NCBI GenBank assembly: GCA_051294905.1
Contig: CM119384.1
Coordinates: forward strand, 1,178,001 to 1,242,000
DNA: 64,000 bases
Direction: 5' to 3'
Source: Botryllus schlosseri
Lineage: Eukaryota
Shown here piece by piece: positions 1-64,000 of this stretch. Within the stretch, counting starts at the first letter, position 1, and each line of letters opens with the position of its first letter. The position numbers and the translations under genes are program-made. The notes beneath the pieces were generated by a model. That model was given only the letters and a program-made list of their open reading frames with translations. It ran no database searches and had not been told where the DNA came from.

Positions 1-963
1 ATTATACTATCTTCTTTTACTTTTCATACAGTGTGATATTGTGCATGCCTCCTGTTTACATGGCCTATAGGCCAAGGTGAGTGTCTGATTCCGAAGACTA
101 CTTCAAGTCTTTTCGACACATTCCTATATCTTTTCATTGTATCGCATTTTTGTGGTGTATTGAACTGATAAAAATTGCTAATGAACCGAACTGATCGATT
201 AAAATGCATGATGAATTTTCGCTGTCAGCATCTTCGATCCAACGTACCGTATTGATATTTCATTGATCTTAACCGTAGAACAGTATCTCGACGGCTATCC
301 GACATCCATCGTTCCATCCATTCTACTGAATAAATACTAGCCGGTACTCGAGATTACCAGACCACGATCAGACATAGGCCATCAGCCTCGCCTTCATACA
401 CATGTCAGCTCATTTTTATCGCTTGCCCTGTTTCCCGTTATCTTGCTTCACTTTTCATTCAGTGTGTATATGAATAAATATTCTTTACCGCCTAGGCCAG
501 GTGTGTGTCTGATTTCGAAGACTTCTCCAAGTCGTTTGCACACCTTCCCATCTCCTTATTGTGACCAAAATTTGCGGTTTCCTTGAAAGGATAAATAAAC
601 TCAACTATATACACAACCTTGATATAACTTTTTCTAATGAGGTCGTCAACGGCATGGTACTGAACCTGATCAATCGGTACTCAGTCTACAGACTTACAAT
701 GGGCGCAGGTAAAAATCCCACAATTTTATTCCATACACATAATGGCAGCAAAATAAACGGTACACTTGGCAAAGGGCGAGCTGCGAGCACGTATCCAACA
801 ATTGCAAAACAACATATTATTAAAAAATTGAACTGTACAAAATATTGAGAATTTCCGACCCCAAAATTCTTCTCATCCATCAGAAGTGGTAAAAGAAGAG
901 TTACTACTCAAGCAAAAGTAGAAGTATCGGCAATGCTGTAAGTTTCTCCTTATCAACAAGTCC

Positions 964-2517
964 TCAAATATCTTCTGGCATCTCGCTCATTAACGCATCT
1001 AATTCCGAATCAGTCATCTCGTTTTGAGTCGGCTGAACCGGCTTGGACCAATTCGGCACAAAGCTGCTCGCCGAGGCATCATTTTGATTCGCCAAACGAT
1101 TCGCAGGCTTCCTCTCTCCGTTACGAATAGCTTGACTCGCGTCAAAATACTCGTTGGGATGAATAACTTGAAACCCGGCATCCTCAACTCCGTGAGTTGC
1201 CTCGAAATATTTCGTGCAAGCTATCTGAAAATGCTGGCCTTTCATGAGAGTTACGATTTCGTCAATGGCCTCTTTTGAAATACGATAACTGTGCAGACGT
1301 TGTTTCAAAAGCTCTGGCGAGCTATGTTTAAATGGACACCCGTGGTGGTCTCCGGATCCTGGGGTATTTTTGGTGATGATGTTCACACAACTGTAGGGGC
1401 TGTAATTTGTGCGTTTGCCCTCTTTTCCATACATATGACGTATGTTATAAGCGTGCTCCTTGTTAAATTTCTCCTCTCCGATGCTCTTTGAGAATTCCTC
1501 TCTCCAATGCTTCATGGCTTCCTCAAAAGTAATCCCAATTCCTTTGAGAAATAACCCATACTGCAAGCGGCCCCAGTGTTTAAGATGGTGCGCGTCACGG
1601 AACACTTGATGGAGCTGCCTCATGCAAAGGGGGAAAGACGTTTTTGAAAATTCATCGAGATCTTTGATCGAGACTTTCCCTGCGTTCTTATTAGGGTCGT
1701 AAGCTTCCGAAAACGCATTCTTGTTGAATCCTTTTAGTATGGGGATGAGTCTATCATCTTCTTCCAACCCCGGTAGAGATCTGGCCGTGCAAGCGAGAGC
1801 TTTCGATAGAGATTCTCGGAAACACGTGCTGATAATCGATATCAAATCCGATTGAGGCACATAAGCGTATCCCTTGTGGATAAAAACACGACGCGTCGCG
1901 ACCAAGTTCAACACCTCCGTGAAAGGAACTTTAAAGAAGTTTGAGCTTTGCAGTTTAGCTCTTGATATGTCGTGCGTTACAAGAACCAGATGGTTTGAAA
2001 ATTTGTCTTTTTCTTCCTCTGAAATCGGAGTGTAGGTCAGATTATTCGCCTTTAAGAATTCCGAAATACTGTGGGACGGCTCGTTCGCGAATCTAAACTT
2101 GAACAAGTCCACTTCTTTTTCCAGAAACCACCGACGTAATTCTTCCGACCGGCAGTAAGCTAATCGCAAAATAAAATGAGATATGTGATCCTTGCGTCTC
2201 CATTCCAACTCTCTCTGTCCGATATCTTTCGACGAAGTCAGCACAAACCCAACATAGTTTTTCCTCAGAAATTCGGTCAATTTATCTTTGTACTCCTGAC
2301 TGTGTTTAACGTAAGTGACGTTCAGCGTGTCCAGATAATGCAAGACTTTGACGCGATCGAACGCGTACGATTCGAATTCTTGAAGAGTGACGTTACACAA
2401 CGGCGGTTTTTTGTACATCATTAAGCTGTGCGGGTAAAGTTCATCGGAAAATCCATCCATAAGTCGCAGTCTCTTGCGACGAGACGACAAAGGTTTCGGT
2501 GTACCTCCAAATTGCAT
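964..2517 (-). CDS. PRIM2: DNA primase large subunit (p58), single exon, 517 aa
   Basis: Uninterrupted ORF with LxxYxxPP N-terminus, RKDHISHFILRLAYC, LKHWGRLQYGLFLKGIG, the four Fe-S cysteine motifs (FPLCM, YSCVNI, HGCPF, IACTKYF) and HPNEYF. Confidence 0.97.
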   Translation of the reverse strand: MQFGGTPKPLSSRRKRLRLMDGFSDELYPHSLMMYKKPPLCNVTLQEFESYAFDRVKVLHYLDTLNVTYVKHSQEYKDKLTEFLRKNYVGFVLTSSKDIGQRELEWRRKDHISHFILRLAYCRSEELRRWFLEKEVDLFKFRFANEPSHSISEFLKANNLTYTPISEEEKDKFSNHLVLVTHDISRAKLQSSNFFKVPFTEVLNLVATRRVFIHKGYAYVPQSDLISIISTCFRESLSKALACTARSLPGLEEDDRLIPILKGFNKNAFSEAYDPNKNAGKVSIKDLDEFSKTSFPLCMRQLHQVFRDAHHLKHWGRLQYGLFLKGIGITFEEAMKHWREEFSKSIGEEKFNKEHAYNIRHMYGKEGKRTNYSPYSCVNIITKNTPGSGDHHGCPFKHSSPELLKQRLHSYRISKEAIDEIVTLMKGQHFQIACTKYFEATHGVEDAGFQVIHPNEYFDASQAIRNGERKPANRLANQNDASASSFVPNWSKPVQPTQNEMTDSELDALMSEMPEDI

Positions 2518-3109
2518 ATTTTCTTACAGTAGAGTTTCTAAAGCACAAAGAACAATAACCAGTAATGAAGAAACTGAACTGCGATTCAGGAGAAATATAT
2601 CATTCAAAATCATGTGAGACTCACAGCAACCGGATAAAGGTATTGTTTCGTATTCTAACACGGCAATATATATTCGGAATTATAAAAAAATTCTACTCAT
2701 ATTACACCATCGACAAAATATCGTACCATAATTTGAATCATCAGCATTCATTTTCAGACACTGTTATTTCAAAAATATATCGTCGCTGTGGAATCAATTA
2801 CACTCATTTTGAGAACATCAACTTTTGTAAATTTTTCTTTTTTTTTCGGCAATATCTTAACCAAGGTTTCCTTACAAACAACGTAACCAGATCAACAAAG
2901 ACATGGCCACGATATGGCCGAAAAAATGAGATAATTTTACAAAAACTGATTTTCTATCGATTTGAAAAATCGATCTCAAAATTTGGAATAAATGGACATA
3001 AGATACTTTGATTCCACCACGACGATATATTCAATATCATTACATAAAAGTTTTACGCATATTACACTATCGACAAAACAATCATATGCTAATTTGAAAC
3101 ATCACACAT

Positions 3110-5776
3110 TCACGACATCAAACAAAGAGCAAGAGCCTCCAAGCTTAGAGGCACGCTGCCTCTGCTGACAAGATTCAGCATGATAACCCCCAAGAATTCG
3201 CTGCATTCTTTGTAGTCAGACTCTAATTTTTTCAATCCAAATTCGGACAGGGCGTGGATGTTCTTCCATTTCGAATGAACCGAAATTGCGAGATCAAATA
3301 TTTTTAACAAAGTGCCTTGAATCAACTTGTCACTTCGATTCTCTTCTTTCAAAAGACACAAGGAAAGCATACGCTCCAGAAAATTGTTGTGAGCGGTTAT
3401 TATGTCGTCGATGTTACGCACCGATTTCAGATTTTCCATGAATTCCTTTTTCTGCGATTCGATGACACTTGTCATTACAAAATTATGCCATTGCGATATC
3501 AAACCGAGCAGGCTAGAACGCAACAGGGAAAGACGGTGACATAGTGACGGTCTCTGTGGGAATTTAGGATTAAAAATGGTATCAAATCGCAACTGATGTA
3601 AGCAGAAAAGGGCACGTTTTAATTTTAGGATATAACAAAACAATATATTATAATCGTTTTTTGACTTGTTGGTGATTACAATATTGAGAGGCCAATTCAC
3701 GTCGATTATCAAATCAACGACGTCGGTAACATGAATCGATCCAGATTTGACTGGTTTAGTTTTATTGACTGCCACGGCGACGAATGTTAAGTCAGAATCA
3801 GGTTCACGATAAGAAATGGCTTCCTGCAGTGAAGCACGTAGCGACATTAAATCCATCCAGTACACGTCGCTGGATATTTTTTCGAACAAGGAACTACAAA
3901 AACTGTGCATCACGTCGCCCCATTCCATCAAATGAAATTTATGAAAATACCGAAACAATGAAATCAGGTCAAGCTCGACCATGAAAACGTTCACCAGAAC
4001 TTCATTGACGCGAGTCAATTTGGTTTGCACGATCTGCGAAATAGCTTTTTGAGTGGATTTGACGAAAGGAGTGCTTCCGCAAAATTGGAATTCGCAAGCA
4101 TAATTGACGTGACGATTCTCGTGAAACAGTTTTTCAAAATTTATCCGGAGCATAATATCAGTTGAGGATTCGACTTCTGGTGTGGAAATTTCCTCACTTT
4201 CCGGTTTTAGATTACAATTCGTCAACTTTTGTACAAAATCATCATGAATACTGACACAGTTGTAATTTTTCATGGGTTTACCAAGTGATTTCAATAATTC
4301 AACCGATTTTCCACAGACAACGACATCGTTTAGTACAGGTTTCAACCACGGAAGATACATCACACATTGATCGTCCGGCAAATAAAATGCACTTGTCCAA
4401 AACAGTTCACTTTTAATGTCACTATTAGAGCGCGGCCGTTGCAAAACAAACTCTTTCAACTCGTCCATCAACATTCCTGATGACATCCACCGATCCAAGA
4501 TTTCAAAATATGGCCGCAACGTATCAATCCAAATCTTGATCAAAGCATTTCTGAAGTTGCCAACTTCCAAAGCGTCTTTACTCATTTCATCCAAAATGAC
4601 GCGGTAAAGCACACCCAACAAACGACACGACTTGTGACAATATGAATCGGTTTCAATATCAAGGTCAACGCTACTCGTAAAAATACAATTGAGAACCTCA
4701 AGTTCATAGAACTTCGGCGCGAGTTTTTGCAGGATATCAGTCAAAAGGTATGATTTTTCCTGTAAAACCACCAAAGATTCTAATTGCTTTATGAAATTTT
4801 TAAACCCTGTAAAGTAGGCCAGCAAGCTTTCTGCGAACGCTTGGTAAGTTCGACATTCGACTGGTTTTCTGTTGAACACAAACTCATCTAATCTTCGAAC
4901 AATATCAGCATAGTGTGCAGCTTTTGTTAAGAATGAACTCAGTGATTTAGGTGTAACGTGCGTGCATAATATGTCCTTACGGACAGTATGTTTGCCATCA
5001 TTGTATGGAAATATATACAAATCTCGAACGCCTGATAAAGCCCAGAGAACTTCACGAATAATGTTTACTTCGCACAAATTTGATTCGATTGGAATGCTCA
5101 ACATATCATTGTTGGAATGAAATGTGACTGAAGATACATCACTTGTTTCGTTCCAATATTCCAACACTAAACAGGATCCTAACTCGTTTGCGTCGTACCG
5201 ATCATCTTTCACTGAGAGATCACCTGGCTGAACTGCTTCAACACAGCCATCCTTTGATGGGACAATTTTCACGTCTTCATCCTCAGAATGGCATGGAGTG
5301 TCTGAAAAAGCCCACTGTGATGGATAAGGCATTTCTTCTCCCTCCAACAGATATGCTTTCCAATCAAATTTTTCTTCTTCTGGGCTTAGCTTTGGTGGTG
5401 GAGGAATGTATTTTCTGTTTATAGGATTTTCTGACAACTCCAGAGCTAGAAGTAATACATCATAATGAACATTGCTCCTTGCTAAGCTGTTCTGAGACAA
5501 GTCGCAGTTAAGAAATCGTTTCTTAAATTCGGCCAAAAATTTCGCGTTTTCAGGATTGTTGTGTATGATAAACTTCTCGCAAATCCCGACAATTCTGCGA
5601 TCTATTTTGTTGCTGTCCGAAGCCATAAATCTTGAATTGCTGAATTGAGAGAGAGCGTATTCCCTGCATGTTTCGTGATTCTCTGACGATTCTTCGAAAT
5701 CCGTCAACTTGCTGACAAGCCGCGAGGTGGCCCTCGTTATTTTTTTCCGAAACTTCGGATTAGATGAAGTGAGCAT
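3110..5776 (-). CDS. TUBGCP5: Gamma-tubulin complex component 5-like (GCP5), single exon, 888 aa
   Basis: 888-aa ORF with GCP N-terminal helices (LLLALELSENP), GRIP1 start (IIREVLWALSG), WIDTLRPYFEILDRWM, and GRIP2 motifs (HLMEWGDVMHSF, VNWPLNIVI, LKLKRALFCL, DDIITAHNNFL). The GCP5 subfamily call is from recall. Confidence 0.88.
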   Translation of the reverse strand: MLTSSNPKFRKKITRATSRLVSKLTDFEESSENHETCREYALSQFSNSRFMASDSNKIDRRIVGICEKFIIHNNPENAKFLAEFKKRFLNCDLSQNSLARSNVHYDVLLLALELSENPINRKYIPPPPKLSPEEEKFDWKAYLLEGEEMPYPSQWAFSDTPCHSEDEDVKIVPSKDGCVEAVQPGDLSVKDDRYDANELGSCLVLEYWNETSDVSSVTFHSNNDMLSIPIESNLCEVNIIREVLWALSGVRDLYIFPYNDGKHTVRKDILCTHVTPKSLSSFLTKAAHYADIVRRLDEFVFNRKPVECRTYQAFAESLLAYFTGFKNFIKQLESLVVLQEKSYLLTDILQKLAPKFYELEVLNCIFTSSVDLDIETDSYCHKSCRLLGVLYRVILDEMSKDALEVGNFRNALIKIWIDTLRPYFEILDRWMSSGMLMDELKEFVLQRPRSNSDIKSELFWTSAFYLPDDQCVMYLPWLKPVLNDVVVCGKSVELLKSLGKPMKNYNCVSIHDDFVQKLTNCNLKPESEEISTPEVESSTDIMLRINFEKLFHENRHVNYACEFQFCGSTPFVKSTQKAISQIVQTKLTRVNEVLVNVFMVELDLISLFRYFHKFHLMEWGDVMHSFCSSLFEKISSDVYWMDLMSLRASLQEAISYREPDSDLTFVAVAVNKTKPVKSGSIHVTDVVDLIIDVNWPLNIVITNKSKNDYNILFCYILKLKRALFCLHQLRFDTIFNPKFPQRPSLCHRLSLLRSSLLGLISQWHNFVMTSVIESQKKEFMENLKSVRNIDDIITAHNNFLERMLSLCLLKEENRSDKLIQGTLLKIFDLAISVHSKWKNIHALSEFGLKKLESDYKECSEFLGVIMLNLVSRGSVPLSLEALALCLMS

Positions 5777-6420
5777 AACTTGATTATATCAGTTTAAAAT
5801 AATTGTTATCTGAAATTATCGGATAGAAAATTGTTAGTAAAAGTAATCGAAGACAGCCTAACAGACTCTCTATAACGAAACATATCAAGATTGTAAACAA
5901 GTCACAAGTGAATCCTACATTTATAGTTTGACTCTAGTAATTTTCAATTCACCATGCCGAGACTAGTCCAATTCTTAATCGGGGAACAAAGGGTCGAGTC
6001 CGAGTCCATGTTATTCTGTTCACTGTTCATTATCGAGTTCAAGTCAGGCTCCACTTACTTTATCTTGAAACTCCTGGGTGATATTAAATGCCTCGCATTT
6101 GTAATATACTCACTTTTCTCATTTATAACATTCCTTATTCAAACAGATAAAACACAACTTCTGTGCTGATATACGAGACTTGAATCAAGTCATGTAGAAT
6201 GTCTCGAGTCATATGCCTTGGTCGCGTGACAAAACGAGTACGATTCTTCTTTAATAAAAAGGCTCAAGTCAAGCTACTCGAGTCATTGACTCTGGAACTA
6301 TACTCGAGTCATTACAACCCTGGAATATAAGTTGACGATGTTGTTAAAGGAATTGCTACAGGATTGGTGTGATTGCATGCAAAATAAGGTCAGTCACCGT
6401 AATGGGGTTACGCTCTTTAG

Positions 6421-6684
6421 CAGGGGCGGGCAACTTCTCCAGTCGGCGGGCCGAATTGCTGAATCGATACATTATTCGCCCATTTATCCACATATACAAG
6501 GAATAAATCTTATTAAATGAATATTTAATTTACCAAGATATCAATTCATCAGGGTTCAGTGGTGACGAGATAGCGTGGTTGTTCAACTATATGGCCTATT
6601 TTATCTCAATATTGAATTCATGCGGCCTGCGGCCTCCACGAAATTTGAAAGTGGCCCTGATACGTTTTGAGTTGGGGACCCCTG
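6421..6684. mobile_element. Old hAT-type MITE
   Basis: CAGGGGCGGGCAACT / AGTTGGGGACCCCTG; no intact TSD. Confidence 0.55.
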
Positions 6685-7167
6685 ACATAAGCGGTGTCTT
6701 ACAGAAGCCTATAGAAGTGGGCCGTGCTACAAGTCAACGGTTACGGAATCAAAAATAAGAAATATCGGCCTGGTGTAAAGGACCATTGTAGTCGACAAAC
6801 ACCATCATAATTACCACAAATGACATTAGGGTTGAGTAGGCCTAGACATCGTAAATGCCGATATTGCAAGAAGTCTTCTAGCTTCGACGAATTTATGCGT
6901 AAGCTCCACCCTCGCTGCACAAGTGCGCATACATGTGTATAATGACATACAGTCACTAAAGTTTGACGTATGTAAGCAAGTAGGCTAGTGGGGAATCTCG
7001 GAAGACTAGGGCCGCGGGCCACACTATCATGTAAGACGCAAAACTGTCCGTATGTTGCTCGCCCCGGCTCTTTAGGATAGGTGGTGAGGGTCTTTAGGGT
7101 TAGAGTATTTTGGGTAACGGTTATTGGTGGAGTCCAAGGGTTGAGGGTCACATGTTAGGGTAATTAG

Positions 7168-7698
7168 TAGGGCTGGGCACAATGATTCGAGTACTCGAAT
7201 CTGAATCGAGTATTAATTTTAATGATTCGACTCGAGTAGTAAAAGACGATTTTTTCGAGTACTAAAATTATACGCTCCTCACCACTGAAAGTTGATTTAT
7301 CAACGAGTAGTTTACCAACGATCAACGAGTTTATGCTAATTTCACTGTTGAAGCCTTGAAACCATGATTGGCCGTATCGTAGCATACGAAACATGAAGTA
7401 CAAAGCTACGAACGTTACTGGAAATAGCTCATTTCCGAAGTCATGATCATCCCACAATATTGTCACCAGTCACCAAGTGCAATGAAATCGGTATGGTCGA
7501 AAAAAATAACAAAGTATCCTTAATATGATGGATAACAGGCATTATATTATTTGTGGTCGCTTAAAAGGTACATATTTGAACTTTGACAAATGATATTTTG
7601 CTATGACATCATATTGAGTGATACTCGATTACTCGACTCGAAGCATTTTACGTGATTCAGAATCGAATCACTCAGGCACTCGATTTTGCCTAGCTCTA
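7168..7698. mobile_element. hAT-type MITE, family A (TACTCGA-rich)
   Basis: TIR TAGGGCTGGGCA / TGCCTAGCTCTA; 8-bp TSD GTAATTAG on both sides. Confidence 0.88.
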
Positions 7699-9499
7699 GT
7701 AATTAGGGAGGGGTGAGGGTCGTTAAGGTTGCATGGGTCTTAGGGGCATCAGGGCTGGGGGTTAGACAGTACTGCCACTGTCCGTTTTTCGTACGCCATG
7801 TCATTATTCAATTGAATAGTATATTTATATTGAAATGAACCCAGATATTTTCGGATGACACTCGTCAGGGGTAATCGTCAGCAACTAGTCAAGAATTGGA
7901 AGGAACATTGTATATCAACAATCGTATCACAAAATATGACGTCACCAGCATGAAATCTCGAATGAGAGAGCGTTCAATGTACTATTTTTAGGTGGTACAC
8001 GAACTCCTTTTGTTGACAGAGTTTTGGTTGGTGTATTTTGATAGAAGTCGACTCCAAGGCACACAAATTGAAGTGTGAACGGCCCCTCCCAACGACGCAA
8101 AATCTGTCGTCTCGATAATTAGTCACACCAATCGGGTTATCCAGCAGATGTTTACAAATGGCAGAATTAATGGCCTTTGATCGGTCAGCATCAAGCTTAA
8201 GCGGATGTCATTACTGTACACAACCGTAACACGTACAGAGACATCTGCATGACATGCATGTAAGTTGGTGTCTGGATTTAAATGTCGACACGGAAAAATA
8301 CCGTAATTAAAGTTGAATTTTGGAATTATGATAGGAAAAAACCATAAAAAAAACTCACGAACCTATGTGAATAAACTTATCTTAAAACATAAATTGCCAC
8401 AAGGACACAACAACAGAAGTCGACCTCTATACCCAGGTTGGAATCCCGGTACGCTTAGCGCAATATCTTTGGTGTGCCAAGGCGGTTCTTGGCGTCACAC
8501 CTGTGTGCAGTCAGTAGAATCTTTGGTGTGCCCGAGACACCGATTCCATATTGGCTCTATACCGTATGCATGCACCGTTGTATGTTACCAGTATCTCTAC
8601 CTGCTTGCCAATTGTACACGTCCATCCGCCTAAGCTCCACTCAGCTCGTGTATATGCAATCAATCAATTTCACGGTTGAGGCAAAACACTGGACAATACA
8701 TGAACATGAATTTGAGCTTACACAAGAGACAGGCACATTATCCTACAATTGTGCAAACACACTTAGTCACACCAGGTTGTGGAGAACGGCCGGCGTCGGA
8801 TCAAATGAAGATATGGTAATTTCGTTCTTTAATATTATTATTATCAAGAATAATATATGTCGCATCAAAGCTATCAACAATAACAACACGACCATAGCGT
8901 TATGGCTGCTTTGCTAATGGTATAATGTTCCGCTAATTGCTCAACATAGACCGACGATATCATTGAGTAGACGAATAAGCTCATTTTCAATGTCTGACAC
9001 ATAATAAGTCGCTATCCATTACACACAATGTCGATGAAATTATACCGTAGATCATGAAAGACTACCGACAAGCGTTCTGTACTGAACTGAAACGAATCAG
9101 TTTCCATTAGTTTCGCGCGCTGTCAATCACAACCGTCAACTCCAGTGAGCTTTGGGAGCAGAGCGAGCCATATTATACGTCAATCAATCAATCAGGTTTA
9201 TTAATATTTTCATCGTTTCAGAACATCACAAGACTGCAATACAATGAAAAGATAGGAAGGTGTCGAAACAACTTGGACACCCACCTGAGCCTAGGCGAAG
9301 TAAAGAAGAGGCAACGGGTACTTGTGTAATGTGTAGCCAGGGATATATAGAACTTCTATATATCCCTGTGTGTAGCTCAAAATATGTTATTTCTCGTTTT
9401 TTTGTATGCAAATGATATTATTATAAAACTTAGCTTGGATACTTCATTTTAGAAATGATAGGTGATATCTATTCTATGTATAAGAATACTCGTACATAC

Positions 9500-10126
9500 C
9501 AGAGATGAGCGGATTTGAAATTTCTATGTCCTAATCCAATCCAAATCCGAACCTTCAAATCCAACTCCTAATCCTAATCCATGACTTTTTCATATTCAAG
9601 TCCATGTCCAATCCTAATCCGATTCCAACTGGGAATTCAGAAAAAATACTAATTTATGCAATGGAGGGATTCGAAAATTTTCGTTCACAACCAACGATTC
9701 ACTTTATTCAAGATAACTTAGTACGTTTCTTGTCGCTTTCTTTTTCTATACTGTATTCTTTACTTTCATTCAGTGTGCATGCCTCCTTTTTTACTACGCC
9801 TAGGCCAAGGTGGGTGTCCGATTCCATTGACAAATCCAAGTCGCTTCGACATCTTCCTGTCTATTCATTGTATCGCATTTTTTGTGGTGTATTGAACTGA
9901 TAAAATTGCTAATAAACCAATGATGATGATGATGATTAATAACTGATCTGAATAAAGTTTGTCGCCATTCGCCACACGTTATTTCAATCTCCCAGAAAAT
10001 AGGTAAATCCAATCCAAATCCTAATCCGTTCTGAAAAAAATGTCTAATCCAAATCCAATCCAAATCCGACAAAATTTCACAAATCCTGTTTTTTCAAAAC
10101 CTAATCCTAATCCATGCTCATCTCTG
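9500..10126. mobile_element. hAT-type MITE with (GGATTW)n subterminal repeats, carrying a retroelement 3'-end insertion
   Basis: TIR CAGAGATGAGC; TSD GTACATAC. It is the reverse-complement homologue of 33224-33650 plus an insert of about 210 bp at 9725-9937. Confidence 0.88.
9725..9937 (+). repeat. Retroelement (LINE/SINE) 3' end with AATAAA and an (ATG)n tail
   Basis: Absent from the sister MITE at 33224. Homologues lie at about 1-190 (+), 450-560 (+), 9178-9320 (-) and 57225-57370 (-). Confidence 0.6.
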
Positions 10127-10705
10127 GTACATACCTTCTGCCCGGATGACAGCATTCAGCATTCAGCTTTCGGCTTGCCAGTATAACCGCTAGGCTAGCC
10201 GGTGCAGGGCAAGATGATGTAGCGTAGTTGGCGTAGATGGAAATAGATTGACAAATATTGCAATATGTATATGTATATAACAATATTTATGTGAATGTAA
10301 TGGATTTGGCATGCGTAGGCCTTGGCTGCCTATTAGGCCTTATTTGTTGAAGTTGTTGTGGTGGCGGTCGGTCAAACAATATGAAACAGGCGTATATAAA
10401 AATGAATGTATATATATACGAAGAAAAAAATAAAATGAACTTAATTAATTAGACCATACCGGAGCTTAATTTTCATGGACATCATTGGTAATAAAATTGA
10501 CTCTCCATTCCAACAGTTATTCTTGTATATTGCTCTATATAACATTGACGCAGAGTTTAGGGCCCCGTGGATACACTCAGCTATCGCAGCTATCGCAGCT
10601 CCCGCAGCTATCGCAGCTATCACTTGTGGATACACTCAGCTATCACAGCTATCGCAGCTATCACCAAAAATCGCAGACATACAGGTCAAATAAAGGTCAC
10701 GTATC

Positions 10706-11400
10706 GTTTAGGGCGCAGCTATCAGCTCCGGACCACGTCTGGGTTCAAATAGTGCGCAGCTATCAGCTTCGGAGCACGTCCGGGAGTAAATAGTGCGCAG
10801 CTATCAGCTCTGGAGCACGTCTGGGTTCAAATATTGCGCAGCTATCAGCTCCGGAGCACGCCCGGATGCAAATAGTGCGCTGCTATCAGCTCAAAAGCAC
10901 GTCTGGGTTCAAATAGTGCGCAGCTATCAGCTCCGGAGCACATCCGGGTTGAAAAAGTGCGCAGCTATCAGCTCCGGAGCACGCCCGGATGCAAATAGAG
11001 CGCTGCTATCAGCTCGAAAGCACGTCTGGGTTCAAATAGTGCGCAGCTATCAGTTCCGGAGCAAGTCTGAGTTGAAATAGTGCGCAGCTATCAGATCCGG
11101 AGCATGGCCGGGTTGAAATAGTGCGCAGCTATCAGCGCTGGAGCAAGTCCGGGTTGAAATAGTGCGCAGCTATCAGCTCAGAATCACGTCTCGGTTCAAA
11201 TAGTGAGCAGCTATCAGCGCTGGAGCTTGTCTGGGTTGAAATAGTGCGCAGCTATCAAATCCGGGGCACGTCTCAGTTGAAATAGTGCGCAGCTATCAGC
11301 CCCGGAGCACGTCCAGGTTGAAATAGTGCGCAGCTATCAGCTCTGGAGCAAGTCCGGATGCAAATAGTGCGCAGATATCAGCTCCAGAGCACGTCTGGGC
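10706..11400 (+). repeat. 41-bp tandem array, 17 units (left arm of the fold-back element)
   Basis: Consensus AAATAGTGCGCAGCTATCAGCTCCGGAGCACGTCYGGGTTS. Unit starts are exactly 41 nt apart from 10747 to 11362. Confidence 0.95.
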
Positions 11401-11421
11401 CAGTGTTGGGATGACTCGAGT

Positions 11422-11976
11422 CAGGGTTGTAACCAAGTCACAAGGCTCCGAGTCACAAGTCACTCTCACTTTTATAGTTTTAAATCGATTCCAGTGAAGT
11501 CATTTTCAATTCGCCACCGAGTCAATTCCGAGTCCAAGTCATCGAGCAGAGGTTCGAGTCCGAGTCATGGTATTATGACTCGAGTCCGAGTCCAAGTTAT
11601 CCTGTTGATGTGTTGACTGCTCGTTTTCCATTTAAAGTTTTGTTAAACCCAATTTCTATAACTCGCTTTGGTGATATCGAATGGTTCGCATTCATAATAT
11701 ACTAATTTTCCTCACTTTTAAATGTTTCTGGTCGCATTTTCAAGTATCAGTAACAATAGGATGGTTAATTTACAATTCTTCGAAATTTCAATGAAATGTC
11801 AGTCTTGGCCGTGTAAGTCTCGAGTCATATGACTTGGTTCGAGTCACGTGCAATTACACATATAGACTCGAGTCGAGTCGAGTCATTTCCGTATTTTGAG
11901 AAAATGACTTGAGTCAAGTCGAGTCATCAGAAAATGGTGACTTGAGTCAATAAATGATCGATTGATTACAACCCTG
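11422..11976. mobile_element. hAT-type MITE, family B (GACTCGAGTC-rich), nested in the fold-back element
   Basis: TIR CAGGGTTGTAA; TSD ACTCGAGT / ACTCTAGT. Confidence 0.85.
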
Positions 11977-12905
11977 ACTCTAGTCATGACTCGGATGTTG
12001 AATTTGGTTCAATTCCAACCAGTAGCCGCATTGCTACAGGAGAAGAAAGATTCTATTTATTATATAAAAATAAATAACAAAAAATTTGAAAATTTTCTGT
12101 TCACCCCATGAAAGTGTTAGGTTGTCTATGGAAACGATGTTCACCAAATTTGGTTCAATTCCAATCAGTGGAAGCGGAGTTATTGCCGTCGAAAAATTTG
12201 GATTTGAATAAAATAGTATTTACGATTATTTACTATAATAAATAATTAAAGAAATAATCACCGTAAATACTATTTTATTCATAATCAAAATTTTTCGAAG
12301 GCAATAACCCCGCTGTAATCATTATGTAAAACGTGAGACTTTCGTTTCATCCAATCACGGATATATTTCATAAAAATATGTTTGAATCAGGCTTGTTGGC
12401 ACGTACCCTTATACATGGAATGTGCAGCGGCTTCATTTACTCATAGTAGTTTGATATAGTTCCCAGGCGAGTAGGTCTCCGAGCTATATTTTATTCATGA
12501 TATACCAATCAAAGTAACACACCCTGGTGCACTAGTATCGAAATATTGTCTTTGGGCCGTGCATTATATTAATTAGATACGTATAAGGCCCGTGTAGTGA
12601 GTATATAGGCCTCAATATACTATACCTGCAGTCGCACACGTCCGATATCAGATCAGTGAATATCTATGATAGGCAGAGCCGTTAGTAGGGAAGGCCTACA
12701 CTACATCCACGGAATCGCACAGGTGTTAGTCAATATTATAACAAATATATATTTACAGCTGCATAATTATTCGTAAGTAGAGCTTTCAATACAAAGTAAC
12801 GAAATTTCTTTTGATCCCGTGTGGATGTCACAATATCTGTTCCCCGCCTGTACACTGAAAATCAGGAAGATAGTCCTTGCATGCAATGTAATGAATGAAT
12901 TCGAG

Positions 12906-13640
12906 TCCACAGGTGCTCCTGAGCTGACAGCTGCGCACTATTTCAATCAGGACGTGGTCCTGAGCTGATAGCTGCGCACTATTTCAACCCGGACTACCTC
13001 TGGAGCTGATAGCTGCGCACTATTTCAACCCAGACGTGCTCCAAAGCTGATAGCTGCGCACTATTTCAACCCGGACTACCTCTGGAGCTGATAGCTGCGC
13101 ACTATTTCAACCCAGACGTGCTCCAAAGCTGATAGCTGCGCACTATTTCAACCCGGACTACCTCTGGAGCTGATAGCTGCGCACTATTTCAACCCAGACG
13201 TGCTCCAAAGCTGATAGCTGCGCACTATTTCAACCCAGACGTGCTCCAAAGCTGATAGCTGCGCACTATTTGCATCCGGACTTGCTCCGGAGCTGATAGC
13301 TGCGCACTATTTCAACTCAGACTTGCTCCGGAACTGATAGCTGCGCACTATTTGAACCCAGACGTGCTTTTGAGCTGATAGCTGCGCACTATTTCAACCC
13401 GGACGTGCTCCGGAGCTGATAGCTGCGCACTATTTGAACCCAGACGTGCTTTTGAGCTGATAGCTGCGCACTATTTGCATCCGGGCGTGCTCCGGAGCTG
13501 ATAGCTGCGCACTATTTCAACCCAGACGTGCTCCAGAGCTGATAGTTGCGCACTATTTCATCCCGGACGTGCTCCGAAGCTGATAGCTGCGCACTATTTG
13601 AACCCAAACGTGCTCCAGAGCTGATAGCTGCGCCCTAAAC
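12906..13640 (-). repeat. 41-bp tandem array, 18 units (right arm, reverse complement)
   Basis: CACTATTT recurs every 41 nt from 12943 to 13599, plus a terminal GCGCCCTAAA unit. Confidence 0.95.
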
Positions 13641-13799
13641 GATACGTGACCTTTAAATGACCTGTATGTCTGCGATTTTTGGTGATAGCTGCGATAGCTG
13701 TGATAGCTGAGTATATCCACAAGTGATAGCTGCGATAGCTGAGTATATCCACAAGTGATAGCTGCGGGAGCTGCGATAGCTGAGTATATCCACGGGGCC

Positions 13800-13823
13800 A
13801 GTTTAGCATATAAATAGATAAAA
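13800..13823 (+). promoter_or_regulatory. Putative 3' splice or trans-splice acceptor and short AT-rich 5' UTR of TAF6
   Basis: GTTTAG at 13801-13806, followed by 17 nt to the ATG. Confidence 0.45.
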
Positions 13824-24458
<10,635 letters not shown>

Positions 24459-24876
24459 AGATCCGAAGTGAGGGGCAGCTACGTTAGCCTGCCGCCATCT
24501 CGTCAATATTCCAGGGACCGGTCGCACTGCAAGAAAGAACTTGTGTGTGGTGCTGTTCTGCGCTCTGCTGCGGAAATTTGTCATGGGCAGTATGGAACTG
24601 CAATGCTAAACTCACACTTGACTGTGGCAGAACAAGTATGCCACATATTCAACATCGGTGATGGTGATGAGATCTCTGTTTCGTACAGTACGCGGTCGCT
24701 TCTAGAGCCTGATTGATATTGTTTACGGACAAAATTGATAACTTACACCTTCGCCGATATCCAAAAGACACAGCAGCTAGCTTGGGACGCATTTCCAAAA
24801 CTTCATAGCATTCATTTGAACATCTTGCTATGCTCGGACATGAAATCAACTAGAAAGTCTGCATCGATGTACCCAC

Positions 24877-24926
24877 GATGAATACTTTGACCCGATACCC
24901 ACGATGAATACTTTGACCCGATCTGG
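24877..24926 (+). repeat. Local tandem duplication of about 26 bp
   Basis: TACCCACGATGAATACTTTGACCCGA occurs twice in tandem. Confidence 0.85.
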
Positions 24927-26902
24927 TTCTATATATGATCGACTTGTTAATGGTTGAGATTAGGTTACAATCAGAGACTACACTACACCCCTGTGACAAT
25001 ATTACAAAATCTGGCATTTTATGCACAATTGAACATGCGACGTTGCCCTTCTCGACTGGCATTTAAACCGCACAAATGTTCGTGCCATCACTGCTATCTT
25101 GCAATGATCAAATTCAGATCAGTTATTGTCTTTTGTTACTTTTTATCAAGATTCTTTATACTGAAATACATTACTGGACTTTACCTCTGGAGGCTTGTTG
25201 AAGATTTTCTTATCAATCGGTGTTGCAGCGGTCAGTAGATTTCAGTGCTTGTACCAGTGTCTGCCCATTAGGTTGCTCTTGGTGAGACTCGAAGGTACGG
25301 AACTTCAGAATAAAATTGAATAATATACTGACATTGAAATGATCCCGAGTATTATGGGAAGAAGATTGTATATCAACAATCGTTTCTCTTGTAAGTGTTG
25401 TATCCATAGAAATTCTCTTTGCAGCAACTCATCTAATGAAATGAGTAGTACAATGCAAATGCTACATAGTCAGGACGCATACTTATCGCTGAAATGAGTG
25501 CATTGTTCGTTGTTCATAATTTGAATATTACAGAGTTCATCTCAGTCCTAGGAGAGTAATTACTTAACTAGAAACATGTCGAAAAGTAGCACGCAATTGA
25601 GAAGAAAGTTAGTAGACGGTTAATTTTCGACTGCCCCACCCAGGTGCTCTGGCAATGGAAATGCGTCAGGTTATCGAGAACCAAAGAAATATCACAAAAC
25701 GGGCAATCTAACAAAGTAAGAGCTGCACCTGTTGCTACGAGATCGCATAAACGTGATCCAGCGTTAACTACTTTCAGAAGCTATAGTAGGTTTATTGATT
25801 CAGTATTATCTGCTTGAATTTCGTCTTGAAATAAGACGATGTCCTATACCTCCTCGGCTCTACGATATCCGTAAATACCTTGCCCGGCGAATTGAATTGG
25901 TGTCGTACGCATAGGGTCTTTTAAATACCAATTACACAGTGTCAACTTTCACCGATTTGGTAGCCGGAAAACGGCCAAGCCTCTTCCTTCCCTCAGATTA
26001 TATTCCCCGAACCATATTCGACTGTTATGATCCGAGTATTTTGCGTTTTGTTGATTGGTAAATTATTAACAGTATTACGGAGCACGAATATATTCGAAGA
26101 ATTTTCGGGAGTACACTGAACCCCTGATGAATGAGTTGGGAATTTTCAATTTTTTTTTATATATTTTACACTCGCATCTCTATATTCCGTCCGTAAGATG
26201 GCAGCATTGTTCTGATTGTTTGCTTGTTGGATTTGGGCAACGTTATGTTTACAACACAAGCGAGATCCGTTCGCTTCCATGAATGAATTCTCTTATTTCG
26301 CGACGGGAGGCCATGTCGGTTCGTTCAAAGATCGAGACCAAATGGAAGATAGTTTTTGCTTGCCGGTTCTTGGTTCATGACGTAGGCTTGATGCGAATAC
26401 CTTGGATACCCGTACTGTGTCATGCGATGGAGGTATCTGTTTTTTTGTGTACTATGCAATTCCAATCATATTCGCTTGGTTCGTGATTGCTTTGGCGAAT
26501 TTGACTCCAGAAACCTACTGGGAAGTGTAATTAATAAGCTTAATACCACGCGGCCTATCTACAACTGTAATTTGAACCTGATTCTAGAATCTTGGTGCTA
26601 CTTCTTCCATAGGGAATTGAAATCATTACCTTATAGTTCTATAAAATTCATTGTTCGAATTCAAGTATGGCTACCAGCTCTTAGGATTTTTACTATTCTC
26701 GTTTAATGCCGTATGTAGGCCTAACCTTGTTGTATAACATAGCCATAGACATGTTATAGCAAAGTTCCTGTAGTGTAATGATTTATCTATATCTGATTTG
26801 TGCTGTGTACCGAAGCCTATGTCTAAATCAAACGATAGCGTCTATGCTAAACCTATTGCAAAGGCATGAATGTATTTGTCTATACTGTGAGATACAATTT
26901 AC

Positions 26903-27394
26903 TAGGGCTGGGCACAATGATTCGAGTACTCGAATCTGAATCGAGTATTAATTTCAATGATTCGAGTCGAGTAGTAAATGTCGATTTTTTCGAGTACTGA
27001 AATTATACACTTCTCACCACTGAAGGTTAATTTTTCAACGAGAATTTATAGTTCCGATACTATTGAAGCCTAGAAACCTTTGATTGGCGGTGTCGTAGCA
27101 TACGAGGTTAGCCTACTGGACGTAGCACATTTCCGAAGTCATGATTATTCCACAACATTGTCACTGTCACCAAGGGTAATGAAATCGATATGGTCAAAAA
27201 TACCAAAGTATCTTTTATTAGATGGATAACAGGCATTATATTCTTGGTGGTGGCATTAGTCCATATTTGAACTTTGACGCATTACAATTTGTTATGACGT
27301 CATAATGCGTGATACTCGATTACTCGACTCGACTCGAAGCATATTACGTGATTCAGAATCGAATCACTCAGGTACTCGATTTTGCCCAGCCCTA
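26903..27394. mobile_element. hAT-type MITE, family A
   Basis: TIR TAGGGCTGGGCA / TGCCCAGCCCTA; TSD CAATTTAC; collinear with 7168-7698. Older copies lie at about 20120-20440, 21496-23480, 30900-31237 and 61770-62100. Confidence 0.9.
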
Positions 27395-28221
27395 CAATTT
27401 ACCTTCAAACAGATTTGGTATTTAATTGCTTTTTCTGGTTATTGATAGGTAGGCGATGGCCCGCAGGCCTACCCAATAAACTTCCTGTGATGACATTGCA
27501 GTCCTAGTCACTAGCAAAACCTATGAGGGGACAGATCAACCCAAGATAGTAATTCATATATGAAGTCTGTTTCAAGGAGACCATAGTTATGGATACTGCT
27601 CTGGTTTCAGTGCAGAAAAAATACTGCAATTCTTGTCTTTAGCATACTGCGAATGAGGAATGATCGATTGATCATACATCACACAGTAATTCTGGCTTCC
27701 ATTGTCTATTCAGGTTTACATGCTGGCAAATGAGATTTGAATATTTACTTGATTATTGATTGGAGAATTGAGTGTTTTAAGAATTTGAATTTTGTTCCCT
27801 TAATTACACCCCTTTTAATTCTGTAATCTCGGATATTCTAAGCCTAATATTTTTAAAGATCTTCTGAAAAACTGTCCGGCAAAAAATTTGCATGGATAAG
27901 AAGGGGTCAAGGTTGTGCCTCAAAGTTCTCATTACCTGCGCAATTTGTCTTTGATACCCCGCAAATATGTTTAAATGAATTGTAAATCTAGGACTATGAG
28001 ATATGTTAGCTTTTATATATGTGTCTATAAGGTTCCAGTAATATGGAATATTTCAATTATTGGTGTTTTGTTGATATCTAGGTATAATCGATCTGTAAAT
28101 GATCACTTTATTCAAGTTGTAACCAAATTAACTCTCTATACGTACCTTTGAAACGTTATTATTTGATACACACACATTTTTCGTTCGGCTGCTTCATTTC
28201 AGCGTTGAATGCATACTAGCC

Positions 28222-29138
28222 TAGGGTTGCCATACGTCTGGCATACGTCTGGAATTTCCCGGACATGTCCGGAATTTCACTATTAAAACTGCGTCCGGGA
28301 GGAATGTCCGGAATTTTGAAGTAAGCTCATAATTTTTTCCTAAATCAACATAAACAATATTATTTTTGGGCAGATTTATGCTACATGAAAATTTTCTTCG
28401 CGCTGCGCGCGATTTAGTAGGACATATATTTATTTTAATATGGGGACTACCACCCTCGCAAAAACTGCGATAAAAAATAAACCAAAATAACATTAAGTTA
28501 CAGAAATAAGTTTAATTGTAATCGCAATTACAAGATAAAAGTATATTCATAGAGTCGGTTTAGGCCGTTTGGACATATATGACTTAACGATGTACAAGAT
28601 AGCGTAAACCGACAGGATAGTGTAATAGTGAAGCGTCCGGCTTCTTGGTCGGTAGGTCGTGGGTTCGATCCCCAGCCGGGTCAGACCAAAGACCTGATTA
28701 GTAACGCTGGTGTCCATGACTTCTCCACTTGACGCATTGTGATAGTATGGCGGGGTGGTGCAAGACTTAGAAAGCCGTACAAGGCTATATCTGCATCTTC
28801 CTTGTCCAGTGGAATATGCTTATTGACATAGTTCATTCAAATCAGATGCATAGTAAGCCCTCAGATTTTGCATCGCTTACCCTACGATCGGCTCGAGATC
28901 AGTGTTTATTTGGGCGGGAGTGGGCTGGAAAATGTGGGTTCGGCCCTGGTTACAACTTACAACACCCAACCACACACTCCTGAAGCTGAACCGGATCGTG
29001 ACCACCTCTAGTCGATAGACAAAGCTTTGCTAGTGTGACGTCATATTGACCCACAATGTGCTCAAACCTCCTTTTGAAATCCGCTAGTGGGCGCTAAAGA
29101 GCGTCCGGGATTTGTGTTCTAAAAATATGGTAACCCTA
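28222..29138. mobile_element. hAT-type non-autonomous element containing a SINE
   Basis: TIR TAGGGTTGCCA / TGGTAACCCTA; TSD TACTAGCC; subterminal (T/G)TCCGG repeats. Confidence 0.87.
28612..28815 (+). mobile_element. tRNA-derived SINE
   Basis: A-box-like TAGTGTAATAGTG, B-box GGTTCGATCCC (28662-28672), then CCGGGTCAGACCAAAGAC. A homologous copy lies at about 55285-55460. Confidence 0.75.
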
Positions 29139-29931
29139 TACTAGCCTACATCGCAAATTCATAATTTTGTCTGTGAACCTGGATCGTAATGACCATTGTG
29201 AATTTGTGATAGGCCTACACCATTTGTAAATTGTAAAGAATTAATATCGCGCAAACAAATTAGCTTTTAAATCTTTAATTTTCCACTAAATCACCAATAA
29301 AATCATTCCCTGTCGCAACTATGCACTGGATTGAAAGTTCGAAGCTTAGTAACAAACTCGCAGAGTTTAGATAATGGAATTCATTCAGATTTGCATGAAC
29401 TGCATATCTGGTTAGTTGATTACTTGGTTAATTACTGGTCTTTTGAGTAGTTCTAGCTCTGGTTGTGGATTTGAAAACTGAGGGGCTCTAGTTATGTATA
29501 ATTAGTTGCCGAACAACTAGAAAACAACATTCGCAGTTTCGTGTGAATCGTGATACCGGTGTTCTGTTGTGTGATGTTCTTGCAGTCATTGCTAGCTCAG
29601 AGAAATCACTGCTAATAGTGGCGTAGCAAAGGGGTGGGTTTTCGGGGTCGAAACGCATACCATTTCAAACTTGTACTGATGTCGGGCTGGTTGTGGAGTT
29701 TTAAAGTTCGTTAGTTCTGGTTGCACATTTTGAAAATCCAGTAGCGTTTGAAAGTCTGTAACCGGTGTGTCGGCTATATCTCTGAAGAACGACAGATGTG
29801 TTATTTGTATTGCTCCAATTGAACTGGTTCGTGACAACTCTTATTTTATGTAACTTTCCAGAATTCGTGCTTGTGTGATGAACACTTCGGTTACTGTTTT
29901 TCCGTTAATAAAATCCAAAGTTTAAAAGGCA

Positions 29932-32900
29932 ATGTCGTCTGAAATGGACACATCCACCGCGGCACCCACAGAATGTGATGCCGAGAAAAGCACTATCGAC
30001 TGTGACATGGACTTAGAGAGCGATTCAATGTGTTTGGACACGCACGTCGATCTCAACGACGACAAAAGCCAAGCTGTTGATGTCCCAGACTCTTCAAAAA
30101 TGGCGACAGGAAATAGTCGAAACGGCAGCGTGTTCAAACTTCAAATGGCTAAGAGCGACAGTGTGCCATTGGCGGACGAATCCGACAATAGGCAGTCACT
30201 TGAAATGAGCAATACCACCACTGAAACGTGCCCGAACGAAGCATTCAAACTGTCTCCCCCTGTCTTCATAAACTCCGAAACGTTTCAAAAGAATTTACTG
30301 GACGACAGCCCATTCCAAAAGCCGACTGTGTGCAGAACTCATAGCGTTGGGTCCGGCGATCCATCTCCGTACGCGATAAGGCGTCGGCCTGGCAAATTGG
30401 CGTTTCCGAATCAAACCAGAAGCCCGTCGGCGTTCAAACGGAAACTCAACATATCGTCACAGTTGAAGTTTGATGATGTGTTGGGCGATAGTGACTTGAA
30501 AAGATGTAACAGCGCCCCGATGCTGAATGATATGAAGTAAGACAATTAATATTTAATTTAATTATTTCTGTTAAGAGAGGCTTTTGCGTTGTTGTCAATT
30601 CGGGCATATGTAGGTTTTATTCTATTAAACCTATTGAGCATTGGCTCGCTATATTTAATGGTGAAATTTCGGTGAGTATCCGATCACTAAAACGTGCCTT
30701 CTGTGCTGACGAATCCCAATTAGATTACCCATACTAGACTGCGTATGGCATAGGCCTTCGCTCATTTACACGTGAACATATGGCATTGCAGTTACGGCAA
30801 AATCAAGTACCGGTATCTGATTGAATGGGTTGGTGCCATTAATGAAAAATGTTTAAAATTCAAATATGAAAATGAGTATCTTTTATCCTACGACATATAA
30901 TATAATCTATCACGTCACGTCAAAGATAATTTGGTATTTTTTTGACCATGCGTATTTTTTTTTGCACTGGGCTGATCACGATTTCACAGATATGTCATCT
31001 CCACTAATGTGTGTAACTTAGTACTACATGTTTCGTATGCTGTGATTCTACCAATTGAAATTTCACGGTTTTCAGAGTTGAAATGCTATCGAAATTATAA
31101 TTTTCATCGATGAATCAACTCCAAGTGGCGAAATCGTATAATTTCAGTACCAGGAAGAATCGTCTCTCACTACGTGACTTAAATCTTTAGAATACTCGAT
31201 TCAGATTTGAGTACCCAAATCATTGTGCCTAGCTCTAATTGTAGCCAGACATGGGGTGATTACTTCACGAATGTAATCGATTGCGATTACGATTACTTGT
31301 GAGTCCCGCGATTACGATTACGATTACGATTACAGCAAAATCAGGAAGTAGTCGATTACGATTACGATTACATTTCAAAAGTAATCACGATTACTCACGA
31401 TTATATTTGTTTTGCTTCTTAGAACTAATTTCAGAAGAGATATTGGAAGACAATATAAGGCTTGCAATGAAAAGGTCAAATGAATAACAACTTTCTTTAT
31501 AAATTATACGTAATTTGCTTGTTACGTCATAATGCACCCATTGCCCAACTCTATGCAGGACTATTCGTCGCCCGTAACGATTTGCATTCTTACCAGGTCC
31601 GTAACTGTCACACTCAAAACTCCCCAATAGGACCGAGAGCGAGCTCTAAGAGGACTCAAAAGTACTTCGTCAGTCAACATAAATTATTATAGAGTATTTT
31701 CAAGAGAGTTAATTAACTTGAAAATTTTCTTCGAGCTTCGGGATTTAATGTCTTTAAATAGCTTGATTTTGAAATGCATACCTCTCCCCCTCAAGAAAAA
31801 AAAAGCATGCATAATTTATAGGAATAGGCATTTCGGTGGCGGTCATTGCCCCGCCACAACACACCAAAAGAAGTATGCAATTTCGGCCAACATTCAACTC
31901 CACAAAGTGTGCTACCAAAGAATGACCTTGGCCAAAACGAAATTCAGTCATCAACTTTAAAACTGGCCACCCTATGGGGCTCCAATACCCAGGGTTGTAA
32001 TGACTCGAGTCATGACTCGACTCGAGTCCGACTCGAGTTGCGATTTGTTGGTGACTAGACTTAACTCGAGTCATTTTTTCAAATGCGCAAATTAACTCGA
32101 CTCGATTTTGCATGACTCGAACCAAGTCATATGACTCGAGATTAGAACGGCCAAGACAGACATTCCATGTAACTTCGAAGAATAGTAAAGTTACGGCATT
32201 ATTTGTATTTCGTCTATCAGTCCTGATACTTGGAAATAGGGCCGTAAACTGTGAAAACTGATGAAAATTACTATATTATGAATACGAGCCATTCTATTTC
32301 ACTCGAGCAAAGTTGAAAAAAGTGGGTTGAACCGGATTGATCTGAAACTGATCTGTGTACATAACGACTTGGACTCATACTCGAGTCAAACACTATGATT
32401 CTAACTCAACCCTAAACTAGCTGACTTGGACTCGGACTTGACTCGGGGGTGAATTGAAAATGACTCGACTTGACTCGAGTCAAAACTATAAAAGTGAGAT
32501 TGACTTGTGACTCGGAACATTTTGACTTGGTTACTACCTTACCAATACCAACGTTTGGAGTGCGGGACGAATTGCTGTTTTGGTCCTGATTGTACCAACA
32601 GCCCACGCTAACATGGTGTATAAGCGGATGGCTATGGCGACAGGTATAAATGTCGAGTGAAGAATTCTGAAATAACGATTGGCGCCCGTTTCAAGTAGAG
32701 TCATATGAGAATAAGATAAAGTGAACTTACAATTGTACCTTCCACTTAATACAGATACTGCAAGCTGCCGTTACGAGAAACGGCAAAGAACGGTTATGAT
32801 ATATCTCAGCAGCTGTTGATTTTGACCATCGTAATGTTTTATTTAACGAGTACAAAATTTCAAATCTTTGTCCGGTGTACGTACAATACATACGTATACT

Positions 32901-35900
32901 ACATAGATAGACCTACTGCTCGCCAAGCAGCAACGGTCAAACTGCGTTTAACTAAGCATAACCAAACATCAATACATAAGTTACTATGTGAAACTAGGCA
33001 GAGTGGTGATTATTATCTGGCTGCGAGGTAGTGGCGTCTGGAGTGTATTGTTAACCTGATATACAGCATGGCTTACACTGTTCTAACAATCACACAACAA
33101 TGTACATCAAATATATATTTACTACGTGCGGATACTTCTTACGCAAGGACGAGCAAAGCTAATACTTCTGACGCAATAATGAGCAGTGGCGTTTGAAAAT
33201 CAACCGTTTGCACTATCAATAACCAGAGATGAGCATGGATTAGGATTAGGTTTTCAAAAAACAGGATTTGTGAAATTTTGTCGGATTTGGATTGGATTTG
33301 GATTAGACATTTTTTTCAGAACGGATTAGGATTTGGATTGGATTTACCGATTTTCTGGGAGATTGAAATGTCGTGTGGCGAATGGCGACAAACTTTATTC
33401 AGATCAGTTATTAATGTACTTATGGTTACCAAGTTATCTTGAATCAAGTGAATCGTTGGTTGTGAAAGAAAATTTTCGAATCCCTCCATTGCACAAATGG
33501 GTATTTTTTCTGAATTTCCAGTTGGAATCGGATTAGGATTGGACATGGACTTGAATATAAAAAAGTTATGGATTAGGATTTGGATTTGGATTTGAAGGTT
33601 CGGATTTGGATTGGATTAGGACATAGAAATTTCAAATCCGCTCATCTCTGTCAATAACCTGGTATAATATCCCTTCTTGTTCACGAATGTTCGGTTATGT
33701 CATATTCATTGTACAAATAAAAAAGTAATCGTTCTTTCACAAAGAAATCGATTAGATATGTGAAGTAGTCGATTACGATTACGATTACTTTGGATTTTTT
33801 TCGAATGTAATCGATTGCGATTACGATTACTTGAAAATGCTGTAATCGTCGTAATCGATTACGATTACTAATCGCGATTACCCCATGTCTGATTGTAGCA
33901 TGCCATTTCAAGGTTTGATAGCACTAACTACTATCTGCCAACTGAATTTTCTTGTTCAATTATTACCTACCGACTCGAGTAGAACCACACAGTAGTATAT
34001 CCTGCGTTAATGTTGCTATGTAAATTAGAAGAAGTTTGCTTCATCGCCGTCCATAATGTTTTCAGTGAAATTGATGCTCGAATCGCTTGGCATCACGGCA
34101 GTGTCACGCCAGGATCAGTTCGAGCGAGAAGATTCAGTGCAACTGTTTTGTCGGTAGGTGATTTTGTGATCAAACGTTATTGTAGGCCTACTTGGTCAGG
34201 TAAAGAGTGTAGTATTGTTGCGAAGATGGGTGGTCCGTGTATGACTGTATGTGCAGTAGGGCGGTTCAAAAATAACATTTTTTCCTTAATCTTGCGGGCT
34301 ACATGATTAAATCGTCAGGTTACCTTAAAAAACGACGCACACCAAATTTGAATTCATTCCAACCAATATTCGCGGTTTACGTAGAGTTTGAAAATTTTGA
34401 ATTTGCCCAGAAACGCAAAAAATTTTTTTTTCAAATTTTTCTGCTAACCCCATGAAATTGTTGGGCTGTCTTCAAAGACTATGCAAAACAAATTTGACTC
34501 AATTCCAAGCCGTAGAAGCGGAGTTATTCCAGTTTTTCGATGAAAATTCTTGGATCATCCCCCGATCGAGGATAATCCCAGAATTATCGAAGAAAAACTG
34601 ATATAACTCCACTTCTACTGCTTAGAATTGAGTCAAATTTGTTTTGCATAGTCTTTGAAGACAGCCCAACAATTTCATGGGGTTAGCAGAAAAATATGAA
34701 AAAAAAAATGTTTTGCGTTTCTGGGCAAATTCAAAATTTTCAAACTCTACGTAAACCGCGAATATTGGTTGGAATGAATTCAAATTTGGTGTGCGTCGTT
34801 TTTTAAGGTAACCTGACGATTTAATCATGTAGCCCGCAAGATTAAGGAAAAAATGTTATTTTTGAACCGCCCTAATGTGCAGTGTGTGCCTCCTGTTAGC
34901 GTAATAATGACTTTTAATACATAAATTTTTATTAATCCTACCTACTCAACTACTCGTAAGGGAAAATTTATTTCAAAATTTACATTTTCAAAGCAGTGCT
35001 TTTTTTAATTACACACAGTCAGCACACTACAATCCGATTTGGAAATAGTCACACCAGTGAGAAACTACTATTCGCTAATTTCATATGTAGGGTATCTGTT
35101 GGTGTCCATAGAATATATAATTACAATTACTCACCTGGTTCCAATGGCTCAGTGAAGGTTTGGACGAAATTTTCATTGGTATACTACATGACAGACTCTT
35201 ACTGAATTCATTGTGTTTACATTAGAAGCTCAATAGATTTGGCACAAGGAACTATAACCTATTAACTGCACAACTGGTGTGAAAATGATGTGGTTGACTT
35301 TGCGGGTTAGCGAGCTGGTATTTGTCAAGCGCAGCGAATTGTGTCTCACAAGTGTTAAGTAACAATGTGTGCTGAAACTGCTAAAATATGTCTATGCTGA
35401 ATATAGTTAGTAGATAATATTGCAGTGGTTATTGCTTACTTACTAGATCCTAACATAACTGGTGCAGAGATAGTATGAAAACTTCCTTAAAATTGATCAT
35501 TCATTTTTGTTGCTGAAACCATTTGTGGTTGTGAATGTGCAATTGTGCATTGTGTATTGCTCATTGAAATGTCATTTCCGCATTCATGTGAATGACATCA
35601 CACTTTTTGTAATAATCACCCATAAAATGGTGCCCAACTTTCCCATATTCTCTACTTTCTGTTCTTTTTTTAAAATGTTGATTGTCACGTTACTGTTGAG
35701 TCAACTTTTGCGAGTTGTTGATAAAAGGAAGGCATTGACCATGATTTACAGTTCGAGAATTGATAAAAAGTACTCATACAATGCTGTGTAGGGGTATACT
35801 AGCAACAGTAGTCACCTCTGTGAAGCACTGGACAATAGGCAGTTGTAAATGAGCGACGTCACACTATGCTGGCTGTATAAAAGATTCATTCATGCTGATG

Positions 35901-38900
35901 TGATATGGCAGGATTGAATACGATATGAGGATATTGATTCACTCCTGCATCCTTTTGATCCGTTTCAATATACTGCTAGACTAGTTGAAATTTGACCTTC
36001 CTCATGACAAGACTAATGCTTTTAACCTCTCTGCAAATTTCAATTTCGGTGTATTGAGACATGTAGATTAATTTCCAATTTTCATACTGCCAGATGATCG
36101 TAAATATTTCTACTTTTCGAAATGGAACTTGAGCGTTTGTGTCATAATTGCTGGATACTGATTATCCTGTACAAAAATATTTGGAGAATTGAGACGTTTT
36201 CAATACCACGTGGTGATTGGGTTGTAACTAACGAGGAGATCTGATATTCGAGTATTTTCCCATGGATTATTTCCACAGATTTGGTGCAATTGTACGTCCG
36301 GCAATACTGCGCAGGCCTAAAAATAAAGTTTCTCTGCATTCTTAATGATCGACGCCAGTCCATTTCCAAAAACTAATAACTAGCATTTATGCAAACAAAG
36401 TTGATCACTTCATTTGTTTCGAAGAAGGATTTTACGACCAATCTGTAGGCCTATCATAAAGTTCTAATGTCCATTCTGACGATTGTGAATTAAAGTTTTT
36501 ATTATAAGAGCTTCTTGGAGGTACAGAACTTCAATATACAATTAAATAGTTTTTATTGTGTTGCTCTGACTCTCAGATATGCCATCTGCCTAATTAGCCC
36601 AACACTCGATCCATAATAGCTCATGGAATTCAGTTATTTGCTGTGTTTTATCGGATGAAACGACTTATTTTCCACCTGTTTCAAAGCTTTGAAAATGGAT
36701 TAAACTTAGATTCGGCACTCGTTAGAATATTGAATGGAAAATTTTATTCATATTGAAATATTCCCGAATATGTTCGGCTAACACTCGTCAGGGGTAATCG
36801 CCCGCATATTTCAAAAGAACTTTGTATATCAAATGTGACGTCACAGATGGCAAATAATGGAGAATGATTCTCCCTTGAAATCCCCTAAAACTATTATGAG
36901 GATATATATTGTGGTATGCCCTTTCTATTTTCCATTATATTCTTTATATATTTTAATATCTGTTTTCTTATTATAATTATTTCCTATCAGATATGGTATT
37001 TATCCATTGAACTGTGTTCTATGTTATTACAGTCACCCTCGAGTGCAACATCCAAGTCAACCTCCAGACTCTATCAACTAAAAAAGGTACGCCTATTTTT
37101 TATTCACATCTGCGGCTTTTGTTACGTGGTTTGCTTAACGGCCACTAATATCGATGTATTATCTATAGGAGGAAAGTTTGGAAGGTATTCAGCACAAGGA
37201 AACTGCCCATGAAAGGTAACCGTTTTCTATTTCTGCTTATGCACTGGTAGGCTACGGACTTTTACAAAGAACTGTACTCTCTGTCAGAATTGGTCAACGG
37301 GAAAAGTTTCAGCTTACAGTTTTTTCAAAACTGGATAAGTAGTAGAATTAATGAATTTGCAAAAACGTGGAAATTGCATTAAATTCCAAATCGCAAAGAA
37401 ATACAACAAAAATCAAGTTATTTCAAATCAAATCAGAGTTTATATTCGTACTATACAGTTCTGCTGTAGCATTTTCAGCAAAACCAGAAATTAGATTCGA
37501 ATTAAAATGAGATCATCGAAATATTTCACAAATTAGATTATAATTAGATTACTGACATTTCACTGTCCAAGTCTGCTCTCTGAGCATGTTGAAATATGTG
37601 TGGTATCTATGAACCGATTTCAACTGTTGTAAATACTGTGACCCACAAACTCCTTTGTTGGATGTTTAACACTGTAACACGTAACAGGTCACATGTTGAT
37701 GACTTTGTAAGTTAACCTAAGTATAAACCCCTGGGCATTTTCCCTGTTATCTTCAGAAACCCTCAAGTACATGCAAACTAAAGATCCTTGTCCAGTCGTT
37801 AGTTAAAAAATCAACTTGCTGTCCATTTGATGTGGTCGAAATAGCTGATATATGTGTGTGTCTGCAGTCTGCTAATTCCTCTAGGTACCATATTATGCTG
37901 AATTGTCAATACCTTTAATGGGAAAACCGTCATGCAACATGTTCATCTTTTATTACAGAGAGGTGCAGACTTCTATACTAATAAATCACACTTGTGAAGA
38001 ATTATCTTTGGTGAGTTGATCTATTGACTTGTATGGGGATATGTAGTTTCTGTTTTATGTATTATTTGACTGTTTGATAATGATCCTCTAGCACTTGTGA
38101 TATCTAGTATATACTTAATACTACTCTGCTCTTATATTGAAGTAATAAAGACTTCTTTAATTACTGGTGATAGACGTACACCAGAATCTTCCAGGCCTGG
38201 TTTAACAACCTTGCTTAGCCGATGATGTCAGCTACAAGATTATATCAGTAATTTTTGAGTAGTGGTTACTTACTGTGAGATGTTCACGTAAGGTAAACCT
38301 TTTATTAGTGACCTATATTGGCTTATTTAAAGGGGGCACTGCACTCTAAATATGGTGTGGTCTCAAATGAGCGTGGAATGGGGATAGTTGGAATTTTCAT
38401 TTAGCAGCAGTTCCTTTACAGTGGCTTTCTGAAGAAAATGGTTGCGGCCACAAATTTTCTCCCGATTTAAACTTTAATTTGAGAACACATCATGTTTAGA
38501 GTGCAGTGCACCTTTAAATGTCTAGTTTACCAAGGGTGGGGTTCTTTCACCCTTTCGCACGGTTGATTCTGTTACCAATCATTTATGAATATCGCCAATA
38601 CTTGCCGAATAGAATATTTGCTTTTCAAATTTTTTCACATTTATTAATGTTGATCAAGCATCACATTTTCAACCTGGCTTCCATTGTCCACAAACCATTG
38701 CGCTGTGCATACTGCTGCTAATCATCTTCAACTATTCAAGTTTGTAATCTTTAATCCGGAAACTGTCTCGTTCAAATTTGCTCACAGAGTTAAAGACAAA
38801 TATGTGGAAAATCGTTGGTTGGATGAGATCATTGGACATGCGTGCATCACTGATTACTATAATACCATGGGGATAAATTAAGCAAGGATATGTTTATCTG

Positions 38901-41900
38901 AATCATCAGCTTCAGACATACAGTACTGGACTGGGCCGGATGAAAACAGATATATATACAGTATACACTCAGGAATCAGTGTCAGCCTAAACTCTACTGA
39001 TAATATTCATTTGTTTATTACATGTATTTTTTAATCACCTCAAGCATGTAACACATACAATAGCATTGCCTTCTGAATTTTATGATGATAATCGTAAAAG
39101 GCATTCGTTTGTTTGAGAGAGACACGATCTTAAAAAAGTTGGATGGTTGTGCTCCTAAAATGAGGACTTCCCAAAATTATTCGCCTAATTGATAATATAA
39201 AAATGTGAGACATTAAATAGAGTGTTTACGCCAAATGTTGTTGGTAGGCCTTCACGGGCCGTGGCCGTGTGGGTATATAGTAATATCCGCAGTTGTAAAC
39301 TAGAAAATTTTTAGCTTCGCCAAATTAGATTAGAATTAGAATAATTGAATTCGCAAAACTTGGAATTTGAATTAAATTTCGAATCAAAAAGAAATATCCT
39401 GCAACAAAAATAAAGTTCAGCTTCTTTCAAATCAGAAATTGTTCTCATAAGCATAAGAATGGCAAATGTCTGTACACAAAGGTTGGCTATTTTCGCACAA
39501 TACAATTCTCCTGTAGCGATTTGAGATTAGAATTAAAATTAGAGTATAGATACACTTTACAAATTAGATTTGAACTGGATCACAACCATTCCGCTCTAAT
39601 TAGTGTAATCAGGAAACAAGTCTGAACGGGATATATTGAATGCATTAGCGAAATGTCAAGTGTTCAATCCATCCTTATGTGAATTTTCAATTATTAGTCT
39701 GTATGTAAAACATTACTTGGTAAACCGACTAGCTCGTCACCATCTTCAGGAATAAAGCTTATTTTGCCGATTGCCAACAATTTGACAGCAAATAAATCGA
39801 TAAAGTTTTGATATATTGTTATAGTGAAGGTGTCATGACCTCTAAAATGTTGCCGTGCCAATGTCCGATGTCGTAGCTCTTGATATCGTTTTGCGGCACA
39901 CCGATAGCTATTTGCCAGCGCTTGTATGGATTTTTCATTGCATAAATTGTGTATTTTGTGGCCCTTTCGAGGGAAGATCATCTTGCTCACGTTACTCGTG
40001 TTGAAAGGGTATTAGGTGTATTGTTACTCGCACGCGTACAACGCGGCTATTGTATATGCTTTTCGGCTTAAGTGTGCTTATGTTCAAAGATTTTCAATTG
40101 CCTGGAAGTATTTAGTGCCTATCTGTTGTGTGGAATGCTCCATACGAAAGTAATTCTCGCCATTGGCAGGTTCTTAAGTGTTGAAACGATCCCTCGTTGT
40201 ATAATCTTATTACATTCTGCACTAATGCATAGTAGGGTTGTTCAAAAATAACTTTTTTTCCGGATTCCGGGGATTCACTGATCAAATTGATGGGTTGCCT
40301 GAGAAAACGCTGCACACCAAATTTTGCTCGATTCCAACTGGTAGATGTGAAGCCACAGGAGTTTTAAAATTTTGTGTTAACTCTTTTTCAACAACCCTAT
40401 TGCACGGTTAAAGATGAATAGGCTATGATGGAGATAGATATTGTTGATTGAAGAGATTTTGCTGATAATGATCACACTTGGGTCTGATCAAGTTTGTGCT
40501 TACATCTACAAACCGCTCATGTAAACTGAGACTAGCATTCGAAATCTCTATGCAACGTGGTGTTTAGCACTAATACATTCTCAATTGAAAATGAATCATA
40601 AATTATTATTGAATAACATATTCATAATGAAATGAACCCCTGCATATTTTATTCAAAAGAATATATGGAATTGGAGCAATCACCTTATTGCTATTATGCA
40701 GTTTGCAGTTCTTCCATAGCACTCTATGTCATCATAGATAATGATATTTGTCATGCTCTGTTAGATCTTGGGTTATTCCTTTATAACTCAACTGGAAAGA
40801 TATAGTTGATTCATCAGTTTTATTTTTTACCTTTTCTTTTGAATATATCCGTTTTAATCCAATCAGTTTTCAATTTTTAGTCTATTTTCAGAGCATGATT
40901 AGAGTTGCTCTCAAAAAGGAATTGGAAAAGTGGGAGATTGGAAAAATAGCCTGGGGGAACTGATAGAGGTTTTAAATTATTCATATTGAAATAAACTGAG
41001 GAGTGTTGATTAAAGATAGGATGGGTTTTAAGCCGGTGTTGCTTAATTCAATTGGTGTGTCATTTCCTGCCGGTTTCATTGATAAAGATTCAGTGATATG
41101 ATGGGAAATTTTCATGAAAATCCACTGGTCTAAAGTATAGCTCTGTAGCTTTATGCTGTTCGGCAAAGTTCACAGATTTGGTATCTTTTTTTATAATGCA
41201 AAACTTCTGAATGACGTATTCTTGTCCACCACAGATTAACAATTAAACACAACCACACAATTAAGCACATGCACGTAGGTAAAACACAGCCCCTCGGGCT
41301 GCACACTGTAATAGATATCTGCTAATAATTTTTAAAAAATTTCTCGCAAATTAGTTCTGTAATGTTAGATGAATACTTCTTCAAAATTTGGGGGACGGTG
41401 AAAAAAGATTTTGTTAGCTCTAAAAAATGGACAGAATTTGGAGCATTATTTCAGTTCAGTGTGTTGTAATATACTGTAAATAAATTAATAGTCACTCCAG
41501 TCAGAAATACAAATGCATACAAAAATAATTATGTGTTTGGCCTGATTGTGCCGAAAATGTGAATCTGCCATTTCATTGGCACTTGGTAGTGTGACTTTAC
41601 GGCTATGTAATCCAGCATGTGTCGCATGATACTCTTTTTTATTCATGTGTTCATTATATTTACAGATCTTATCTAAATATGTTGTTGATAAACTAGCTTA
41701 ATGGCACCTGTGGTACAGTTGATGTAAGGCTAAGTGTTTCATTCAACTGACTACAGATCTTATATAAATAAGAAATGTTGTCTCTAAACTGACTTGATGC
41801 AGTGACACCTAGATGGTACAATAATGTAAAGCAATGTGTATATGTATTTCATTTAATTGACTACAGATCTTATCCGAATATTCACTCACTAAACTAGCTT

Positions 41901-44900
41901 GATTTATTGGATTCGCTGATTAAATTTCAAATTTTACTGTTAACCCCATGAAATTATCAAGTTGACTAAAAGAGCGAGGATTAACAATTTTTGCTCACTT
42001 CCAACTTGAAGCGAAGTTATTGCAGTGGAAAATCTTCGCAAAAATAACCTGGACAATGGGTAATCCTAGAATTATCAATGAAAAACCAAAATGACTTCGT
42101 ATCTACGAGTCGGAATTGTGTCAAATTTTTTGTTATATAAATACAAAATGTTCAAACTCCTGTGCGTTCACATCTACCAGTTGGAATCGAGCCAAATTTG
42201 GTGTGCAGCATTTTTTAGGCTACCTAACAATTCAATCAGTGAAACCCCGGAATCCCGGAAGAAAAGTTAATTTTGAACAACCATTTCAAGTCATGTATTT
42301 CATTCAATTGACTACCGTGGTCTTGGTGCGACCTATCTTTGTCAATTCAACTGCAGATTACTTAGCTTTCTCAGGCCATCAATTTAAACACTTTGGTACC
42401 ACTATAATACCCACTCTAACTTATCTGCGTGTTTTATCAAGGATATGAATCTATCTTCAATCAGGACATTGCAGTCCCATGGGGCTGTAAATCGATGCAG
42501 TTAATGGTACCAATAGCTATGAGCTGGTTATAAAGATCATGTTGACTCAATTGAGCACTATCTGATTGAAAACAGATATTCTGTTATATTGAGTGATATT
42601 CTGCCTGATACTTTAATAGTATAGCTTTCATTCATTTTGTGTAATCATGAGGACAATCTACCAGCTCATGATAACCAACGGTGTGAGAATTAGCATCTGG
42701 TAAAAGTGACAGTTATTCTATCAATGGTACACTCTACAGGACTTCATGTCTCAAGACCCAGAAATATTTCATCTTTTAGCGCTACTGTAGACTTATATAT
42801 ATTTATTAGGGCTGTTCAAAAATAACCTTTTACTGGCTACTTGATAAAATTGTTAGGTTACCTGAAAAAAACGCTGTACACCAATTTGAGCTCAATTCCA
42901 ACCAGTGGAAGCGAAGTCATTAGAGTACAAAATTTAGGATTTGAAAAAAGTAGTATTTGCGGTGGCATAATAGATCCACGTCATCCACCCACCGTAAATA
43001 CTATATTTATAACGTCAATAGCTTCGCTTCTACTGGTTGGAATTAACCCAAATTTGTTGTGCATCGTTTTTTCAGACAGATTAACAATTTCATGGGTTAG
43101 CCAGTAAAATGTAAAAAATTTTACATGGTATTTATTTTATTAAATAAATTCAAAATTTGTATTAGGTAACCTAACAATTTTAGCAAGTAGCCAGTAGACT
43201 TAGTGATTTTCTCTGTGTGACTAGGAATATGTTTTGCCTTTGCGCAATGCGCATTATGTGACCAGTAGTCGCATTGCAGATGCATTGGTCTGAAATATAA
43301 TTTTGTCAAGATGTATGTAGTCATTAAATTCTAGTGAATCTTCTCTGCAAATTGATCATGATTTCTTGATAGTAGCTCATGTCAAAAACTGTTTAATACC
43401 TCGTTCTCCTGAAGGTATCCCTTGTCTGTACAATTTTGGTTTGAAATATGTGCTGTATACAAAATGATATGTGATTGATCTGTGCTGTCTTCTCAATTGT
43501 TATGCATCATGTCATTCTACATATCAAATAATTAGGTCGTTTTGAGATGGAAAAGTAATCACTAATCACAATACTGTAAGATAGAGGTTTGGTGAAAAAT
43601 GATATTTGCTCTCTTGCATAATATGATGTCCGTTAAGTCAAGTTGGTTGAGATTGACCGCTTATGCTATGGTAGGGTGGAGTGAAAAATGGAAAATTTTG
43701 AATTTCAAAACGGACACTTGATATGTGGTGCCAAATTAAAAAAAAATAATTCCTATAATAATTTTGGGCTCGTGCACCCTCTAGTGGTCGTGCAATTGCA
43801 CCGAACGAGCCAAAAATAGCTAATTTCGCTATATATTGATTACCGCTTCCGCTAGAACGCTGATTGTGGGCTCAAAAGATGCGGAAGCAACAAGTTTCTA
43901 TCTCACTTCCACAGAACTTTGTCTTAAAAATCTTCAGAAAAAAAGTTACGAGCAAATTATTGGTTTTTAGGCCATTTTTCGGTAAAATTACGCACTGAAG
44001 CAGGGTACGAGGCCAAAAGCGTTTAGTGATCGATCTTATGACTGACAACTCCATATTGGAAACACATAAATTGCTAAATCATATTGAAAACACAAAACCA
44101 TCAATTCTCTATGGAAAAAAGATATATTTCGAAGATGGTTTCACTACCAGAGTAGCCTACTAGTCTGCACAAACTTTGAAATCTTGTTTCATATTAAAGG
44201 ATTCCATCTGTTTTTGATACTTCAGTTTTTCTCTGATTAAGCCATCTCTACGGTTAAATCCCGACACATGGGCAGATGCTTTGGTCACCACTTTAACGGC
44301 TCTTTCCACTGCCTGGTTGTGCCAAGGATGTTTGAGGAGATGACCTTAGATTTTCCATCTCGAGACATGGCGAGTTTTTGATTGCTGGTGGCTGCTGGTC
44401 TCGTTTCATTAACATATCCTCCTACAAAGTCGCTAATTGGAATCTGGTATTCTGTTTGATCTGCTCATAGTTGTAATCTTGCAAGTCTTCCGAGACCTTC
44501 ATCATCATCACCGAGCATTCCCATAAAACATTATCCGGATGTGCAAAATGTGCTTTTCGTTGTAGCAAAGGTAGTGCAAGGTTGCGAATTCGTGTATCAG
44601 AAAGCTTTGTAATGTGGGAAACTATGCTGCACAAGTTTTAGCACCATCAACAATGGAATTGTGCCTTTTTTTTCAAACCATGACGGAAAATAAAACTCCA
44701 TGCAGAATTAAGCAAGATAGTTCAGATTGCTTGATGTATGACTCTGTCGCACATGTATGCTATGTATAGGACCTCAAAATTTGACATGTTCTATGTGGGA
44801 CAGAGTCATCCATCAGGCAATCTGAACTATCTTACTCAATTCTGCATGGACGTTTATTTTCCGTCATGGTTTGAAATAAAAAGGCCCAATTCCATTGTTG

Positions 44901-47900
44901 AGGGTGCTAAAAACTTCTGCAACATAGCTTCCCATGTTACAAAAGCTTTCTAATACACAATTCGTAACCTTGTACTATCTTTGCTACAACAAAATGCATG
45001 TTTTGCACATCTGGGAATGCTCGGTGATGATGATGAAGGCCTCAGACTTGCAAAACTACAACTATGAGCAGATCAAACAGAATATCAGATTCCAATTGAC
45101 GACTTAGGAGGATATGTTAATGAACCGAAACCTAAAAACAACGTTGACACTAGAATCACATTGTTCAAAATCCCAATTATAAACATCAATGCCAAATCAT
45201 ACCACCAAACTGTCAACTTGCATCTAAAAGATGCGGAACAGCCACCAGCAATCAAAAACTAAAAGATGCAGAACAGCCACCAGCAATCAAAAAAACTTTT
45301 CATATCTCGAGCTGGAAAATCTAAGGTCATGACAATTAGTGATAAATCATCCTTGGCACAATCAGGCAGTGGAAACAGACGTTAAAGTGGTGACCGAAGC
45401 ATATGCCCATTGCCCATGTGTCGGGATTTGAACGTAGAGATGGCCTCATCACACAAAAACTGAAATCTCGAAAGCAGATGTAATCCTTTATTACGAAACA
45501 AAATTTTAAAGTTTGTGCATACTAATACTCTGGCAGTGAAACCATATTTGAAATATATCTTTTTTATTATAGAATTGATGTTTTAGTGTTTTCAATATGA
45601 AAGTGCAATTTATGTGCTTTTAATAAGGAGTTGTCAGTCATAAGATCAATCACTACAAGCTTTTGGCATCATAGCCCCTGCTTCAGTGCCTAATTTTACC
45701 TAAAAACAGCCTAAAAATCAATAATTTGCTTGTAACTTTTTTTCTGTTCATTTTTAAGACAAAGTTCTGTGGAAGTGAAATAGAAACTTGTTGCTTCCGC
45801 ATCTTTTAAGCCCAAAACCAGCTTTCCAGCATAAGCGGTAATCAATATATAGCAAAATTGGCTATTTTTGGCTCATTCGGTGCAATTGCACGACCACTAG
45901 AGGGTGCACGAGCGCAAAATTATTATAGAAATTATTTTTTTTCAATTTGGCACCACATATCAAGTGTCCGTTTTGAAATTCAAAATTTTCCATTTTTCAC
46001 TCCACCCTAATGCTATGGTGAAGCAACATCAACCATTAGGCCTACTGACAATGACACCAAATATAAATTAGTCATCTTGGAAAGCCTATGATACATGAAT
46101 TAGTTTTTTGGATTTGGGTGCTCTTGGTACTATTTTGAGTTTTTTTTTCAAATAACGAAAGCATGGGCAGTGGGCACTTCAGCAACACATAATTGCAATA
46201 ATAGTCTTTTAACCATACCAAAAGAGTATGTGGATAATTGAAACTAATAAAGGTGGCTCTTGAAGTAGTCATATCCTTTCAGCTGGCGCGGAAGTGTAGA
46301 GCTGTTTATATCGGAGTTTGGTAACTAGAAAATTTTCAGATTTTCGAAATGTGATTAGAATCAGTATTAGGCTACTGAATTCGCAAAAAACTTGGAAATG
46401 GATTTAATTTTCCGAAAGAAATACCTACAACAAAAATCAACTTCAGTTCGTAACAAATCATAAATAATTCTCATGAACATGAGAACGGCCAATGTCTGTA
46501 CACCGAGCTTGACTCGACTAGAGCTATCTACTTATCTGAGTCTGGTTGTATGCTAATGATTGTCAATGATTGATTGTCAACTATCTCTTTCCAGTCTGAT
46601 GGCACAATCGGCTCAATATCTGGGAGCGGGGACGGACCTCATCTACAGACTCCACTGTCCGATCAAACCATGCCCCGGTCTCCGTTGCCTGCAACTAATC
46701 CTGTTTCAGTGCCATGTAAGTTATTTTTCTTAGTAAGTGCTACTGTACTGTGCAAGGTCCATGTATATTGGACAATATGTGGAAAAAGGGGCAGTTTTCT
46801 GCTAAAGGGAGTTGAAGGTCACTGAGAACGGGTAATTTTTGGTACAGGATTAGGGTTACTATTTGAGTTATGACGTCCCATGCTCAATTGTAGTTTTTCA
46901 TTGTGTCACACGTTCGAGTCGGGGAAACCCACTTTTAATTACATGTATGCCTATTGCCTACTATCAAGGATCGATTGAGTTCTTATAGTTTATATGTTTT
47001 TTTCCTGATGTGGAAGCAAATGCTGTAAAGTGGAAATTATATTTCTGTGAAGTGGTCCAATGAAGTAGGTATGGTTCAATCAGAGATTTTCTGATGACTC
47101 GACTTGACTCGAGTCATTTTTTCAAAATAGGGAAATGACTCGAGTCATTGCGCATGACTCGAACCAAGTCATATGACTCGAGACTCAGACGGCCAAGACC
47201 GACATTTCATTGTAATTTCAAAGAATAGTTACGAAACCACATTATGGTGGTTTCGTCTATTGGTGCTGGTACTTGAAAATGCCACCAGACACTGCTAAAA
47301 GTGAGGCAAATTAGTATGTTATATGCGAACCATTCGATATCACCAAACAGACTTATGAAAAGTAGGTTTAATAAGGCTTTAACTGGAAACTAAGCAGTCA
47401 ACACAATGACTTGGACTCGGACTCGAGTCATAATACCGTGACACGGACTCGACCGTCTGCTCGCCGACTTGGACTCTGACTTGACTCGAGTCAAAACTAT
47501 AAAAGTGAGATTGACTTGTGACTCAGAGCCTTGTTACTTGGTTACAACCCTGGGTTGAAAAAAAACAACTTATCTTTACGTGGCGCAGAAATGGCATTGT
47601 ATCTTTGTGGTCGCACAAATTTACCTCTTGTAACGTCATGAGTAATAATTTAATACTCGAAATCGAATGACTCAAGCACTCGATTTTGCCCAGCCTTATG
47701 TTTCCTCCTTTTCAATCGTGTGTGCCGAATGTTTTTGACATGTTCTTGTGTTTTTCAGATGGTAACAAGTCAAGTTCAAATCGGGCGATCGATTTCTCCA
47801 CAACCAATCCGCAACGAGCCCACCATTCATCAGGGGGAGGCGTACCGTCGCCCTTGACGATATCGACGGGCCCCCTCAATCTATCACCCCTACCTCCCTC

Positions 47901-50900
47901 TCCGACGCGAAATTTGGCGTTTGTATCAAGCGGCAAGCAATGTTTTTCACCTTCCATGCAGCAAGTGCAGCTGCCAGCGCAGTATTTGAGGCCTGGCAGT
48001 CTCAGCCCGTCGCCTAGCCCGACGAGAAGAACTTTTGTAACGTAAGAACGCTTTTACATTGAACTTTCCTGTCTGTCCGCCAAATACATTAAAGTTTTCT
48101 TTCTCAATTGCAAAAAGTTGCAGGCTTTTCCATCAATTAGAGCTTGGGTTCCCGACCTGATTAATGCACTATCATGTTTTATTTCATTTTATTATTCTAA
48201 CTATCGGTTACAGTCTAAACCAGTTTTTTAAAAATAAAATCACTTTCTTTATTTTGCAAGAGGCTGAAAACATGGGGTGGTGTGTGATTGTCATTTCAAA
48301 ATTTTTAGAGGGGACGTGGTGTAAAAAAGATTCAGGAAAGAATTCGTGTACCCTTGCACAGCGCAGCCTCATTTGACTATTTAACTTGTGTTACTAGCTG
48401 AAAGTGCTACAAATTTACTGAAATGTTATTCTATTGTGTAGTCAATCGGATTGGGAGCATAGAGATCATGCTTGACTTGGTGGGCTGATTACCATAGTTG
48501 TAAATTAATACCGTCGTCTCATGTTTAACTGGAATCTTTGCGTTTCAACAATGTATGGACCATTTCTTCATCTGAGCATTGGTACTCACTGTAGTCTAAA
48601 GCCCTGCAGAAATGTCGTGTATAAAAAATTAATTGTTCTGCTCTAATAGGAGAAGACGAAGTCAAAGCCCGTGTGTGCTGAAACCCAGCGCTCTTGGATC
48701 TATAAAAAGAAAATGTAAGTAAACTCCGAGCAAGATTGTCCTCTGGTTTTCCTGTTACTGGGGCTCATGGTCCATCTAAGAAAGCCCAAAATTATAAACT
48801 ACGCTTTGCCTCACGGGATTGTTCTATTTTGGATACAATAATACCGGCAGCCGGCAGTATAATCTTAAAGTTATCATGTTTTTTGAATAATTTTCGTGAT
48901 TTCAATTGTAGATGACTCCGATTCGGAAGGAGGTTCATCCCCAAAGAGAATGTTCTTGCCTGGATCTCAGCATCAGCAAATGTCAACCATCCCCACAATC
49001 GGTGAATCGTTTGCCGCCTTGCCTGTAACTACGTTTTTTTCGAAGAACGCCGTTTCAAGATCACACAGGTACGAATATCCAGTCTAGTCATTGAATATCT
49101 CAATATGAGTATATTATACATTTATATATACATGAGTATTAGGGTTGTCCAAAATTTGGAAAATCTTAAAGTCTCCGTGATTGTGTCTCATTCTATAGAT
49201 TATTGATGAAAAACAACAATTAGCCTGAATGAAGCTTACAGGAAAGCCGTTACGATTTCGGTCAAAGCGTTTGAAAGTAGCTGCTCAAGAATGGGCGTGC
49301 CACCGACCATAGAACGGCGAGAAGACTAGTAATCAAATAACCACGGCTCTTGATTGGCTAATCGGCTATGCTCCAATGATCATGGAAGCAGCAGCTTGCT
49401 GATTAGGTGTTCAAGAAGTCTGCTACCGGCGGGGATTCTGAGTGCGCATCGTTAGTATTTTGGCTTTTGGCATGTGATGATTTAAGATTAATTCAGGACA
49501 TGTTGAGTTACGAAATACATGATGAACGAACAACACCTGCTTCACAAAACCTTTTACAGCATGACTGCTTTATTGTGAACGAAGCTGCTGTAGCCTACAT
49601 GCCGTGCTTTCATCGAGGAAAAGCAAAGGCGCTTATGCAAGTGGTGAACGAATTCCCCGTTTAGGAAGGGATACATCATCAGTGAATACAAATATAAAGC
49701 TTGACTATGACACTATACTTTGTGTGATCCTATTGGACCCAAGTTGTAGTATATAGCTGAAGTTTTGAAGGTTCTAGGGATCGACTGAATCGGCCGGTTA
49801 TGCTTGGCAGTTATACTTACAGCAAATTGAATTCACTTATAAGGGTTGTCAAAGTCCTTAATGATGCTACAGAAAAGAGGTGTAAGGTAAGCACAGGCTA
49901 TGCTGGATATGATATCTAAACTATGCTGGATACTATATGCAGCATAGTCTGTGCTTTTCTTCACACCTCTTTTCAGCGGGATCAATAAGGACTTTGGCAT
50001 ACCATATCCAGCATAGCCAGTGCGAGTATGCGTACATTACCACCTCTTTTCTGCATTATCGTTAATGACTTTAACAACGCCTACAAGTGCATTCAATTTG
50101 CTGTAAGCATCTGATAAGTGCCAAGCATAACCGGCTGATTCCGCCGATCCCTAGAGCATTCAAAACGTCACCTATATACTACATCTTCAGCCCAATAACA
50201 TCACACAAAGTATAGTGTCATTGTTAAGCTTTATATATTTGTATTCACTGATGATGGATCCGTACTGAAACGGTGAATTCGCTCAACACTTGCATAAGCG
50301 CCTTTGCTTTATCTCGATGAAAACACGGCATGTAGGTTTCAGCCGTTTCCTTCACAATAAAGCAGTCATGCTGTAAAAGCTTCTGTGAAGCAGGTGTTGT
50401 TTGTTCATCATGTATTTCGTAACTCAACATGTCCTGAATTAATCTTAAATCATCGCGTGCCAAAATGCTAACGATGCGCACTCAGAATCCCCGCCGGTAG
50501 CAGACTTCTTGAACACCTAATCAGCAAGCTGCTGCTTCCATGATCATTGGAACATAGCCGATTAGCCAATCAAGAGCCGTGGTTATTTGATTACTAGTCT
50601 TCTCGACGTTCTATGGTCGGTGGCACGCCCATTCTTGAGCAACTACTTTCAAACGCTTTGACCGAAATCTTAACGGCATTTCTGTAAGTTTCTTTCAGGC
50701 TAATCATTGTTTTTTATCAGTAATCTATAGAATGAGACACAATCACGGAGAATTTTTAAGATTTTCCAAATTTTGGACAACCCTAATGAGTATGTTTAAA
50801 TTTTCTTCCTAAATCCATCACTACTATACAATGCATGTAATGCAGATCGCGATATTCAATCAAAATGCCACGATTACGCTGCCTACGAACCTCGCATCCG

Positions 50901-53146
50901 TAATCCAGATTCACAATAAAGGCAATGTGGCAAAGTATGAGTAGCAATTAAAGTCACAAGAAATCACTCTTTCCATATAGTTTAGTTCAAACCTTCTTTT
51001 GTTGCCATTGTCAATTACGCATTATATGGCATGTGTTTCAAATTGTTACGTGATGCGTTTCCGAATCCCTAATTCGTAAAACAAGTCAAATGTCAATCAG
51101 TTCCTGTGATCACTATACGACTCACCATATCTATCACCCACTAAGGATTGACGGGCATGCCAAAAATAGAAAACCGGAAACTGAATTCAAAGAAGGTTTA
51201 GACTTTAGAGCACTAGATACTTGTATACTGGAGTGCGGGGTAAACCCGTCCTTTTCGTTTTTGCGCAGCATGTCGCCGAGATCAATGATTTTAATTTTAA
51301 ATTCGTTCTTATGACAAAAAAACTAAACACTCGGTCAAGGGCGGGCGAACTTCAGAAAAACCGCAAGCATCGCTCGAAATCAAGGCTATTCAAGCGGCAC
51401 ACTGCTGGGAAGGCAGCGACCAAGAAAATATGCTTTGTACCATTGCATATGCATTTCTGTGCAGTGGTTCTTGATCGGGGGCGTTAAAGTATCAGAAGGG
51501 GGCGCGAAGCAAAAGTTCAATGAATTTTTTTTCGCGCTCCGCGCGTTTTACTGCCAGCTTCTTGTTGTTGCTCTGTATATTGTCAGACTTCGATATTTCA
51601 GAATTCTCTCATCAACAGCCATTACCTTCAATGCCATCAAACTATCCGTTGGGATTGCTAGCATTCTGGTTGCACTTCGATATATTTTGTGATATCATGA
51701 TAAGGGGCGCGACATATTTTACCTTCATTGAGGGAGGTGTGCCTAAAAAGGTCTAAGAACCACTATTTTAGAGTCTTAATAGAAGAGCGTGAATAGGGGT
51801 TTACAGAGAGTTAGAATGTACCATATTTTACATTGTTTCGAATCATGACGGCAAATAGATATTTTTTAATTAACCGTCACTGTCTCATTTCCTAACATCA
51901 ACACATTCACTGAGCAGCATTTCGTAACAATGTAATTTAGAAATAAAATTAAAATACGCTGGATAATATAGCTAAAAATTCACTCGGCCCGCCAACGTAG
52001 TTTCTACTTCTCATTTGGCCCGCTGATGAAAATAATTGCCCACCCCTGCTCTGGATTAGTCGAATATGTTGTTAACAAGATATTTGGTGATACCAATGTA
52101 ATGTTAATCTACAATGTTCTTGTGTACTCTCAACTACTTGCTGACGATTACCCCTTGTTATATTCAGTTTATCCTCAAGCTCAGTGGACAGCGTCAACGA
52201 AATCAACATATCACCAAACCCGCTGCAGCCAGTCGGCTTCCTACCGACAAGCTACCCTTTGGGTGTCACTACACAGCCACGTGACGGTCATGTGGGATCA
52301 CCGTTTCAATCTCCCCTTCACCCCTTTGCGAACACGATCGGCAATCCGGATCTGATGAGATGTTCGTCTCCTGCTAGTTCGACATGCTCTTCTTCGTCTC
52401 TGGAAGGGCTGATGAAGGATCCGGCTCCGTTTGCTCAGAGTCATTTGGTGACTACGTCGTTGGTGAAGCCGCAGATTAAGGTATTTTTAGTTTCCTGTGT
52501 TATCTACGTTTTTTCAATTTGTTTATGCACCCATTTGTCATAGACTTGTTCAAGCTATCAATCTAGTTAAGTTGACGGTCGACTAACTATTGTTTTTTGA
52601 GTAATTCTAGTTCTAGTTGCACATTTTGAATAGTATGTAGTTCTACATCTAGTTGCACATTATAAAAAGTGTGTAGTTCTAGTCCCATTTCTAGTTCCGC
52701 ATTTCAAAGGTATTTGGCTACGGATTTTGGAAAGTGAGTAGGTTTTGTTATAGTTCTAGCTGTGTATTTTGAAATGTATGTAGTTACGGATTTGGAAAAG
52801 CGAGTAGTTCTAGTTCTTCTGCTCGGCAATACTACGGTGGTCAGTAACAAAGTATTTTTCTGTTTAATAGTAAGCTACTCAGGGTCTATCTAAATCTATA
52901 CCGTAACTGGCATATGTTTATGTGCATTGACACTTGAACATGAGTAAGATTATCTGATCCTTGTTATATTGGCATATGTACTGTGCATAGATTTAACCCA
53001 AATACTCTATCAGAATTTAGAACATTTGTTTTTTCAAAATTCCCTCTTATCATTACCATTCACTCTTATCATGTTATTCTCCAATTTAGGAATTGCAGAC
53101 TTCAGATACGCCTTGTAACGTTTCTTCAACGAAACTCACATCATGA
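29932..53146 (+). CDS. PABIR1: FAM122/PABIR-like PP2A-B55 inhibitor; coding exons 29932-30536, 34066-34153, 37033-37086, 37169-37215, 37959-38010, 46595-46715, 47759-48041, 48650-48714, 48912-49068, 52180-52480, 53090-53146 (about 609 aa)
   Basis: Phase-consistent GT-AG exons give FAM122 motifs in the expected order: LKRCNSAPML, ARRFSAT, SRLYQLKK|EE, KETAHER|EVQ, PSPTR..GKQCFSPSMQ, PSPSPTRR, RRSQSP..PSALGSIKRK, PKRMF. Confidence 0.86.
31990..32541. mobile_element. hAT-type MITE, family B (reverse orientation)
   Basis: CAGGGTTGTAATGACTCGAGTC...GGTTACTACCTTA; TSD CCAATACC. Confidence 0.88.
33224..33650. mobile_element. hAT-type MITE with (GGATTW)n subterminal repeats
   Basis: TIR CAGAGATGAGC / GCTCATCTCTG; TSD TCAATAAC. 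Confidence 0.9.
34257..34874. mobile_element. Near-perfect palindromic hAT-type MITE
   Basis: TIR TAGGGCGGTTCAAAAATAAC. TSD ATGTGCAG at 34249-34256 and 34875-34882. Arms of about 290 bp pair around a centre near 34565. Related fragments lie at about 12000-12300, 16660-16940, 40233-40399, 41900-42240, 42807-43190, 54380-54720 and 59180-59520. Confidence 0.9.
38331..38513. mobile_element. TTAA-flanked MITE with purine termini (Kolobok-like)
   Basis: TTAA-AGGGGGCACTGCACTCTAAA...TTTAGAGTGCAGTGCACCT-TTAA. Confidence 0.75.
43672..46009. mobile_element. Fold-back DNA transposon made of two 3' halves of a hAT-like transposase element, 9-bp TSD
   Basis: The first 66 bp of the TIRs (TAGGGTGGAGTG...) are identical. 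ATGCTATGG lies at 43663-43671 and 46010-46018. Arms are 43672-44754 and 44793-46009, with a decayed transposase frame (YFPSWFEIK, QNACFAH, FKIPIINI, HPWHNQAVE..VKVVTEA, RRDGLI) reading outward in both. Confidence 0.88.
47081..47552. mobile_element. hAT-type MITE, family B (reverse orientation, altered left end)
   Basis: Right end GGTTACAACCCTG; flanks GGTTCAAT / GGTTGAAA match at 6 of 8 positions. Confidence 0.72.
49140..50785. mobile_element. Fold-back DNA transposon with transposase remnants in both arms, 8-bp TSD
   Basis: TIR TAGGGTTGTCCAAAATTTGG. ATGAGTAT lies at 49132-49139 and 50786-50793. Arms of about 770 bp carry DDLRLIQDMLSY and VKV(L/I)ND(AT/NA)EKR reading inward. Confidence 0.88.
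51462..51765. mobile_element. Old hAT-type MITE
   Basis: CAGTGGTTCTT / AAGAACCACTA; TSD degenerate. Confidence 0.55.
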
Positions 53147-55284
53147 CCTAGGACCTATCGCGTTTCTGGTCTGTTGTCGAGGTAAGTTGAACTTTTGGTC
53201 ATTTTTGTACCTGATAATTGGCAGGGTTGCTTAATGTGAAAATGCTCAGCATTTGGCTAAAAATCTTCAAACTTGACATACCAGAGACATTTCATAGCTG
53301 TTCAAAAGAAAATCCAGTTGCAAGATAAAATACTGCATTTTTATACATTATTGTTATGTAGACTGCAGATCATTTCTAAAACCGCCTTTAATTACAAGCC
53401 GAGAGCATTTTGCACATTCTTGACATGCATCGTTCTAGACACGAAGTCTGCTTGGTATGAGTCAAACATGGCATTAGCGCTAGTTCAAGATCTTATGCCT
53501 CGAGGAGATGGGTTGTTTTGAAGAAATTAATTTAGACTATGGCTGCGTTGCGCGGTTGATGAATGTCTAAACTCAAAACACAAATGGTGGTAGTGTTTTG
53601 ATGATGCCTGAATGTGGACCACTGAAAATTTTCATTTTTTTCAAATTAGATTAGAATTATAACTAAAAAACTTGGAAATTGAATTAAATTTTGAAATTCA
53701 TTTCGTGTATATTCTCATTAACACGAAATGGAAAGTGTCTCCACAGCAAGCTTGGTTCGTTTTGCTCTGTACAGTTCACCTGTAGCATTTTCAGAAACGC
53801 ATAGAAACATTTCAACAATTAGACTAGACTTAGATACCGGCATTTCGCTCTAATTCGACAACAAGACGTATCTTTTGTTCGCACAGAACTTCACCACGAG
53901 AAATCGTTTCTTCCTCAACGACGCGAGACGGGAATTGTGTGCGAAGCAAACCAATTCATCCGGCGGAGAGATTTTTTGGAATATTGGGTCTTGCGAGGAG
54001 TAATGATTTATTACTGTGCTTCACATGTAGACATGACATTTTAGTCTGGTCGCATGGTCTAAATACTGCACGATTTTGCTGTGAAGACATTTCAAAATAT
54101 TGGATTTGCTGCGAAAACTCGCATTGCATATCAGTTCGCACCATTTTCTAAACTGACGCGAACGGTTGACTTATTGACAACGTAGGTTACTAGGTGTAGA
54201 GCCCTTCCAAAATCGTGATTTTTAAGGCGATACCAATAATACCAATAACTAGCACCTTCACCGATAACCCCAATATATTCGGCCTATATTTAAAAGATAT
54301 GGCCTCTAGCTTAAAGAACGTTTCCAAAACTTAATCTCATTTATTTGAGCACATTAACGCTATGCTTGAGCAAATGGGCATTAGGGTTGTTCCAAATCTA
54401 CTTTTTTTTTCGGATCCCGGGGATTCATTAATTACATTGTTACGTTGCCTGAAAAACGCTGCACACCAAATTTTACTCGATTTCAACTGGTAGATGTGAA
54501 CGCGCAGAAGTTTGAAAAATTTTTTTCTAAATTTATGCTGTCAATCTCATGAAATGGTTAAGTTGTCTAAATGAACGATGCTTCAAAATTTTTGCTCCAA
54601 TCGGTAGAAGCGAAGTTTTGCAGTTGAAAATTTTGGATTCGCTAAAATAGCCTGGACACTGGACAGTGGGTAATCCCAGAAATTTGAATGAAAAACTCAA
54701 ACAACTTGACTTCTACGGGTTGGAATTGCGTCAAATTTGTTTTGCATTGTTTTAAAAAAAAACTTTAAATAATCTGGAAATTTTCTAGTTGTCCAAGTCT
54801 GCTAATTCTCATCTAATTTGGAAATAAATGTGTAGCTATAATTCTAATTTTAATCTAATTTGGAAAATATGTTTGATTTTAATTCTAATGTAATTCAGAA
54901 AAGCTGAAAATTTTCTAGCTGTCCGAGTGGCATACATGTCTACGTTCTCAGCCTTGCTGGTATCAATATCCTCATCAGTATTACTGCAATTGTTGCGTTA
55001 GCGGCATTATCCTCAGCCTGATTAGCTAAGAGTTTCCGCCTGTTTTTCAGTGGAAGATCTGTCGCACTGCCTCATGTAGAAATATGTGCTCACCAATCAC
55101 AAGTGTGTTACGATGTGTATTATACCTTTTGTCAGTTGTTATTCTCGTGGGGTATGGAAAGGGTTGCGGCTGAGGATTAAGCTGTATTGATATATGGTGT
55201 GATCAGATTCTTAGTGGCGTTGGTGTGGTCTATGATGAAGTAGGCTACTCGAGTAGGTTGCTAGCTTGCTACTTGCTCCACCAA

Positions 55285-55460
55285 CAAGATAGTGTAATGG
55301 AAAAGTATGCAGCTTCGTGGCTTCGATCCCCAGCCAGGTCAGACGAAAGACTTGATCAGTAACACTGGTATCCATGGCTTCCCCGCTTCGTGCTCAGCAT
55401 TACAGGGATATCATGGACGGGTGGTAGAAAGGCTATCTTCATTTTAGTCGTCCAGCGGCA
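55285..55460 (+). mobile_element. tRNA-derived SINE, second copy
   Basis: GATAGTGTAATGG...CTTCGATCCCCAGCCAGGTCAGACGAAAGAC...GCTCAGCATT is collinear with 28612-28815; (ATC)n lies further downstream. Confidence 0.7.
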
Positions 55461-55603
55461 TAGGTACAGGTCGTGTATATGTATATCATGAGTAGGTGTA
55501 TGTTATGCCGCAGAAACACCAAGCAAAAAATCTGTAACGTCCTATCATCATCATTTTATTAAATTATTTATCAGATCAATACACGTCATCACTTGCCGTA
55601 GAT

Positions 55604-57198
55604 CAGGGGTCGGCAACCTTTTGCTAGTCGCGGGCCAAATTTCGGGTGTACAACCTTTTGACAGGCCGGATTTTTTCTTAGTACTATATTTTACGCTCAC
55701 TTCGGTATATTATCCTATACATTGCTGCAATCTCAATCATACCAATCCGAAGACACATGTATTTACACTTCAACGACACAGGATAATTGTGACAATTGAC
55801 GCAACTTGCTTTGTGAAAGGTTTTCAACTTCTAGTAACAAGTCAGATGAAACAAGAATCAGACCCTATTCAAAATGGACGTCCGAAATACGTGATCTTAG
55901 CTTGCTCTTCGTGAATTTCATTGTTCAAAACTATTGTTCACATGCGTACGCGTGCTTCCAAAAATCTATGTAATTTCTTTTGCATTGCTGGTCAGTGGTC
56001 AAGCTGGGATAAAGACCAATTTCAAGAACGTACTCTTTGTCAAAGTCATGCACCGATATGCTCTTTGTCTGAAATTTGTCATTCAATTCAACTGCATCGC
56101 ATTTCAGAAAGGCCCATTTGAAATTTTCAGGCAATGGTATTGGCGTCCACATTAAACAGAGTACTGAATAGTCAGAATTCATTTTGTAGAGAAGGAAAGT
56201 CGAAAAAGCAGGTGAATATTTAGTAGTTCAATTTCGTATCACAATTAAAAATGTAGTGTTGGTACTAGGTTTTCTCTCCTCCAGTATAGGAAAGTGAGCA
56301 TAATTTTCTTTGTACTGTTGACATTTCCAGAGTCACAGATTTGTTTTGAATGCGCCTCAACATCTCATGTATGTAGTTGTTTTCCCCTGAAGTTGCAAGT
56401 TCAATTTGTTCAGATGTGACGTTAAATGTACCAGGAAAGCAAGATGAGATAGGCTACCCATTTTCGATTACAAGATTATGAGTCGGCGATATTTGTGTTT
56501 TCGAGGAAAGTTGCTATTTCATTTCTCAGTTCATACACTCGTGTAAGCATGGCTGCTCGACTCAATGAGCGAACATGACAGATATAGGCCTACATGACAT
56601 CGCCATATTGATTCTCTGCTTCTAGTAATATCTGGCGTAACTGATTCAGTTGATGAGACAAAAATCATATTAACTGTTTTCAACATTGTGGCCAAAACAC
56701 TATTCAGGTTTTTTGTCTTGGCACACAATGCCTTCTGGAAAATCAAACTATAGACAGGCTAACTAACATACGGAGGCTAGTTATCTATAATTGAATAGTT
56801 TGAGATTCCGTCATTGCGTCTGAGATGCTCCAAGCGTTCTTGAAGCAAAGGAAGAACACCTTTATTGTCACACCCCGTTAGAGTGATTAACCCTTTAAAA
56901 AAGCATGGAACACCTTCGGTTGCGAGATACACCCGATTGATAAACACTGATCCAGTCTAGTCTATCTCCATCTCCTACTTCAACCACCTTCGTTTTATGG
57001 CGTAAGACTAATACGATGTAGGCTACTATTATATCGTAGCAATGCCGCATTTTTTCCATGCAGCGCTGCACTGCAGATTGAAACTCATTATGAAGCGGCG
57101 GGTCGTATTCTTGTGATAACTAATTATTATGTCGCGGGCCGGACGATTTCGCTTGGCGGGCCGGATCCGGCCCGCGGGCCGTAGGTTGCCGACCCTTG
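55604..57198 (-). mobile_element. Internally deleted Buster/Charlie-type hAT with transposase remnants
   Basis: TIR CAGGGGTCGGCAACC; TSD CCGTAGAT. Minus-strand remnants QKALCAK..L..V...LKTVNMI (about 56670-56740) and AYACEQ.F.TMKFTKSKLRSRISD (about 55870-55950) resemble the GTF2IRD2/ZBED5-type transposase core and dimerisation domain. Confidence 0.85.
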
Positions 57199-59721
57199 CC
57201 GTAGATGGCGCCCGTTACAATCCCCATTTTATTTAAATTTTTATCAAATCAATACACCACAAGATTGCGATATTATGAAAAGATAGGAGGGTGCCGAAAC
57301 GACTTGAAGTAGTCTTTTAATCAGGCACCCACTTGGCCTGCAGCATGTAAGTGAGAGGCATGTAGACTGGATTTAAGAAATGGTAAAATAAAAGGAAGCG
57401 ACAAAAATGAATGCCGCATGTGTTGGTAGGTGAAGTCGATATGTCAGATTGTGGTCCGGTAATCTTTTTGAGGGCTGACAAGTAGCCTATCCTTTCAGAG
57501 TACTTGTACTTCTACTTAACAGTTTTCAGTTTCTCGTCGAAACTAGCTCTTGATACCTTCCATATAGACCCAATTGGTGGCGTAAAACTTTACGGCACCT
57601 CCGCATCTCCATCGTCTGATCAGGACTGTCTCTGCGCCAGGATGCGTAATCGCACAGAAAATCAACTTGGGTCATAAACCCATAACACATTTCACAGTAG
57701 TTCCTGCAACTATTCTTACAATACTGGAGTAAAATCCACCGGAAAAATTATCAAATTTTTCCCGACTCTGTGGTTAAAAAAAGGGTCACTTTTCCAACTC
57801 GACTCTAGAAATATACGCTTTTGTTGACTTCTCCGTTGGTTGACTATAAAAAATAGGTCAACTTTCCGGCTCAACTCCCGAAATACCCGCCGGAGCGTTA
57901 CTTGAGTACTGATTTACTACATCTCAGTCGAATTTTAACCTATATTTAACCAAAATTTTCAAAAAATGGGACATGGCACCTTCCAAAGAGTCGAAAAAGG
58001 GGACAAATCCTCTTAAAAGGGGGCGTATGGTAAGTTGGTAACCCTGTGACATGCGAATATATTTAGCCTGATACGATTATAATTAACGGCCGACGGCTCC
58101 GCATTCGTCAAGATATCTTCCTTCTCTAAATTATCAAGCCGGTAAGGCTACATATTTTAATATCTGTCACAATGTACCCTGAGGCTTGCCGATTCCACGG
58201 CCTGGGCTGCAGAATGCACAATGCATCGTGCGTAAGCACAGCTTATTGAAGAAGAAAAGACGAACTGATTAGAGCTACAAGTCTACAGTATACACCTGAA
58301 GATGTACGAGCAGAGGGAAAGGCAGTATGCAATAATAGAAGGTTCACTTAGCCTAGCAAGTCACTGAACTTGTACGCACACTCGCGCAGTGTACAGCTAA
58401 AGTGCAGCATATGCTGCGATGTGGCGGCGCTCACGGCTAGACGCAAGTGATAGCCGCCGCCGACATCGTTGTGTAGTATTAATGATACCCCGAGGCATTC
58501 ATTCTCTAAAAATTTAGTTCCCATTACACCAAAAAGAGTGGGCAGTCTTTTTCACCACGGACGCTATAATATCAAGACGTGTAGACGATGACGCTAAGTA
58601 GATGACTAGGACGGCTTGGTCTAGAACCGTCAACTCAGAAAAGAGCCTGCTAAATGAAAATGAGATGAGATAGAGAGTGTATGTTTGTTTACCAACAGAA
58701 AATGGAAGCCGTCGACACATGAGTTCACGGTTATAATCTCAGTGGTTGGTGGTCTTATGTAGACAGATTGACCGTTACGATATACCGTTTCCGTCAAGGC
58801 ATGATTACGACTATAATCGTTTTGATTATATACAATTTTGAGGCCGATTATTGTAGCCGATTTTTTCGCGTTTCGCTTCATTTACTAGAGCAATATTTCT
58901 TAATTTCCGTGAGTCCGACCCTAGAACAGTGCTCTTCAACCGATGTGCACGGTGCGCTCTGGGGCGCACAAAATATAGATTATATATGTATTAGGGTACA
59001 CCGTGGCCCACTAGGACATGGGTACACCAGTACGAAAGGGTAAGCCTATACAAGGGATTATCACAAACTTCTCATTTTAATTCATCACACGATTTTCGAT
59101 TGTATTCAGCAGATTTCGAAATTGTGAATAAGAGCCTAAGGACTAGGCACTTTCCTGATGTCTTCTGAGTAATTTGGATTGTGAGTAAAATAGTATTTAC
59201 GGTGACCAATTCTTTAATTATTTATTATAGTGGTGCCCACCGTAAATACTATTTTATTCAAATCCAAATTTTTCGACGACAATAACTCCGCTTGTACTGG
59301 TTGAAATTCAACCAAATTTGGTGAACATCGTTTCTATAGACTTTCATGGGGTAAACAGAAAATTTTCAAATTTTTGGTTATTTATTTTTATGTATTAGAT
59401 AGAAACTTTCTTCTCCTGTAGCAATGCGGCTACTGGTTGGAATTGAACCAAATTTGGTGTGTAGGCTTGAATTAGGTAACCTAACAATTTTATCAAGTAG
59501 CCAGTACGATTTGAGAAAAATAGTCATTTTTGAAGAGCTCTGTACACAACAGACTTGCACAGGTTGATAATTTTAGTTTAGACTAATTAGATACAACGAA
59601 ATTACAGTAGTCTAATTTGGGAAATTTTAATAGATGCTCTAATTTTAATGTCATTTCAGGTTGTCCTGTAGATGCTACAGGAGAATTGTACAATGCTAAA
59701 CGAGCCAGACTTGCTGGACCT

Positions 59722-60140
59722 TAGGGTTGCATTTAAAACAAACGGCGCTTTAAAACACTTTGTTCAAAACATGTTTAAAACGGTGTTTAAAACAAAGGCC
59801 TTTAAAAATATTGTGTTTTTTTAAGTTGTTAAATTATGCCATAATTGTGTAAATACGCCCCAAAAAACATGTTGTATTAGCCTACGGACAATTGCCACCC
59901 GACATAGCCGACGAATATCGATATGGGATGGTTAGAACCCTCAAAATAGTCGATTCAACAGCAATAGTACAGATATTTTCAATTGTCAATGTCATTCCAC
60001 TATGACGTAACAATTGAATTTTCGTGACGTCATGGCTTAAAAACAAAACAATAAAAATACAATAAAAGACGTGTTTTAAATAAGGGCCTTGCTTTAAACA
60101 TGTTTGTTTTAAATTGATTTTTGTTTTAAATGCAACCTTA
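59722..60140. mobile_element. hAT-type MITE with TTTAAAAC subterminal repeats
   Basis: TIR TAGGGTTGCATTTAAAACAAA; flanks CTGGACCT / CTGGACAC match at 6 of 8 positions. Confidence 0.75.
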
Positions 60141-60619
60141 CTGGACACGGTGTACAGTACAGACATATGCTATTCTCGTGCTTATGAGAATGAACTATAT
60201 AATTCGACATGACCTGAACCTAATTCAATGTCCAAGTTTGTGCGAATTAACTACTTCAAATTCCAATCTAATTTGGAAAGAAACTGTGGAAACTAGTTCA
60301 ATCTAGGTGGGAAAGCTGAAATGTTTCTAGTTGTACAAGTCTGCCCGGGTCAGACAGACGGACAGATTCTTTATTCGTACGATGATTGTTCACACAAATA
60401 TGTAAAAAAAGACAAACACAGCGATATGACCACATCAAGATGTGTAGTCTTCAAGTCAGCTGTAGTCAAGGCGTAACGTTAAAACATTTATATCATGCAA
60501 CTGTCGGTCAGTAACACTTCAACAAAAGATTAAACAACAGAACGCAAACGCAAAACAGTTCGAATTAATATGCGTTTGCTTTTCTTTTCAAGCAGACGTC
60601 CAGCAGCCATGTGGCAACC

Positions 60620-61735
60620 ATGTCTCGAATCATTGTTACTGTAATTACCATCAGTTCGGCAAGTTTGATCTTCTACTTCTTGCTATACAGCGAGGCATCA
60701 CCAGAAGTTACGCACGAACTCAAAACGAGCGTTACTCGAGAACCAAGCTCCACCAAGCTGGAAGTTCTCGAAGAAACGACTGTCGCTGTCAAGGATTTTA
60801 CAACATCGTATCATGAAACGCTACACACATTCTCGGAGTATGACTCTACTACAAGACGCACAACGTTACCAACAACCAGCACAATGTTACCAGTAACCAG
60901 CACAATTACAAGCGTTCCGAAATGTGGGAATCACAAGTTATTTACGAAGACAGCTGCGAAAGGGAAAATTGTGTTTTACAACCGTTTGAAAAAATGCGGA
61001 AGCAGATCATTATACCGAGCTTCCCTGAGAGTGGCCCGTCTAAACAAATTCTCGGTCAGATCATCAGTTATTGTCGCCGACGAACATCCCAACACGACTC
61101 TTATGAATCGCGAAATAACGAAAATAGCTCTGTTAAAAGCACCCGCGTTTTATAATCGCCACATCCATTATTTAGACTTCGCAAAACGCTGTTTTACTCA
61201 GCCGATTTACATCAACATGATTCGCGACCCGGTCGCGCGTTTCGTGTCTCATTTCAATTATTGGAAATACGGGGATTATCAAAGACGATTGAAAGACAAT
61301 CCTCGTAACTTCAGCGATATCAACCAATGTATATTGGCGGACGAACCGTTTTGCGTTGAGCCTTACATGACTCAATACTACGCTGACTATTTTTGCGGTT
61401 TCGACTGGATTTGCAACAAATCTCTGACGGACAAGATCAGATTAGCAAAGAAACACATTGACGACAACTACCTTGTCATTGGAATGACGGAAGAATTCGA
61501 AATCATGTTGCAACTGCTTGAGAAGATGATACCGGAGTATTTCAGGGGGATACTGCGAGAATGGCGGCGCATAGGAAAATATTTGAAGACTCGAAGCAAA
61601 ACGATCATGAAGGATGTTCTGAATGACGCGGCTTATCATAAATTGCGATACAAATTACTCGCGCAAGAATACGTAGTTTTTGAACACGCCAAAACCAAGT
61701 ATGAGCGACTCAAGACCGACAACGGAATTTCTTGA
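60620..61735 (+). CDS. UST: Uronyl 2-sulfotransferase / HS2ST-family Golgi sulfotransferase, single exon, 371 aa from ATG 60620
   Basis: N-terminal signal anchor (IIVTVITISSASLIFYFLL), Thr-rich stem, 5'-PSB-like FYNRLKKCGSRS and 3'-PB-like YINMIRDPVARFVSHFNY. Also FFCG and YLVIGMTEEF. The ORF track's GTG start at 60611 is not needed. UST versus HS2ST orthology is not resolved. Confidence 0.78.
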   Translation: MSRIIVTVITISSASLIFYFLLYSEASPEVTHELKTSVTREPSSTKLEVLEETTVAVKDFTTSYHETLHTFSEYDSTTRRTTLPTTSTMLPVTSTITSVPKCGNHKLFTKTAAKGKIVFYNRLKKCGSRSLYRASLRVARLNKFSVRSSVIVADEHPNTTLMNREITKIALLKAPAFYNRHIHYLDFAKRCFTQPIYINMIRDPVARFVSHFNYWKYGDYQRRLKDNPRNFSDINQCILADEPFCVEPYMTQYYADYFCGFDWICNKSLTDKIRLAKKHIDDNYLVIGMTEEFEIMLQLLEKMIPEYFRGILREWRRIGKYLKTRSKTIMKDVLNDAAYHKLRYKLLAQEYVVFEHAKTKYERLKTDNGIS

Positions 61736-63125
61736 ATATCGTGGCCGTGGCTTGGTCGGCTGGACATTCCCGTTCGAGTCATGGGATTGAACGTCCCTCG
61801 TCACTAAGAGCTATATTATCAGCGAGAATTACAGCTACGGTACTGATGAAATCTCAATTGGTCCTGTCACAGCATCAAAACACGCAGTGCCAAGCAACGC
61901 ACCTTGGTGGAAATGACATTTCTGTGAAGTCATGATCAACCCAAAACATTGTCACATAGTCCAATGGTCGAAAAAAATGCCAAATTGGGGTAGACCTGAC
62001 ATTATTCTATTCGTGGTCGCATCAAGGGTACATGTTTATATTTTCCACATCATCAATACTGTAATCAGATCATAATGCGTGATCGATTTTGCCGTTTCTA
62101 CTCAAGTAGAAGCAGAAGTAACGCGGTAAGAATTAGCGAGATACTATTCTTTATCCCGGGTTAGCTCGCAACGTAAGTTGTGCTACGACAACTTTATTTA
62201 CGGTCTATTGTAACGTAAAACATTGCAATATGTTTTTACGGTTGGATATTGTTATTAATAGACCATGCAGTACGCATATGCATATATCGCTGACAGCGAT
62301 TTTATTCCTTGTAATGGGAAGAATTTCTATTTAAAGTAAACGAAAAGCCAAAGATAAGTGTGTTCTTGATTAAATCTGCCTGTAACAGGTTTTTTCCAAT
62401 TCACATTTTTATTCCTTGTGATGTGAGTTATTTACCCGTTCTGGATTTCCTGCCGTTTCGTATTTTATCATACTGGAAGCAATACGGCACACTTATTGTT
62501 CTAGCTCAGTGGTTCTCAACCGGTGTGCCGCGGCACTGTGCCATTTACATCTAGTAAGTGTGCCGCGAGTGATTTCTTCGAAATTTTGAAATTATGCGCA
62601 AAATAATTTTAGTCTGTAGCAAACGGTCAATAATCTTAATCGAGCTTGATGTGAAGTTTGTACATTAGACAAATCAAAAGAGATGTTATGCCCGCAATCA
62701 ATATCCCCCGCGAATTCGCTCTACCCGACATATCGCGTGCTGAATTCAGTTTTGCACAATACGTTGATTGATGATCGCAGAGAAGGCAGGCTTGGCGGCG
62801 CCTGTATGGCAATGCAGTTTTGCAATCCTCATTGTCTCCCCAATCACCAGCGAGAAATGACCTCCTTTGGAAGTGATATTCTCGTTTACAAATTCGAATT
62901 ACAAACAGCAATCCATATTGAGATTGTTAGGTAGCGTGCCGGCACTTCCGTTAAAATGTAGGCTTGTAGTGCAAAGTTGTGTTACAGGCGACGAATATGA
63001 GAATTGAGTGTTTATCAAATTTTATCAGTTAACAAACTTCCTCGCAGCTGATGCTATTATCTTGATTTGTTGCAATTATAATTGTAGCATTATCATCGAG
63101 CTTCTAGCTGTAAGACTGACTACTT

Positions 63126-63940
63126 CAGTGGTTCTCAACCGGGGGTCCGCGAAGCCTCAAAATAGTTGATAACCTTTTTAATGGGAGAATCACGAGGCAG
63201 TTTTGCTTCTTTGCTAGTAAAACTCTAGAGCTCACATCGACAGAATGGCCATCTGAGATGAAATATCTTACCATGCATACTCATTTTAATTGATAAATAG
63301 TCAAAAAGCCTACTGTACAAATATTTTGCTGTTTAGAGATGTTTGTTGGGGATTGTGGAAAAAAAGTATGGTCAATCACGGTGACTTCGTAATGTTTACA
63401 AAAATCCATTTTCTCCTGTAATATACATAGCCATTTGTCCATAATAACTCCAAGATAAGCTGCTTGATAGAAATGACCAGGCTTGACGTTATATGTTCAT
63501 TAAATTAGTTTGTTTGTCAATTTTAATGCCATATTGGTTGCGATCATACCCAAATGTGTCGTTGGAAGCGTTACGCGTTATTAATACATTTACCACCAAC
63601 TATATTCGTGGAAATGGATTTACGGCACTCGTTCATATCAAATCGAACTAGCTGATTTTCAAGACACGACCACGTATTTTAAGAAATGCCGTTGAAGAAT
63701 TTGCTTTGAAATAATAGAAGTAAACCCAATTTCTACATGAATAGTATGATCTTATTTTCAAGAAAAGTCATTTTGTTGCTGTATATCACTGAGCCTACAG
63801 TTATCATTTGCACGAGACAGATGAGTAGATGACGGTTACACGATAATTGAGGCAAATTTGAACTAAAACTTCATGGGGGTCCACGGGCTCCGTGACGGTC
63901 CGAAAGGGGTCCGGGAAGACAAAAAGGTTGAGAACCACTG
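63126..63940. mobile_element. hAT (Buster-type) MITE
   Basis: TIR CAGTGGTTCTCAACC; TSD GACTACTT (NNNTANNN). An unpaired similar left end lies at 62507. Confidence 0.88.
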
Positions 63941-64000
63941 GACTACTTAGACAGACACCTTTACAAGCCGAACTCGAAGTGTATTCCTCTCGCAGACCAC

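What the first reader, a model, noticed from the sequence alone, without database searches (positions are those of the whole stretch)
10554..13826. 3.2-kb fold-back element whose 7-bp TSD duplicates the acceptor just before the TAF6 ATG
Seen: modular TIRs (outer CAGCTATC repeats, 46-bp spacer, 17 or 18 x 41-bp array), GGCC termini, and the direct repeat AGTTTAG. The right copy's AG is 17 nt before the ATG, and the element ends 24 nt before the ATG of an essential gene. Known: modular tandem-repeat TIRs typify Drosophila FB and Galileo (7-bp TSD, but CA termini). Inference: GGCC ends with a 7-bp TSD fit no superfamily I can name. The insertion separates the acceptor from its former upstream sequence, leaves a decoy AG at 10560, and would place a roughly 850-bp stem in any transcript starting upstream.
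Basis: partly seen in the sequence, partly recalled or inferred. Interest (0 to 1): 0.7.

Follow-up and report, generated by a model that had tools for sequence, protein, structure and literature searches.

The report
Mutator-type fold-back transposon beside TAF6
A 3.2-kb hairpin-shaped jumping gene sits 24 bases in front of the start codon of a sea squirt's TAF6 gene; it has no enzyme gene of its own and is an ordinary member of a family of roughly 85 copies of the well-known Mutator (MULE) kind, and its effect on TAF6 remains untested.

Summary
The structure is real. The element runs 10561-13799 (3,239 bp). It has GGCCCCGTGGATA termini, 9-bp CAGCTATCR repeats, a spacer, and 41-bp arrays of 16.9 and 17.7 units. 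AGTTTAG flanks it on both sides. It ends 24 nt before the TAF6 ATG.

The claim that it fits no superfamily does not hold.
- The genome holds 171 such termini (control 0).
- Of 17 paired copies, 9 have 8-bp TSDs, 5 have 9-bp, 2 have none, and only this one has 7 bp.
- Larger copies with the same 41-bp arrays carry decayed transposase genes.
- Intact sibling elements share the GGCCCYGTGGATAT terminus, have 8- or 9-bp TSDs, and encode about 1,000-aa proteins.
- Pfam, fold search, protein-atlas look-alikes and a conserved DDE plus C(2)H motif all place these proteins in Mutator/MULE. Fold hits include FAR1/FHY3, Drosophila NOF-FB and IS256/ISCth4.

So this is a non-autonomous fold-back MULE, closest in behaviour to Aedes Muta1, which also mixes 8- and 9-bp TSDs.

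On TAF6, one spliced RNA contig starts exactly at the AG of the right repeat. One DNA contig stops matching exactly at the element boundary. These suggest use of that acceptor and a possible empty allele, but prove neither.

The scan had noted other MULE/fold-back transposases in this genome. A word search of its notes found none for this family.

The parts
10554..10560 (+). Left copy of the flanking direct repeat AGTTTAG (target-site duplication, 7 bp in this copy)
   Evidence: exact 7/7 match with 13800-13806; it does not extend to 8 or 9 bp.
10561..10708 (+). Left terminal module: GGCCCCGTGGATACACTCAGCTATC terminus, two GTGGATA + 9-bp CAGCTATCR repeat blocks, and a spacer of about 46 bp
   Evidence: The spacer differs at 2 of 63 positions from the family consensus.
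10709..11399 (+). Left array of 16.9 x 41-bp units; each unit contains one CAGCTATCA motif and the palindrome GCTCCGGAGC
   Evidence: (TRF score 885) and the sequence.
11400..12912 (.). Non-coding interior with no transposase. 11400-11879 is 96.7% identical to copy L019. 11422-11950 is a GAGTC-rich repeat also found elsewhere. 12312-12900 is 92% identical to the region next to an array in transposase-bearing copy L032.
   Evidence: (no long ORF).
12913..13637 (-). Right array of 17.7 x 41-bp units, inverted relative to the left array
   Evidence: TRF score 1023.
13638..13799 (-). Right terminal module: spacer, three GTGGATA + 9-bp repeat blocks, and the terminus ...CCACGGGGCC
   Evidence: The spacer has 0 of 63 mismatches to the family consensus.
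13800..13806 (+). Right copy of AGTTTAG. Its AG (13805-13806) is the candidate trans-splice acceptor, 17 nt before the ATG.
   Evidence: The spliced RNA contig of run X6 starts at 13805. The contig of run X11 stops matching at 13800.
13824..14009 (+). TAF6 exon 1 coding part (62 codons); later exons at 14288-14359 and 14867-15035
   Evidence: Pfam PF02969, E 4.3e-11. Splice junctions read and borne out by RNA contig record 17. Single copy in the assembly.

Best explanation
This is a non-autonomous, internally deleted fold-back transposon of the Mutator (MULE) superfamily.

Inferred mechanism, by analogy with Aedes Muta1. A MULE transposase made elsewhere binds the 9-bp CAGCTATCR motif. That motif is repeated next to each terminus and once in every 41-bp unit. 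The enzyme cuts at the GGCC... termini and joins the ends to staggered nicks 8 or 9 bp apart. Here the stagger was 7 bp.

Shown. This copy landed in AGTTTAG, 24 nt upstream of the TAF6 ATG. All transposase genes of its own subfamily seen in this assembly are decayed. Sibling elements share the terminal 14 nt and have intact genes of about 1,000 codons (PHD, OTU-like and MULE DDE domains).

Inferred. The most likely reason an essential gene tolerates the insertion is that mature TAF6 mRNA starts at the AG of the right repeat, by spliced-leader trans-splicing. Everything upstream, hairpin included, would then be discarded. Alternatively, the insertion is a polymorphic allele.
For: Family and TSD:
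- 171 termini against 0 in the control.
- 17 paired copies: 8 bp in 9, 9 bp in 5, 7 bp in 1, none in 2.

Transposase link:
- Copy L037 has the same 41-bp unit (about 50 and 38 units) around decayed ORFs.
- L032, L040 and a copy on C10 hold the same ORF.
- Sibling L054 has the GGCCCTGTGGATAT terminus, 9-bp repeats, an 8-bp TSD and a 1,003-aa ORF. Sibling L053 has the same terminus, a 9-bp TSD and a 1,048-aa ORF.

Superfamily:
- Pfam MULE, E 1.3e-4, covering profile positions 3-99 of 99.
- Homologues P0001-P0004 carry PF10551.
- Invariant D283, D352, E471 and C373 of a C(2)H motif.
- Foldseek hits: FAR1/FHY3/FRS (E 1e-11), K. lactis alpha3, Drosophila NOF-FB protein P16320 (E 4.7e-8, query 1-593), ZSWIM1/3/9, IS256-family transposases, and PDB ISCth4.
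- The protein-atlas nearest clusters are all MULE.

Binding motif: subfamily L040 changes CAGCTATC to CAGATATC in both the subterminal repeats and the 41-mers.

Precedent:
- Muta1 gives mixed 8- and 9-bp TSDs, and its subterminal repeats strengthen binding and cleavage (PMC5225508, PMC5499845).
- Tm1 is a Mutator/Foldback family with 8-10-bp TSDs (PMC3169594).

TAF6: the spliced RNA contig starts at 13805.
Against: - The Pfam MULE hits are below the gathering score (22.7 against 27.6 bits).
- The structure model is of moderate quality (pLDDT 70.6, TM about 0.35).
- This copy's 7-bp TSD lies outside the 8-11 bp usual for MULEs.
- No intact transposase of the exact subfamily was found. Cross-mobilisation by siblings (53% identity, different 9-mers) is untested.
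- The trans-splicing part rests on one contig end and on earlier unchecked scan notes that this is a trans-splicing ascidian. A Ciona-type leader pattern is essentially absent from the genome.
- No read was seen crossing 13799/13800.
Confidence: 0.85

Rival explanations
1. The element belongs to a Galileo/P-like superfamily, or to an unnamed one, defined by 7-bp TSDs and GGCC ends.
For: This copy has an exact 7-bp flanking repeat. Its modular TIRs resemble those of Galileo (general knowledge, and PMC3169594).
Against: Only 1 of 17 paired copies has 7 bp; 14 have 8 or 9 bp. The internal ORFs and intact siblings are MULE by Pfam, fold and atlas. No P/THAP-like ORF was seen in any copy.
Confidence: 0.03
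2. The MULE genes in the large copies are unrelated nested insertions. The fold-back itself would then be moved by another 8-bp-TSD superfamily such as hAT or Merlin.
For: An 8-bp TSD fits hAT, and 8-9 bp with GG ends fits Merlin (general knowledge). Hermes appears weakly in the PDB fold search (E 4.6e-3).
Against: Intact siblings L053 and L054 carry the homologous ORF directly between GGCCCTGTGGATAT termini with 9- or 8-bp TSDs. At least four copies of this family hold the ORF. No second set of TIRs was seen around the ORF. IS256/ISCth4 and MULE-derived proteins outrank Hermes.
Confidence: 0.05
3. TAF6 is not trans-spliced at this AG. Transcription starts at or just inside the right end of the element, from an outward-reading promoter as described for maize Mu1 at hcf106 (recalled from general knowledge, not checked here).
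For: The RNA contig begins at 13805, only 6 nt beyond the element end, with no leader letters before it. A dead end of coverage at a transcription start would look the same.
Against: The contig start coincides exactly with the first base of the predicted AG. That is what a branch between spliced and unspliced forms would give in a k-mer assembly, and intron depth of 2-8 shows unspliced or DNA reads are present. In raw RNA run X24, TAF6 exon reads have their first mate on +. Few such reads (1.2 against 11.7 for first mate on -) cover the last 73 nt of the element, and 15 of 22 reads at 13793 carry a variant of other copies. Depth is too low to be decisive.
Confidence: 0.2
4. The structure is an assembly artefact, for example a collapsed or chimeric repeat.
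For: Long inverted arrays are hard to assemble. I could not lay reads on the arrays or on the left junction.
Against: Both ends are complete, and an exact duplication of unique flank brackets them. Copies of 3-15 kb with the same build and their own TSDs occur on most of the large contigs, C1 to C16. The interior matches other copies at 92-97%.
Confidence: 0.02

Closest known systems
Muta1 (Aedes aegypti), an active 'type 2 foldback' MULE (PMC5225508, PMC5499845)
   Same: It has a short terminal motif followed by subterminal tandem repeats. It gives a mixture of 8- and 9-bp TSDs with no target consensus. It has hundreds of non-autonomous derivatives with variable repeat numbers, and a DDE plus C/D(2)H transposase. 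Its insertions favour gene-rich regions.
   Different: Muta1 TIRs are 145 bp, with nine 12-bp repeats. Here the arms are about 840-890 bp, with a second tier of 41-bp units. The transposase of about 1,000 aa carries weak PHD and OTU-like hits at its N-terminus. This copy has a 7-bp TSD. No activity has been shown.
Drosophila FB / FB-NOF (120.7 kDa NOF protein, P16320)
   Same: Fold-back arms are built of tandem repeats. The NOF protein is a structural match over the whole 593-aa query (Foldseek E 4.7e-8). Reviews group it with Mutator (cited in PMC3169594).
   Different: FB has a 9-bp TSD (general knowledge). Sequence identity is about 11%. Clade membership (NOF, Rehavkus or classical MULE) was not resolved here.
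Tm1 of root-knot nematodes (PMC3169594)
   Same: It is a Mutator/Foldback family with composite TIRs of tandem repeats and 8-10-bp TSDs. Most copies are non-autonomous and the transposase copies are decaying.
   Different: Tm1 has a Phantom-type transposase with a FLYWCH finger, asymmetric 7-bp end motifs and 14-bp repeats.
Rehavkus group (Repbase; PMC6446971, Table 1)
   Same: [quoted passage not shown]
   Different: The group is known from arthropods and annelids. The PHD hit here is weak (E 1.7e-3) and N-terminal. No sequence comparison with Rehavkus was possible.
Galileo (P superfamily fold-back, Drosophila)
   Same: It has long modular TIRs, and its 7-bp TSD matches this single copy.
   Different: The family TSD here is 8 or 9 bp, the transposase is MULE rather than P/THAP, and the termini differ.

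Membership tests
Mutator / MULE superfamily | DDE transposase with the MULE domain (RNase H fold related to IS256) | tested here: met
   Pfam PF10551 E 1.3e-4 to 2.8e-4 over profile positions 3-99 of 99, below the gathering score. Homologues carry PF10551. Foldseek top hits are all MULE-derived or IS256-family, and the PDB hit is ISCth4. Atlas clusters are all MULE. The test was made on intact siblings 53% identical to this family's decayed ORF.
Mutator / MULE superfamily | Conserved D, D, E triad with a C/D(2)H motif after the second D | tested here: met
   Invariant D283, D352, E471 and C373 in nine sequences. The motifs read DKTYN, GTDDE, H-LC--H and TNNNCE--N.
Mutator / MULE superfamily | TSD of 8-11 bp (PMC6446971) | tested here: met
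   For the family: 8 bp in 9 and 9 bp in 5 of 17 pairs. Siblings have 8 and 9 bp. The window copy itself has 7 bp, outside the range.
Mutator / MULE superfamily | Long TIRs (tens to hundreds of bp) | tested here: met
   The arms are about 840 and 890 bp. The inverted repeat is 791 nt at 89%.
Fold-back elements of the MULE type (FB-NOF, Muta1-like) | TIRs made of subterminal tandem repeats able to fold back | tested here: met
   9-bp repeats and 41-bp arrays in both arms. The same build is seen in L037 and L040.
Fold-back elements of the MULE type (FB-NOF, Muta1-like) | Transposase in the NOF clade specifically | tested here: inconclusive
   NOF-FB P16320 is a full-length structural hit (E 4.7e-8), but it ranks below FAR1-type proteins. 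No phylogeny with reference sequences was possible.
Rehavkus group | PHD finger in the transposase plus minisatellite arrays | tested here: inconclusive
   PHD PF00628 E 1.7e-3, below the cut-off, at residues 6-55 of the L053 ORF. Arrays are present. No reference sequences were available.
P superfamily (Galileo) | 7-bp TSD across the family and a P/THAP-type transposase | tested here: not met
   Only 1 of 17 copies has 7 bp. The internal ORFs are MULE.
hAT / Merlin | hAT or IS1016-like transposase between the ends | tested here: not met
   No such Pfam hit. Hermes appears only at E 4.6e-3, behind ISCth4.
Spliced-leader trans-spliced gene (TAF6) | Leader sequence joined at the AG (13806/13807) in mature mRNA | tested here: inconclusive
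   A spliced RNA contig starts exactly at 13805, but no leader letters were seen. Raw-read depth on exon 1 was under 1. The leader of this species was not determined; a Ciona-type pattern is absent.

The most novel reading that the evidence does not exclude
TAF6 is transcribed from a promoter upstream of the element, so the primary transcript carries the arms of about 850 bp as a long hairpin. Spliced-leader trans-splicing at the AG regenerated by the target duplication rescues the mRNA. The discarded upstream piece then becomes a constitutive double-stranded RNA source that silences this MULE family, a natural counterpart of maize Mu killer driven by a housekeeping promoter.
Probability: 0.1. 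Interest if true: 0.6.

Novelty: new member of a known kind. Interest (0 to 1): 0.3.

Why it matters
The main value is as annotation. It names a family of about 85 or more copies, with intact sibling elements, of fold-back Mutator-like transposons in a sea-squirt genome. A broad survey of MULEs found only one chordate sequence, from Ciona savignyi (PMC6446971).

The family offers a clean natural series. The terminal 14 nt are conserved, while the 9-mer changes between subfamilies in step in the subterminal repeats and in the 41-bp arrays. This could be used to test how subterminal repeats guide MULE transposases.

The insertion 24 nt before the ATG of a single-copy general transcription factor gene is a neat test case. 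It could show whether trans-splicing lets genes tolerate large insertions in front of the coding region. No effect on TAF6 has been shown.

Tried and rejected
- Empty site in the assembly: a 32-nt pattern of left flank, one AGTTTAG and right flank, at up to 3 mismatches, gave no hit. TAF6 exon 1 is single copy, so no alternative haplotype is available.
- Other individuals' contigs: exact-product look-ups of the 73-aa exon-1 ORF and of the 888-aa upstream GCP gene found nothing on record.
The arrays and the left junction were therefore not examined. The loose-end table was cut off, so the 57 unmatched letters of the X11 contig could not be read.
- Ciona-type spliced leader plus GT: one hit at one mismatch. 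The leader here differs or was recalled wrongly, so I dropped it.
- Profile of the transposase against PDB sequences: nothing.
- Paper search for ascidian + foldback + transposon: no paper.
- TSD consensus: none is evident among 15 TSDs. Only 2 of them end in TAG, so I do not claim that the family targets acceptors.
- Merlin was my first guess, from GG ends and 8-9-bp TSDs. I rejected it once the ORFs proved to be MULE.
Full report
**What is there.** AGTTTAG lies at 10554-10560 and again at 13800-13806. Between them is a 3,239-bp element (10561-13799). Its two ends are inverted copies of GGCCCCGTGGATA(C/T)A(C/T)TCAGCTATC.

Going inward from each end there are:
- blocks of GTGGATA plus 9-bp CAGCTATCR repeats, two on the left and three on the right;
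- a spacer of about 46 bp;
- an array of 41-bp units: 10709-11399 (16.9 copies) and 12913-13637 (17.7 copies).

The longest in-register inverted repeat is 791 nt at 89%. Each 41-bp unit contains one CAGCTATCA motif and the palindrome GCTCCGGAGC. The interior (11400-12912) has no long ORF.

The ATG at 13824 opens an exon whose product matches the TAF6-type histone fold (PF02969, E 4.3e-11), and exon 2 continues the same profile. The nearest upstream gene is a gamma-tubulin complex component on the minus strand, with its ATG at 5776. The element therefore lies in an 8-kb divergent intergenic region, 24 nt before the TAF6 ATG.

**It is a family, and its TSD is not 7 bp.** The 25-nt terminus occurs 171 times in the 495-Mb assembly at up to 2 mismatches, against 0 for the reversed control. 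Termini pair up into elements of about 1 to 16 kb. I could read both flanks of 17 pairs:

| TSD | Pairs |
|---|---|
| 8 bp | 9 (one with a single mismatch) |
| 9 bp | 5 |
| 7 bp | 1 (the window copy) |
| none | 2 |

The 9-bp cases are true 9-mers, not 8-mers extended by chance, because they fail at register 8. No target consensus is visible.

The 63-nt spacer differs from the family consensus at a median of 2 positions. In the window copy it differs at 2 (left) and 0 (right) positions. The family is therefore fairly young.

**The partner is a Mutator-type transposase.**
- Larger copies carry pieces of one ORF family: L037 (7.7 kb), L032 (7.7 kb), L040 (6.0 kb) and a copy on C10.
- L037 has the very same 41-bp unit as the window copy, about 50 units on one side and 38 on the other, around the ORF remnants.
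- The window's interior matches the array-adjacent parts of these copies at 92-97%. It is therefore an internal-deletion derivative.
- All ORFs of this subfamily that I saw are broken by stops or frameshifts.

The same genome holds intact siblings:
- L054 (4.9 kb) has the GGCCCTGTGGATAT terminus, 9-bp CGCAGTTCA repeats, an 8-bp TSD and a 1,003-aa ORF.
- L053 (8.6 kb) has the same terminus, CAGCTGTAT repeats, a 9-bp TSD and a 1,048-aa ORF.
- Their proteins are 53% identical to the decayed ORF of the window's family.

Five lines of evidence place these proteins in the Mutator/MULE superfamily:
- Pfam MULE covers profile positions 3-99 of 99 at E 1.3e-4. This is below the gathering score.
- The few database homologues (27-32% identity) carry PF10551.
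- A nine-sequence alignment keeps D283, D352, E471 and the C of a C(2)H motif invariant.
- An AlphaFold model (pLDDT 70.6) hits only MULE-derived or IS256-type proteins. These are FAR1/FHY3/FRS, K. lactis alpha3, the Drosophila NOF-FB 120.7-kDa protein over the full query, ZSWIM1/3/9, IS256-family transposases, and ISCth4 in the PDB.
- The protein-atlas look-alikes are all MULE clusters.

The N-terminal 450 residues of the L053 protein give weak PHD and OTU-protease hits.

**How it probably works.** A sister subfamily (L040) has CAGATATC in place of CAGCTATC. The change appears both in the subterminal 9-mers and inside its 41-bp units. This co-variation is what one expects if the 9-mer is the transposase binding site, so the arrays would be stacks of binding sites.

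For Aedes Muta1, more subterminal repeats strengthen transposase binding and cleavage. Insertion there gives a mixture of 8- and 9-bp TSDs without target preference (PMC5499845, PMC5225508). The mixture here is the same. Fold-back TIRs with MULE transposases are well documented: Muta1, Tm1 (PMC3169594), FARE and FB-NOF.

I therefore file the element as a non-autonomous fold-back MULE. The mechanism is inferred by analogy and has not been shown. The 7-bp TSD of this copy is an outlier that I cannot explain further. An 8-bp reading needs both a mismatch and a truncated end.

**What it means for TAF6.** The pre-insertion sequence would read ...cattgacgcag-AGTTTAG-catataaatagataaaaATG. It has a branch-point-like ttgac just upstream, which now lies 3.2 kb away.

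Earlier notes of this scan call the genome a stolidobranch ascidian with spliced-leader trans-splicing. I did not verify this.

I could lay reads once, and only on 13638-16300. Four things came out of it.
- In run X6, a 446-nt contig joins 13805-14009 to exons 2 and 3. It is therefore spliced RNA, and it starts exactly at the A of the AG in the right repeat. Introns are covered at lower depth, so unspliced or DNA reads are also present. A k-mer assembly breaks exactly where a leader-bearing form and an unspliced form diverge. The result therefore fits trans-splicing at 13806/13807, but a transcription start near 13805 would look alike.
- In run X11 (low-depth DNA, filed under another organism code), a 259-nt contig matches 13800-14001 without a mismatch. 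Its other 57 letters do not match the stretch.
  - If those letters lie on the left, the match ends exactly at the element boundary, as an empty allele would give.
  - The table does not show the letters or their side, so this is only suggestive.
- In raw RNA run X24, TAF6 exon 1 depth was below 1. Most reads on the last 73 nt of the element carry a variant of other copies.
- No read or contig crossing 13799/13800 was listed.

Whether the hairpin is ever part of a TAF6 transcript therefore remains open. The assembly holds no second TAF6 exon 1 and no empty site.

**Verdict.** The proposed effect on TAF6 is plausible but undemonstrated.

This is a new member of a known kind. It has modest added interest because MULEs are sparsely documented in chordates (PMC6446971) and because of where it sits. 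The scan had already noted other MULE/fold-back transposases in this genome. One of them was a PHD + OTU + MULE fusion like the sibling protein I saw. A word search of the notes for this family returned nothing.

Noticed in passing
L053:4552-7695 and L054:4649-7657 (own genome, C6 and C12): Intact sibling transposases of about 1,000 aa. They combine a weak N-terminal PHD finger hit, weak OTU/otubain-like protease hits and the MULE DDE domain. L053 also has a 147-bp coding tandem repeat (2.5 copies).
   Followed up: partly
window 11422-11950; also 18764-19139, 20739-21126, 32030-32538, 47086-47552: A GAGTC-rich repeat of about 530 bp sits inside this element and at the same relative place in many other copies. 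It also occurs on its own elsewhere in the window and in flanks of other loci. It is either captured by the fold-back family or a separate MITE.
   Followed up: partly
window 16011-16300 (TAF6 intron region): An extremely abundant short repeat, with summed contig depth up to about 2 million in run X2. Several X2 contigs skip 135-180 bp between about 16011 and 16191. This suggests presence/absence polymorphism of a small element.
   Followed up: no
L007, L015, L029, L037 and other loci (arms of other copies): In many copies the whole outer module (terminus-like GTGGATA block, spacer and a few 41-mers) is itself repeated 2-5 times per arm. The arms therefore contain internal copies of the terminal motif, which are possible alternative cleavage sites.
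   Followed up: partly
L040 (own genome C1:7456805-7463012): A sister subfamily in which the 9-mer is CAGATATC instead of CAGCTATC. The change appears both in the subterminal repeats and inside the 41-bp units, so the two repeat tiers co-vary.
   Followed up: partly
L010/L011 and L035 (own genome C2 and C1): Two apparent end pairs have no target-site duplication. They may be two separate elements, or the product of recombination between copies of the kind fold-back elements are known to cause.
   Followed up: no
window 3110-5776, minus strand: The upstream divergent neighbour is a gamma-tubulin complex component read as a single 888-codon ORF without introns, while TAF6 next to it is split into many short exons.
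   Followed up: no
L056 (own genome C5:5216000-5225900) and at least five other places: A more distant MULE family (37% identity) has identical 1,055-codon open frames at several places (same score, 195.1 bits) and looks recently active. A 9-bp AAGCTAATG array of about 95 units lies beside the ORF.
   Followed up: no
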